In this document: one piece after another, positions 1-64,000 of the stretch
Numbering within the stretch: the stretch's first letter is position 1
Layout of the letters: every line of letters starts with the position of its first letter
DNA from: Mobula hypostoma
Lineage: Eukaryota
Direction of reading: 5' to 3'
Assembly (NCBI RefSeq): GCF_963921235.1
Contig: NC_086097.1
Coordinates: 11,966,001-12,030,000, forward strand
Length of the DNA: 64,000 nucleotides
Translations under genes and position numbers: made by a program
Notes under the pieces: generated by a model
Seen by the model: only the letters and a program-made list of their open reading frames with translations
What the model was told of the DNA's origin: nothing
The model's database searches: none

Positions 1-369
1 CCATGTGTCTTTCTCTCAACTTTCACAAGTTCTCTTATGCTTACTTTAGTTAACTTTGTCATGTAACTTACGTAAAAGTTATGTTAGTTCTAAGTCTATG
101 TTGACACATGTTTGAAATGCATGGAGCTGCGGCTGCAAGAAGCTGCTAACCTTCATGGCAAGCCAAACCTGCCCAACACAGCACCAGTATGTGCCTATCT
201 GCCATCTAGGACATATATATATATACAGAAAGTTGCTGGGAAAAGGCCAGCAACATCGTGAAAGATGCCACTCACCCTGCTCATTGGTGGAGAGTATCAG
301 TGAGGAGACCATGTAGTGTCCACACCAGCATCACCAGACTCAAAAACTGCTATTTTCCGGAAGCAGTTT

Positions 370-585
370 GGGCAGCATGGGAGCACAGTGGTTAGCAGAA
401 TGCTTTACAGTACCAGTAACCTGGGTTCGATTCCTGCTGCCGTCTGTAAGGGTTTTGCTGGTTCTCCCTGTAATCACATGGGTTTCCTCTGGGTGCCCTG
501 GTTTCCACCCACAGTCCAAAGACACCGGTTGGTAGGCTAATTGTTCATTGTCAATTGTCCCATGATTAGGCAAGGATTGAATTGG
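370..585 (+). mobile_element. tRNA-derived V-SINE (HE1-like)
   Basis: A-box-like (cagtggttagc) and B-box (ggttcgattcc) head, then the V-domain tgggtttcctctgggtgccctggtttccacccacagtccaaagac; about 10 related copies in the window. Confidence 0.85.
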
Positions 586-611
586 ACTTTTGTTTCCCCT
601 TTATCATTTCT

Positions 612-962
612 CTTCCAAAAGAGATGTAAGGTGCCTTTTCCGTCTGCTTGTCTGCAGATCAGTGTAGCACCTGCTTATCGCAAGCCCCCCCACACACACA
701 CAATCAGGGTGACTTGAAGCCACGGGAACAGGCAGTGGACAGTTATCAATGCAGCTGGAGCATAGCGCAAGTCGTGGTTATGCGACCACTGATGACAGGC
801 AGACAATCTCTGAAAAAGTATTGATCATGGCAGGGATCACCCATCTTGTAAAGACACTGTCCGGAAGAAGGCAATAGGAAAATCTGCAAAGAACAATCAT
901 GGTCATAGATCACGATTGCCCACATCATACAACACGACACAACACATGATAATGATGATGAT
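612..962 (+). mobile_element. Short non-autonomous RTE-related element, family A (5'-truncated)
   Basis: Alignable to 44575-44940 (+) and 49628-50005 (-); RTE/BovA-like gaagaaggcaat motif; (gat)n tail. Confidence 0.7.
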
Positions 963-1415
963 ATCGTGTTTACTTTAATGCTGGTATATTGTTGACATTA
1001 CTCAATGCATTGACATGCTTCTGCATAGAATGCAGATTTAACTCTCATAGAAAAAAATCCACTTGCATTTATTGATGCCTTTCCCCCATTACAAAAACAA
1101 AATATCCAGGACATTTGTGTACAGGTGGTTTGAAGAGGAACAGGCAAAGTGGCTGGGATAGTTAACTCCCAATTTTGGATGAAATGAGTGCTCATGCACC
1201 TCTAAATTGGTGCTGTGAGATTGTGTCAACATTGGATAACAATTGTTATTATAATCATAGTAGGCAGAAGATGCAGAGAATGATGTTAAGGGAACATGTA
1301 TTGCTGATTTGATTGCAATTTTCCAGAAAATGCCACCATGACTGAACACATATTCAACAAGTGCTGTCTTTGGGAATCATTGGCTACGTAGAGTTTGGTA
1401 TATTCCACCTTCACA

Positions 1416-2503
1416 GAGCCTCCAACTTGATGGCATGAACATCAATTTCTCCAACATCTGGCGGGAGGAGAAGATGGCAGCGCGACGCAGCGCGCGCAGC
1501 TTTCTGGTGAAATAATATCGTATCTGTTAAATAGGGGCTGTGGACAATTCGGATTTGATGAAGACAGACGTGAGAAGCAGAGGAACATCTGGAGAAATTT
1601 CTGAAATGCCTGGTTCGCTGCTGTTGTTACTGGGCGATCGAGAATCTCCAGAGGGAAGGCCCCAAAATCCCCGACTTTGCCTGCTGCTGGCGACCGAGGC
1701 TGAGGTTGAAGCGTTCGGATAGAGATGGTGCTCAGTACTCAGTGTCGGAGGGCTGATCAGAGCTTGAAGTTTTCGGAAGACTCAGAGTCGGACTGTGGTC
1801 GAGCATGGCAGGGAGAGTTTTCTTCCTTCTCCTGTCTGCGTGAGATGTGGGACTTTCGAGAAACTTTGAACTTTTTTACTGTGCCATGGCCTGTTCTTCA
1901 TCAAGTTATGGTATTGTTGCACTGTTGTAACTATATGTTATAATTATGTGGTTTTGTTAGTTTATTCAGTCTTGGTCTGTCCTGTGTTTTGTGATATCAC
2001 ACCAGAGGAATCATTGTATCATTTCTTAATGCCTGCATTACTAAATGACAATAAAAGAGGACTGTGTGTCCTCATAATCTAATCTAATCTAAACTTCTGA
2101 CCATGCCCTCTCCCCTTGTCTTCGATTCCCCACTCTGTTCCCTCTTCTTCCCGCTTCTTTTCTCCTTACCCGACTATCACCTCCCCCGGTGCCCATCCTC
2201 CTTCCCTTTCTCCCTTGGTCCATTCTCCCTTCCTATCAGATTCCTTCTTCACCAGACCTTTACTTCTTTCACCTCTTGCCTCCCAACTTCATCCTTCATC
2301 CGCCTCCCCCACCCACCTGGCTTTGCCTCTTACCTTCTAGTTTGTACTCCTACACCTCCCCCACCTTTCACTCTGGTTTCTTCCCCTCTGCTTCCCAGTT
2401 CCGATGAAGGGTGTCGGCCCAAAACACGAACAGTTTATGCATTCCAGCAATGCTATCTTTGTGTCAGTCTGGATTTCCATCACTTGCAGAATTTCCTGTG
2501 CTT
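1416..2503 (+). mobile_element. Penelope-like element 3' end (endonuclease C-terminus plus pLTR), interrupted by an insertion at 1461-2091
   Basis: agcctccaacttgatggcatgaacatcaatttctccaac (SLQLDGMNINFSN) matches 35779-35820; CT-rich 3' UTR; decayed HHR ccgatgaagggtgtcggcccaaaac at ~2401. Confidence 0.8.
1461..2091 (+). mobile_element. Non-autonomous LINE-derived element with CpG-rich head and (AATCT)n tail
   Basis: Starts gcgggaggagAAGATGGC; AATAAA 2050-2055; 3' hairpin GAGGAC-tgtgt-GTCCTC; (aatct)3; imperfect TSD aacatctg/aacttctg. Confidence 0.75.
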
Positions 2504-2726
2504 ATTGTTTGGTTGCTGGTTTGCTTCCTTTGATGGCTGTTGTGATTCTCCGAGCTTTTGACCCTTCACATAATAGCCTCTACTTACCAGTGACCAATGG
2601 AAAAGGTGTAATGGGATTGTTTTTTCTGACTTTAAAGCTGCTCACAAAAGGAGTGGGAGATGAGAGGAGGAGGGAGGAGAGAAGAGGAAGAGTAAAAGAA
2701 GAAATATGTAGAGTGTCTCTATGGAG

Positions 2727-3268
2727 ATAAGACCATATGACATAGAAGCAGAATTAGGCCATTCAGTCCATTGAGTCTGCTCCGCATTCCATCATGGCTG
2801 ATTTACTATCCTTCTCAACCTCTCAACCCTATCCTCCTGCCTTCTCACTGTAACCTTTGATGCCTTTACTAAACAAGAACCTCTGTTTTAAATATACCCA
2901 ATGACTTGGTGGTCCACAGCTGTCAGTTGTCTGTGGCAATGAACAGCTCAGATTCACCACCCTTTGGCTAAAGGAATTCCTCCACATCTCTGTCCTAAAG
3001 GGATGTCCTTGTACTCTGATGTGTGTGATCTCTGGTCCTAGACACCCCCACTACAGGAAACATTCTCTCCACATCCATTCTATCTAAGCCTGTCGATATT
3101 CTATAAGTTTCAATGAACTATCCTCTTCATTCTTCTAACCTCCAGTGAATACAGGCCCAAGCTTGTCATATGTTAAACCTTTCATTCCCAGGATCGTTCT
3201 GACAAACCTCTTCTGGACCCCCTCCAATTCTAGCACATCCTCTCTTAGATAAGGGGCCTGAAACTCAC
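2727..3268 (-). mobile_element. CR1/HER1 LINE 3' fragment
   Basis: Reverse complement of CR1 ORF2 C-terminus and 3' UTR with ataagacc-type tail; similar to 15292 and 21003. Confidence 0.85.
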
Positions 3269-4239
3269 TGTATCTGTAATTATGACAATTAAGTTATTGG
3301 TTCATAGGAAGTACCCATTTAGTCCTACTTTGGGTATTACTTGAAATGCAATAAAATGTGGTTAATTCTCAGCTGTCCTGTCAAGCATCTTAATTCATGG
3401 CCAATGAATACTATGAGCTCAATGAAAAAAGAAGTGTTAACATCTCTCCTCAGGTCACCCAGGGATCAATTTTGGAACCCTGGATTAACTGAGTAGTATC
3501 TTATGCTTTCATCTCATGAAGATGCCTGCACTGAAGTCTCTCACCTGCTGCAGCCTCAGAGTGTCAAGGAGACCATGACAATGGCTCCTCTTGCAGCTCT
3601 CTCAAAGTCAAAGTGTATTTATTATCGAAGTATGTGTTCTGCATACAGCCTTGAGACTGGTCTCTTCACAGGCAGACACAAAACACAGAAACCCATTAGA
3701 ACCTATTTAAAAAAAGAATACCGTCAAACGTGCAATGTAGAAAAAAAACACATCATGCAAGTAACAAAAGCCAGCAAACAACTGAACTTCATGAAAGCCC
3801 ATAGCCACAAAGCAGCCATCACTGGTGCTTTACCTCAGTTCAGAGAAGAATAAACTTCGTGGAGAAGTGAGTTGAACCGCTCGCTTCAGAATCGCTCCTC
3901 CTGGGCTAATGATGAAACATTTTGCTTCATTACACAACTTACCTTCCAGTGTAGCCAAGGGGATAAATGAAACTTGCTAAAGTTTGGCAGCACAGGAGAA
4001 TGTGCAGCCTCTGCTATACTGTAGAATTGGTGTTAGAGATTAGGGGCGAATACTCCACAGATGGAGGCCATCTGGTTCATTGTGCTGGTCCTGGAGCTTT
4101 GAAAGAGCAACCAATTAGTCCCACTTTACTGCCCTGTGCCCATAACCATGATCACTCTGTTCTAAGACTGAGTGATTTTTGGAAATTCAAAGGAAGACAA
4201 AAATAAGAGAGAACTTTCTAAACTGTTCGGCATCAATAA

Positions 4240-4545
4240 GTGGAGCATGATGGTAGCACAGTGGTTGGCTCGATGCTATTACAGCTCAGGGCATCAGAAT
4301 TTGGAGTTCAATTCTCTACTGCAAATCCTCTGGAAGAAGTTTGTACACCTTCCGTGTGAATGTGTGTATTTCCTCTGGGTGCTCTGGTTTCCTCTCACAG
4401 TTCAAAAACATACTGGTTAGTAGCTTAATTGGCCATTGTAAATTGTCCTGAGGTTAGACTAGGGTTAGACAGGTGGATCTGTGGGTGGGGCCGCTTGTTA
4501 GGCCAGAAGGGCCTCTTCCACTCTGCATCTCCAAATAAATAAAAT
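4240..4545 (+). mobile_element. V-SINE (HE1-like)
   Basis: tRNA head, V-domain, CR1-derived tail gaagggcct...ctgcatctccaaataaataaa. Confidence 0.85.
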
Positions 4546-4799
4546 CAGTATAGGTATATGAACTATCTTATGTCTTGACATTCATTGTCTTTTTAATTAT
4601 TGTGTTCTTCATCTTATTGTGTTTTCTTTGTGCTGCATCTGGAGTAGGAATTACTTTGTTCTGTTTTACAGTTGTGTGCTGGAAATGGCCTGCTGGACTG
4701 GAAGGGCCTGTTCTGTGATATATCATTAAATAAAAACATTTTTAAAACATGGAAAGAAAATACTTCATGACTATACAAAGACACATCAATTTCTGGCTT

Positions 4800-4940
4800 A
4801 GGAGAAACTGCAGATGCTGGAAACCTAGAATAACACACACAAAATGCTGGAGGAACACAGGCAGCATCTGTGGAGGGAAATGAACAGTTGATGTTTCACG
4901 CTGAGACCCTTCATCAAGATTTGGTCTCCACAGATGCTGC
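4800..4940 (-). mobile_element. Penelope-like pLTR fragment with decayed hammerhead
   Basis: ctgcagatgctgg...acacacaaaatgctggaggaac; minus strand reads ttgatgaagggtctcagcgtgaaacatcaactg. Confidence 0.75.
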
Positions 4941-6076
4941 TTATACAGATGCTGTCTACTGTAGATGCATAGGCTCCTAATTGCAATGTGTGGATGGAGA
5001 AGGATTGTCCTGACAAATGTTCTAGATCTGTATGAAACTTCTGTACACGGCTATCTGCTAGATGACTGCGCAAGGCAGCCCATTATGTTTGTCCCATTCC
5101 CTGGGATTCATTGTGTTTTTCTTGGCCCAATTAAACACAAGAATGATCTCTGGGATGCTCAAATTCTGCAGCATACACCACAGAGCTAACACAGTCCACT
5201 TGCCTTCATTTGAGCTAACCCAGTGCCATGAATATATTTCCTGCCAGGCTTGGGAGCAGCTCTAAGTGTCAGTAATAATCTGCCTTTTTATTGATTTTGG
5301 TTAGACTTATTGACAAGAGGAAAGATTAAGTTTTAATTAGTGACTGAGAGGATGAATTTTTAAAACTTGCTGCTTTAGGACACGTTACAGAGATAGCTCA
5401 TGACGGTTATTGAACTTGAATGAAATGGATACTGTGGTTCCTCTTGTTTCCTATGATCTCCTGTAGCTTACAGTAGTCCAGAGTGGTCAGTTTGACACCA
5501 GGGAAGATAGAATTCCATTTAAAAGCTTGCAGAGTCAGCCAGTGATATGGAGAGCACTGAAATGGGGGTCGAAGGAAGGGCAGAGTTGAAATAATTGAAG
5601 TCACTCTGCTCAGTGGTAAAAGGGAGTATTCAGTAAAAGGTTACCAATTTTAGAGTCCACTTTCTATCTATAATAGATGCGATAATCCTCTAGTGTAACA
5701 AGTCATGAACACACAAATTTCCCTTTATTGCTACTTGGCATAATGGAACCATATATGTCTTAAAATGCAGTGTTAAGATAAATATCCTGGGAAGTGAAGG
5801 CAAAGATATAGAGCTTGATTTTTTTTCAGCTTTGACCCATAAAGAAAAACGGCCAACAAATAATTCCTTTTCCCTGAGCCCTGCACTTTGAGGCCCGTTT
5901 TGATTCTATTTTTTTTGCTATTAAGGCTCTGCCTATATTTAAAATCAACCATGTAAAACTAACGTTTTGTCTAAAGAAATTACATGCAACTTTCAAGTGT
6001 GTGTTTTGACTGGAAATCCACCCACTGTGCAACCACATAGATTGCAGCAAATTTTAAAACTTTAAAAATTAACGAA

Positions 6077-6510
6077 GTTCAAAGTTCAAAATAAATTTCT
6101 TATCAAGGTACATATACAGTATGTCACCATATACAACCATGTGATTCATTTTCTTGTGGGTGTCCTCAATAAATCTATAATCAGATCAATGAAAGACCAC
6201 ACCAACTTGTGTAAAAGAAAACAGACTGTGCAAATACAAAAACAAATAATAATAATAACAAATAAATAAGCAATAGATATCAAAAGCATAAACTAAAGAG
6301 TTCTTGAAAGTGACTCCATAGGTTGTGGGAACAGTTCATTGATGGGGCAAATGAAGTTGAGTGAAGTTATCCCCTTTGGTTCAGGAGCCTGATGGCTGAG
6401 GGGTAGTAACTGTTCCTGAACCCGGTGATGTGAGTCCTGAGGCTCCTGTACCTCCTTCCTGAAGTCAGCAATGAAAAGACAGCTTGGCCTGGGTGGTGGG
6501 GGTCTCCGAT
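6077..6510 (-). mobile_element. Rex1/Babar-like LINE 3' fragment
   Basis: Minus strand encodes GRRYRSLRTHITGFRNSYYPSAIRLLN; (ttgaac)n tail. Confidence 0.8.
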
Positions 6511-7089
6511 GATGGAAAAATCCCTGATAATTTATTACCAATTTCAATTTGTTCCATTTCTTTGAAAATACAAGTTAATCTTTCTTTTCACTGAAGTTTT
6601 TTTTTAAATAACTTAAAACACTTTGACGTCCTTGTAATTTTTTTTGCATTGTTTCCAGTTTGATCACATCCTTCCTATAAAAGGGTGTCCAAAACTGAAC
6701 AAAATACTCCAATTGTGGCTTCAGCAATGTTGTGCACTCACAACATAACCAGTGTCTTAACTGATGAAGGCCAACATGCCTTTTTCACTTACCTATCTAC
6801 CTGTGACTTCATCTTAAGGGAACTATGCACCTGTAATCAAGTTCTCTCTGTTGTACGACAGTACTCAAGGTCATTCCATTCAATCTAAGTATCCTATCGT
6901 TATTTGTCCTTCCAAAATGAAGCACCTCATACTTACCTGAATTTAAATTCCATTTGCCATTCCTCAATCCACTTACTCAGCTGTTACAGGGTATAGAATA
7001 TCATGAGTAAGTAGTTGGCTCCTTATAAGAGATGAGAAGAAACGACTTTACTGTTGTGATATTAGGTAGGCACATGTTAATAGAACATA

Positions 7090-7715
7090 TCAAGTAAAGT
7101 CAAGTTTATTGTCATTTAATTATATACATGTATACCATCAAAGGAGACAACATTTCTCCAGACCAGGGTGTAAAGTACAATAGTATACATAACACACATA
7201 TTACACACAATAACTTAAGAAAGTAAGAATTACATCTACAAATGAATTACGTATAGATAAACAATGTATAATGCAGAAATTAAATGTTCTAGGGTACAGT
7301 ACAAATTATACAGTGAAACTTCAAATGCGATGTAGCAGGGAGTTCAGAAGCCTAATGGCCTGAGGGAAGAAAATGTTTCCCATCCTGTCCATTCCTGTTT
7401 TTATGCATCAGTGTCTCTGACCTGACGGTAGAATGTCAAAGAGGATGCTGGACGGATAGGGGGGGGGGAATTCTTGATATTACTGAGGGCCCTGCATACA
7501 CAGCACTCCTGATAATTTTCCCCAATGGATGGTAGGGAGACCCCTATGATCCCCTCAGCTGTTCTCACATTCCGGTCTGACACTCAGCTGCTTCCATACC
7601 AGATGAAGATGCAGCTTGTCTGGATACTCTCAATGGTGCTCCAGTAAAAGTCAGTTCAGGTGGGAGTGGGCAAGGTGGTGGGGAGCCTCGTTTGCCTGAA
7701 TCTCTTCAGGAAATG
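7090..7715 (-). mobile_element. Rex1/Babar-like LINE 3' fragment
   Basis: Degenerate ORF2 C-terminus (VRTAEGIIGVSLPSI); cttgact-type tail. Confidence 0.7.
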
Positions 7716-8131
7716 GAGGCATCAGTGGAAAGGAGTAAACAATCGACCTTTTGGGCCAGGACCCTTCATGAAGAATGGAAAGGAAAAGCCCTATCTATAC
7801 CCCTCATCATTTTGTATACCTTTTAAGATCTTTCCTCATTCTCATGTGCTCCAGGGAGTAAAGTCCTAACGTCTCCAACTTTTCCCCATAAGATTGTACC
7901 ACACTTGCACCACTCTCTGAGTGAAGTTCCCGTTCTAGAACTGAGCCTCTATACTCCCTGGCAGTACAGAAGAAGTGCAGACGTGTTTCAGAGGCAACGT
8001 TAATCTGACATGATGATAAAAGATCCCTCTGCACCTTTTGAAAAAGAGCAGTTGAATTTCCCTCGTGTGTTCCACAAATAACTCTCAACAAAGACATCTA
8101 AAATCTAACACTCTTCATTCTTCTTTTTCTG

Positions 8132-8684
8132 TGTAACCCCCAGATTCAGTGGGCTGCATTAGTCTAAGGGAAGGCAGTCGCCACCCCCGCCAAACTGATG
8201 AAATCTCGATTATGTGGATGCTGCGTGATGTGTTTCCCTGTTATAACTCAGTACCATGAAAGATCAGACGGTACACCATATGCAATTAAACAATTGAGCT
8301 TTATAATTCTTAAGTTGACTAGAGGGTTAGTACAGAAACAAAAAGGCAAAGGGCCCATTTTAATGAAAGAGTCTATTGTGCACTTACGGTTTGCCATCCT
8401 TGAATTCCCCATCGATTTCCTCCGAGCGTTGTCGACACCAGGACCCTCACTCCAAGTCCACTCCATCCTGCGGTATACCAGCTCGCTCCTGTCACGTCTC
8501 CTCTCTTCACCTCTCACCGAACAAAAGTCCGCGAATACCTTCTTTCAGACATACAAGAAAGAAAAAACATGCCTCTCATTGGATGGCGTACATTCCAAAG
8601 GCCCCGTTATCTCGAGTCATAACCCAAACACTGTTGCTACAGAGAAACCAATACATTAGCAGTGAAACCTCACAGAGCGTTACA
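8132..8684. mobile_element. Solo LTR (Gypsy-like)
   Basis: Inverted termini TGTAAC...GTTACA, 553 bp, CpG-rich relative to flanks; no clean 4-bp TSD. Confidence 0.65.
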
Positions 8685-9774
8685 TGTATTTGTGACATTT
8701 TGCATCCCAATTTGCCACTGCTTTTCCTACATCATAAAAATTATGGTACGTTAAATGAATTTCATTGTTGGTAAAACAAGTCTTTGTTTTTTTTTCTTTC
8801 CTTTACTTCACTTAATAATCATATAAGGTTTACAACAAAGTTGGAGGCTATTTGGCCCATCATTTCTTTTCTGGTTGAAGATGAAGTAACAAGCCTAATT
8901 CTAAAGTCGAACACCGGATCTGCAGCGCTTGAAGTTATGGCTTTATTTGAAGCATGATTGTGGGTTTTAAATATTTTGTTTATTTGCTTTTTATTGTCTT
9001 TCTTTTTCTTTCCATCTGCTGGATTAAAAAAGAAAACAAGTTGCATTCAGGAAATAGCTTTTTCAAAACTTTAGAGGAGTACTTTGGATCTTTGCATTCC
9101 TGATATTAGGGGAGATGCACTAATTTCCTGAATTCTACAGCTTGAAATTTATGACAGCAAGTTCTGAAGCTTCTTAAAAGGGGCAAGTAAACCAATTTCC
9201 AATATTGTCATGTCACCTACTCCCCATGGAAAGATGAGGTAAGGACAGATTGAAACATTCCTGCCTCCCATTGGGTGAAAAACACCAGTACAAGTTTGCA
9301 TTATAAAACAGATATTAAATTGCAAATTAAATTTGGAACATTATTTTTATCTATAATTAATAGGGCATGAACTTTGGTGCATAGATCTTCATTTCTGTTT
9401 AATTCTGGAATGCAAATTTAATTACAGTTAGTGCCATGAAAATAAACAGGCAAAAATCTGCATGGGGATTAAAATGTCTTTTAAATAAATTTACTCTTAA
9501 TTGGTTGAGCTCAATTATTTATGATTATTATTGCAGGCAATTTGTTTCAGGAGCCAATTTCACCTTTCTGTTATTTTAAACTAATTCATAGGGGGCAATT
9601 TTAAATTCCAAGTGATTCCAAAGTGAGTACAAGTATAAGAGTACTGGTAAAATATTGCCCCACTCCCCACCAAAAATGGATCAAAGATTGACTACTGCTC
9701 ATATAGCTGTCAAAAACTCGCCTTAGACAGAAGTACAGATGGTCCCTGGGTTAAGAGATCCTGAGTCCTGACTT

Positions 9775-12305
9775 ATAGAAACATAGCAACATAGAAAATA
9801 GGTGCAGGAGTAGGCCATTCGGCCCTTCGAGCCTGCACCGTCATTTATTATGATCATGACTGATCATCCAACTCATAGCCCTGCACCAGCCTTCCCTCCA
9901 TACCCCCTGATCCCCGTAGCCACAAGGGCCATACCTAACTCCCTCTTAAATATAGCCAATGGACTGGCCTCAACTGTTTCCTGTGGCAGAGAAGTCCACA
10001 GATTCACCACTCTCTGTGTGAAAAAGTTTTTCCTAATCTCAGTCCTAAAAAGCTTCCCCCTTATCCTCAAACTTTGACCCCTCATTCTGGACTTCCCCAA
10101 TATCGGGAACAATCTTCCTGCATCTAACCTGCCCAATCCCTTTAGGATTTTATACGTTTCAATCAGATCCCCCCTCAATCTTCTAAATTCCAAAGAGTAC
10201 AAGCCTAGTTCATCCAGTCTTTCTTCATATGAAAGTCCTGCCATCCCAGGAATCAATCTGGTGAACATTCTTTGTACTCCCTCTATGGCAAGGATGTCTT
10301 TCCTCAGATTAGGGGACCAAAACTGCACACAATACTCCAGGTGTTGTCTCACCAAGGCCTTGTGCAACTGCAGTAGTACCTCCCTGCTCCTGTACTCGAT
10401 TCCTCTCGCTATAAATGCCAGCATACCATTCGCCTTTTTCACCGCCTGCTGTACCTGCATGCCCACTTTCAATGACTGGTGTATAATGACACCCAGGTCT
10501 CGTTGCACCTCCCCTTTTCCTAATCAGCCATCATTCAGATAATAATCTGTTTTCCTATTTTTGCTACCAAAGTGGATAACTTCACATTTATCCACATTAA
10601 ATTGCATCTGCCATGAATTTGCCCACTCACCCAACCTATCCAAGTCACCCTGCATCCTCTTAGCATCCTCCTCACAGCTAACACTGCCGCCCAGCTTCGT
10701 GTCATCCGCAAACTTGGAGATGCTGCATTTAATTCCCTCATCCAAGTCATTAATATATATTGTAAACAACTGGGGCCCCAGCACTGAGCCTTGCGGTACC
10801 CCATTAGTCACTGCCTGCCATTCTGAAAAGGTCCCGTTTATTCCCACTCTTTGCTTCCTGTCTGCCAACCAATTCTCTATCCACATCAATACCTTACCCC
10901 CAATACCGTGTGCTTTAAGTTTGCACACTAATCTCCTGTGTGGGATCTTGTCAAAAGCCTTTTGAAAATCCAAATATTCCACATCCACTGGTTCTCCCCT
11001 ATCCACTCTACTAGTTACATCCTCAAAAAATTCTATGAGATTCGTCAGACATGATTTTCCTTTCACAAATCCATGCTGACTTTGTCCGATCATTTCACCG
11101 CTTTCCAAATGTGCTGTTATCACATCTTTGATAACTGACTCCAGCAGTTTCCCCACCACCGACGTTAGGCTAACCGGTCTATAATTCCCCAGTTTCTCTC
11201 TCCCTCCTTTTTTAAAAAGTGGGGTTACATTAGCCACCCTCCAATCCTCAGGAACTATTCCAGAATCTAACAAGTTTTGAAAAATTATCACTAATGCATC
11301 CACTATTTTTTGGGCTACTTCCTTAAGCACTCTGGGATGCAGACCATCTGGCCCTGGGGATTTATCTGCCTTTAATCCCTTCAATTTACCCAACACCACT
11401 TCCCTACTAACATGTATTTCGCTCAGTTCCTCCATCTCACTGGACCCTCTGTCCCCTACTATTTCTGGAAGATTATTTATGTCCTCCTTAGTGAAGACAG
11501 AACCAAAGTAATTATTCAATTGGTCTGCCATGTCCTTGCTCCCCATAATCAATTCACCTGTTTCTGTCTGTAGGGGACCTATATTTGTCTTTACCAGTCT
11601 TTTCCTTTTTACATATCTATAAAAGCTTTTACGGTCAGTTTTTATGTTCCCTGCCAGTTTTCTCTCATAATCTTTTTTCCCCTTCCTAATTAAGCCCTTT
11701 GTCCTCCTCTGCTGAACTCTGAATTTCTCCCAGTCCTCAGGTGAGCCACTTTTTCTGGCTAATTTGTATGCTTCTTTTTTGGAATTGATACTATCCCTAA
11801 TTTCTCTTGTCAGCCACGGGTGCACTACCTTCCTTGATTTATTCTTTTGCCAAACTGGGATGAACAATTGTTCTAGTTCATCCATGCAAGCTTTAAATGC
11901 TTGCCATTGCATATCCACCGTCAATCCTTTAAGTGTCATTTGTCAGTCTATTTTAGCAAATTCACGTCTCATACCTTCAAAGTTACCCCTCTTTAAGTTC
12001 AGAACCTTTGTTTCTGAATTAACTATGTCACTCTCCATCTTAATGAAGAATTCCACCATATTATGGTCACTCTTACCCAAGGGGCCTCTCACGACAAGAT
12101 TGCTAATTAACCCTTCCTCATTGCTCAAAACCCAGTCTAGAATAGCCTGCTCTCTAGTTGGTTCCTCGACATGTTGGTTCAAAAAACCATCCCGCATACA
12201 TTCCAAGAAATCCTCTTCCTCAGCACCTTTACCAATTTGCTTCACCCAATCTACATGTAGATTGAAGTCACCCATTATAACTGCTGTTCCTTTATTGCAC
12301 ACATG
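9775..12305 (-). mobile_element. Young 5'-truncated CR1/HER1 LINE
   Basis: APE C-terminal part (IMGDFN...SDH) plus RT (GVPQGSVLGP, FADD) plus 3' UTR and (tttctatg)n tail. Confidence 0.97.
9873..12305 (-). pseudogene. CR1 ORF2 (APE-RT), 5'-truncated, two in-frame TGA stops
   Basis: ORFs 11943-12320, 10524-11939 and 9873-10508 are in the same frame, separated only by single stops. Confidence 0.93.
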
Positions 12306-12389
12306 TCTAGATGAGAACAAGATCTCATATTATTAAACTCAAAAGTCTGATGTACATTTGTTCTTATGCTTGACAGAACTAGTTTCCCA

Positions 12390-12421
<32 letters not shown>
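12390..12421. repeat. (CT)n microsatellite
   Basis: Direct reading. Confidence 0.9.
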
Positions 12422-13468
12422 CACTTTTAATAATTATTTTGCCTTAGATTCATAAAATCATAGACTATTACAACATGGTACCAGTTCCTTTGACCCATCT
12501 CATCCATGCCTACTGTGGTGCCCAACAAGCCAGTCCCACTTCTCCACATCCCTCTAAATCCCTCCTACCACATACTTATCCAAATGTCCTTTAAATACTG
12601 TTATTGCACCTGGAGGATTTGGGGGTCTGTGTGCCTGTTCTGTTCTAGTTCGTATTTTTTTGCTAGGAAGTGGGGAATTGAGGGTTGATGATGGTGGTGC
12701 TGTTCTTTTCTTTATTGGTTTCGAGGCTATCCGGAGAATTTCAGAGTTGTACACTTTGATAATAAATGAACCATTGAACCTTTGAAGGTTGATTTTATTG
12801 TAAATGAGGCTTCCTGTATCACTCTAATCTCTTCCAGCCCCATCATCCTCTATGATACCAGTTTTCCTCCAATTTCACCATTATGATCGCTTCCAAATCT
12901 AATTGTTTTTAGATCTAATTAATAATTGTGTATTTATCCACCATGATGCCCTTTTGATCAACATTTCTAACATCTTCCGTGGCTTGGTATCATCTTTTAT
13001 TTGTTGATATACCTCTAAGTACCCTGGGATGTTTTAAAATCACAATATGCATGCAGGTCGTTGTTGAAACGCTATAGTAATAGATCTATGTGAAGAGACA
13101 TACTGTGATTCTTTTGGGCAAAAGAGTGTGCCTATATTGAAATAGTGTTACAGTGATATAGAGTGGAACAAGAAATCTGAAGCAGGAGCTCAGATAAATA
13201 TTCTGTCTTATAAATAAATTTTGGTATATCAAAGACAAAGTCAAGTTTATTTTCATCTGCCCAAGTACGTGTATGCACAGGTGTAATGAAAACCTTACTT
13301 GCCACAGCATCTCAGGCACCTAGAATCATGGAAGGAGCATTCTCAATAAAAACATAACTTACACATAAATATACACAAATTTTACTGAAAAGAGAACCAT
13401 TAGAAGAAAAAGTATCCATTTTAGTGCGAAGTGATCAAAGTGGTCACAGCTGCAACCAATAATAATAA

Positions 13469-14800
13469 CAACCAATAGATGAATATGAAACAAGGACCTA
13501 TCTGGGATATCAACAAGCAAAGAAATAGATCATAGTGCTATGAAGGGAAAACCATTGCCAGAATTTACTTCAAGACTTAAGAAAAACTGCCAAATAGATC
13601 TCAACATTAAAAATATAATATATGCAATAAGTACTTTTGCTGTGCCCATATTAACATATTCTTTTGACATAATACCTTGGTCTGAAGCTGATCTGGAAAA
13701 ATTACAAAGTAAAGTAATAAATTGAATGACAATTTTCAGAAAACACGCTGTACAGTCAAACATGCTTAGATTAACACAACTAGGACAGAAAGAGGAAGAG
13801 GAATAACAGACATTAAACATTTACACAACAGTCAGATGAAGCTTCGAAGGATATATTTTCATCAATGAGAAAAGGATTCAGCACTCCACATGAGCATATG
13901 CAAATCTGATAAAAAGTACACACTACTGAACTTAAATGAGAGCACAACCCAGAAAAATGAAGAAATTATCACTATTGAAGAAAAAGTTAACCAATGGAAA
14001 AGTATGATCCTCCATGAAAAACATCCCCATGATCTGAGCAGACTAGATGTCGACAAGGAAGCATTGAACACCTTGCTCAGAGTTGGAGACCTCTTCCCAG
14101 AAACAGAAGGGTTCCTTGTGGCAATCTAGGGTGATTCACACAAAAAATATCAAAAATGCATAATAAAAGACCAACAAATTCAAGACAATAAATACAGAAA
14201 ATGCTAAGAAAAACCAGAAACAATCCAACTCATTACAGGATCCTGCAGCAGTTTATCTCAATCTGATTACTTACACAGGCGCAACCGAGTGAAAAATATT
14301 ATTCACCAAAATCTTGCTTAAATACAAACTCATAACAGAAGCCATACCTTACTATAAATACAAGGCTGAGTCCCACAAATTATATTATGACTGATCTGTT
14401 GTTACAGCTAGGACAATCCATGCAACCGCTCAGATATAACAATACAGGATAAACAAGCAAGAGAACTTACTTAATAGATGTTGCCATTCCTAGCCACATA
14501 ACATACAAGATAAATAGGAAACCCTATAAATACGCTGAATTAAAAGATGAAATGGAAGGACTATGGAACACGAACAAGATATACATTTGTGTCAATAGTA
14601 ATATGTACAACTAGCATCATCCCAAAGTCATTACACAATAGCATTAAATAATCAGGCCTACACAGCAATATTTATATAAATCTTCAGAAAGCCACAATAT
14701 TAAACACCACTGGAATCGTCGGAAAGTTCCGAGCAATTGAGAGTTGAGTGTGCTTGACTATGCCTGTACCTTAAGATTTACTAGCTTGAGCTGAGATAAA
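13469..14800 (+). mobile_element. R4/Dong-clade non-LTR retrotransposon, 5'-truncated and degenerate
   Basis: RT C-terminus (YLGYQQ; AISTFAVPILTYSF), GDLFPETEGFLVAI, decayed CCHC knuckle, decayed REL endonuclease motifs (YLIDVAIP, KYAELK, NLQKATILNT); (AAT)n at 5' junction. Confidence 0.85.
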
Positions 14801-14962
14801 ATAAAAATAATTATTATATCTCAGTTTATTTGTGAAGCCAGTACAGTTCCCAATTCTACTCTCACTACAAGACCTGACTGAACTACTAAGTAATTTCAGT
14901 ATTATCTGTTTTTATGTTAGTTTTCTAGCATCTAGGGTATTTCTGTGTCAAAGGGGGGTTAG

Positions 14963-16815
14963 GTATAGGAGGAGAATTAGGCCATTCGGCCCATTGAGTC
15001 TTCTTCACATTCAATCATGATTAATTTATCATCCCCTCAACCCTATTGTCCTGGCTTCTCTCCTTAACCTTTAACACCCTTACTAATCAAGAACCTATCA
15101 ATCTCTGCTTTAAATATACCCAAAAACTTGTCCTCCACAGCCATCTATGGCAATGAATTCCACAGGTTCACCAACATCTGGCTAAAGAAATTCCTCCTCA
15201 TCTCTGCCGTAAAGGGACATCCTTCTATTCTGGGGCTATGCCCTCAGATCCAAGACTCTCCCACTGTCTTCTCCGCATCCACTCTAACTGGACCATAAGA
15301 TATAGTAGGCCATTTGGCCCATCAAGTCTGCTCCTCCATTTAATCATGTGCTGATCCAATTCTTCCAGTCATCCCCACTCCCCTGCCTTCTCCCCATACT
15401 CATTGATGCCCTGGCTAAGCAAGAACCTATCTATCTCTGCCTTAAATACACCCAAAAACTTGGCCTCCACAGCTACTCATGGCAAAAAATTCCACAAATT
15501 TACCACCCTTTGACTAAAGTAATTTCGCCACATCTCTGTTCTAAATGGACGTCCTTCAATCCTGAAGTCATGCCCTCTTGTCCTAGACTCCCCTACCATG
15601 GGAAATAACTTTGCTATATCTAATCTGTTCAAGCCTTTTAACATTCAAAATGTTTCTAAGAGATTCCCCTTCATTCTCCTGAACTCCAAGGAAAACAGCC
15701 CAAGACTGCCAGATGTTCCTCATACAGTAACCCTTTCATTCCTGGAATCATTCTTGTGAATTTTCTTTGAACCTTCTCCAACATCAGTATATCCTTTCTA
15801 AAATAAGGAACCCAAAATTGCACACAATACTCCAAGTGTGGTCTCACGAGTGCTTTCTAGAACCTTAACATCACATCCCTGCTCTTATACTTTATACCTC
15901 TAGAAATGAATGCCAACATTGCATTTGCCTTCCTCACCACTGACTCAACCTGGAGGTTAACATTTAGGGTAACATAAAGACTCCTAAGTCCCTTTGCATC
16001 CCTGCATTTTGAATTCTCTCCCCATCTAAATAATAGTCTGCCCATTTATTTCTTCCACTAAAGTGCATGACCATACACTTTCCAACATTGCATTTCATTT
16101 GCCACTTCTTTGCCCATTCCCCTAAACTATCTAAGTCTCTCTGCAGGCTCTCTGTTTCCTCAACACTACCCATTCTTCCACCTATCTTTGTATCATCGGC
16201 AAATTTAGCCACAAATCCATTAATCCCATAATCCAAATCATTGACATACGTTGTAAAAACCAGTGGTCCCAACACCGACCCCTGTGGAACTCCACTGGTA
16301 ACTGGCAACCACTCAGAATAGGATTCCTTTATTCACACTCTGTTTTCTGCCAACCAGCCAATGCTCTACCCATGCTAGTAACTCCCCTGCATTTCCATGG
16401 GCTCTTATCTTGCTAAGCAGCCTCATGTGTGGCACCTTGTCAAAGGCCTTCTGAAAATCCAAGTACACCACATCCACTGCATCTCTTTTGTCTACCCTGC
16501 TTGTAATTTCCCCACAAAATTGCAGTAGATTTGTCAGACAGGATTTTCCTTTCAGGAAACCATACTGGCTTTGGCCTATCTTGTCATGTAACTCCAGGTA
16601 TTCTGTAATCTCATCCCCAACGATCGATTCTAACAACTTCCCAACCACTGATGTCAGGCTAACAGTCCTACAGTTTCCTTTCTGCTGCCTCCCACCTTTC
16701 TTAAATAGCAGAGTAACATTTGCAATTTTCTAGTCATCCGGTACAAAACCAGAAATCTATTGATTCTTGAAAGATCATTGTTAATGCCTCCACAATCTCT
16801 CCAGCTACTTCCTTC
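14963..16815 (-). mobile_element. Two tandem CR1 copies (3' fragment 14963-15290; RT-containing copy 15292-16815)
   Basis: Frameshifted RT ORFs 16313-16648, 15964-16308 (GVPQGSVLGP, FADD), 15857-16045. Confidence 0.92.
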
Positions 16816-16925
16816 AGAAGCTGAATATTTCAATATTTGGTATGTTTCAATGAGATCCCCTCTCATTCTTCCAAACTTCAGTGAGTACGTCAAACACTCT
16901 TTGTACATTAACCCTGTTATTCCTG

Positions 16926-17514
16926 GTGTGCCAGAGAGCACTTCGTAAACACACACACACACATTGCCTTGCCATCCTGCTGTTGCTATGCTGAATGTGC
17001 GCACTTTAATGTCTTCCCCTGGTATATTCTATTAGAAGGTCTTAAAGGGTTGGCTTTATGGTTCCTTTCCCACAATACACTTCAGTATATTCCATTTCTT
17101 CAGTAACAGGGATGTGTAGATTTGTATATATTGGTTGTATAGTGTATTTAAGATAGATACTTCTGTTTATTTTACAATATGAGTGTAACTACATTGTGGG
17201 GCGCATCATATTCTAATTAATGTGTAGTCTTAAGTTTCATTTGGATAATGAAAGATGGTATGTCCTGGTGTGGGGCGGTTTGCTCCTAGTAGAAGAGAGA
17301 GATTGGGCTGTCAGGTGTTCATACTGGTCATAATAAGCAGCATTTATTTTGTTTTCTGGTAGATATCTTTTTGTAAATATTGGCAGTTTTCTTTCACTGT
17401 TTTCACTATTTTTTGTAAGTTTAACTATTTGACGCATCAAATACACACCCTTGCACTAAAATGCTAAGCGACTCAAGCCATCTTTTCTTCTTCAGTCAAA
17501 ACCCACGTACCGTA
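16926..17514 (-). mobile_element. Probable LINE 5' fragment inserted in a CR1 remnant
   Basis: AAGATGGC near its 5' end (17477-17484); weak APE-like GNVCVCVY peptide near 16950; CR1 sequence at 16825-16925 resumes at 17515-17700. Confidence 0.45.
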
Positions 17515-18061
17515 ACACCTGGGTTCATTATCGAGAGCCCCCTCTGGATCCTTTCTATGGCCAGCTCATCCTTTATTAGATAAGGGACCCAAAAATGCTC
17601 ACTATCCTCCACATGTGGTCTGACCAATGCTTTATAAAGCCTCAGCATCACATAATTGCTTTTATATTCTAGTCCTCTTGAAATGAACACTAACATTTGG
17701 GTGATTTTTGATTGTAAAACAGAACCAGAAGCTAACTGTAGTAATCTGAAGGACATCTTTGCAAATACATTAGGTAAATGGCCTTCACCTGTCTGAATGT
17801 ACACTTTGTAACTCTGTGCGTGTGTTATAATGCACAGATTTCAAAGGGCATAATCAATTAATTTCTAATCCCTATTATTTGTGTACTATTTTGTTTGTAT
17901 TTCTGTTTAGGCAAATGACAACTGTAATTTTACAGAAGGGAAATGGTTGCCGACATTGTTAAAAGGGATAATAGTCAGCAATGATTTTTTGCTGCTTGTA
18001 ATTGTAACTTACTGACATATGTGCAGTACTTCTGATGTGTGCACGAAAGAAAGTCTTGGAA

Positions 18062-18210
18062 GACTTGCATTTATGTAATGCCTTATCATATCTTTCAGAA
18101 ATGCCCCAAAGCACTTAACATTCAACGCTAAAGTGTTTTTGTAGCCGAGTTGTCAGTCTGAGTTCTTTGATTTCTGAAAGCAATTTTCAATATTGGAAGT
18201 AACACCCACA
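18062..18210 (-). mobile_element. Deu-domain SINE 3' tail remnant
   Basis: acttgcatttatgtaatgcctt...ccccaaagcacttaaca resembles the DeuSINE tail; similar piece at ~51100-51190. Confidence 0.55.
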
Positions 18211-18280
18211 AACTACAGGAGGAAGGCAGCAGGTCAGACAACATCTATGAAAAGAAATAAAGAATCAATGTTTCAGGATG

Positions 18281-18332
18281 AAACTTCACCATGGATGGTC
18301 CCAAGCCCAGCTGCAAAAAGAAGAGGGTTGGG
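18281..18332 (+). ncRNA. Decayed twister-ribozyme-like motif in an RTE-type 5' leader
   Basis: AAA-CTTC-AC...GG-TCCCAAGC-CC...GAGGG-TTGGG, followed by RTE leader ctagcaaccctttcctgtaaaaac. Confidence 0.6.
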
Positions 18333-18444
18333 CTAGCAACCCTTTCCTGTAAAAACCCAGAACTATAGAAACTCCAAAGGCCTCATCCCTGGGAAAGGAA
18401 GGATATATGTGAAGACAGGCTACACCTGGGGACAATTTGAAAGA

Positions 18445-19500
18445 CTTATACACAGGGCCACACCACCTCCTCTGCCTATAAACCTACCTTTCTGATACAC
18501 CGTATGTCCTTGGACATTCAACTCCCAAAGGCAGCCATCCTTTAGCCATGTTTCAGAGATGGCCACAACATCATACTTGCCAATCTGTAGCTGAATTTCA
18601 CAATCATCCATTTTATTTCTTATGTTACGTGCATTCACCTACACTTTCAATCCAGTATTTGTTGCTTTCTGTTTTAACTGCACCACGCCTCTATTGCCCT
18701 GTAACTCATCACTGGCTGTGATTATGCCTCATTTCCTGCTTGTCCTTTCTATCATCTCTGTTGCATGCTATCTTTGATTTATTTTTGTTTTCCCCTTCCT
18801 CAGCCCTATCACTCCGGTTCCCATCCCCCTGCCAACTTAGTTTAAACCGTCCCTAACAGCTCTTTTAAACTCGCCTTCTAGATTATTGTACCCCTTTGGG
18901 CTCAGGTGTAACCCATCCTTTTTGTACATGTCGTACCTCTCCTAGTGATCCAGGAACCCGAAGCCCTGCCCCCTATACCGGTCTCTCAGCCACGCATTAA
19001 TGTGCCTGATCATTACCATGTGGCACAGGCAGCAATCCTGAGATTACTGCCTTGGAGGTCCTGCTTTTCAGCTTCCTACCCAACTCCCTGAATTCTCTCG
19101 TCAGGATCTCCTCCCTTTTTCTACCTATGTTATTGGTATCAACATGTACCAAGACTTCTGGCTGTTCACTCTCTCCCTTCAGAATACTCTGCACCTGATC
19201 CGAGACATCCCATACCCTGGCACCTGGGAGGCAACAAACCATGCGCGTATCTCTATCAGGCTGACAGAATCTCCTGTCTGTTCCCCTCACTATGGAACAT
19301 GACTACCATGACTACCACATTCCTCATCTTCTTGTCTCCCTTCTGCACCACGGAACCAGGCGCTGTGCCGGAGACCCAATCATGGTGGCCGTCCTCTGTC
19401 AGGTCACCCCCCTCAACAGCATCCAAAACAAGATAATGATTACTGAGGGGGTTGGCCATAGGGGTTATTCTCTGCTATCTGAGCTCTTCATATCCCTTCC
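18445..19500 (-). mobile_element. CR1 5' fragment (ORF1 SGNH esterase domain plus ORF2 APE start)
   Basis: CCLPGARVWDV...EQPEVLVHVDTNNIG (ORF 18997-19290); NARNIRNK...VAISETWL (ORF 18420-18638). Confidence 0.9.
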
Positions 19501-20125
19501 CAGACATTCATCCACTTATCTAAGCATGGCTACTTTGCAAATAAATTTGACATCTGTTCTGAATGGGCATTTTGGGTACATATGCCAAGTTTGGTCTCAA
19601 ATGCTTGATCTTATTATATCTTCCAGTTAGAGCCATAGTATTGCACAGCATAGAGATAGGCCCTTCAATATGCTTCTATGTTCAAGGTAATATTGCCACA
19701 AATAAATTAACAATAATGTGCATTTACAACACAAGTTAAAAAGTATATACTACTGGCGCTTCATATGTGATGAGGCCTGGCTGGTGGCAGAGCGTTCAGT
19801 AGTCTCACAGTCTGGCGGAAGAAGCTGTTTTCCATCCAAACAGTCCATTTCCTAACGCTACACTACCTCTGGCCCGATGGTGGGGAGGTCAAATCGATTG
19901 TTGGATAGATGGGAGGGATGATTGACAATGCTAAGAGCCCTCTCTCGTCTTCATTAATTCCATACAGCTCTATATCCTGCTCTTTAAGTATCTGCGAAGA
20001 TGCCTATTAAATTTTGTTATTGTTACTGTTCCTACCACGACCATCGCTGGCAGCTCATTCTAGATACCAACTAGTCTTTTATGAAAAATGCATCCATCCA
20101 GTCTCCTTTAAACCTCCTCCATAAA

Positions 20126-20312
20126 GGGCAGCACGGTAGTGTAGTGGTTAGCACAACACTTTACAGTACTGGTGACCAGGGTTCAATTCCCACCACTGCC
20201 TGTAAGGACTTTTTGCTTTTTCCATGACTGCATGGATTGGGAGAATCCTGGGTGGTGGTGGCTCGAAGTGCTGGAAGGGCCTATTCTACACTGTATCTCA
20301 ACAAACACATAA
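20126..20312 (+). mobile_element. V-SINE (HE1-like), internally deleted
   Basis: ggcagcacggtagtgtagtggttagc head, B-box, gaagggcct tail. Confidence 0.75.
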
Positions 20313-21002
20313 AATCTTATCTTCAAACTCTGCCATATAGTTTGAGACATCCCACCCATGGGAAACGGAGATAGGCTAAAACCATATCTCTGCCTTTTAT
20401 GATTTTATTTACCTCTATCATGTCACTTATCAGCCTCTTTCCCTCCATGGATGATAGACGTAGCCTATCTGATCATTCCTAGTAGCTCAAGGCCTCCAAC
20501 TGAAGCAACATCCCAGCGAATATTTCCTGTCCTTTCTCTATTTTGATCATGCCCCCCCCCGCCCCCGGTAATGATCTTTTTTGCTTGCTTTCTAAGAGAG
20601 GAGCAGCAAATCTGAAGAACAGATTTCTGTTATATATACTGAAAATATCCCTAATAGCTCCTCTGTCTTCTTTCAACTTCTGCCTTTGCCTTGGAATACT
20701 ATTAATACACGGCAAATTCAAAAGCCCGATACATGGACAACAGGGCGATGGAAGGCTGATCCAGGTGCAGGTCGATAGGGCTATGCAGAATAACAGTTTG
20801 GCATACAATAAGTGGGCTGAAAGACTTGTTTCTGTGCTATGGTGCACTATGACTATATGAAAGACAATGTATTGGGATCAGAATTGAAGCACCCTACCAA
20901 AATGATGGCTGTTTGACACGAGAAAGTGCTTTATAAATACAATTATATTTTGCCAGTTCTTTGTTACAAATTAACGAATATGGTAAGAAACATGGAGTGG
21001 TT

Positions 21003-21660
21003 GGACAATAAGACGTAGGAGCAGAATTTGGAAGTTTCAACCCATGGAGTCTGCTCCACCATTCTATCAAGGCTGATTTATTACCCATCTCAACTCCGTT
21101 CTCCTGCCTTCTCCCTGTAATGTTTAATGCCTGACTAATCAAGAACCCATATACCACCACTTTAAATATAGCCAATGAGTTGGCCTCCATAGCTGTTATG
21201 GCAATAATTTCCATGGATTTACCTCCCTCTGATTAAGGAAGTTTCTCCTCATCTCTGTTCTAAATGGATGTCCCCCTGTTCTGAGGCTGTGCCCTCTGGT
21301 CCTAGACTCCCCCTATTATAGGAACAATCCTCTCCATATCCACTCTATCCATGCCTTTCAGCATTCAATAGGTTTCAATGAGATCCCTCCTCATGCTTCT
21401 AAACTCCAGTGAGTACAGACCTAGAGCCATCAAGCAGTCCTCATCCATTAACCCTTTCATTCCTGGGATCATTTGCATGAACCTCCTCTGGACCCTCTCC
21501 TATACCAGCACATCTCTTTTTTTTAAACAAGGGGCCCAAAAATGCTCATAATACTGCATGTGCCATCTGACCAAAGCCTCTCAAAGCCTCAGCAGTGCAT
21601 CGTTGCATTGATATTTTAGTTGTCTTGAAATGACTTAGCCTGGAAGTTAACCTCTACTGA
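21003..21660 (-). mobile_element. CR1 3' fragment
   Basis: Alignable to 2727-3268 and 15292-15960. Confidence 0.85.
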
Positions 21661-22289
21661 ATCAACAATTAACCTATTCAGATCAACAAACGAGAGTGGT
21701 CTAAAACATGGAGTAACCTTGGCATAAGTATTTTCAGACCTAGGGTTGTCTGAATATGGGACAGCAAAGATGGGTCAGATAGCTTTACTGATCCTGATCA
21801 ATAAATCCATATGCTATTCAGCCCAGGTTACTCTGGTAATTGGCTGGGAGATCCTATTTGAGTGTAAGGGGACTTGAGCAGAATGTATTCAAACATGAAT
21901 TAATACAATTGAGATTTGTGTCCAGTCGGTTGCCTTTCTTCTCTTCATTCTCTTACCTATAGCCTTTCTGTAAGGCTTTGTTTTGTTGGCAGACCATATT
22001 CCTTCAGCACCCGAAACACTGCTTAATTAGCTGCTATCAGTTAATTTTAACAAGCCATTATCTTATAATACTGTGTAATTATTTGCATTGAATTATGTAT
22101 GGCATCTTACAAATCAAACAATGCAATAATAGTAGTTGTTGCCAATTAATGTAGCCAGGTGCATCTAAGTCCACCTAACAGTGATATAAAGTAATTTCCA
22201 TAATATTATCCTTGGTGTAAAACTGGTCACTTTATCAGATTTCAGCCCTCACACAACTTGAAAGCAGAAAACTACTTCTAATACACATG

Positions 22290-22700
22290 ATACTGAAAAA
22301 AAGCACCTGCATTTCCCAACCTGGAACAACAAAGGCACGTTAGAGACAATGAAGTATTTTTGGAGTGTCGCAGAAAACAAGAGCTGCCAATTTGCACACC
22401 GCAAGCTCCTACAAACACCAATGTAATAATGAGCAGATAATCTGTTTTAGTGATGTTGATTAAAGAATTAATATTGAAGACAGAAGTGATAACTGCTCTG
22501 CTCTGAAAATGTGCCATTGGATCTCATCCATCTCGTTGAGAGAGCAGATGGAGCCCTGGGTTTTAACTTCCCAGTTGAAAGCCAGCATCTCCAACAATGC
22601 TGCATGCCCTCATTACCCCTCAGTGGTACCTTGTCTCACTTTTGTGCTCAATACTCTGATGTGCAGTTGAACTCATGATATTTTAATCAGAGATGACACC
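22290..22700 (-). mobile_element. Ancient Deu-domain SINE (SacSINE1/AmnSINE1-like)
   Basis: gccaatttgcacaccgcaagctcctacaaac...cagataatctgttttagtgatgttgatt...gagagagcagatggagccc matches the Deu domain from memory; decayed B-box at ~22665. Confidence 0.8.
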
Positions 22701-23750
22701 ATAGTAATAAATGCTGTCTCCTCACCAAAGGCAGGGTGTGATTGGGCAGGGTCTCCATTATTAAGGCACAGTTAGCACACAGCACATGGAACTCTACAGC
22801 ACAGTACAGGCCTTTTGGTCTGCAATGTTATGCTAAAATTCTCACCTACTTTAAGATCAATCTTACTCTTCCCTTTTACATAGCCCTCCATTTTTCTGTC
22901 ATTCATGTGCCTGCCCAAGAGTTTAATAACTGGCTCTAGTGTATCTGCCTCTACTTCCATCCCTGGTGGTGTGTTCCATTCACCCACCATTTCCCTGTGT
23001 AAAAGAAATCATCACTGACCGCTCCCCCTCCATAATTTCCTCCAATCACCTTAAAATTATGCTCCCTGGTATTAGCCATTTTAGCCCTGGGAAAACATCT
23101 CTGTCTATCCAATGGACCTATGCCTCTTATCATCTATCAGGTTGCTGGCGTGTGAGACAGAACTCATTGCCCATAAAGAATCAAGAGAAGGCAAGTGTGA
23201 GAAGTGTTCTTATTCCCCAAAGTTAAGCTTTAACATAAGAGACTGGTTATCCAAACCTGAATCTGATGATCAAAATCAAAGTCGAGTTTGTTGTCATATG
23301 CACAAGCATGGGTGTGCACAAGTTCAATGTAAAACCTGCCTGCAGTGGCATCACAGGAACACAGCATTCATATGAAAAGTAAAGTTCAAAGTTCAACAGT
23401 TCAAAATAAATTTATAACCTCAGTACATATATGCCACCATGTTCAATCCTGAGATTCATTTTCTTGCAGCCATTCACAGTAAATAGAAAGAAACGTATTG
23501 GAAGCAATGAGAAACCACACACAACAAGACAGACTAACAGCCAATGAGCAAAAGATAACAAAGTGTGCAAATATATAAAAAATAAAAATAATAATGTAGC
23601 ACTCCAGGGGGGAGTGGTTGAAAGCCCACCACAGCATTCCTAATGGCCAGCTCTATTTATTGTTCTTGTGTTAAAATACTTTTGTGGGGTTATGATGGGA
23701 TGTTGAAGTTCATTTATTGTTATATTTTAGCTTAGGATATATAGTTATTC

Positions 23751-24058
23751 TTGTGGCACGTGGTCAAGTGGTTAAGGAGTTGGTCTAGTGATCTGAAGGT
23801 TGCTAGTTCAAGCCTCAGCTGAGGCAGCGTGTTGTGTCCTTGAGCTAGGCACTTAACCACACATTGCCCTGCGACAACACCGGTGCCAAGCTGTATCGGC
23901 CCTAGTGCCCTTCCCTTGGACAACATCGGTGGCGTGGAGAGGGGAGACTTGCAGCATGGGCAACTGCCAGTCTTCCATACAACCTTGCCCAGGCCTGCGC
24001 CCTGGATACCTTCCAGGGTACAAATCCATGGTCTCGCGAGACTAACGGATGCCTAAAA
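23751..24058 (+). mobile_element. tRNA-head CORE-like SINE, copy 1
   Basis: A/B boxes, gtgttgtgtccttgagctaggcacttaacc core, exact 12-bp TSD atatagttattc (23739-23750 / 24059-24070). Confidence 0.9.
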
Positions 24059-24268
24059 ATATAGTTATTCACATGTGTGTTTGTGGCTCACCCTGACTGT
24101 AACCAGTGTTTGTAATAATTACCTCCCCCATCTACAGTATATATAACTGAGTGGGTTCTCTCCCTGGGTCACAGCGCCTGGTCTGTTTTTGTGTTTATCG
24201 CAATAAAAATGGATATTGAGTTTAATGAGCTTCCTCGTCTGCCATCATGGAGCAAATGCTCACCACAT

Positions 24269-24286
24269 TGGTAACAGGAGTAGGAT
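24269..24286 (+). promoter_or_regulatory. Primer-binding site, tRNA-Leu type
   Basis: TGGTAACAGGAGTAGGAT just after the LTR; 15/18 match to TGGTGTCAGGAGTGGGAT (complement of the tRNA-Leu(CAG) 3' end). Confidence 0.7.
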
Positions 24287-24639
24287 TCAAAATTGACAAC
24301 CAGCTACAAAGTCGAACTGAATGCCTTAAGACCTGGGAATTAAGTGGAGGGATCGAGCAGTATGCCTCCCCAACACCCCCAGGCCGGGTTCATGAAGGAA
24401 GGACCTGGAGGGAGGACCTGGGGACCGAGCATCGTGCCTCCCCCAGTGAACCCTGGTGGAGCAAGTGTACCCAGTCCAGGTGACATGGCGGAGCGCATCA
24501 CCCACCTCCCTCGCGACCCGCAACGGGGAACTCAAGACACCGCAACCATGGGAGGACGAGCAACATAGCAGGCACCACCGCACCACTGGGGCAAAAGGAA
24601 GACCAACAGGCCTTAATAATTTACCACAAGGTCCACACT

Positions 24640-25758
24640 GAAGCTCCCCAGATACAATGGTACCAGCTGCCTGGAGCCTTACCTGGTCCATGTCAAACTT
24701 GCAGTATGGCACAAAGGGTGGAACCCCACTGAGTTTGAAGTGCATCTACAGGGCCCTAGTAATGGCACTGGAGTGGCATTTCGAGCAGAGATTATTGGGG
24801 GAAGCAATGAGGAAAGAACTGGGCAGCAGATGCCGCCATATGGACAAAAGTCTGAGGATGTTTGCAGCAGAATTCTGCCACTGTGCTTGGCATGGCTACA
24901 CCACTTCCCTCCCGCGACCCAGGCTTGCTCTCCACGGCTTTGTGAATGCACTGATTCTGGAGCGTCTTTGGCAGCGTGTACGCCTGACATCACCATCATC
25001 GCTGGCCGAGGTGGTGGCAGGGGCAGAGAGGGCTCAAGTAATTTTAACCCCCTCCCCCAAAGCGTTCCAGCATTCCCCCCCCCCCCAAAGCGTTCCAGCA
25101 TTTCCATGCATGCCACGAGCCCAGGTTTGTGTCACCGAGGCAGAGGGTGAAACTGATGAGAAGGAGTCCCTGACACAGGTTCGACCAGCATCGCGCCAGC
25201 CCCACCATGTGCCATGGAGTTTTCTCTGCCACCGGTGTGACAAGGCAGGCTATTTGGCCTGGGATTTCCCCAGACCAGCCCACCTCAGCCTCCGGGAGAC
25301 GGGAGTGGGCGATGCTACCCGAGACCTCCAGCAGAATCCCTCCATTGTTTCCTGTCCGGGTGGGTCGTTTGGGTGAAGAGCAAGGCTTATATGTGGACGG
25401 TTGGTGGAGGCCTTTAGATGCCGTCCATTAGTGGACGCAGTATCAGCCATCACCACCACCCATCTATGTGTCCTCCCCAACATGGACCACCTTCCTTGCC
25501 TGGGTGGACAACGATTGAGGTCCAGCTGGCTGCTGTCACTGGCGACTGTGCAGCGATGAGAGGGAAGAAGTGGCTGCGCATTGCAGTGGGCCACGAGGTG
25601 TGGTTGGCCAACGTCCGCAAGTCCTACATCACTGGCCTGGACTTACTGTCCCGCAGGGGGACCCACGTGGATGTGCCAGGGGCAATGCTCTACATTGTTG
25701 TTGAAGCTGTGGTTGTCCAGCAGGGCAGCTCCAGGAAGTGCAGCAACAATCACCACCG
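24640..25758 (+). pseudogene. Gypsy gag and aspartic protease, degenerate
   Basis: PRYNGTSCLEPYL; ORF 24657-25376 capsid-like with decayed knuckle CHRCDKAGYLAWDF; LVDAVS protease-site remnant at ~25425. Confidence 0.75.
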
Positions 25759-26319
25759 GTAAAATAATAAATAAGTAAGCAATAAATGTCGAGAACATGA
25801 GATGAAGAGTCCTTGAAAGTGAGTCCATAGGTTGTGGCGAGTGAAGTTGAGTGAAGTTGATTCAAGAGCCTGATGGTTGAGGGGTAATGACTGTTTCTGA
25901 ACCTGGTGGTGAGTCCTGAGACTCCTGTACCTTCTTCCTGATGGCATCAGCGAGAAGAGAGCATGTTCTCACGTAAATTAAATATAAATTATACACAATT
26001 TTACTGTCAGCTGTCTCATTGTCCTTAAGCAGCTTTGGCATTCCAAGCTACAAATTACATCTGTAAATGCCTTGTGAAATCTGTTAACTGTTTCTGTTTA
26101 ATGTATGAACACCCCACAATAAGTAGTGGAGCATATTCTATCATAATATTCTAATATCACTTTATTATAGAGCACCCCATCAGGTCTCTCAGAAACAACC
26201 AAAGGGACAGATGTATTATTAGTAGGTAAATAGCAACTTTTAGGCACTTAAACCTATTTAGCATGTCATAGGTCTGTTCAGTCACACAATTAGTGGATCA
26301 GTGTGTGCAACATGATTGA

Positions 26320-26905
26320 TTGGCACCGCAGTAGCATAGCGGTTGGCGTGGTACTATCACAGCTCAGGGCGTTCCAGAGTTCAGATTTCAATTCCGATGC
26401 TGTTCTGTCAGGAGTCTTTGTATGTTCTCCCCGTTGAAAGTATGGGTTTTCTCTGAGTGCTCTGGTTTCTACCCAGAGTCCAAAGACATAATGCATAGGT
26501 TATTTTAAAAACGCAAACAAGAGGAATTCTGCAGATGCTGGAAACTCAAGCAACACCCATCAAAGTTGCTGGTGGACGCAGCGGGCCAGGCAGCATCTCT
26601 AGGAAGAGGACGATCTCCCCCCTCCCCCTCCCACTTTCAAATCTCTTACTAACTCTTCCTTCAGTTAGTCCTAACGAAGGGTCTCGGCCTGAAACGTTGA
26701 CTGTATCTCTTCCTAGAGATGCTGCCTGGCCTGCTGCGTTCACCAGCAACTTTGATGTGTGATACATAGGTTATTTGTTGATTGTAGATTGTTGTGTAAT
26801 TAGATTAGGGTTAATCAAGGTTGTGGGGGGGGGGGGTGGTTCCTGGGGTGCTGTAACTTAATGTGGAGGAAGGGCTTACTCCGTGCTCTATCACTAAATA
26901 AATAA
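26320..26905 (+). mobile_element. V-SINE (HE1-like) interrupted by a PLE insertion
   Basis: Head and V-domain 26320-26505; continuation and tail 26762-26905. Confidence 0.85.
26506..26761. mobile_element. Short PLE-derived insertion with inverted pLTR arms
   Basis: TSD at(g/a)cataggttattt (26491-26505 / 26762-26776); HHR at 26666-26703 with core mutation CTAACGA. Confidence 0.9.
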
Positions 26906-27169
26906 CATTTTTGTTCATTACTGGGAATACTTGGAGTTTAACTTCAGTTGGAATCAAATTCTGAAAGCAGCCATTATTGCTCTGAAGAAGATCTAAAATA
27001 ACAGGAATGACAGAAAATAAGTGTTTCTTGTAACACCCTCAACCAATTCACAATCATGTTACGATAGGACATTTCTTCGATGCTTTGTGATCCTCACCTC
27101 TTAGAAATTCATGTCAGAGAATGGTACTCATGCTCACTATTTGCAGCAAAACTCCAGAGTTTTTTGTTG

Positions 27170-28105
27170 AAGATATAACTGTAAACATTGTGACAATTCT
27201 TTCTTTAAAACCAAGGAGATGATTATTGACTTCAGGAGGAGGAAATAGGAGGTCTATAAGCTAATCCTCATTGGGGTATCAAGAGCTGAGAGGATCAGCA
27301 ACTTTAATTCCTCAGTGTTATCACTTCAGATGATTTATCCTGGGCCCAGCATGTAAGTGCCATTACAAAGACAGCACAGCAGTGCCTCTTTGTGTAGATT
27401 TGGTATGTCCTCTAAAACTTTGACAAATTTCTATTGATGTGTGGTACAGAGTATATTGATTGGTTGCATCACAGTTTGGTGTGGAAACATCAATGCCCTT
27501 GAATGGAAAAGCCTTCAAAAAGTAATGGATATGGTCTCGTCCATCACAGGTAAAGCATTGTCCACCACTGAGCACATCTACACAGAGCACTATTACAGGT
27601 AAGCAGTATCAATTATCAGGAACCCCCACATCCAAGTCATGCTCTCTTTTCATTGCTGCCATCAGGAAAGAGGTACATGAGCCTCAGGACTCAGACCACA
27701 AGGTTCAGAAACCGTTATTAACCCTCGAGTATCTTGAGGTTCTCGAACCGAAGTGGATAATTTCATTCAACTTCACTTGAACCATCACTGAATTGTTCCC
27801 ACAACCTATGGATTCACTTTCAAGGACTCTTCATCTCATGTTCTTTATATTTATGTATTTATTTATTTATAAATATGTTGATGATAACAATAATAAAAAT
27901 TCTTCTTATTATTATATTTTTCTCATTCTATTTGTATCTGCACAGTTTTTTTTTTGCACATTGGTCATTGTCTGTCCTGTTGGGTGAGATCTTTCAATGA
28001 ATCTATTGTGTTTGTTGTATTTACTGTGTATGCCCACAAGAAAATGAATCTCAGGGTGACATATACGTACTTTGATAGTAAGATTACTTTGACCTTTGAA
28101 CTTCA
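27170..28105 (+). mobile_element. Rex1/Babar-like LINE 3' part
   Basis: Degenerate KTKEMIIDFRR...GKRYMSLRTQTTRFRNRYYP; tttga(c/a)c tail. Confidence 0.85.
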
Positions 28106-28829
28106 AATCTTCTTGTCCATGTCAAATGTCCTCAGCCATTCTTTTCTGGGCCAAAATAATAAAACTCTACTTGGTAAGAAGTCTGTTCACTTCAAAAGTA
28201 AAAATAAGATAGCAAAATATAAAAGAAACATATTGTCATCATATATTATCATTCATCAGCAGGGATTTCTAGTTAGAATAGTCCTTAAGTTCAATTTCAG
28301 GCCCTGGCAAATGTCATTGAGTCCAGGTTGACATAACCGCCATCGCCTATTCATCAGAAATACCCAGAAGACTAAGAGAGACAACTAAATCTGAAGTTCC
28401 TTTCTCTAAGCTTTATCCAAGAGCCCTGATGGATAATTGAAGAGATGGTATTCCTAACTTCAAATGTTTTGACATCCTCCAGCATATTCTTTATTCAGTG
28501 AGGGGGTGAGTTGCGTTGATGTAAGCCTGGCTAACACTAACACTAGCTTTCATTTAGACCTTAAAATTACCGTGGATGTACCAGATACATTGGCCTTGCC
28601 ATCTAATTATTGCAATCAAAGTGCAATTGCTTTGCTTCCATTGATGATTTTGATCAGATATGTGAATTACTAATTAGGAATTTTATTTGACCCTGTCAAG
28701 ACATGCCCCATCAGTGCTAGATACAGCATTAAAATATGAACAGTTGATAGCTTCATGCTAATTGTTTTTGATTTACTCAGTGAACATTCCCATCACTGAC
28801 AGGACTGATATTTATTGATCATAGAGTCA

Positions 28830-29370
28830 GAGTCATAGAAAAGCACAGCACAGATACAGCCCCTCAACCCATGTACTCCATCCTGAACTATTGACCGGTA
28901 CCAGGACCTAGCCCTCTCTGTACACCTACCATCTATGTACCTATCCAAACTTCTCTTAAATTTTGAAATAAAGCTTGCATGCACCACTTACACTGGTAGC
29001 TCTTTCCACACTCTCACCACCCGCTGAATGAAGAAGTTTCCTCTCATGTTCCCCTTAAACTTTTCACCTTTCACCCTTAACCCATGACCTCTAGTTGTAG
29101 TCCCAACCAACCTCAATGGAAATACCTGCTTGCATTTTCCCGATCTATACCCCTCATAATTTTATATACTCCTATCAAATCTCCCCTCAATCTTCAATGT
29201 TCCAAGGAATAAAGTCAACCTAGTCAATCTTTCCTTATAACTCAGGTCCTCCAGATCCAGCAACATCCTTGCAAATTTTCTCTGTACTCTTTCAAACTTA
29301 TTTACATCTACCTTTCCTGTAGGTAGGTGACCCATCTCCTGTACTCAATATGTTGATTAATGAATGCCAA
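28830..29370 (-). mobile_element. CR1 3' fragment
   Basis: Similar to 45540-46020. Confidence 0.8.
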
Positions 29371-29580
29371 AATTCTCCTTAATTGCCTTGAATTGTTCAG
29401 TCATTTAAAACCATTATATATAGGAGCAGAGTTAGGCCACTCGAGCCATCAAGTCTGCTCTACTATTCCATCATGGCTGATTTGTTATCCCCCTCAACCC
29501 CATTCTCCTGCCTTCTCCCCATAACCTTTGACACCCTTACTAAACTAGAACCAATCAACCTCCGCTTTAAACGTACTAAT

Positions 29581-29880
29581 GGGTGTCATGGAATTGTAGT
29601 GGTTACCGTTACGCTATTACAGCTCAGGGTGTTCTGGAGTTAAATTCTGGTGTGGTCCGTATGGAATTTGTACATTCTCCTCATGAACTGCGTGGGTATC
29701 CTCCAGGTGCACTGGTTTCCTCCCACAGTCCAAAGACATGCCAGTTAGTAGGTTAATTGATCTTTGTCACTTGTCCTGTGATTAGGCTAGGGTTAAGTAA
29801 GTGGGTTGTCAGTATGCTGGTCGTAGGATTAGAAGGGCCTGTTCCATTCTGTATCTCTAAATAACTAACTAAATAAATAA
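29581..29880 (+). mobile_element. V-SINE (HE1-like)
   Basis: tRNA head, V-domain, tail ctgtatctctaaataa. Confidence 0.85.
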
Positions 29881-30204
29881 TCACGTTACCTTGACTTAGG
29901 ATAAAAGATTGTGGTGAGAGATAGGTCAGCTTTGAGGGAAGGGCCAGTTTTGATCAAAATAGCTTTTAAGCCTTGGTTAAAGATTTGTGCAATTTCTTTT
30001 GGAAAACATAATTAAGATTTCAAACTGTTATGTTGACTCAACTGCATGCAGCAGTGAAATGAGTGAGAAGCACTTTATGCTTAATAGTTCATAGAACATA
30101 GAATGTTCCAGTGCAGTACAGGACATTCAGCCCATGACGATGTGCTGATCTTTAAACCTACTCTAAAATCAATCCAACCCTTCCTTCCCATGTAAGCCTC
30201 CATA

Positions 30205-30685
30205 GGAGGTTCACAAAAATTATTCCGGGATTGAAAGGCTTATCGTATGAGGAGAGTTTGATGGCTCTGAGCCTGTACTCACTGGAATTCAGAAGAATGA
30301 TATGGGACCTCACTGAAACTTATCGAATGCTGAAAGGCCTCTATAAAGTGGATGTAGAGAGGATGCTTCCTATAGCGGGGGAAACTAAGACTGGAGGACA
30401 CAGCCTCAGAACAGAGGGCTGTCCATTTAGAACAGATTTGAGGAAGAATTTCTTTAGCCACGGAGTGGTGAATTTGTGGAATTCATTGTCACAGGCAGTT
30501 GTAAAGAACAAGTCATTTGGAATATTTAAAATAGATTCTTTATAGTCAGGGCATGAAAGGACATGGAGGTAAGGCAGAAAATTGGGGCTGAGAGGGAAAA
30601 TGGATCAGCCATGATGAAATGGTAAAGCAGACTCGATGGGCCAAATGACCCAATTCTGCTCCTATATCTTATGATCTTATCTTAT
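30205..30685 (+). mobile_element. CR1 3' fragment
   Basis: ORF 30231-30545 KGLSYEESLMALSLYSLEFRR...VVNLWNSL; (tcttatg) tail. Confidence 0.9.
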
Positions 30686-32091
30686 GATTATTTTTCTGTC
30701 ATTCATGTACCTATCTACGAGTCTCTTAAATACCCCTAATGTATCTGCCTTTACCACCAGCCTGTCAGCACATTCCATACACCCCCCATTCACTGCTGAC
30801 GTTCGATAAATGTATAATTTAAAAATCATTTATGTTCGTGACTCTACTGAAAGTATTTAATATTTAGCTGAAGGCATTAATTGACAATGTCTAAACACTA
30901 GTCATGATAAATTCCTCTCTGCAAACGTCACTATCTCCCATTACATTTCAGAATCAAAAAATCTATGCATTGCAATAAGAAAATTGAATTATATATAAAA
31001 TCAAATTAAATAGATAGTGCAAAAAAAGAGCAAAAAAAAAAGAAAAGCTGTAGTGAGGTACTGAGTAGCGATGATGGCAATGAGAAGAGGGCACGTCCTC
31101 TGTGATGGGGGTCCTCAAGGATGGGTGCCCCCTTTTTGAGGCATTGCCTTTTGAAGATGTCAATGCTGTGGAGGCTCGTGCCCATGATGGAGCTGGATGA
31201 GTTTGCAACTTTCTGCATTATGTTGCAATATACAGCATAATCAGAAAAACTATAAATTCCAGTAAGTGCATACTAAAAAATAAATTAAATAAGCCATCAA
31301 AAAAGAGAGGTGGAAGGTAGTGAGATAGTGATCATAGATTCGTTGTCCATTTGGAAATCTAATGCCAGTGGGGAAAATGCTGTTCCTGAAATGCTAAGTG
31401 TGTGTCTTCAGGCTCCTGTACCTCACCCCTGACAGTAGCAGTGAGAAAAGTGTACTTCTTCGTTACATGAGTCTGCAGATGCCGTACTGAAGACACAGAA
31501 GAAGGGAAACTGTGCAAACATCAAGTTTTTCTGCTGTACATGGCATCAACTTTGATCAAAAATAAGTTGAATACTTGGAACAGGAACACGAATGTTTTTG
31601 GAAAGTGTGATTGAATTGCAATGCAATCTTGTGTGCTGAATCATGTTGAATTAACCCCAGTCATTCATACACCCCTCAGTTTGGCAGCACACTACATAAG
31701 TGTCTATCATTGCTTAATTAAAAACATATGCATGCATTTAAAACTTCACCTGCAGGTTTCAACACAGAGACAGATGATTTCCCACCTAAAGCATCAGAAG
31801 ATATTTTATATTATTTCTTTTTTTTTTGAGTGCTTCTTTCTTGGCTGGGGGAACAAGCAGTAAGCAGATGTCCAGGTCACTGCCAATGTAAGCTCGTAAC
31901 TAGCCAATATGGGCTGTGTAATGCTGGCTTGCATCAACACATTGCATCCCCCTGATAGCCCGGTTGAGATTAGTGACTCGATATGTTGGAAGTGGTAGAC
32001 ATTTAATGCAATCTATTGCTTCATTTTATTCTGAAACAGCACACCTTAGCACCTTTTTTTTAAATTTCCGAAGCTGTAACACAGCACAGCA

Positions 32092-32654
32092 TATGTGGAC
32101 CCAACATATTGATGCAGCCATAAAGAAGGCACATCAGTGGCTATATTTCATTAGGAGTTTGAGGAGATTTGGAATATGATTAAAAACATTCACAAATTTC
32201 GTACTGGCTGAATCACTGTCTGGTAATGGGGGGAGGGGGGTGGTCTGGTGGAGGCTACTAAGCAGGATCAACATAAGTTGCAGAAAATTGTAAACTCAGT
32301 CAGCTCCATCATGGGCACAGACTCCACAACACCCAGGATATCCTCAAAAATGCGGCATCCATCATTAAGGACACCAATCACCCAGGACATGCCCTTTTCT
32401 CATTGCTACCATCAGGATGGAGGTAAAAGAGCCTGAAGGTAGACACTGAACGACTCAGGAACAGCTTCTTCCACTCTGCCATCCGATTTCTGAATGAACA
32501 TTGAATACATGAGCACTACCTCACTACTTTTTTATGCCCTTTTTTTTGCACTACTAATTTAATGTAACTACATCTATATTTACTGTAATTCAGCTTTTTT
32601 TCTCTTCATTATCATGTGTTTCATTGTTGCTGCAAAGTTAACAAATTTTATGAC
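32092..32654 (+). mobile_element. Rex1/Babar-like 3' part; its tail continues at 34264-34292 beyond the Tc1
   Basis: WTQHIDAAIKKAHQWLYFIRSLRRFG. Confidence 0.8.
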
Positions 32655-32656
32655 TA

Positions 32657-34261
32657 CAGTGCCTATGAAAAGTTTTTATCCCCCCTTGGAAGTTTTCATG
32701 TTTTATTGTTTTAGGACATAACAGTGGATTTGATTTGGCTTTTTTGACACTGATCAACAGAAAAAAGACTCTTAAGTGTCAAAGTGAAAACAGATCTCTA
32801 CAAAGTGACCTAAATTAATTACAAATATAAAACTCAAAATAATTGATTGCGCAAGTATTCACCCCCTTTAATACGACACACCAAATCATCACTGGTGCAG
32901 CCAATTGGTTTTAGAAGTCACATAATTAGTTCAATGAAGATCTGTTTTTGGAGACCTATGTGCAGTCAAGGTGTTTCAACTGATTGTAGTAAAAATACAC
33001 CTGTATCTGGAAGGTCCTACTGCTGGTGAGTCAGTAACCTGGCAAAAACTACACCATGAAGATAAAAGAACACTCCAAGCAACTCCACAAGAAGTTTATT
33101 GAAAAACACTAAGTCAGGAGATGAATACAAGAACATTTCCAAATCGCGGAATATCCCTTGCATTACAGTTAAGTCAATCACCAAGAAATGGAAAGAATAT
33201 GGCACAGCTGTAAGTCTGCCTGGAGTGGGCTGTCCTCAAAAACTGAGTCACTATACAAAAAGTGGACAAGCGAACGAGGCCACCAAGAGACCTATGACAA
33301 CTCTGGAGGAGTTGCAAGCTGAGATGAGAGAGACTGAACGTACAACAACTGTTATCCCTGGTGCTTCACCAGTCACAGCTTCATGGGAGTGTGACTAAGA
33401 GAAAAACACTATTGAATAAAACTCACATGAAATCTTGGCTAGAATTTGCCGGGAGGTATGTGGGAGACTCTGAAGTCAGCTGGAAGAAGGTTGTATGGTC
33501 TGATGAAACCAAAATTGAGCTTTTTGCCCATCAGACTAAATGCACCGCACATCATCAAAAACACACCATCCCTACCATGAAGCACGGTGGTGGCTGCATC
33601 ATGCTGTGGGGATGCTTCACTGCAGTAGGCCCTGGAAGGCTTGTGAAGGTAGAAGGTAAATTGAATGCAACAAAGTACAGAGAAGTCCTGGAGGAAAATG
33701 ATGCAGTCTGCAAGAGAACTGTGACTTAGGAGAAGATTTGTTTTCCAGCAAGCCAATGACTCCAAGCATAAGGCCAAAGCTACTCAGGAATGGCTTAAAA
33801 ACAACTAAGTTAATATCCTGGAGTGGCCAGATCAGAATCCAGACCTCAATCCAATTGAAAATTTGTAGCTGGATTTGAAAAGGGCTGTTCACCCATGATC
33901 CCCATGCAACCTGACAGAGCTTGAGCAGTTTTCTAAAGAAGAATGGGGAAACATTACAGTGTCCAAGTGTGCAACACTGACAGAAACCTATCCGCACAGA
34001 CTCTAGGCTGTAAGTGTTGCCAAAAGTGCATCTACTAAATACTGACTTGAAGGGAGTGAATGCTTATGCAATCAATGATTTTGTGTTTTATATTTGTAAT
34101 TAATTTAGACCAATTCGTAGAGATCTGTTTTCACTTTGACACGAAAGAGTCTTTTTGTATTGATCAGTGTCAAAAAGCCAAATTAAATCCCCATGACTCA
34201 ATGTTATAAAACAATAAAACATGAAAACTTCCAAGGGGGTGAATACTTTTCATTGGCACGG
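32657..34261 (+). mobile_element. Full-length Tc1 DNA transposon (IR/DR type), defective
   Basis: TA-CAGTGCC...GGCACGG-TA; ~220-bp TIRs with inner repeats (~32853, ~34050); 1605 bp. Confidence 0.95.
33056..34045 (+). pseudogene. Tc1 DDE transposase with stops and frameshifts
   Basis: MKIKEHS..., WKKVVWSDETKIELF, KHGGGCIMLWGCF, WPDQNPDLNPIENL, ...ASTKY*. Confidence 0.92.
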
Positions 34262-34939
34262 TATGGCGGTGATATTAAATCTGATTCAGATTACCACAAG
34301 AGTTTAAAAGTAGGATACATCAGAGTGGACTGGGTTTTCATTTGATTATGTCATCATCATGTGCATGCAATGAGTGGTGAGCTCCCCTTACCTTTTATGG
34401 TCATATTAATTTAATCAGTATAGGTGAAAAAGTTAGGGTTTTTATTTCTTTCCGCACTGTCACACCAACCCCTATGAGTACACAAAGAAAAAGGGATCTT
34501 CAGAATGCATTTTATGAAATATGACTGAAAGCAGACAGAGCTGCTTACAGTGACAGTCCAATTACAATGCCTATCAAACTTAACTTCACCGCTTATAGAC
34601 TCTAATTGCCTGACAAAAATTGACAGTTCAGTTGCAACAGTGTAATATAATTGGAGGTCAAATTAAATTTGATCAGTGCAAGGGAGATGCTATCATTTAC
34701 CAGTTCTAGCACTGTAGTATGACTCATCTGCCACCCTATCACACATCTGCAAATGAAAATTAATCATTAATCTAGTTGATTCCCTCATAATAGAAACGAC
34801 ACATTTAGGTATCTTTTAATAAACAGTAATAATGAAATCGCTGATGTGTTTTACACGATATACAGGCTATCTTGCATATATTAAAAAAGGCAATATATGG
34901 CTGATTTGATTCCTCTCTCTCTCTCTCTTCCTTTGTCAG

Positions 34940-34948
34940 CTTATCAAA
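34940..34948 (+). CDS. Candidate 9-nt microexon of an unidentified host gene (CTTATCAAA)
   Basis: Branch-like CTGAT, ~26-nt (TC)-rich tract, tgtcAG | CTTATCAAA | GTAAGA; frame-preserving; TGCATG ~100 nt downstream; unique-sequence context. Confidence 0.55.
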
Positions 34949-35345
34949 GTAAGAGATGTCAGTTCAAAAGAATAGAAGCAATCTCCCCATGTTTGTGCAT
35001 CTAGCGACAACATGGATCACTGTGCAAGATCAGAATGGCCAAGGCCATATGCATGGCCTGACAACACATTGCATTCTTCACCCAAAAGTGTGACACCACA
35101 TCAACTAATCGTGTGCCTCCATACCAGGCGATGATGTCACTGATCAGAATGCTCTCCGTGGTACATTATTAGAAATATTTCAACTGGAGATAGATAACTA
35201 TTTGTGGGGTTATATGGAACTGACACAGAAGAGGAGTTGAAATGCGTGTAGATCAGCCATGAATTGCTGGAAACATTCAATAGATTATGTAGCGCCTATG
35301 GAGAGACAAACACTTAATATTTTAAGGCGAAGTCCCTTCATCAGA

Positions 35346-36457
35346 ATCACAAACACAAGAAAGTCTGCAGATGCTGGAAATCCAGAGCAACACACACAAG
35401 GTGCTGGAGGAACTCAGCAGGTCAGGCAGCATCTATGGTAAAGAGTCGACGTTTTGATCCGAGATCCTTCATCAGTACTGGAAAGGAAGAGGGAAGAATC
35501 TAGAACAAGAAGGTTGAGGGGAGGGGAGGAAGAAGTACAAGGTGGTTCCAGCAGTCCCGGTGTAGCCTCCTGTATATCAGTGAGACCTGACGTAGATTGG
35601 GAGATCTCTTCGTCAAGCACCTTTGCTCCGTCTGCCACAAAGAGTGGGAATTCCTGATGACCACCCATTTCAATTCTACATCCAATTCACATTTTGACAT
35701 GTCAGTGCACTGCCTCCTCTACTGCTAGGATGAGGCCACACTCAGTTAGAGGAGTAAAACCTTATAATTCCTCTGAGTAGCCTCCAACCTGATGGTATGA
35801 ACATCACTTTCTCGAACTTCTGGTAATTGCAACAACCCCGCTCTCTTTCACCATTCCCCATTTCTGATTTGTTCTCTTACCTTATCTCCTTCCTGCCCTC
35901 CTCCTCTCTCTGATGCTCCTCCCCCTTCCCTTTCTTCCGTGGTCTTATAACCATATAACAATTACAGCACGGAAACAGGCCATCTCAGCCCTTCTTGTCC
36001 ATGCCGAACTCTTATTCTCACCTAGTCCCACCGACCTACACTCGCCCCATAACCCTCCATTCCTTTCCTGTCCATATATCTATCCAATTTAACTTTAAAC
36101 GACAACATCGAACGTGCCTCAACCAGTTCTGCTGGAAGCTCATCTTCTGTCCTCTCCTTTCAGATTTCCCCTTCTCCAGCCATTTACATTGTTTCTTTCA
36201 CCAATCAACTTCCCAGCTCTTTACTTCATCCCCTCCACCTCTCCCGGTTTTAACTATCACTTGCCATCTTGTACTTCTTCCTCCCCTCCCCTGACCTACT
36301 TACTCTGACTTTTCCCCTTCCTTTCCAGTCCTGATGAAGGGTCTCAGACTGAAATATCGACTGTTTACTCTTTTCCATAGATGCTACCTGACCTGCTGAG
36401 TTCCTCCAGCATTTTCTGTGTGTTGCTAGGATTTCAAACATCTGCAGATTTTCTTGT
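35346..36457 (+). mobile_element. 5'-truncated Penelope-like element with inverted pLTR at its 5' end
   Basis: Inverted pLTR 35346-35545; GIY-YIG C-terminal half (LLYISET*RRLGD...THFNST...SLQPDGMNITFSNF*) 35552-35826; direct pLTR to 36457 with HHR-like 36326-36363; CR1 tail nested at ~35945-36140. Confidence 0.9.
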
Positions 36458-36904
36458 CAATGAACTACTATTTTTCACCCAAAAGAGTGACACCACACCA
36501 ACTAATCAGCTGCCAGAGTAAAATGTTAATCGATCATTTACTTTCATTGCACTTAGCCTGCAGAATGTTGCCATAGTTCACTGGCAACATCCTAGATATC
36601 CCCTTGGCTCTTCATCTCATGTTCTCGATATTCATTGCTGATTTAGTTTCATCATCGTCAAGGGCCCTCACCACCCAAGCCTTGCTCTCTTCTTGCTACT
36701 GCCATCAGGAAGGAGGCACAGGAGCCTCAGGTCCCACACCACCAGGTTCAGGAACAGGTATTACCCTATGAATATCAGGCTCTTGAACCTGTGTGGATAA
36801 CTTCACTCACGTCAACACCAAACTTATTTTACAACCTAAAGACTCACTTTCAAAGTCTCAACAACTCTTACTTCCAATTTTACTTATTTACTCGTTGTTC
36901 ATTT

Positions 36905-37637
36905 TTTCTCTGCTCAAGCTGGTAAAACCTGAGGTACGGGCATAGCCAAACACGTTCATTTGTCAATTGTTAGGAACTTTCGAACTATTCTAGTGTTTAG
37001 TATTGTGGCTTTCTGAAGGTTTACATAGATATTGCTGTGTTTATGCTATTGTGTAATGACTTTAAGATTACATCAGTTGCAGATATTACTATCTGGCCAA
37101 TGTATACCCCGCTCATTTTGCAAAGTTTTTCATTTTCCTCTTTTAATTCAGCATATTTCTGGTGTTTTTCACTTACTAATTTCTGTACGTTATGCGTGTT
37201 TGGAATGGCTTATATCTATAATGTAAGTTGTTCTTACTTTTTTATCTTGTAATACTATATCTGGAATGGGTTGTTATGAATTGTCCTGTCTGTAATAATG
37301 TATCGGTTGCAATATAATGTGTGGTATTCTGAGTGTAAAACTGAATCAGGCTTGTATTTATAGTATAGTATGGTGTACTTTTTGAGTTTGTATTTTAAAA
37401 CAAGATTTTGGTGAATGATGGTTGCCACTTGAGTTTGCCTGTGTAAGTAATCAGATTCAGTTAAACTTCTGCAGGATCCTGTAACCTGTTGCATTGATTT
37501 TGGTTTCCCTTGGCATTTTCCACATTTACCGTTTTGAATTTGTTGGTCTTTTATTATGTATTTTTGATCATTTTTTGTGCTAACCACCTGGTCCTGCATT
37601 GCCACAAGGAACTCTTCTATTTCTGTGAAGAGGTCTT
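36905..37637 (-). mobile_element. R4/Dong-clade fragment, second copy
   Basis: ORF 37255-37605 QDQVVSTKN...KCGKCQGKP...DYLHRQTQVATIIHQ; 3' end matches 14720-14800. Confidence 0.85.
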
Positions 37638-37821
37638 CTTCTTATTAATATTGTTATTTCTTTTTTTTTAACTTCATTTTGTATTTGTACAATTCATTGT
37701 ATTTACACACTAGTTGTCCACACTGCGGTGTGATCTTTCATTGATTCTACTATGGTTATTTGATTTATTGAGTATGTCTGTAAGAAAATGAATCTTATGG
37801 TTGTATATGATAATAAGTTTA

Positions 37822-40800
37822 GACCATAAGACCGTAAGCTACAGAAGCAGAATTAGGCCATTTGACCTATCAACTCTGCTCCACCATTTCATCATGGCTG
37901 ATCCAATTTTCCTCTCAGCCCCAATCTCCTTCCTGTATCCCTTCATGCTCTGACCAGTCAAGAATCTATCAACCTCTGCCTTAAATATACATAAAGACTT
38001 GGAAAAGAATTTCACCGGTTCACCACTCTCTGGCTAAAGAAATTCCTCCTCATCTTCATTCTAAAAAGACGCCCTATTACTCTGGCTGTGTCCTCGGGTC
38101 TTAGACTCTCAAACCATCCTCTCCACATCCACTCGATCAAGGCCTTTCACAATTTGATAGGTTTCAATGAGGTCACCCCTCATTCTTCTGAATTCTAGTG
38201 AATACAAGCCTAGAGCCATCCAACGCTCTTCATATGACAAGCCATTCAATCTTGGAATAATTTTCATAAATCTCCTTTGAACTTTCTCTGGTTTCAGAAC
38301 ATCCTTTCTAAGATAAGGGGCCCAAACCTGCTCACAATACTACAAATGAGATGTCACTGTTGCTTTATAAAGTTTCAACATTACATGCTTGCTTTTATAT
38401 TCTCGTCCTCTTGAAATGAATGCTAACATTCCTCACCTCAGACTCAACTTGAAAACTCTGAACAAGGACTCCCAACCCTTTGTACCTCAGTTTTTTTCTA
38501 TTTTCTCTCCATTCAGAATACAGTCAACCCTTTCATTTCTTCTACCAAAGTGCATGACCATACACTTCTTGACACTATATTCCATCTGCCTTTTCTTTGC
38601 CCATTCTCCTAATCTCAGTCCTTCTGCATCCTCCCTACTTCCTCAAAACTACCTGCCCCTCTTCCTGTCTACATATTGTCTGAAAACTTTGCAACAAAGC
38701 CAGCAATTTCATCATCCAAATCATTGACATAAAAAGAATCGGTCCCAACACAGACCACTATGGAACACCAAGGGTCACCAAATACCACCCAGAAAAACCT
38801 CTCTTTACTCACGCTCATTGTCTCCTGCCAATCAACCACTGTTTTATCCATACTAGAATCTTTCCTGTAATACCCTGGGCTTGTAGCTAGTTAAGCAGTT
38901 TCATGTGTGGTACCTTTTCAAAGGCCTTCTGAAATTTCAGGTACGCAATGTCAACCGAATCTCCTTTGTCAATCCTGCTTATTATTTCTTCAAATATATT
39001 CCAACAGATTTGTCAGGCAAGACCTTCCCTTGAGGAAACCATGTTGACTACGATCTATTTTATCATGTGCCTCGAAGTACCTAGAGACTTCATCCTTAAT
39101 AATTGACTCCAAAATCTTACCAACTTTTGAGGTCAGACTAACTATCCAACAGTTTCCTTTCTTCCATCCCTCTCCGTTCTTGAACACTGGAGTGACATTT
39201 GCAATTTTCCAGAATCTAGTCATCTTTGAAAGATCATTACTAATGTCTCCACGATCTCTTCATCTACCTCTTTCAGAAACCTGTAGTGTACACCATCTGG
39301 TCCAGGTGGCTTGTCTACTTTCAGACCTTTCAGTTTTCCAAGAACCTTCTCTCTATTTATGCCCCCTGACATGGAACTTGCACAATACAGCTAGCGTCTT
39401 CCTCAGTGAAGACTGATGCAAAATACTTATTCAGTTCAACTGCTATTTCATTGTCCCCCATTACTACTTCTCCAGCATCATTCCCAGTGGTCCAATATCC
39501 ACTCTCGCCTCTCTCTTACACTTTTTGTATCTGAAGAAACTTTTGGTATCCTCTTTAATATTTTTGTCTAGCTTACTTTCGTATTCTATCTTTATCTTCT
39601 TAATTTTTTTAGTAGCCTTCTGTTGGCTTTTTAAAAGCTTCCCAATTCTATAACTTCTCACTAATTTTCGGTCTATTATATGCTCTCTCTTTGGCTTTTA
39701 TGTTGGCTTTGACTTCTCTTGTTAGCCATGGTTTTGTCATCATGCCTTTAGAATACTTCTTCCTCTTTGGGATGCCTATATCCTGTGCCTTCCAAATTGC
39801 TTCAGAAATTGCAGCCATTGCTGCTTTACCATCATCCCTGCCAGTGTTCTTTTCCAATCAATTTTGGCTAACTCCTCTCTCATGCCTCTGTAATTCCCAT
39901 TAGTCCAATATAATACTGATACATCTGACTTTAGCTTCTCTTGCTCAAAGTTCAGGGTGAATTACATCATATTATTATCACTTCTCCCTAAGGGTTCTTT
40001 TACCCTCAGCTCCTTAATCATTTCTGGTTCATTGCACAACAGCCAGTCCAGAGTAGCTGATCCTCTAGTGGGCTCAGCAATGAGCTAATCTAAAAAACTG
40101 TCTTGTAGGTATTCTAGAAATTCCACCTCCTGTAATCTAGCACCAATTGATTTTCCCAATCTACCTGCATATTGAAATCTCCCATGACTAATGCAATATT
40201 GCCCATTTGGCTGCATTTTCCATCTCCTTTTGTAATTTCTAGGCCAAATCCTTACTACTGTTTGGAGTCTGTATTCAACTCCCATCAGGGTCTTTAACCC
40301 TTGCAGTTCCTTAGCTCTATCCACGTGTTTCAACACCTTCTTACCCTATTCACCTCTTTCTAAAGATTTGATTTCATTTTTTACCAATAGACCAACACCA
40401 CCCCCTCTGCCTTCCTATCTGTCCTTTCAATATAATGTGCATGGTTGGACATTAAGCTCCCAGCAATAATCTTCTTTCAGCCAGGATTCAGTGATGCCCA
40501 CAGCATCATACTGGCCAATCTGCAACTGTGCTACTACAAGTTCATCTACCTTATTCTGTATACTGTGCCCATTCAAATATAGCACCTTCAGACCTGTATT
40601 CACCCTTTACTATTGTGTCCGCCTTTTACACTGCAATTCATCCTTTTGACTGAAATTTTGCCCTGTCAACAGCCTCTCCAAACTATATATTGCCTCTGTT
40701 TGTAAATTAGCTACCTCATCTTCAGCACTATTATCTGCCTTTCCTACGATACTTCAAGCATTTAAGTATAGGCAGCTCAGGACATCGTTTGCATCAGGAT

Positions 40801-41815
40801 CAACCTTTTGATATATAACTTTATCTGAGGTCTTACCAACATCTGCCTCCACAACTTCTCCACTAACTGTTCTTGCACTCTGGTTACCATTCCCCAGCAA
40901 CTCTAGTTTAAACTCCACCATACAGCATTAACAAACCTTCCCGCTAGGATATTTGAACCCCTCTAGTTCAGGTGCAAAGATCCCTCTGTACGAGTCCACC
41001 TTCCCTGGAAGAAATCCCAATGATCCAAAAATCTTGCGTTCTTTCTCCCGCACCAACTCCTACCCTAAAACTTAGCACCTAACTTCCTGACCTCCTTATG
41101 CAGAACCTCATCACTCATCCTAACAATGTCATTGGTACATGGACCACGACTTCTAACCTTTATCTTTCTATACGTCCTATCACCTCCACACCCCCTCAGC
41201 CTCTCGCATGCTCATCCAGTTCCACCTCCAACTCCTTAACGTGATTTGTTAGAAGCTGCATCTGGATGCACTTTTCATAGTTGTGGTTGTCGGGATCACT
41301 GGAGGTCTCCCTGCCTTCTCACATCCTGGATAAGGAGCTTTTCACTACCTTGCCTGGCATCTCTACTATCCCAGCTGAGCAGATAGAAAGAAGAGAAGAA
41401 AAAAGACCTTGAGCTGTCCTTTCATTTGCTTTCTCTGACAAGAGCCTCTCTTCACTGAAGCCTCAAAGAACTAAAGCCTCAAGATCACCACTCTGACAAT
41501 ATCCATGCGACCACTGTGCTTGCCCCTTCCTTCCTTGAATTTGATTTTACTGATCAATCTCAAACGCCGGTTGGTCACTGGTCAAAGCTCGTCTACACCA
41601 CCTCGACCCCCTACTGCCTTTAAGTTTGGACAGTGGACCTGATTGAAGTCCCCTCCTCTCAAAACTACTGAAAACTGGATTGGCTACTGGTCAAAGCTCT
41701 TTTCCCCTTCTGTGACTGCTGCTGCCTTTTAGCCGCAGGCTGTGGACCTGATTAAAGTTCTCTCCTTTCCAAACTTCCGATGCCTAGATTGGCCACTGGT
41801 CAAAGCTCGTTTTTA
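37822..41815 (-). mobile_element. Near full-length degenerate CR1 (5' UTR repeats, ORF1 remnant, APE-RT, 3' tail)
   Basis: Broken ORF2 pieces 38669-40336; SGNH remnant ~41050-41370; 109-bp repeats 41569-41812. Confidence 0.88.
41569..41812 (-). repeat. ~109-bp tandem repeat (2.2 units)
   Basis: g(a/g)ttgg..actggtcaaagctc at 41569, 41678 and 41787. Confidence 0.85.
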
Positions 41816-41902
41816 CATTGAACTTTTATTGGAAAGTAGACATGGTTAGCTCTGGACATGTTTACAAAAGGCTATTTGATTAAATTGTGATAATGCATGT
41901 GG

Positions 41903-42158
41903 TTAAGGTATGTCGCATCCGAAATTTTCCAGTTAACAGGCGATTTCCTTCCATGCTGCTCTGACGTATTGGGAAATCGTGTATGAGGCAAGCTACAGCA
42001 GTGGTTTTCCATTGCCTTCTTGGTGTAGTGACATCAGCACTGGACTTCGGTGCGAGAGGTCCCGAGTTCGATTCCAGCCAGCACCCTTGCATGCTCTCCA
42101 TCCATGCTGGGTTAAGAGCTGGTGATTTCTTAAAAAGAAAACTCACCCAGCAGAAGGC
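41903..42158. mobile_element. tRNA-derived SINE with RTE-like tail and inverted 5' half
   Basis: Head on + (42021-42162, B-box gagttcgattcc), tail on - (41903-42020); TSD aatgcatg(t/c)gg. Confidence 0.75.
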
Positions 42159-43309
42159 AATGCATGCGGAGGGATATAAAATTATGAGCGGGTTAAATCG
42201 GGTTTTTCCCAGAGTGGAAATGTCAAATGCTAAAGCGCGCAAGTCTAAGGAAAAAGGAGATGCTTTTAACAGAGAATCACAGGTGTTTGGAACATGGTTC
42301 CACTAAGAGTCATTTTGACAGGCAGGGGAATGGAGAGATATAGACCATGTGCAGGGAGATGGGATTAGATTTAATATGGCATCATGGGTCAGCACAGATA
42401 ACTCAAGATGAAGAGCCTGCTCCTGTATAGTACTCTTCTAAGTTCCATCATTGAAACAAGAAAGAAAACATCATTGCAATTGACAGTTAATTTTACCCAC
42501 GTATTTACCATTATGACAAAGAAAGAGGCTATTCAGCCCACTGCCTCTGCCAGCTCACAGCAGAACAACTTCTTATTCCCATTTTCCACCTTTCTCATTT
42601 TCCTGACTGAACATATGGCACGCTTAACTGGATACACTGGTGCTTCATCTGTGTTCTGCTAACGTTTGTCCATTAAAGTACAAAGTAGACTGCTTTAATC
42701 ACCGCGGTTTCAATCCTCAGTTTCTTCACTCATCTTTACATGAGAATGAGACTCAATGATAATGGGCTTTGTCCTAGCTTTCCAGAAATTTGCAGTGGTT
42801 TGCCAGAACGAGTGCCAAAGTGCAGCTTGATTTGGGACTCCCGGTGATTTTCCCCTCCCTTGGTTGCCCAGTGCTCATTTCTGCCCAGTGCTTTATTTAA
42901 TAAGCTGGCAGGGATCAATGGCTTGCTGCCTGTTTAATGCCCAAACATGAATGTCATCTGAGGCAGGAATCCAAATTCAGATCTCCCTGGGTTTGTGGCG
43001 CAGTGGTCTAATGAATTGGCAGCCTGACCTATGCAATTCAAGTGCAGTGGATTGCAATGGGCTTGCCTGGCTGGTAAAATGACGAGCGGAACTGTTAGGT
43101 TCTGTAATGGTGGCCAAGGAAAGGGTTCAAAAGCATTAGCAGGCATAGGTTTAAGGTGAGCGGGAGAAGGATTAAAAAAGGAATTTTTCAAGGTTAGTTG
43201 GTATCTAGAATGAGCAGCTAGAGGAGGTAGTGGGAGCTGAAGGCCATCTTCAAAAGGCGATGCCTTAAAAAGGCAAGTATCCATCATTAAGGACCCCCAT
43301 TACCCAGGA

Positions 43310-43547
43310 TGCCTCTGAAAGCCTAACCCTACAACACCTTCATGAGAGGTGGAAAAGTGTAAGGCCAGCTAACAGGGCTGTCATGAAGCAGTAAAGGCCA
43401 ATCCCCCGTTTAGTGGATATACTGGATTACAGAAACATTGATGAACTCCAACCATACCATACCACCAACTTCAGAGGATGATGGAGATAGGAGGTTCTCC
43501 ATGGCCTATACTCCACTGGGAGATAAGGGCCCAAGTAAGTAAGTAAG
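43310..43547 (+). mobile_element. Short non-autonomous RTE-related element, family B, inside a Rex1 fragment (43240-43855)
   Basis: RTE-type 3' end ggcctatactccactgggag, (taag)n tail, TSD cat(t/c)acccagga. Confidence 0.8.
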
Positions 43548-44574
43548 CATCACCCAGGACATGCCCTCTGTTCATTGCTACCAACACGGAGGAGGTACAG
43601 GAGCTGAAGGCACAGACTCAATGTTTTAGGAACAGCTTCTTTCCCTTCACAACTAGATTTCTTAATGGACAAGAAACGGTGTACACTACCTCAATATTTT
43701 TATGGTCTCTTTTTACACGACTTATTTACTTTATGTACTGTCTATATTTCTTATTATAATATATAGTTATTTTTATTATGTATTGTACTGTACTGCTATC
43801 ACATTTCACAGCATATCCTAGCAATATTAAACCTGGTTCTGATTCTGATTCTAATTTAAAGGACACCTTGAAAGGTACCTGAAATGAGCAGTGTGAAGAG
43901 AGATATGGAATTAATGCAGGGAAGTGATGGTTACTGAAGGTTAGCACAAAGACAGTGGGCAGAAGGGCCTGCATCATTGGTGTAGAATTCTAAGACCCTG
44001 CCTAAGATAGATAATAAAAGCAAATGCTTAGAGACTAACTTGCTAGATTTGCCTCATTCAAAAGGCATGTTTCACTCATTCACAACTTAACTATGTTTAC
44101 TCCTCATGTACCCTATATTGAAGGTTAAAATTACTTCTGGTAATGATATAAAACCAAAAACTTCCATAATATTTGAAATACAATGTTCATCCATTGGGAA
44201 TGGAAATTACAACTTTCTGATATCTGTTTCCAATATTAAAAATGGCTTTCAGCAATTAAAGAACTCCCCAGTTAATTAAAAGTTCATCAAGTTTCCCCAT
44301 TGGTTTTAAGGAAAGAAATCTTCCTATTGTCTGGACTATGAGTGACTCCAGATCTACAAGAATATGGTTTACTCCTGACCACCTCTCAAATAGTGGAGGA
44401 ATCTAGGACCAAAGGGCATAGCCTGAAAGTACAAGGATGCCCCTTTAGTACAGAGATGAGGAGAAGTTCCTTTAACCAGAGGGTAAGATGTGGAATTCAA
44501 TGCCACAGATAACAGAGGAGGCTAAGACATTTTTTTATTAGAAATACATAAATTTCATCCATTATTAGAATTAG

Positions 44575-44940
44575 TGGATGGCGGGGTGAAGATACGTCTC
44601 TACCAAAGGAGGTGTCAGGTACTCCTTCTCTCCACTAGCCTGCAGGGTAACACCCTTGGACAAGGTGTAGCACTTGCTAAGCCCGACCAGGGTCGTATGA
44701 AGCCATAGGAGCAGGCGGTGGATGGTTGTAAGAGCAGCTGGTGCATATCACAAGTCTCGGTTATGCGATCACTGACGCCAAACAGACAATCTCTGAAGAG
44801 TACTGATAATGGCTGGAGTCACCCGTCGTGTAAATGCACTGCCCAGAAGAAATCAATTGGAAACCAGTTCTGTAGAAAAAATTGCCAAGAACAATCATGG
44901 TCGTGGAAACACCATAAATGCCTATGTCATACAACTCTTG
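44575..44940 (+). mobile_element. Short non-autonomous RTE-related element, family A
   Basis: Alignable to 612-962 and 49628-50005. Confidence 0.75.
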
Positions 44941-45539
44941 CAGAAGCTCTGAAATTTTCGCTGTCTATTTAGGTGTACACATACCAGATGACATGCTTAG
45001 AAAGTTTATACATATTAGAAAGTACAATTATTCTTTGGGCTTTCTTCTGTTTCACGGATGTCTGTGGAGAGTAAGAATTTCAGGTTGTACATTGTATACA
45101 TTCTCTGATATTAAGTGGAACCATTGAGCCAAATATTCTTTTGCTTAGCAGCCATTTGGGATAGAGGGTGTCCTCTATTAAGCACATCTACAAGGAGGCT
45201 GCATCCATCATCGGGCACTCCCAGCATCCAGGCCATGCCTTCTTCTTACTACTACCATTGGGAAGGAGGTACAGGAGCCTCAGTTACCACAACATTAGGT
45301 TCAGAAACAGTTGTTATCCTTCAACCACCAGGCTTCTGAACCAACATGGGTAAATTCACTCACCTCAACTCTGACCTGATTCCATAGCCTACAGACTCAT
45401 TTTCGAGATCCTCAATATTATTTATTTATTATTATTATTATTTGTTTCTGTTTTTGTATTTGCACAGTCTTAGTAGGTTGTATATGGTGACATATATGCA
45501 ATTTGATAATACATTTACTCTGAACTTTGAACTTTGCTT

Positions 45540-46388
45540 CCATAGAACCATAGAACCATAGAAACTACAGCACAGAAACAGGCTCCTTGGCCCTTCTTGG
45601 CTGTGCCGAAATGTTTTCAGCCTAGTCCCACTGACCTGCACACGCACCATATCCCTCCATACACCTCCCATCCATGTATCTGTCCAATTTATTCTTAAAT
45701 GTTAAAAAAGGTCCCGCATTTACCAGCTCGTCTGGCAGTTCATTCCATACTCCCACCACTCTCTGTGTGAAGAAGCCCCCCCAATGTTCCCTTTAAACTT
45801 TTCCCCCCTCACCCTTAACCCATGTCCTCTGGTTTTTTTCTCCCCTTGCCTCAGTGGAAAAAGCCTGCTTGCATTCACTCTATCTATACCCATCATAATT
45901 TTATATACCTCTATCAAATCTCCCCTCATTCTTCTACACTCCAGGGAATAAAGTCCTAACCTATTCAACCTTTCTCTGTAACTGAATTTCTCAAGTCCCA
46001 GCAACACTCTTTCAACCTTATTTATATCCTTCCTGTAATTTGGTGACCAAAACTGAACACAATACTCCAGATTTGGCCTCACCAATGCCTTATACAACCT
46101 CATCATAACATTCCAGCTCTTATACTCAATACTTCGATTAATAAAGGTCAATGTACCAAAAGCTCTCTTTATGACCCTATCTACCTGTGACGCCACTTTT
46201 AGGGAATTTTGTATCTGTATTCCCAGATCCCTCTGTTCCACTGCACTCCTCAGTGTCTTACTAATAACCCTGTATGTTCTACCTCGGTTTGTCCTTCCAA
46301 TGCGCAATACCTCACACTTGTCCGCATTAAACTCCATCTGCCATTTTTCAGCCCATTTTTCCAGCTGGTCCAAGTCCCTCTGCAGGCT
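45540..46388 (-). mobile_element. Young 5'-truncated CR1 (second subfamily)
   Basis: ORF 45720-46373 (WAEKWQMEFNADKC...LEYCVQFWSP); (ttctatgg)n tail. Confidence 0.93.
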
Positions 46389-46409
46389 CCATATCAGCTT
46401 TAGGGGTAT

Positions 46410-46626
46410 TGTGGATACAAGTACTGTACCATATAGCCTACTGTATATTATGGGACTACTTTATGTTGTAGTAACATGTCGTTGCATGCGCTATTAGGCG
46501 TGTATTGATCTGTGTGTGTGTGTTCAGTTTGGTTTCAGGCAGTAAAGAACCCTGTTAACTTAGCTCCCGTCTCCAGCATTTTTATTTATAGCTTTGTTGT
46601 GTAACCCGGCAACAAGTACATTCACA
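46410..46626 (+). mobile_element. Possible short solo LTR
   Basis: TGTGGAT...ATTCACA termini; AGTAAA signal at ~46541. Confidence 0.4.
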
Positions 46627-47254
46627 ACAAGTACATTCAGAAATTAATTTGTGAATCGTTTACTGTGATGTTTTAACATCAATTCCAATGACTTAAAACT
46701 TAGTTACCCAACTGCACTTGAAGTGGAAACTTACCTCCAGGATATTTATAATGATAATACTTGGCACTTCTCTTTGCAGGTAGTAGTGACAGTGGACTAT
46801 GATATGAAAATCTTCATTTGATATTATTTTACACATCTAAATAGGCCCTGAATGGACCTCATACATAGGATAATGCTATTTTAAATACACATCTTATCCA
46901 AAAATAGTGAAAGTTTTTGATGAAAGAAGAGGAAGAGATACAGCCTGATCCATCACAGGTTAGGGAGAATTATTTGCCCATCATTAAGGACATTTACAAG
47001 GAGCGCTGCCACAGGAAAGCAGCATTCATCAAGTATCACCATCATCAAGGCCATGCTGTCTTTTCCTTACCACCTTTGGGCAGGAGGTACAGGGGCCTTA
47101 GGTTCACCATCAGGTTCAGCAACAGTTATTTCCTTACAAACATCAGACTCCTGTTCCAGTGTGGAGAACCTCCATTACCTACGGACTCACTTTCAAGACT
47201 CGTGTTCTCAGTGTTATTTATCTTATTTTTTTATTATTTGCATGATTTGTTTAT

Positions 47255-47515
47255 TTAGAGACACAGACTGGAATAGACCTTTCTGACCTTTCGAGCTGCA
47301 CTGCCCAACGACACTTGTTTAATCATAACCTAACCACGGGACAATTAACCTGTCTGGTTTGTCACTGGAGGAAGCTGGAAGATCCAGAGGAAACGCAAAG
47401 ATGCAGGCATTCCACGGGGAGAATGTACCTTACAGAGGATGCTGGGATTAAACTCCGAATTCCAAAACCCCAAGCTGCAATAACATTGCCTAACCATTAC
47501 ACTACCGTGGAGCCC
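47255..47515 (-). mobile_element. V-SINE (HE1-like) nested in a Rex1 tail (46940-47670)
   Basis: Reverse-complement head, V-domain and tail. Confidence 0.8.
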
Positions 47516-48769
47516 CATTTGTCTGCTTTTGCACATTGGTGTTTTGTCAGTCATCGTTATTTATAGTTTTTCATAAATTCTGTTGTATTTTTTAAATTTT
47601 CCTGGAAATGCCCACAAGAAAATGAATCTCAAGGTAGCATATGTGTACTTCGATAATAAATTTACTTTCACTTAGAGGAAATTTTGATCTATTGTGTCCC
47701 ATAACGGACAATCCCACTCTCTGCTATTCTTAACCCTTTCATCCTTCTATCAATTACTTTATGTCTAGCTCCTTGACTGTTCCACAAAGGGAAACAATTC
47801 CTTCCTATCACACTATCTTGGCCTCTCTGAATTTTATAAACCATGGTTAAATATTCCCTTGGCCTCCCCTGTTCTGGAGGAAAGAATGTAAATCTAACTA
47901 ATCTTCCTACAGAATAAAAACTCTTAGTCTCTGTGACATTTACTGTGTATGTTCTCGAATCCATTCACATGCATCCTGTAATCTGAGGGCCAGAAATGTA
48001 CAACACGCTGAAGCTATGGCCTATTTTACACCATTCTAAATAATTCTCCCTAGCCTTAAATATTATGTAGTTAAGAAATTACTTGCCCTCAATCTATTAT
48101 TTAACATAGCTATATTTTCAAGAAAGTGTAGACAAGCACTTCAAAGTTCCTCTGTTCCCCTGTCTATTCAGCCATCTCTGTGCCTCACCAGTGGTTGCAT
48201 TCCATTTCCCATTCCTCAACCGTTCAGGGTCTTGTGGCCTACAGATTTTTTACACATGGTTAATTTTAAGATCATATGAATACTTAACAATCATTCTCCC
48301 CCAATTAAAACTGATCACTTGATATGCTTTTCAAAAACTGAGGTTCTGATGCCTGATCTCCATGGATTCAAAGTTCAACGTAAGTTTATTATCAAAGTAC
48401 ATATATGTCATCACTCACTACTCTGAGACTCATTTTCTTGCAGGCATTCATACTAAGTACAAAGAAATCCAACAGAATGAATGAAAAGCTGCATACAGCA
48501 AAGACAGGCAAACAGCCAGTGTGCAAAGAACAAAAAATTCTGCAAATACAAAAAGAGAAAGAAAAACAAAATAATAATAAATAAATAAGCAATAAATATT
48601 GAGAACATGAGCTGTAGGATTCTTCAAAGTGAGTCCATACTGGCAGTAAACAATAATCTTCGTTTCTTCTTACTGGGTCAAATTTGGATTCAACTTAGTG
48701 CATTACTTCAGATAGCAGAAAGTTTTTTTTTATTTTATTGCACAGTCCACATATGGGGACATTGTCAAT

Positions 48770-48963
48770 AATCTTGATGTTGATGTTGTTGGGCCCTCAG
48801 CTCCCAGTGGAGCATAAGCCATCGATGACCCCACTTCTCTATCGTCCTCTGAATTTGATGGTATGGTTGGATTGGTTGGTGTGCTTCTGCAATCCATTGC
48901 ATCCACTGTACGGAAAATTGGCCTATACAGCTTCACTAAAGCCCTTTTGGCCAACGTTTGGCC
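48770..48963 (-). mobile_element. RTE-related family B, second copy
   Basis: Reverse complement alignable to 43360-43533; (aac/aacatc)n tail. Confidence 0.7.
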
Positions 48964-48964
48964 A

Positions 48965-49300
48965 ATGTGGACAATGTCTCCCATCCACTACATAAGGTGC
49001 TGGTTGGGCACAGGAGTACATTCAGCCAGAGACTCATTCCACCAAGATGCAACACAGAGTGTCATAGGAAGTCATTCCTGCCTGTGGCCATCAAACTTTA
49101 CAACTCCTCCCTTGGAGGGTCAGACACCCTGAGCCAACAGACTGCTCCTGGACTTATTTCCTGGCATAATTTACATATTACTATTTAACTATCTATGGTT
49201 TTATTACTATTTAATTATTTATGGTGCAACTGTAACGAAAATCAATTTCCCCCGGGATCAATGAAGTATGACTATGACTATGACTATGACTATGACTATG
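48965..49300 (+). mobile_element. Rex1 3' end with (TATGAC)n tail
   Basis: DNVSHPLH...RLIPPRCNTECHRKSFLPVAIKLYN; (tatgac)5 at 49267-49300. Confidence 0.88.
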
Positions 49301-49627
49301 CTACCATTTTCCAGCTTTCACGACAGGGTCATAGGTTTGGACTTTGAGAGGTAATAATATCGATGAATTCTGTGTAAAATATATCATTGGTTCAAAGAGG
49401 CCAGTCAAATGTGGCCTAACAGACCTATATTGGCTCAATGTACCAAGCTGTTTATTAACAGAGATTAATTTCAAATTACTTTTTAAACATTTTTCTTACT
49501 CCAAATCCCAGCATTGATAAAAAGCTCGTGCAGTCCTGGAATTTCATCGAAGTCCAACTGCTACCTGCTATTTGCATTTCTAGTCTACAGAAGATCTGAG
49601 GGATATCAGAACCAGTGTCAGGTTTAA

Positions 49628-50005
49628 TCATCATCATCACTGTGTGCTATACAATATGGTGCAGATGATCATTGTCCCATGACCATGATAGTTCTTGGCA
49701 AATTTTTCTACAGAGTTGGTTTGCTATTGCCTTATTCTGGGCAGTGTCTTTACAAGATGGGTGACCCCAGCCATTATCAAAACTCTTCAGAGATTATCTG
49801 CCTGGTGTCGTTGGTTGCATAACCAGGACTTGTAATATGCGCCAGCTGCTCGTACAACCATCCACCACCTGCTCCCATGGCTTCACATGACCCTGATAAG
49901 GGGTCTAACCAGATGCTCCACCTTGCCCATGGGTGCCCTGCAGGCTGGCAGAGTGAAGGGGTGCCTTACACCTCCTTTGATAGAGACGTAACTCCACCCT
50001 ACCAC
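49628..50005 (-). mobile_element. Short non-autonomous RTE-related element, family A
   Basis: Full-length-looking copy with (gat)n tail, inserted in a Rex1 tail. Confidence 0.75.
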
Positions 50006-50760
50006 CAGGTTTAGTATCACTGACATACAGTATGTCATGAAATGTGTGGTTTTGTGGCAACAATACAATGCAATACATAAAAATATTATAAATTATAATA
50101 AATACACATAAAAATAAATTTAAAAAGCTCAAAAATAGTGAGATAGTGTTCATGGTTTGGTTCATTGTTGTCCATTTAGAAATCCAATGGCAGAAGGGAA
50201 CAAGGTGTTTCTGAAACATTGAGCATGTGTCTTCAGTCTCCTGTACCTCCTCTCTGAGGTAGTAATAAGAAGAGAGCATCTGCTGGGTGATAGTGGTCCC
50301 TAATGATGGATGCTGTGTTTTTGTGGTCCTAATGCTGGGGATGCTAGTGGCTATAGTGGCTGAGTTTACAACTTTCTGCAGCTTTTTCTGATCCTGTGCA
50401 TTGCCCCCCACCTCCCAAACCCAGATGGTGATGCAACCAAGTAGATTGCCCTGCACAGTCCCGCTGTAGAAATTTATTAGAGTCTTTGGTGACAGGGAGA
50501 ATCTCCTCAAACTCCTAATGAAATATAGCTGCCAGTGCGCCTTCTTCGTAATTCCATCAATATGTTGGGCCCACCGTATATCTTCAAAGATATTGACACC
50601 CGGGAACTTGAAACTGCTCATCATTTCCACTGCTGACCCCTCAATGAGGACTGGTGTGTATTTCCTTGACTTCCCCCTTTGAAGCCCTCAATAAATTCCT
50701 TGGTCTTATTGATGTTGAGTGCAAGATTGTTGCAACACCACTCAACCAGGTGATCTAGCT
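50006..50760 (-). mobile_element. Rex1/Babar-like 3' part
   Basis: ORF 49905-50630 FKFPGVNIFEDIRWAQHI...LYFIRSLRRF. Confidence 0.85.
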
Positions 50761-51739
50761 CAGCTATAAAAATAGCAGTCAATCACACAGGCCCATGAAA
50801 CTGTTCAGCCAGATGAACTCTCTGGCCAGTTCCTGATTTCCTTGTATCTACAGATTTACCTCGTGTCCTGATACTCCTCCTCAGAGAAGTCTAATGTTCT
50901 CGGATTTTTACATTTTAAATGACACATCATCCTTAGAAGGAGCAATTTAGAAGTCAGAGAAGGACAAGAGGATTTAGCAGGGTAAAATATAATTAATATT
51001 TTAGATTTGTTTGAAAACAAATGATTGGTCTAACATAGCCGTCGCATACAGGTCTATATCCAGACACAGACTTTATTCCAGCATTTACAGAACCAAAAGA
51101 ACAATTTGTAGTTATATAATCCCTTTCACGTGTCTTTCAGAGCACTCCAAAAAGCTTTACAGTCAATGAGAGAGATTTGAAGCATTATCACTGGAAGCAA
51201 GACCAAAAATCACCTCAGAGTAAGTCCTCACCAAATTGTGATGTGAGAGCTCTGAGTTCCCTTCTTCTTCCCTTTCACCCAATGTCCATTCTCCTTTCCA
51301 ATCAGATTCTTCCTTCTCCTGCCCTTGTATTTTCCCACCCACTTGTCTTCACCTTATAGCTATCCTCCTTCCCCTTCCCCTCACCTTTTTACTTTGATAT
51401 CTTTCCTCTTTTTTCAGAGTTTTCAGTTCAATCCCAGCATACTCTTTAAGGAGTTTGTTCGTCCTCCCTGTGGAATGTGTGGGTTTCCTCCCACAGTCCA
51501 AACACGTACTAGTTAGTAGGTTAATTGATCATTGCAAATCGATGTGATTAGACTAGTGTTAAATAGACGGATTGCTGGGTGCTGCGGCTCATTGGGACAG
51601 AAGGGCCCATTTTGCGACGTATTTTAAAATAAATAAATACGCAAATAAATAAAATTAAGTATAAACAAAGCTAGCCTGCCCTCAGCAATTAAACTCTTTA
51701 AACCTACAAGCCATGTCACACCACGATTGGCACGTTCAA

Positions 51740-52230
51740 CTGAATCAGAATCAGGTTTAATATCACTTGGCCTATATTGTTAAATTTGTTTAAATTACAA
51801 TAAGAAATATGTATTAAAAATTAAATAAGAAGTCCAAAAAGAGAAAAAGAAATAGTGAGGTATTGTTCATGGGTTCATTGTCCATTCTGAAATCTGATGG
51901 TGGAGGGGAAGAAGCTATTCCTGAAACGTTGGATGTGTGTCTTAAGGCTCCTGTATCTCCTCCTTGATGGCAGCAATGAGAAAAGGGCATATCTTGGGCG
52001 ATGGGGGTCTTTAATGATGGGTGCCACCTTCTTGAGGGTGTCCTCGATGCTGGGAAGGCTAGTACCCACAATGGAGCTGGCTGAGTTTACAACTTTCTGC
52101 AGCCTTTTCCAATCCTGTGCGGTGACCCCTCCATACCAAATGGGGATGCGACCGGTTAGAATGCTCTGCACAGTACATATGTAGGAATTTGTAAGAGCCT
52201 TCAGTCACAAATAACGTCTCCTCAGACTCT
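51740..52230 (-). mobile_element. Rex1/Babar-like 3' part
   Basis: ORF 51875-52171 SILTGRIPIWYG...RRYRSLKTHIQRFRNSFFPSTIR. Confidence 0.88.
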
Positions 52231-54207
52231 TACTGAAATGTTTTGAGGACATCATTTAAAAAAAAATTGAGGCAGGATTTAAATTTCTGCATGGATTGAG
52301 TTCTGAATAGTGCAGTGTTGAAAAAGTCCAGTGCGAACAAAAATGGTTGCATTAATAGGACCTGGTTTGGTTTCAAGCTGGGCTCCGAAACAAGACAGAA
52401 GACTGTGGAGATGAGCCAGATTTCTGATTCAAACCATAGATATTGGTGGTGATACCAGACGATGGCACAATGATTCAAATTCAGTGGGCTAAAGCCATTT
52501 GAAACCGAAGGAAACGGAGTGTCCCCAGCAGCAGTGTAACTGGGCTGAAAATCACGGTACTCTGCCCTGAAGTGCGATAATTCACTTCCTCCATTTCTGC
52601 GAGGTGTCCCAGTTAGCAGCTGAGAACTGCTGAAACTCCTGACACGTATGGCTGGCAGACTGGAGTGTCAGCCACAGATGGGACTCGAACCTGTGACTGC
52701 TGTGGTGTGAAATAAAAGCTCAAATGTTTTGATTGATAATTAAGCTTGTATTTTCCTTGAAGGTTGTTTAGCTTTCAAAATGAACTCCTGAATAACAAAA
52801 TTTTAGGATGAATATACTTCAGTCGACAGAAAATAACTTTGCTAAAAACAAAACGTGAACTTTTTATCGACTGAATCTTGAGAAACTTATTAACAATTCA
52901 TCATCCCACTGTTAGTAATTGGTTTAAAGCTGGTACATTGATGTGAATTGCTCTTCTGTAAAGCTAACAGTTACCTCTTTTCAATATATAATACAACAAA
53001 GTACAGAACATTGATCTGCTTAGAAGGCTACCTTTGGTCACTAAAGTCAATGGAATTATAAAGCTACTGCAATGTAGGAGCCTGTTTTCAACATTGTGAG
53101 AATGGGATACTTAAAAAAAAGGACATAAGCAAATCAAAACTGTTTTTTAAACCTTCCAATTTTAGAGCCTTTTTTTAAACAGCAGTTCATCCTCCAACAT
53201 AGATAACCAAAATAAAATTGCTGGTTGTTATTTTTTGATCATTTCAAATAGGACATTAGTAAGTGGAAATAACTCCAAATCAGACTCGGGTTTAATATGA
53301 CTGGCAAATGTTGTGAAATGTGTTAACTTTGCATTATCACTGCAATGCATGATAGTGTAGAAAAAAACTGAATTACTGTAAGTATAGATTATGTATCTTA
53401 AAAAGTCAAATTAAGATAAGTCGTGCAAAAACAGAAATTTAAAAAACTAGTAGTGAGGTAGTGTGCATGGGTTCAATGCCCATTCAGAAATTGGATGGCG
53501 AAAGGGAAGAAGCTGCTCCTGAATCGCCAAGTGTGTGACTGTGGGAGTTCTTATTTTATTGCTGATTTTTCTGCTTCAATCTATCATTCTGGCTTGGAAG
53601 AAAGAGCCCAATGTCTTTTATATTCAGATACAGAACGGAGATTAGTTTACTCAGTGACCTACCCTGGGTACTATGTGTGGAGAGAAAGAGTAAGTGATAT
53701 CTCATTTTTGACATTCTAATCATACTCTTGCTTTAGCTTTCCTGGGTGCTACACTGGGAATATATGTCCCCTGGCATTGCGACAATGATATGTATCCAAG
53801 TCTTTATGTTATACTGATGAAATTCAATCACTCATTACTACGAGAGTGCAATATATGAGAGTCTTTGGCAGCGCACTGGTGATGCATGCACCATCACTGC
53901 CAATCTAGCAGCAACCCTTAGTCCCAGTACTTGGATGTATAGTGGATTATGTACCTCCGCTTCTGCAGGTTTAGTCATGACATATGTCTGAGCTTCTCTA
54001 ACACACAGAGAGAGTCTTCTCCACTCTGTCAAACATATCATAAAAACTGAATTTCAAATTTACAGTTCTGAATTTTAAACTTTCCCATCTAAAGATCGAG
54101 CTTCTCTGAAGGCTTGTTTCAACTTGAATTCTTGTATGATTGGTTACATGAGATTCTGTCCTCTGCACTTCACCATCTTCTGACATTTCCACAAGGGTCA
54201 ATGAATG

Positions 54208-54500
54208 GTTGGCACGGTAGTGTAGTGGTTAGCACAATGGTTTACTGTACCAGTACCAGCGACCTGGGTTCAATTCACACCACTGCCTGTCAGGAGTTTG
54301 TATGTTCTCTCCTTGAAAACATGGGTTTCTTCCAGTTATTCTAGTTTCCTCCTACAACCTACACATCGATTGGTAGGTTAATTGGTCATTGTAAATTGTC
54401 CTGTGATTAGGCTAGGATTAAATTTGGATGTTTCTGGGCAGTATGGTTCAATGGACCGGACGGGCCTACGCTGCTCCATATCACAATAAGTTAAAGAATA
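54208..54500 (+). mobile_element. V-SINE (HE1-like)
   Basis: tRNA head, V-domain, tail. Confidence 0.85.
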
Positions 54501-54775
54501 AACGGATGCGCAATACTGGTCTTTGTCTAAGAATTGGAGGAATAAGTTCAACTCCCAGCATGGGAACTAGGAACTAGGTACAAAATATTCCTGTAGTCTG
54601 TGTGAATCGGCTAGTTTAACAGAGTTTATTAATTTGGATTTTGAGCATCGATACCATCATTTAATGCTCATCCTGTCCCTAAACTTTTATTCCTGATTTA
54701 CTTCATTGTCTACACTTAGTTCTCCAAAGGCTAAGAGAAATATGGTGAGTGGAAAAATATCAGATTGTCATAGAA

Positions 54776-54883
54776 ACAACACACATCAAAGTTGCTGGTG
54801 AACGCAGCAGGCCAGGCAGCATCTATAGGAAGAGGCGCAGTCGACGTTTCAGGCCGAGACCCTTCGTCAGGACTAACTGACTA
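54776..54883 (-). mobile_element. 108-bp PLE pLTR-derived insertion
   Basis: Exact 12-bp TSD attgtcatagaa (54764-54775 / 54884-54895); near-identical to 57897-57992. Confidence 0.9.
54838..54875 (-). ncRNA. Minimal type I hammerhead ribozyme, intact core
   Basis: TAGTC-CTGACGA-AGGGTCTCGGCCT-GAAA-CG-TC^GACTG; predicted cut between 54843 and 54842. Confidence 0.8.
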
Positions 54884-55224
54884 ATTGTCATAGAACACCC
54901 TTTTGATTCACCGATGCTCTTTGGTGATGTAATTCAACCATCGCTACCCAGTATGTGACTCATAAACAATGACAATGTGATGGGTTCTTTACTGCATCTG
55001 ATATAGCACAAATATCCTCTAACTCTGGGGTGGTTTGGGAAGAGAATTAAATTCTTGCTTTGACAGTGACATGGATGTCCCAGTTTTGAATAAACAAAAA
55101 AATGGTGAAACTGGCAGGAGTCAGTGACAAAGGAGATTCTGCAGGTGCTGGAAATCCAAAGCAACACACACAAAATGCTGGAGGAACTCAGCAGGTCAGG
55201 CAGCATCTATGGAAATGAATAAAG

Positions 55225-56265
55225 TTTTCATAGATGTGCAGTGGAAAGTATACTGACTGGTTACATTACGGCTTAGTATGGAAACACCAAAACCCTTGAA
55301 TGGGAGAGTCTATCAAAACTAATGGATAGAGCCCAGTCCATCACAGGTAAAGCCCTCCCCACCATTGAGTACATCTACAAGGAGCGCTGTCGCAGGAAAG
55401 CAGCATCAATCATTAAGGACACACCACACAGGCCATGCTCACTTCTCATTGCTGCCATCAAGATGGAAGTATAGGAGCCTCAGGACGCATACCACCGGGT
55501 TCAGGAATAGTTATTACCCTTCAACCATCAAGCACTTGAACCAGAGGGGTAACTTCACTCACCCCATCACTGAACTGATTCCAGAATCTATGGACTCACT
55601 TTCGAAGAGCCCTCGTCTCATGTTTCCAATATTTATTGTTTACTTATCTATTGTTATTTTGTTTTTTTTTGTGTATTTGCACAGTTTGGTATATTTCGCA
55701 CATTAATATGTTGCACCATCTTGTGTGCAGTTTTTCATTGATAATGTGATTCGTTGCATTTACTGTGAATACCGGCAAGAAAATGAATCTCAGGGTGGCT
55801 TATGATTACATATTGTTGTTCGTCCATCGTTGATGTCGATGAGGACCTCGACACCATTATGATGGTGTCGAGACTAACGCGTGACTTGGATTTAAGTGAG
55901 GGAGAGTTGCACAGCGTCAGCCTCACTCTCTCTTCCCAATTCCCATCTGGGTCCAGTGGCAAGACAGAGTCTAGACGGCTGGAGATGGGACTAGGCGCAG
56001 TGGATGACCAGGACATCTTCTGTGTCTTGTCCTGCTCTACACGTTCCACAACGCTTGCAGAGACCGCCTTCTTGACCATTGGACCTTCCATTGGTCTTGT
56101 CCGCTCAATCCGCCGGAGTCTGTCTTCACATGCTGGGATAGACAACTCCCTATCTCACCCAGGATTTGAAACCCGTCGGCTACCCTCACCTGGTTTAGCC
56201 GGCTTGTCGAAGCCGTTGCCCGTTGATTACATATATATACTTAGGTAATAATTCTACTTTGAACT
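55225..56265 (+). mobile_element. Rex1/Babar-like 3' part interrupted by an RTE-related insertion
   Basis: SRWKYRSLRTHTTGFRNSYYPSTIKHLN (ORF 55365-55706). Confidence 0.8.
55814..56223 (-). mobile_element. Short non-autonomous RTE-related element, family C (young)
   Basis: Exact 11-bp TSD tgattacatat; 3' end catcgacatcaacgatggacgaacaacaa; CpG-rich. Confidence 0.8.
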
Positions 56266-56694
56266 CAGAGTTTCGGGCTGAAACCCTTCATCAGAACTGA
56301 AATCAGCAATCTGTGACATTTGTAGCCAAACTGATTCACCGAGACTACAGGAACATTCGATATATATCGCTAGGGCGCCTAAGACTTTTCACAGTACTGT
56401 ATTAGTCAATGTGGAGTGGAGAGCGAATTTGTAAATCTGGTGGAAGCAAAGGATGTTGGGAATAGTGAGGGTGAAGTGTTAAGGGTAGGGGCATGGGACA
56501 GGTGGCAAAGAAGGAGTGACTGGGACAGGGGGTAGCGCAAGTGCAGACACACCCGGCCCTGAGACACCAGGCAAGGTCATTTGATTCTAATAGTTTGTTT
56601 ATTGATCATTGTAGAATATCTCTCTGGGTGCTTTGTGCTTGCTCCCCTCTATCTTCTGCTTTTCTCAACCAAGATTCCCCTCTCCCTGACCCCT

Positions 56695-56888
56695 TTGTCA
56701 TTGGCTATATTTAAGAGGGAGTTAGATATGGCCCTTGTGGCTATGGGGGTCAGGGGGTATGGAGGGAAGGCTGGGGCGGGGTTCTGAGTTGGATGATCAG
56801 CCATGATCATAATAAATGGCAGTGCAGGCTCGAAGGGCCGAATGGCCTACTCCTACACCTATTTTCTATGTTTCTATGTTTCTATGTT
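56695..56888 (+). mobile_element. CR1 3' end (same subfamily as 9775)
   Basis: LAIFKRELDMALVAMGVRGYGGKAGAGF*; (tttctatg)3. Confidence 0.92.
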
Positions 56889-57008
56889 TCCCATTCCCAG
56901 TCCGCAATGGAGCCCCATATCAGAATCAACTTTATCATCACTCGCATATGTCATGATATTTGGTTTTGTTTTTGTGGCAGAAAAACAGTGCAATACATAA
57001 AATTATTA

Positions 57009-57075
57009 CAGTACGGTGCAAACGTCTTAGGCACCATAGCAATACATACATATCTAAGACTTTTGTACAATACTG
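57009..57075. mobile_element. Tc1/mariner-type MITE (67 bp)
   Basis: TA-CAGTACGGTGCAAACGTCTTAG...CTAAGACTTTTGTACAATACTG-TA; related half copy at ~56372-56401. Confidence 0.75.
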
Positions 57076-57950
57076 TAAATCCACAGTGCTGGTAAAACTG
57101 TGAAGGTAAGTAGTACTAAATTTTTCAATTCCAGTGGACTAAATTGTTTAATAAATGTAAATAAATTTGTAAGCAACGGGGCTGTCTCTTAAGTATTTGA
57201 ATAAGTTATTAATTAGAAGCAGAACTGTACCCATCAATGTGTGTGGTAAGAAAGCAAATATAATTACTTAATAAAATAATGTAAGATAAAACAAATCAGC
57301 AATACTGAATACATGCCACAAATATTTCACAGTTTGTAAAAAGCTATAATGCTGCTGATTCATTTCTGTATCTAAATATAAATCCTCATATTCCACAATT
57401 AGATATTGGTTTTGAAATTGCTTTTAATGGAATTGAGATCTGAGTTAATCTCGAGCTCAATTTGTAGTAATTCCATTGAAATATATTCCACTTTGTACTG
57501 ACAAAATAACGGTAAGTTATTTCTTATTTGCTGCCAACGCTGCTCTCGTTGCCATTTTATTGAATAGGTGGAAAGACACCTCATCTGATATCAGAATCAG
57601 AACCAGATTCAGAAGCAAAATCAGATTCAGGTTCAATATCGTTGGCACACCTTGTGAAATGTGTTGTCTCTGCGGCAGTGGTACAATGCAATACATAAAA
57701 ATAAAAATAATGACCGACTTACAGAAAGTATAAATATATTAAATAGTTAAATAAGTAGTGCAAAAATAAAAATAAAAATGTCGTGAGGTAGCGTTCATGG
57801 GTTTAATATCTGAAGGCAGAGAGAAAGAAGCTGTTGAGTGTGTGGCTTCAGGCTCCTGTACCTCCTTCCTGATGAGAACAGCGTAAGTCCTCGGTGCATC
57901 AAAGTTGCTGGTGAACGCAGCAGGCCAGGCAGCATCTCTAGGAAGAGGTA

Positions 57951-57988
57951 CAGTCGACGTTTCAGGCCGAGACCCTTCGTCAGGACTA
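57951..57988 (-). ncRNA. Minimal type I hammerhead ribozyme, intact core
   Basis: TAGTC-CTGACGA-AGGGTCTCGGCCT-GAAA-CG-TC^GACTG. Confidence 0.8.
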
Positions 57989-58029
57989 ACTGAAGGAAGA
58001 GAAAATCTCTTACTCACTCTTCCTTCAGT

Positions 58030-58067
58030 TAGTCCTGACGAAGGGTCTCGGCTTGAAACGTTGACTG
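58030..58067 (+). ncRNA. Minimal type I hammerhead ribozyme, variant
   Basis: TAGTC-CTGACGA-AGGGTCTCGGCTT-GAAA-CG-TT^GACTG (GUU triplet, weakened stem II). Confidence 0.7.
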
Positions 58068-58404
58068 TACCTCTTCCTAGAGATGCTGTCTGGCCTGCTG
58101 CGTTCACCAGCAACTTTGATGTGTGTTGCTTGAATTTCCAGCATCCGCAGAATTCCTGTTGTTTAAGTCATGGGTGACTGGTTTCCTTAATGATGGATGC
58201 CGCCTTTTTGAGGCATTGCTCCTTGAAGATGTCCTGGATACTATTGAGGTTAGTACCCATGATGGAACTGTCTAAGTTTACAACTTTCTGCAGCTTATTT
58301 TGATCCTGTGCAACGCGGCCCCGCCCCCATTACCGGATGCGATGCAGCCAGTTAGAATGCTCTTTACAGTACACCTGTAGAAAACTGTTGAATATCCTGA
58401 TTAT

Positions 58405-59205
58405 TCACGACGCTACTGCCACACACAGCTCAAATTCGCAGATGACACAATTTTGATTGGCCTTATTTCTAGCGGTAATGAGACAGCCGACAGAGAAGAA
58501 GCTGACACCCTGACACAGTGGTGCCAGGATAACACCCTCACTCTCAATGTCTAAAAAACAAAAGAGCTGTTTGTGGATTACAGGAGGAATGGAGACAGGC
58601 TTGGGCCTGATCAACATCAATGGGTCTGCAGTTGAGAGGGTGAATAGTTTCAAGATCCTCAGTATACATACACGTCACTGGTTATCTCACCTGGACTGTT
58701 CACACCAGCTTTCTGACAAAAAAAGCACAACAGCATCCCTTCCATTTCAGGCGACTGAAGAAGTTCGGCATGAGCCCCCATATCCTCAAGACCTTCTACA
58801 GGGGCACCATTGAAAGCATCCTGACTGGCTGTATCACCACCTGGTACGGGAACTGCACCAACCTTGATCACTGGGCTCTTCAGAGAGTGGTATGGACAGC
58901 CCAGCGCATCTGTGGATGTGAACTTCCCTCCATTGAGGACACTTATAACAGCAGGTGCAGAAAGAAGGCCTGGAAGATCATCAGGGACACCAGTCACCCC
59001 AACCATAAACTGTTTCAGCTTCTTCTGTCTGGCAAACGCTACCACAGCATTCAAGCCAGGACCAACTGGTCACAGGACAGCTTCTCTCTACAAGCCCTTA
59101 GACTTTTAAATTTATATGTCTGTGCATTGCAGTGGAGTTATAACATAAAGATTTTTACTCCCTCACTTGGTTGGATGTAAGATTTAGATAAATTCTAAAT
59201 TCTAT
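58405..59205 (+). mobile_element. Rex1/Babar LINE, 5'-truncated within the RT
   Basis: KFADDTILIGLI...WCQDN; ORF 58770-59180 FYRGTIESILTGCITTWYG; (aaattct) tail. Confidence 0.9.
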
Positions 59206-59289
59206 TCTTTCCAAATGGCTTTGTTTCTTAGTTAGAGCAGCCATTTCTGGGGTTAACTATTTAGACACCCCAATTAACAATATTTTATT

Positions 59290-59630
59290 TTATTTAGGGA
59301 TACATTGCAGAACAGACCCTTCCGGCCCAACAAGTTGCGCCACCCAGCGACCTACCTATTTAACACCAGGTCCAGTCACAGAACAATTTACAATGACCAA
59401 TTAACTTACTAACTGGTAGCAAGCACCCAGCAACCCACCTATTTAACACTGGGTCTAGTCACAGAACAACTTACAATGACCAATTAACTTACTAACAATT
59501 AACTTACTAACTGGTGGGTTTTTTGTACTATGGGATGAAACTGGTGCGCCCGGAACTAAATCCACACAGGCATCACTGGGAGAACATACCAACACCTTAC
59601 AGACAATGCTAGGATTGTAGTCTGAACTCT
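59290..59630 (-). mobile_element. V-SINE with internal tandem duplication
   Basis: ~80-bp block repeated at 59341 and 59424. Confidence 0.8.
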
Positions 59631-59911
59631 TGGTATTCATAAAAACATGGCATTCAAATTGCAGAATAAAATCAAACAAATATCCAATTGGCCAGTATGC
59701 AGATCTTTTGGAGATGTAACTATGGATAGTATTACACCCAGAGGTAAACCAATTCCTTTGAGTTTATAATAAAATCTATTTTTACATTTGATTGTGTTGT
59801 GTAGTTTCAGTTTCTTCCCATTCTTCTGGAGAAAACATGGGCAAATAAGACTAGATTAGTTGGGTCTTGGTTGGCATGGAAGAGTTGGACCAATCGACCT
59901 ATTTATTCATG

Positions 59912-60194
59912 TGGCGTGTGGCCAAGTGGTTAAGGCATTGGTCTAGTGATCTGAAGGTCACTAGTTCGAGCCTCAGCTGAGGCAACGTGTTGTGTCCTTG
60001 AGCAAGGCACTTAATCACACGTTGCTCTGCGACGACACCAGTGCCAAGCTGTATGGGTTCTAGTGCCCTTCCCTTGGACAACCTCGGTGGCGTGGAGAGG
60101 GGAGACTTGCAGCATGCCAACTGCTGGTTCCATACAACCTTGCCCAGGCCTCAGTTATCATCGAGAATCGATGGACAGCCAAAGAGAGAAAGAG
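59912..60194 (+). mobile_element. tRNA-head CORE-like SINE, copy 2 (alternative tail)
   Basis: Body matches 23751; tail catcgagaatcgatggacagcc plus (GA)-rich end; imperfect TSD atttattcatg/attatttcatg. Confidence 0.88.
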
Positions 60195-60224
60195 ATTATT
60201 TCATGACTCTGTGACAACACATTA

Positions 60225-61065
60225 TCAGAATAAGAATTAGGTTTAGTATCACCAGCATATGTTGTGAAATTTATTAAATTTTGGTAATGGTACTATGCAA
60301 TACAGGATAATAGAGAAATAAAAGAAAACTGAATTACTATATATATATATGTATACATAAGATAGTTGAATTAACTAAGTAAACTAAGTAGTGCAAAAAT
60401 AGGAAACAAAAATTAGTGAGGTAGTGTTCATGGGCTCACTGTCCATTCAGAAATTGCGTATTGCATGGCAGAGAGGAAGAAGCTGTTCCTGAATCATTCA
60501 GTACGTGCCTTCAGATATCTGTCCCTCCTTCCTGATGGTACCAATGAGAACAGAGCATGTCCTGGGTGATGGAGACTCCTTAATGATGGATGCCTGCGTT
60601 CTGAGGCACAGTTCCTTGAAGATGTCCCAGACACTACAGAGGCTAGTGCCCATGATGGAGCTGACTAATTTTACAACTCTCTACAGCTTACTTTGATTCT
60701 GTGCAGTAGCCTCCTCCCATACCAGAGAGTGAGGCAGCCATTTAGAATGCTCTCTAAGGTACATCTGTAGGAACTTCGAATGTTTTTGATGACATACCAA
60801 ATCTCCTCAATCTCCTAATGAAATATAGCCGCTGTTCTGTCTTCTTTGTAACTGCATCGATATGTTGGGTCCACGTTAGATCTTCAGGGATATTGACACC
60901 CAGGAACTTGTAATTGCTTGCTCTCTCCACTTCTGATCCCTCTATGAGGATGGTGTGTGTTCCTTTGTCTTACCTTTCTGAAGTCAACAATCAGTTCTTT
61001 TGCCTTACTGACACTGAGTGCAAGGTTGTTTCTGTGACACCTCTCAACTAGCTGGTATATCTCTG
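60225..61065 (-). mobile_element. Rex1/Babar-like 3' part
   Basis: Alignable to 50006-50760. Confidence 0.82.
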
Positions 61066-62154
61066 CTCACTTATTGAAGACTGCTCTGGCACTGTAAGGG
61101 TATTGTCCTGATAATTGCAAATTATGGAAATAGAATCTCATTGTTCCTGGGTGATGGTATTACTATTGGTTTATAATTGTACTAGGATACAATGAAAAGC
61201 TTGTTTTGTATACTGTTCATACAGATCTATTCAGTACATTGAATAAGCTAAAACAATATAGAATAAGGAAAAACAATAAAAATGCAGAATGAAATGTAAA
61301 AACTACTGAAGAGAGCAGTGCAAGTAAACAATCATAACAAGATAGATTATAAGACATACAAGTGATTCAAAGATCAAAGTACATTTATTATCAAAATACA
61401 CATGCGCTATACAGTCCTGAGATTTGTCTTCCCACAGACAGCCGCGAAACAAAGAAAACCATGGAACTCATTCAAAGAAAAACATCAAACCCCTCCCCAC
61501 ACCTAATAAAAAATAAATTGCACAAATGGCAACAAAAACCGACTGAAGACACAGAATATAAGACACCAACCCGCAAAGTCCTCAAAAGAGCCTAGGCATA
61601 TTCAGTTCAGCTCAGTTCAATCTTATGTTGTGTTGTTCGTTATCTGCAGGCCACCCCAATCAGGTCTAATCTAGTCTTATCACAGTGTGATGGAAGTTGC
61701 CCCTGAGCCTGGTGGTACATGCTTTCAGGCTTCTAAATCTTCTGCCTGATGGGGAGGCAAGAAAAGAAAATGTCCAGGGTGGGTGAAGTCTTTGATTATG
61801 CTGGCTACTTTACTGAGGCAGTGAGAAGTATAGACAGAGTCCACGAGGGGAAGCTTGTTTATGTGATGTGCTGAGCTGGGTCCACAAATCTCTGCAGTCT
61901 CTTGCAGTTACATGTAGTCACCAATTTATTAAGCAAATTCCCTGTGCTATCCACTCTGTCATATGCAGAGTGGGAAGTATTAGCGTGGCTAGCTGGAGAG
62001 GGTATTTTGTAGTTTCCTCGTTACCTTAAAATATTTTTCACTATTCAATTTAGTATGCAAATTCAGTTGAACATCTTATTATTCAGTTTATTTCATTATT
62101 TTTTTGCACTTCTTAATACTTGAGTTTTATTTATTTGCTTTTAATTATTAAGTA

Positions 62155-62450
62155 TATTTACTTTATTTAGAAAAACAGAGTGAAACATGCCCCTCCAGCC
62201 CAACAAGTCACACCACCCAGCAACCCACCTATCTAACCTTAGCTTAATCACTGGACAACTTACAATGACCAATTCACCTATGAACCAGGAAGTCTGGGAA
62301 CGTGGGAAGAAACAGGAGCATCTGAAGGAAAGACATACAGTTATGGGGAAATCATACAAATTCCTTACAGATGGTACCAGAATTGAACTCCGAACTCTGA
62401 TGCCCTGAGTTGTAATAATGTTGAACTAACCACTATGCTACCCAGCTGCC
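62155..62450 (-). mobile_element. V-SINE (HE1-like)
   Basis: Reverse-complement head, V-domain and tail. Confidence 0.82.
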
Positions 62451-62577
62451 CTACAATACAATCAACTTCAAATTTCACAGCTGCTGCAACTTTTCTCGTT
62501 CTGTTTTATCCGTTGTGTTATTTATCTGCCTTATCCCACAATATGCTTTTCTTGTTACACAAATCCTTACAGTAGGG

Positions 62578-62659
62578 CAGGGGTTCCCAACCTGGGCTCC
62601 ACTGACCCCTCCATTACTGGTAGGGGTTCATGGCATTAAAAAAAAGGTTGGGAACCCTG
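62578..62659. mobile_element. hAT (Charlie-like) MITE
   Basis: TIRs CAGGGGTTCCCAACCT / AGGTTGGGAACCCTG; degenerate 8-bp TSD with central TA (cagtaggg/ctataagg). Confidence 0.75.
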
Positions 62660-62880
62660 CTATAAGGCAATCACGAATGACCTTCCATTCCCATTTTTAT
62701 CGAAATCTGAAAACTAGAATCCTGTCTTCAGCTATTTTGAAACCATGTATTGACGTAAACTATCCAAACTCCTTTTCTATTTAACATAACAAATAGAATT
62801 AGGAAAACAGCGTACTGTATGTTAGGTGTGTATTTAATATTTCAGTAGTGTTTGAGTAATATTGTAAATATGTTGTTGAT

Positions 62881-63265
62881 AAATCTCCGAGAACCACTAT
62901 CATGTCATCGGGTTTGGAGGCTTGTGCGCCTCAGTGACTTGAAGAACTGTACTGGCTGGACTCAGGGCTTTATGCTTTGGCTCTTGGTAGGTTCACCCAT
63001 GCCAAGCAGGACAAAGGGTAGAAGCCAGAATAAGAATGGTCCGTTGGTCCTCCAGATTCTGGGGTTCAACTCAGGGCTAACAACTCCGACTGGTAAAACA
63101 AACCCATTATGGAAACAGCAATAAAGTGTCCTTCTACATTTGAGTGCAATGGTATTCCTGAGTCTCCTCCCGGGACTTGCAAGACTGAGAGTAGTGAAAA
63201 CTGAGAAGAATAAATTGATACAATGAAGGAAAACCAGAGCACCTTCATTGCTGCCCTAAGCACCA
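62881..63265 (+). mobile_element. Bipartite RTE (Rex3/Expander-like 5' UTR joined to an RTE 3' end), family D
   Basis: ggtaggttcacccatgccaagcagg...gggctaacaactcc...gtaaaac leader; ttcattgctgcccta 3' motif; exact 9-bp TSD gttgttgat. Confidence 0.78.
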
Positions 63266-63323
63266 GTTGTTGATTAAGTGTTCTTGTTTGTTTAAATAAT
63301 TCATTACAGGTTACATGTATAAA

Positions 63324-63640
63324 GTGTTGGCGCGTGGCCAAGTGGTTAAGGCGTCAGTCTAGTGATCTGAAGGTTGCTAGTTCGAGCCTCAGCTGAGGCA
63401 GCGTGTTGTGTCCTTGAGCAAGGCACTTAACCACATGTTGCTCTGCGATGACACCGGTGCCAAGCTGTATCGGCCCTAGTGCCCTTCTCTTGTACAACAT
63501 CAGTAGCGTGGAGAGGGGAGACTTGCAGCGTGGGCAACTGCTGGTATTCCATATAACCTTGACCAGGCCTGCGCCCTGGAAACCTTACAAGGTGCAAATC
63601 CATGGACTCAGGAGACTAACGGATGCCTATTTATTATTTA
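63324..63640 (+). mobile_element. tRNA-head CORE-like SINE, copy 3
   Basis: Matches 23751-24058 including the tail; exact 13-bp TSD ttacatgtataaa. Confidence 0.9.
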
Positions 63641-64000
63641 TTACATGTATAAATACATGAATTGCATACGTCATCACGTTACCACGTGATACGTGCGTGC
63701 CTTGCTAGAAGGAAATTTGAAGTTAGACTCACATTTTCGGAATCCTGTGTCTTCCTTTGAATTAGTTGAATGTCTTGAAGTTACAAATCATAATAATGGT
63801 CATTGGACATATCTTGCTGTTCACTAAGACCAAGACTAATCTTGTACTTTAACCGTTTTACTTATCTGATACATATAACCCTTCATTTCATATCAAAAAA
63901 TCTATTACTGTACTATAAACCTGAGATATACTTAACAATTGAGCACCTAAAGGTGACAGCAGTGAAGCAGTTAGGACAACACTTTACAGCACCAGCAATA

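Follow-up and report, generated by a model that had tools for sequence, protein, structure and literature searches.

Minimal hammerhead ribozymes (min-HHRs) occur in thousands of copies per genome, mostly as single motifs in truncated Penelope-like elements (PLEs), including Xena, Poseidon and Neptune of fish, and the available text of the study that described them names no cartilaginous fish among the hosts (Cervera & De la Pena 2014, PMC4209133). The hammerhead of Poseidon in Anolis carolinensis lies near the 3' boundary of the copies; its cleavage depends on the PLE protein, insertion proceeds without cleavage, and the principal template is uncut RNA (Frangieh et al. 2024, PMC11167929). AT-rich DNA is nicked in both strands by the PLE protein, which starts reverse transcription at two internal sites one tail apart (PMC11167929), the tail being 30 to 40 bp long and present at one end only (PMC8557442). 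Penelope insertions in Adineta vaga have inverted pseudo-LTRs (pLTRs), an optional tail at one end and target-site duplications (TSDs) proven by empty sites, and a head-to-head twin with one tailed and one tail-less arm is the typical PLE pattern (Arkhipova et al. 2013, PMC3846280). Animal non-LTR retrozymes, described in a preprint that covers one cartilaginous-fish genome, derive from PLE pseudo-LTRs (bioRxiv 10.64898/2026.07.22.740005).

The locus compared here with these systems is a 108-bp insertion in a 64-kb window (the whole stretch of DNA that was analysed), from a host whose repeat types look like those of a cartilaginous fish. By its testable features, the insert is a truncated copy of an endonuclease-bearing PLE with a min-HHR. 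It is very probable that this copy, from a young subfamily, was 5' truncated and dead on arrival and that its hammerhead is a pseudo-LTR passenger, most likely silent. The features of the insertion are as follows.

54764..54775, no strand: left copy of the 12-bp TSD, an exact repeat and the single 12-mer at the empty site in run X5.
54776..54883, minus strand: the 108-bp insertion, made up of 1 extra nt, 104 nt of PLE 3' end and a 3-nt filler (repeat alignment; X5 joint).
54777..54880, minus strand: young-subfamily PLE 3' end (part of the pseudo-LTR), 5' truncated, with a short, tail-less 3' boundary (alignment with longer arms).
54838..54875, minus strand: minimal type I hammerhead motif of 38 nt, matching the min-HHR description in the available text of PMC4209133.
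54842..54843, minus strand: predicted cleavage bond after C17 (54843), by hammerhead numbering; the copy contains both sides.
54844..54847, minus strand: ACGU palindrome in place of stem III and loop 3, predicted to pair solely with a second copy (PMC4209133).
54881..54883, minus strand: 3-nt filler at the 5' junction, which recreates a 5-nt repeat of the stem I 5' arm (sequence).
54884..54895, no strand: right copy of the 12-bp TSD, an exact repeat.

The duplication, ATTGTCATAGAA, cannot be extended on either side, has only these two occurrences in the whole window when both strands are searched, and has a probability of arising by chance of about 4e-5 (analytical, with ±10 nt of slack). Contigs from four of 24 listed public runs were aligned to positions 54470-55110 (641 nt). 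Runs X1 and X15 are labelled as organism A (two studies), X5 as organism B and X9 as organism C; the empty-site comparison consists of X1 and X5, the X9 contigs not spanning the site and the X15 contigs not reaching the flanks. A single 643-nt contig of organism B, with 227 letters on its shorter side, joins 54763 to 54884. The 120 nt that it skips are the 108-bp insert plus one 12-mer, so that the empty site keeps one 12-mer, and 15 of 520 flank positions differ between this contig and the window (2.9%). Contigs of organism A from X1 span both insertion junctions with 0 differences, though X1, as a possible source of the window, is not independent, and no empty-site joint is among the X1 joints listed, a list from which some joints are missing. 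Because organism B has the empty site, the insertion at 54776-54883 is real and is either younger than the split between organisms A and B or was polymorphic at that time. An earlier note on this DNA had claimed a perfect 12-bp TSD around a 108-bp insert and a recent amplification, and had proposed the empty-site check; the exact duplication and the unoccupied orthologous site in a relative with 2.9% diverged flanks bear out both claims.

In each of the four runs, family sequence extends past 54880 in the upstream direction, and the filler beyond it was probably added by slippage. An origin of the 5' junction from spliced RNA is rejected, since 4 nt that precede the first AG acceptor-like site are retained in the copy. 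In longer arms of the family (58003-58035 and 26639-26672), stem I is closely preceded by a branch-point-like sequence, a pyrimidine tract and an AG, the elements of the splice consensus. This signal is similar to that of Drosophila virilis Penelope, in which the end of the pLTR intron adjoins helix I (PMC4209133).

The window holds four other young arms, which make up two head-to-head twin insertions.

57897..58163, no strand: sister insertion B, a head-to-head twin of the same subfamily (arm alignment).
26506..26764, no strand: sister insertion C, a head-to-head twin (arm alignment).

The identities of the insert to the four arms are 94/97, 98/104, 95/101 and 55/59. The left arm of insertion B is tail-less with an unchanged core, the right arm has a 35-nt tail and a C17-to-U change, and the candidate TSD (57884-57896 and 58164-58176) matches at 11 of 13 positions, with 2 mismatches. 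Insertion C has an exact 12-bp TSD (26494-26505 and 26765-26776), a tailed left arm that lacks the hammerhead and a tail-less right arm with G5-to-A and C17-to-U changes. The core is unchanged in two of the four hammerhead-bearing young arms. In each twin, one arm ends within 7 nt of the 3' end of the 54776-54883 copy and the other runs 35 to 45 nt further; the tails are 35 nt in the right arm of B and at most 45 nt, including a T-run, in the left arm of C, and the 54776-54883 copy, the left arm of B and the right arm of C have none. All five young arms are short and free of ORF sequence, and their 5' ends all differ. The near-identity that had been claimed between the insert and the arms at 57897 and 26506 is thus upheld, but the further claim of three near-identical, TSD-flanked copies is not, because the other two are two-armed inverted insertions, with a broken core at 26506 and an imperfect TSD at 57897.

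The high copy number that had been proposed for the subfamily is evident in X1, in which 61,578 contigs align to the 641-nt stretch, 14,950 of them at an identity of at least 99%. Summed depth in this run is 3e6 to 1.5e7 over the insert versus about 16 on the flanks, which is not a copy number; divided by the flank value and, to allow for overlapping words, by 31, it would give a crude floor of about 7e3 to 2e4 copies, a figure that takes in older copies at a likeness of at least 88%. The C that the insert carries at 54836 accounts for 32% of the depth in X1 and 35% in X15, versus 2.5% in organism B and 5% in organism C. This difference in frequency between the organisms, in unphased alleles, suggests an amplification burst skewed to organism A.

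An older relative of the subfamily is also present in the window, as a composite at 35351-36460 with an inverted arm, a broken frame, a C/T-rich 3' region, a hammerhead and a tail.

35351..35545, minus strand: inverted arm of the older-subfamily PLE insertion (repeat alignment).
35546..35820, plus strand: older-subfamily GIY-YIG endonuclease fragment, C-terminal and broken (tblastn to P0001, E 5e-18).
35821..36460, plus strand: older-element 3' UTR, hammerhead in decayed form (36327-36365) and tail, split by about 200 bp of other sequence (alignment).

Young and older subfamilies are about 78 to 82% identical; the alignment of the insert to the older relative at 36327-36425 has 80 identities, 16 mismatches and 5 gaps. 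The endonuclease fragment, which has two in-frame stops in its first frame and one frameshift, is contiguous with the hammerhead end, and its frame matches 49 proteins at an E value of 0.001 or less. GIY-YIG Pfam matches cover the matched part in 5 of 10 homologues scanned (E 0.0006 to 0.008, below the curated cut-off), and the window fragment itself has no GIY-YIG match in Pfam. Both the PLE origin and the separateness of a young subfamily from an older one, as had been suggested, are therefore supported by the identity values and by the link of the older end to the GIY-YIG fragment. The link of the young subfamily to a PLE ORF goes through the older subfamily; the 64-kb window has neither an ORF for RT or endonuclease that belongs to the young subfamily nor any PLE RT. 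P0010 (RVT_1 and GIY-YIG) was rejected as a PLE partner; its RT part matches LINE frames of the window at about 40%, and it is possibly a chimeric prediction. Two of the three homologues displayed (P0001 and P0041) have a CX2-5CxxC linker and, from the GIY-like to the YIG-like motif, two intervening cysteines, and the window fragment begins downstream of the linker position. This linker marks Neptune/Nematis-type PLE endonucleases and is absent from those of Penelope and Poseidon (PMC8557442). The homologues of the fragment thus differ from Poseidon, and a Neptune/Nematis-type parent element is tentatively proposed from these protein sequences.

The reading of the insert as a truncated PLE is based on members of the family that extend upstream of 54880 and 35 to 45 nt downstream, and on twins in which one arm has a tail and the other lacks it. 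The GIY-YIG endonuclease of the element would nick the target with a stagger of 12 nt. RT would then start at the inner, tail-less site downstream of the hammerhead on uncut element RNA, copy 104 nt and halt 5 nt past stem I, where the 3-nt filler would be added, and joining of the second strand across the 12-nt stagger would duplicate the 12-mer. The 54776-54883 copy would represent one priming event, and the twins two, with both nicks used and each start site used once. Because the copy spans the predicted cut site, its template RNA appears to have been uncut at 54843/54842. As in Poseidon of Anolis, the hammerhead is near the 3' boundary of the copies and there are two 3' boundaries one tail apart, with copies that would come from uncut RNA; unlike in Anolis, the core here has no start codon, having ACG at N7 (PMC11167929). 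The inverted pLTRs, the optional tail at one end and the TSD proven by an empty site are all as in the Penelope insertions of A. vaga (PMC3846280). However, the TSDs there are 8 to 10 bp versus 12 to 13 bp here, and the 54776-54883 copy is a single short arm. The indirect link to a PLE ORF, the sub-threshold GIY-YIG matches and the longer, 12-bp TSD count against the truncated-PLE reading, and so does a lower frequency of core CpG changes in X15 (given below), for which this reading has to assume that transcripts come from younger copies.

A different history for the insert would be that a unit of about 105 nt spreads with PLE enzymes as a non-autonomous mini-element, like a SINE or a retrozyme. 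The shortness of the five young arms and their lack of ORF sequence are in keeping with such a unit, the C at 54836 that is common only in organism A indicates that a distinct source lineage exists, and animal retrozymes do come from PLE pseudo-LTRs, with which the insert further shares a type I hammerhead, non-coding sequence and the occurrence of dispersed monomers (bioRxiv 10.64898/2026.07.22.740005). Ragged 5' ends, different in each of the five arms, point instead to truncation products rather than a fixed unit, and the family extends past 54880 in every run. Rfam lists no tRNA-derived head inside the insert. By definition a retrozyme has two or more hammerhead-bearing units in tandem (bioRxiv 10.64898/2026.07.22.740005), and the copy is a monomer with no tandem array, by which a non-LTR retrozyme is ruled out. 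A mini-element is thus very improbable, and truncation of a PLE is the preferred account.

The hammerhead consists of a 5-bp stem I, CUGACGA, an extra A, a 4-bp stem II with a tetraloop, GAA, ACGU and C17. All core positions (C3-A9, G12-A14, A15.1, U16.1 and C17) are present on the minus strand, as had been claimed. The description of the insert as little more than a hammerhead does not hold, since the motif makes up 38 of the 108 nt (35%), and intactness applies to the core, the motif having no loop 3 and a U for C at position 11.1. Features of the min-HHR descriptor that were found are the CUGANGA, GAA and NUH core, the absence of loop 3, the palindrome, a short stem I and the extra nucleotide after A9. 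In the terms of the available text of PMC4209133, the motif agrees with min-HHRs in being of type I with a stem I of 4 to 5 bp and an extra nucleotide between 9 and 10.1, in lacking loop 3 and having a palindromic 15.2-16.2 (15.1-16.1), and in occurring mostly as single motifs in truncated PLEs but also as inverted pairs 100 to 700 bp apart. Unlike in min-HHRs, the 4-bp stem II is closed by G10.1.U11.1, or by A-U in another register (position 11.1 is at 54851), and the highly conserved G10.1-C11.1 pair, which is outside the descriptor, is absent (PMC4209133). U11.1 is common to all four hammerhead-bearing young arms, and an older copy at 56270-56298 has C. The young subfamily appears to be fixed for U11.1 and yet strongly amplified, which fits cleavage that is dispensable or weak.

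No hammerhead family was found by Rfam at an E value of 1 or less, which reflects the loop-less form of the motif and not its absence. Stems I and II have modelled pairing values of 0.02 to 0.09 in the insert alone and 0.23 to 0.33 with 100-nt flanks, and the minimum-energy fold of the insert, in which the hammerhead is not formed, is no better than that of shuffled sequences (z +0.99). The ACGU can pair only with a second copy, because there is no loop 3, and this intermolecular duplex has a modelled 4 bp and -3.1 kcal/mol. A transcript of insertion B is predicted to fold as one long hairpin (-228 kcal/mol) with both motifs buried. Among the loose ends listed, there is no pile-up of contig ends at the predicted cleavage site.

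In all four runs, a few contigs return from 54873-54875 to 54836-54840. These are tandem duplicates of the hammerhead alone, with a period of 35 to 40 nt and differing fillers. One possible origin is template jumping across stem I, by which natural cis-dimers would form; at 1 to 3 contigs per run, the duplicates are possibly noise.

The core is decaying. CpG positions in or beside it (54842, 54843, 54845 and 54846) have 6.8 to 8.0% transitions each in X1, and 54804, the sole non-core CpG position listed, has 12.4% in X1 and 8.2% in X15, a single comparison site that cannot show slower decay of the core. These figures leave out the CUGACGA positions, which have no variant rows, probably because the aligned stretch ends too close to them. 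In X15 (contigs of unknown strand from what is guessed to be RNA), the same four core CpGs are changed at 1.9 to 2.8%, about threefold more rarely than in X1, so that core-intact copies look over-represented.

The solo hammerhead is most likely silent, since the motif is dimer dependent and has no partner in cis. Single min-HHRs do not cleave in vitro and dimers do so weakly (PMC4209133), and one of nine frog retrozyme dimers was cleaved, the other eight remaining uncut (bioRxiv 10.64898/2026.07.22.740005). For the window, 300 of 383 unmasked stop-to-stop frames of at least 40 aa were scanned, with four Pfam matches: two transposases, one LINE endonuclease and one ALKBH8_N frame. The last we take to be the 3' end of a LINE. 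No host exon was found among these frames, a scan that would miss short exons. The suggestion that the genome may hold many potentially active ribozymes in introns is therefore not supported, given a dimer-dependent motif that the twins would bury, core CpGs decayed by 7 to 8% and no host exon found.

A hammerhead active within a host transcript would have to cleave in trans, by pairing of its ACGU with another copy or with element RNA. Its core nucleotides are unchanged, partners exist in a family this abundant, and the rarity of core CpG changes in X15 (one run) would agree with such activity. Set against this are the 4-bp intermolecular helix, the replacement of C11.1 by U11.1, the in vitro behaviour of monomers and dimers, the frames scanned for host exons and the decay of core CpGs in DNA, all of which leave trans cleavage by this copy distinctly improbable. 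On the wider scale, a burst that followed the split from the closest sampled relative would have left thousands of near-identical solo min-HHRs, of which sense copies in host pre-mRNA would be cut in trans by ACGU pairing with element RNA, aided by the PLE protein, so that expression of the element clips host transcripts; this too is doubtful in the extreme, if marginally less so. Finally, a 12-mer common to the two ends occurs in 3 of 5,000 intervals drawn at random from this repeat-rich window. The absence of exactly 108 + 12 nt in organism B and the organism A contigs that cross both junctions unaltered nevertheless refute chance and assembly error as sources of the 12-mer repeat, and a deletion remnant of a longer element is extremely improbable.

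Several other features of the window were observed. Long, nearly open LINE frames (472, 216 and 128 aa) with single stops between them and an endonuclease Pfam match lie at 9873-12329 on the minus strand, presumably of CR1 type. A remnant of a Tc1/Sleeping Beauty-type transposase with Pfam HTH matches is located at 33066-33729 on the plus strand. The region 24326-25760 is GC rich, with several overlapping open frames (the longest of 244 aa, with no Pfam match) and a 28-nt tandem repeat, and gives the impression of a gag-like retroelement remnant. Two tRNA-like heads below the Rfam gathering score (54211-54288 and 63333-63395, plus strand), the first about 480 bp from the insertion, are probably SINEs. 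An unmasked region at 8168-8774, whose open frames (163 and 135 aa) have no match in Pfam, is a possible exon.

Inverted pLTRs, tails and TSDs with empty sites have already been described (PMC3846280, PMC8557442). No paper on the young subfamily was found in the literature searched, and the supplements of PMC4209133 and of the retrozyme preprint may list related sequences. What is new at 54776-54883 is a clean empty site together with a lineage-skewed allele, not a new element or kind of ribozyme. The insertion is useful for distinguishing two close species by its presence or absence, and its tail-less 3' end provides in-genome support for internal initiation by RT. If it were true that solo min-HHRs cleave host RNA in trans, the numerous PLE hammerheads of vertebrates would gain a cellular effect.

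What the first reader, a model, noticed from the sequence alone, without database searches (positions are those of the whole stretch)
57897..58163. Foldback mini-retroelement with a hammerhead ribozyme on each strand
Seen: a 267-bp insertion with a 13-bp imperfect TSD and two 105-bp inverted arms (15-nt spacer). The arms differ at 3 sites, all G:U wobbles in the + transcript. Each arm holds a minimal type I hammerhead core: CUGACGA, short stem II, GAAA, palindromic ACGU stem III, GUC/GUU site, AGUC/GACU stem I. Established: PLE pLTRs carry such minimal hammerheads, which cleave best as dimers, and PLE insertions often have an inverted pLTR at the 5' end. Inference: this ORF-less unit would be transcribed in either direction as a rod-like RNA in which the ribozyme is sequestered by its own antisense arm. 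It may be a self-propagating non-autonomous (retrozyme-like) family or a source of dsRNA/small RNA.
Basis: partly seen in the sequence, partly recalled or inferred. Interest (0 to 1): 0.8.

Follow-up and report, generated by a model that had tools for sequence, protein, structure and literature searches.

The report
Truncated head-to-head Penelope-like element insertion
The 267-bp foldback is a dead, severely shortened insertion of a very abundant Penelope-like retrotransposon, laid down in that element class's usual inverted-plus-direct form, so each arm simply carries the family's small hammerhead motif; it is an ordinary product, not a new kind of element.

Summary
Arms 57897-58001 and 58017-58121 are 105 nt, 97% complementary, 15 nt apart. 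They differ at 3 sites, all C>T in the right arm. An 11/13 target-site duplication is verified against empty-site paralogues.

The arms are the 3' end of a Penelope-like element (PLE) family whose longer copies encode RT (YIDD) plus a C-terminal GIY-YIG endonuclease. Its hammerhead core occurs 122,352 times in this 3.48-Gb genome.

The unit has the published PLE insertion architecture: an inverted 5'-truncated copy abutting a direct one, with the 30-40-nt "tail" at one end only. The 15-nt spacer and the last 42 nt are family sequence.

At least 1,107 similar small foldbacks exist. Their junctions vary, and 21 of 24 examined have a clear TSD of their own. This indicates de novo formation at each integration, not a propagating or retrozyme-like family.

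The motif fits the published PLE minimal hammerhead, but Rfam does not score it, the HHR fold is not the predicted optimum, and in the foldback RNA it is buried in a -226 kcal/mol hairpin. Cleavage, transcription and small RNAs remain untested.

Of passing interest: all 41 head-to-head insertions examined pair one long-tail end with one short-tail end.

The parts
57884..57896 (.). Left copy of the 13-bp target-site duplication (TAAGTCCTCGGTG)
   Evidence: 11/13 identical to 58164-58176. Paralogues L079 and L080 of the host repeat hold this 13-mer once.
57897..58001 (-). Inverted 5'-truncated PLE copy (left arm). It covers the family's 3'-UTR positions 0..104, has no tail ('short-tail' end), and is identical to the majority base of 127 sampled copies at all 105 positions.
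57951..57988 (-). Minimal type I hammerhead motif on the - strand: helix I AGUC/GACU, CUGACGA, unpaired A, helix II GGGU/GCCU with loop CUCG, GAAA, palindromic CG, U, C17. The predicted cut lies between 57956 and 57955.
   Evidence: Direct reading. Pattern hits. Structure evaluation -7.6 kcal/mol, not the predicted optimum.
58002..58016 (+). 15-nt 'spacer' (AAAATCTCTTACTCA). This is family sequence at positions -15..-1, i.e. the 5' end of the direct copy, not foreign loop DNA.
   Evidence: The same sequence precedes the arm in most of the 30 sampled copies. Mapping to reference position -14.
58017..58121 (+). Direct 5'-truncated PLE copy (right arm), with 3 C>T changes relative to the family majority.
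58030..58067 (+). Minimal type I hammerhead motif on the + strand. Helix II is weakened to two G.U pairs, and the cleavage triplet is GUU. The predicted cut lies between 58062 and 58063.
   Evidence: Direct reading.. Structure evaluation -4.8 kcal/mol against an optimum of -18.5 kcal/mol.
58122..58163 (+). 42-nt PLE 'tail' (long-tail 3' end), present at this end of the unit only.
   Evidence: 13 of 30 sampled copies carry the full tail and the others stop within the first ~20 nt. Contigs of other copies run off into unrelated sequence at 58130 and 58164 (table 7).
58164..58176 (.). Right copy of the target-site duplication (TAAGTCATGGGTG)

Best explanation
The unit is a dead-on-arrival, extremely 5'-truncated insertion of a high-copy canonical (RT + C-terminal GIY-YIG) Penelope-like element. 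It landed in an older repeat.

Proposed steps:
1. The endonuclease made a staggered cut 13 bp apart.
2. Both exposed 3' ends primed reverse transcription near the 3' end of element RNA. One primed at the distal start site, giving the 42-nt tail on the right. The other primed at the proximal start site, giving no tail on the left.
3. Both cDNAs stopped after about 105-120 nt.
4. They were joined 3' end to 3' end by a template jump, giving [inverted copy][direct copy] flanked by the TSD.

Each arm therefore carries the family's 3'-UTR/pLTR minimal hammerhead, one per strand, as a passive consequence.

Shown: family membership, architecture, TSD/empty site, uniqueness of the junction, and diversity of junctions elsewhere.

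Inferred: priming on both strands, use of one start site per strand, and the template jump.

The unit has no ORF and no demonstrated promoter. If read through, it would form a 105-bp hairpin in which the ribozyme cannot fold.
For: Family and parent element
- The arm is a repeat. The 35-nt hammerhead-core pattern (up to 3 mismatches) gives 122,352 hits against 0 for the reversed control.
- Longer copies carry one ORF with YIDD and a GIY-YIG motif. Pfam GIY-YIG scores 26.3 bits against a cutoff of 22.6. RVT_1 scores 26.4 bits, E 6.6e-6, below its cutoff of 29.6.

Architecture is the rule for the family
- 18 of the 30 copies sampled by arm similarity are head-to-head pairs with variable breakpoints.
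- Two further examples lie in this window, at 26513-26770 and 35387-35827.

Tails
- In 41 of 41 distinct head-to-head insertions, one end has a long tail (38-50 nt) and the other a short one (0-22 nt). These are 24 small foldbacks, 14 pairs and 4 pairs, with the window counted once.

Single integration event
- The empty site is confirmed.
- 21 of 24 small foldbacks have flank matches scoring 10 or more, against 8 of 552 mismatched flank pairs.

Not a propagating master
- The exact junction occurs once.
- There are 705 foldbacks with a 5-35-nt inner gap and 402 with a 36-66-nt gap, with many different junctions.

Literature
- PLE insertions often have an adjacent inverted 5'-truncated copy and a 30-40-bp tail, often at one end only (PMC8557442, passages).
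- A purified PLE protein cleaves and extends both DNA strands and starts reverse transcription at two adjacent internal sites that delimit the tail (PMC11167929, main text read).
Against:
- Several near-identical breakpoints recur. About 5-6 loci share inverted end 0 / direct start -15 or -14. Four loci (L031-L034) share an inverted ~440 / direct ~1600 junction with unrelated flanks. Limited propagation of some composites is therefore not excluded.
- The right arm carries 3 changes and the left arm none. This could mean two different template RNAs rather than post-insertion decay.
- RVT_1 falls below Pfam's curated cutoff in the decayed copy scanned.
- I did not find a full-length copy with an upstream pLTR. 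The two 5' ends fetched (L076, L077) have none.
- The PLE clade (Penelope/Poseidon, Neptune or Nematis) was not determined.
Confidence: 0.85

Rival explanations
1. A self-propagating, ORF-less foldback (retrozyme-like or SINE-like) family. A foldback RNA transcribed from either strand ends in the PLE 3' recognition region and is copied in trans by PLE protein, so the 267-bp unit is one member of a lineage.
For: Either transcript would end with the same ~105-nt PLE 3' region. A 32-nt junction pattern with up to 3 mismatches finds 32 loci, of which 24 of the 30 fetched are 263-296-bp foldbacks. A few junction types recur.
Against: The exact junction is unique. In the loci with the same breakpoints (L046-L048, L062) the tail sits on the opposite copy to the window's. 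Junctions among 1,107 small foldbacks are diverse, about 40 types in 50 listed loci by eye. Head-to-head pairs of all sizes, up to 1,600 nt, show the same tail rule, so one mechanism explains them all without a foldback master. The short-tail ends have the same length range (0-22 nt) as the 3' ends of simple, non-inverted copies (4-18 nt). The two hammerheads are on opposite strands, so there can be no unit-length excision.
Confidence: 0.05
2. Whatever its origin, the unit acts as a hairpin-RNA gene. Read-through transcription gives a 105-bp dsRNA that is diced into small RNAs against the PLE 3' region.
For: The predicted hairpin is -226.4 kcal/mol (+ strand) and -215.2 kcal/mol (- strand). 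In Drosophila melanogaster lines transformed with Penelope, siRNAs map to the inverted regions of rearranged copies (PMC3681739, passages).
Against: No evidence here of a promoter or of transcription of this locus. With more than 120,000 family copies, any one hairpin is a negligible share. Rfam microRNA hits are generic hairpin matches below threshold, the best being 56.9 bits against a gathering score of 72.
Confidence: 0.12
3. A simple 5'-truncated insertion that was later turned into a palindrome by a DNA-level event (replication template switch or hairpin repair), or an assembly chimera.
For: Palindromic duplications arise this way in many genomes. No independent short-read contig listed bridges the junction.
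Against: The TSD flanks the whole unit, not one arm. The arms differ at 3 sites, so it is not a read-level artefact. The long-tail/short-tail asymmetry recurs in 41 of 41 pairs, which a random DNA-level duplication would not produce.
Confidence: 0.03

Closest known systems
Canonical EN+ Penelope-like element insertions (Penelope/Poseidon, Neptune, Nematis clades)
   Same: The parent family has an RT + C-terminal GIY-YIG ORF. Copies show heavy 5' truncation, an adjacent inverted 5'-truncated copy, a 30-40-nt tail at one end only, variable-length TSDs (10-17 bp here), and a hammerhead motif in the terminal repeat region.
   Different: Both copies are extremely truncated (105 and 162 nt), so nothing but the 3' end is left. 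The clade was not determined, and no copy with an upstream direct pLTR was recovered in the few long copies I could fetch.
PLE minimal hammerhead ribozymes (min-HHR; Cervera & de la Pena 2014, PMC4209133)
   Same: CUGANGA and GAAA cores, an unpaired nucleotide between A9 and G10.1, a helix I of 4-5 bp, no helix III beyond a palindromic 15.2-16.2 (CG), and location in a PLE terminal region. These ribozymes are expected to act only as dimers or with protein help.
   Different: The closing pair 10.1-11.1 is G.U in this copy and in about 69% of family depth; about 31% have the canonical G-C (table 3). Helix II is only 4 bp, against 7-8 bp in the Schistosoma families. It is not scored by any Rfam hammerhead model at E <= 10.
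Non-LTR (animal) retrozymes
   Same: Non-coding, derived from PLE pLTR-like sequence, and carrying a type I hammerhead.
   Different: Retrozymes are direct tandem repeats with a hammerhead in every unit, which allows excision and circularisation (bioRxiv 10.64898/2026.07.22.740005, passages read). Here the two motifs are inverted, one per strand, and the junction is unique.
L1 'twin priming' 5' inversions
   Same: An inverted 5' segment joined to a direct 3' segment within one TSD-flanked insertion, explained by priming from both target strands.
   Different: In L1 (recalled, not checked here) the second primer anneals internally, so the inverted piece is a different, upstream part of the element. 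Here both pieces begin at the element's 3' end and so form a true foldback. Three of the 30 sampled copies (L002, L012, L018) do show an L1-like internal inverted piece.
Inverted Penelope copies as siRNA sources in Drosophila
   Same: Head-to-head PLE repeats that can give dsRNA.
   Different: Shown experimentally only for transformed D. melanogaster lines (PMC3681739). Nothing was measured for this genome.

Membership tests
Penelope-like element (canonical EN+) insertion | [quoted passage not shown] | tested here: met
   L031 ORF 8279-9556 has YIDD and a GIY-YIG motif. L075 has a 614-aa RT-bearing frame followed by GIY-YIG. Pfam GIY-YIG scores 26.3 bits against a cutoff of 22.6. RVT_1 has E 6.6e-6 but 26.4 bits, below its 29.6 cutoff.
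Penelope-like element (canonical EN+) insertion | A 5'-truncated copy with an adjacent inverted 5'-truncated copy | tested here: met
   Window unit. 18 of 30 sampled family insertions have this form.
Penelope-like element (canonical EN+) insertion | An optional 30-40-nt tail, typically at one end only | tested here: met
   42-nt tail at the right end and none at the left. 41 of 41 head-to-head pairs have one long and one short tail.
Penelope-like element (canonical EN+) insertion | A target-site duplication made by a staggered cut | tested here: met
   13-bp TSD (11/13 identical) with the empty site seen in paralogues. 21 of 24 other small foldbacks have flank matches scoring 10 or more, against 8 of 552 in the control.
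Penelope-like element (canonical EN+) insertion | Preference for AT-rich targets | tested here: inconclusive
   Flanks of 24 foldbacks are 63.6% A+T against 58.8% for the window. Run-off consensus beyond both 3' ends is T/A-rich but with low agreement, 0.38-0.48.
Hammerhead ribozyme, PLE minimal type I | Invariant core C3-U4-G5-A6-N7-G8-A9, G12-A13-A14, A15.1-U16.1, H17 | tested here: met
   CUGACGA ... GAAA-CG-U-C (left arm, - strand) and GAAA-CG-U-U (right arm, + strand).
Hammerhead ribozyme, PLE minimal type I | Helix II closed by G10.1-C11.1, with an unpaired nucleotide 5' of it | tested here: inconclusive
   The unpaired A is present. The closing pair is G.U here. C11.1 is present in 5 of 118 regex hits and in about 31% of family depth (table 3). 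The right arm has a second G.U pair.
Hammerhead ribozyme, PLE minimal type I | Helix I of 4-5 bp and a palindromic 15.2-16.2 that allows a dimeric helix III | tested here: met
   AGUC/GACU plus U.G; ACGU palindrome.
Hammerhead ribozyme, PLE minimal type I | Recognition by curated covariance models | tested here: not met
   0 of 15 Rfam matches at E <= 10 over 57400-58700 are hammerhead families. 0 matches at gathering score in the whole window.
Hammerhead ribozyme, PLE minimal type I | Self-cleavage | not testable with these tools
   The HHR helices score -4.8 and -7.6 kcal/mol against optima of -18.5 and -18.3 for a 75-nt arm. The published PLE ribozymes are weak or protein-assisted (PMC4209133, PMC11167929).
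Non-LTR retrozyme | Direct tandem repeats, each with a type I hammerhead, on one strand | tested here: not met
   The two motifs are on opposite strands.
Non-LTR retrozyme | A family of copies sharing the unit structure | tested here: not met
   The exact junction occurs 1 time in the genome. Junctions of similar foldbacks are diverse.
MITE / foldback DNA transposon | Terminal inverted repeats specific to a DNA transposon, with a fixed-length TSD | tested here: not met
   The arms are the 3' end of a retroelement. TSD lengths vary from about 10 to 17 bp. The ends are asymmetric, with a tail on one side only.
microRNA precursor | Score at or above the family gathering threshold | tested here: not met
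   Best hit is MIR1888 at 56.9 bits against 72. All hits are generic long-hairpin matches.

The most novel reading that the evidence does not exclude
The strict pairing of one long-tail end with one short-tail end in every head-to-head insertion examined (41 of 41) may be the in vivo footprint of a dimeric PLE ribonucleoprotein. In this reading, the two protomers prime from the two target strands at the two adjacent start sites of the same RNA. The copy started at the proximal site tends to run further: by my tally it is the longer copy in about 30 cases, against about 10 for the long-tail copy. Small foldbacks like this one would then be abortive double-primed events, produced by the thousand, and would seed the genome with ready-made hairpin-RNA loci against the element's own 3' end.
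Probability: 0.3. Interest if true: 0.5.

Novelty: new member of a known kind. Interest (0 to 1): 0.2.

Why it matters
For this locus, little: it is one dead fragment among more than 120,000 copies of the family's 3' end. It does show that 'hammerhead on both strands' foldbacks are an automatic by-product of PLE integration. They should not be annotated as a new element class, as retrozymes, or as microRNA-like genes.

The family-wide regularities seen on the way are cheap genomic support for the two-start-site, both-strand priming seen in vitro for one PLE. These are one tailed and one untailed end per event, two discrete 3' termini, and diverse but clustered turn-around points. They could be turned into a proper census of how PLEs integrate.

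Tried and rejected
- **Rfam.** No hammerhead family at E <= 10 around the unit. Only sub-threshold microRNA, RRE and sRNA hairpin matches appeared. Nothing in the window reaches a gathering score.
- **Sequencing runs.** No RNA holder is listed on record. Four runs guessed to be RNA hold part of the stretch.
- **Laying reads.** Two DNA and two guessed-RNA runs were laid, all of them contigs. Depth is swamped by the repeat family, no starts or ends can be read, and no listed piece bridges the junction or the insertion borders. This gave no information on expression, on cleavage, or on whether the second species (organism B) shares this insertion. The unique flanks have no cover in the two guessed-RNA runs.
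- **Full-length element.** I tried to find a copy with an upstream pLTR. L075 starts inside the ORF. L076 and L077 start at a common 5' end with no pLTR before it.
- **ESM Atlas.** The 614-aa frame gave only unnamed animal RT clusters (DUF8422, HTH_animal, RVT_1), which is no help with the clade.
- **Thermodynamic folding of a single arm.** The hammerhead fold is not the predicted optimum, as a monomer or as a homodimer. This does not decide activity for a protein-assisted or dimeric ribozyme.
- **Earlier notes.** None exist for this genome.
- **Ideas considered and dropped.**
  - The G:U pattern as a sign of selection for the + strand hairpin: three same-direction transitions have a chance of about 1 in 4.
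  - A snap-back (self-primed) origin of the junction: the cDNA end has no complementarity to prime on itself.
  - Hammerhead cleavage defining the junction: the cut site lies about 45 nt downstream of the junction.

Full report

Yes. The repeat finder reports one inverted pair in 57500-58600. Its arms are 57897-58001 and 58017-58121, each 105 nt, 97% complementary, with 15 nt between them.

The arms differ at three positions. At each, the right arm has T where the reverse complement of the left arm has C. In the + transcript these give G:U pairs, and the predicted helix is unbroken at -226.4 kcal/mol (z = -29.5). In the - transcript they are A.C mismatches, and the fold is -215.2 kcal/mol.

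The flanking 13-mers are TAAGTCCTCGGTG and TAAGTCATGGGTG, identical at 11 of 13 positions. The surrounding DNA is itself an older repeat, with 3,861 first-look candidates at 81-85% identity. Two of its paralogues (L079, L080) carry the 13-mer once, and both window flanks align onto the same 13 positions. The 267-bp stretch is therefore a true insertion with a true target-site duplication.

**2. What the arms are.**

The right arm matches at least 40 other places at 95-99% identity, out of 1,130 first-look candidates. A 35-nt pattern across the hammerhead core, allowing up to 3 mismatches, occurs 122,352 times in this 3.48-Gb genome. The reversed control gives 0.

In other copies the sequence continues upstream of the arm, and the 15-nt 'spacer' of the window is part of that upstream sequence. 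Downstream, copies either stop within about 20 nt or run through a further ~43 nt. The window's last 42 nt are this extension.

Walking upstream in longer copies gives an ORF with the RT motif YIDD and a GIY-YIG motif. The stop codon lies about 280 nt before the arm (L031). A longer copy (L075) has a 614-aa RT-bearing frame. Pfam finds GIY-YIG above its cutoff (26.3 bits against 22.6). It finds RVT_1 at E 6.6e-6 but below its cutoff (26.4 bits against 29.6).

RT plus a C-terminal GIY-YIG endonuclease defines canonical Penelope-like elements (PMC8557442 and PMC11167929, text read). I did not determine the clade.

**3. The foldback form is the family's normal way of inserting.**

Of the 30 copies fetched by similarity to the arm, 18 are head-to-head pairs: an inverted copy and a direct copy, both beginning at the element's 3' end. 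Fourteen of these are visible within the 3.1-kb loci. Four more appear after extending the loci.

Breakpoints vary widely. Examples are inverted 620 / direct 425, inverted 1,290 / direct 280, and inverted ~440 / direct ~1,600. Nine copies have no adjacent inverted piece, and three have an inverted internal piece.

The window holds further examples. There is a second young head-to-head insertion at about 26513-26770. There is a simple 107-nt insertion at about 54778-54883, flanked by a perfect 12-bp duplication. An older related family in head-to-head form lies at 35387-35827.

**4. Is it a family of its own?**

It occurs exactly once, in the window. With one mismatch there are eight more hits. 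Three of these (L037, L039, L041) are PLE foldback-type loci, and five belong to an unrelated repeat.

A 32-nt junction pattern with up to 3 mismatches finds 32 loci, against 0 in the control. Of the 30 fetched, 24 are complete small foldbacks of 263-296 bp, and six have only the inverted arm plus a few further nucleotides.

All 24 have unrelated flanks. In 21 of them the two flanks share a match scoring 10 or more, against 8 of 552 mismatched flank pairs.

A gapped palindromic pattern finds 705 loci with 5-35 nt between the inner arm ends and 402 with 36-66 nt. Both controls give 0. Among the 50 loci listed on contig C1 I count by eye about 40 different junction sequences. A few types recur, mostly perfect palindromes.

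In the loci that share the window's breakpoints (L046-L048, L062), the tail sits on the opposite copy to the window's.

Taken together, the junctions are made anew at each integration, with some preferred turn-around points near positions -20 to 0. There is no master foldback. Limited propagation of some composites cannot be excluded. One example is the four loci L031-L034, which have an identical junction and unrelated flanks.

**5. Mechanism.**

Established by others: a purified PLE protein cleaves and extends both strands of the target, and it starts reverse transcription at two adjacent internal sites that delimit the 'tail' (PMC11167929, main text).

Shown here:
- In all 24 small foldbacks, one end has a tail of 38-50 nt and the other a tail of 0-22 nt.
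- The same holds for the 14 + 4 larger pairs.
- With the window counted once, this is 41 of 41.
- In simple copies, both kinds of 3' end occur.
- Contigs of other copies run off into unrelated sequence just after 58129 and 58163, which marks two discrete termini (table 7).

Inferred:
1. In one event, each target strand primes at a different start site.
2. The two cDNAs are joined 3' end to 3' end by a template jump.
3. In the window, the tailed copy reached position -15 and the untailed copy reached position 0.

By my tally, the short-tail copy is the longer of the two in about 30 cases, against about 10 for the long-tail copy. This tally is exploratory, and the L031-L034 loci may not be independent.

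**6. The hammerhead.**

Read against the features listed by Cervera and de la Pena (PMC4209133, passages), the motif has:
- the CUGANGA and GAAA cores;
- an unpaired A after A9;
- G10.1;
- a 4-bp helix II (GGGU/GCCU) with loop CUCG;
- no helix III beyond the palindromic C15.2-G16.2;
- U16.1 followed by C17 (left arm) or U17 (right arm);
- a 4-5-bp helix I.

The closing pair is G.U rather than G-C. The C11.1 form makes up about 31% of family depth (table 3) and 5 of 118 regex hits. The other common variants in genomic copies fall at CpG sites (table 3), as expected for neutral decay.

Several results count against a confident call:
- Rfam does not score the motif.
- The hammerhead helices are far from the predicted optimum of an isolated arm (-4.8 and -7.6 against about -18.4 kcal/mol).
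- PLE hammerheads are weak or protein-assisted in vitro, are not needed for insertion, and showed no RNA-seq ends at the cut site in the anole (PMC4209133; PMC11167929).

In a transcript of the whole unit there is only one sense hammerhead, and it is locked in a 105-bp helix. 'A hammerhead on each strand' is therefore a passive result of inverted duplication.

**7. Comparison and verdict.**

The unit works like, and is, a standard Penelope-like element insertion in its inverted-plus-direct form, truncated to the last ~105-160 nt.
- It is not a retrozyme: its motifs are inverted rather than tandem, and its junction is unique.
- It is not a MITE: its arms are a retroelement 3' end, TSD length varies, and its ends are asymmetric.
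- It is not a microRNA gene: the Rfam hits are below threshold.

A role as a hairpin source of small RNAs is possible and has precedent for Penelope in flies (PMC3681739). Nothing here tests it. No RNA holder was listed, and the laid runs were contigs.

Interest is low for the locus. The family-wide tail rule is the one thing worth a follow-up.

**Limits.** I saw only passages or named sections of the papers cited, and no supplements. Supplementary figures of PMC11167929 (S1, S2) and PMC4209133 (S2-S6) may bear on start-site usage and on vertebrate hammerhead variants.

Noticed in passing
Genome-wide; loci L002-L034 and L045-L074: In every head-to-head insertion of this family examined (41 of 41), one end carries the long 38-50-nt tail and the other a short 0-22-nt tail. 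The short-tail copy is the longer of the two about three times as often (my tally: about 30 against about 10).
   Followed up: partly
window 26513-26770: A second young insertion of the same family in head-to-head form. It has an inverted ~50-nt piece with the long tail, then a direct copy from about position -43 ending in a 4-nt tail.
   Followed up: partly
window 54766-54895: A simple minus-strand insertion of about 107 nt of the same family, without an inverted partner. It is flanked by a perfect 12-bp duplication, ATTGTCATAGAA.
   Followed up: partly
window 35387-35827 and 55161-55208: Older, roughly 77%-identical relatives of the family, again in head-to-head form at 35.4 kb. The 3' region downstream of the hammerhead (GATGCTGCCTG...TGTGTGTTGC) is the best-conserved part between the families.
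   Followed up: no
L031-L034 (four contigs): Four copies with unrelated flanks share the same internal junction: an inverted ~440 nt with the long tail, then a direct ~1,600 nt with a short tail. This is either a strong turn-around hotspot in the GIY-YIG coding region or a composite that has itself been copied.
   Followed up: no
L076:2186 and L077 (reverse strand) 2220: Two long copies begin at the same 5' end (CCATGGACAC...), and the RT frame is open right up to it without an in-frame ATG. No upstream pLTR is present. The N-terminal region contains a ~213-nt tandem duplication, with three overlapping hits on contig C18. The true ORF start and promoter of the family remain unknown.
   Followed up: partly
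window 57600-57896 and 58164-58420: The insertion sits inside an older interspersed repeat (3,861 first-look candidates, 81-85% identity). I did not classify this repeat.
   Followed up: no
G000, e.g. L036, L038, L040, L042, L043: An unrelated repeat with about 300 copies contains the near-palindrome GAAGGAAGAGAAACTCTCTTCC.
   Followed up: no
Runs X4, X17 (organism B) against X1, X12 (organism A): A second species carries the same PLE family at comparable depth, with the same common variants. It also has a near-identical contig for the unique left flank 57500-57860. Whether it has this insertion could not be told.
   Followed up: no
G000:C1:21862619 and 21866204: Two exact hammerhead-core matches lie in the same orientation 3,585 bp apart. 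This may be a pLTR-ORF-pLTR or tandem copy of the element. It was not fetched.
   Followed up: no
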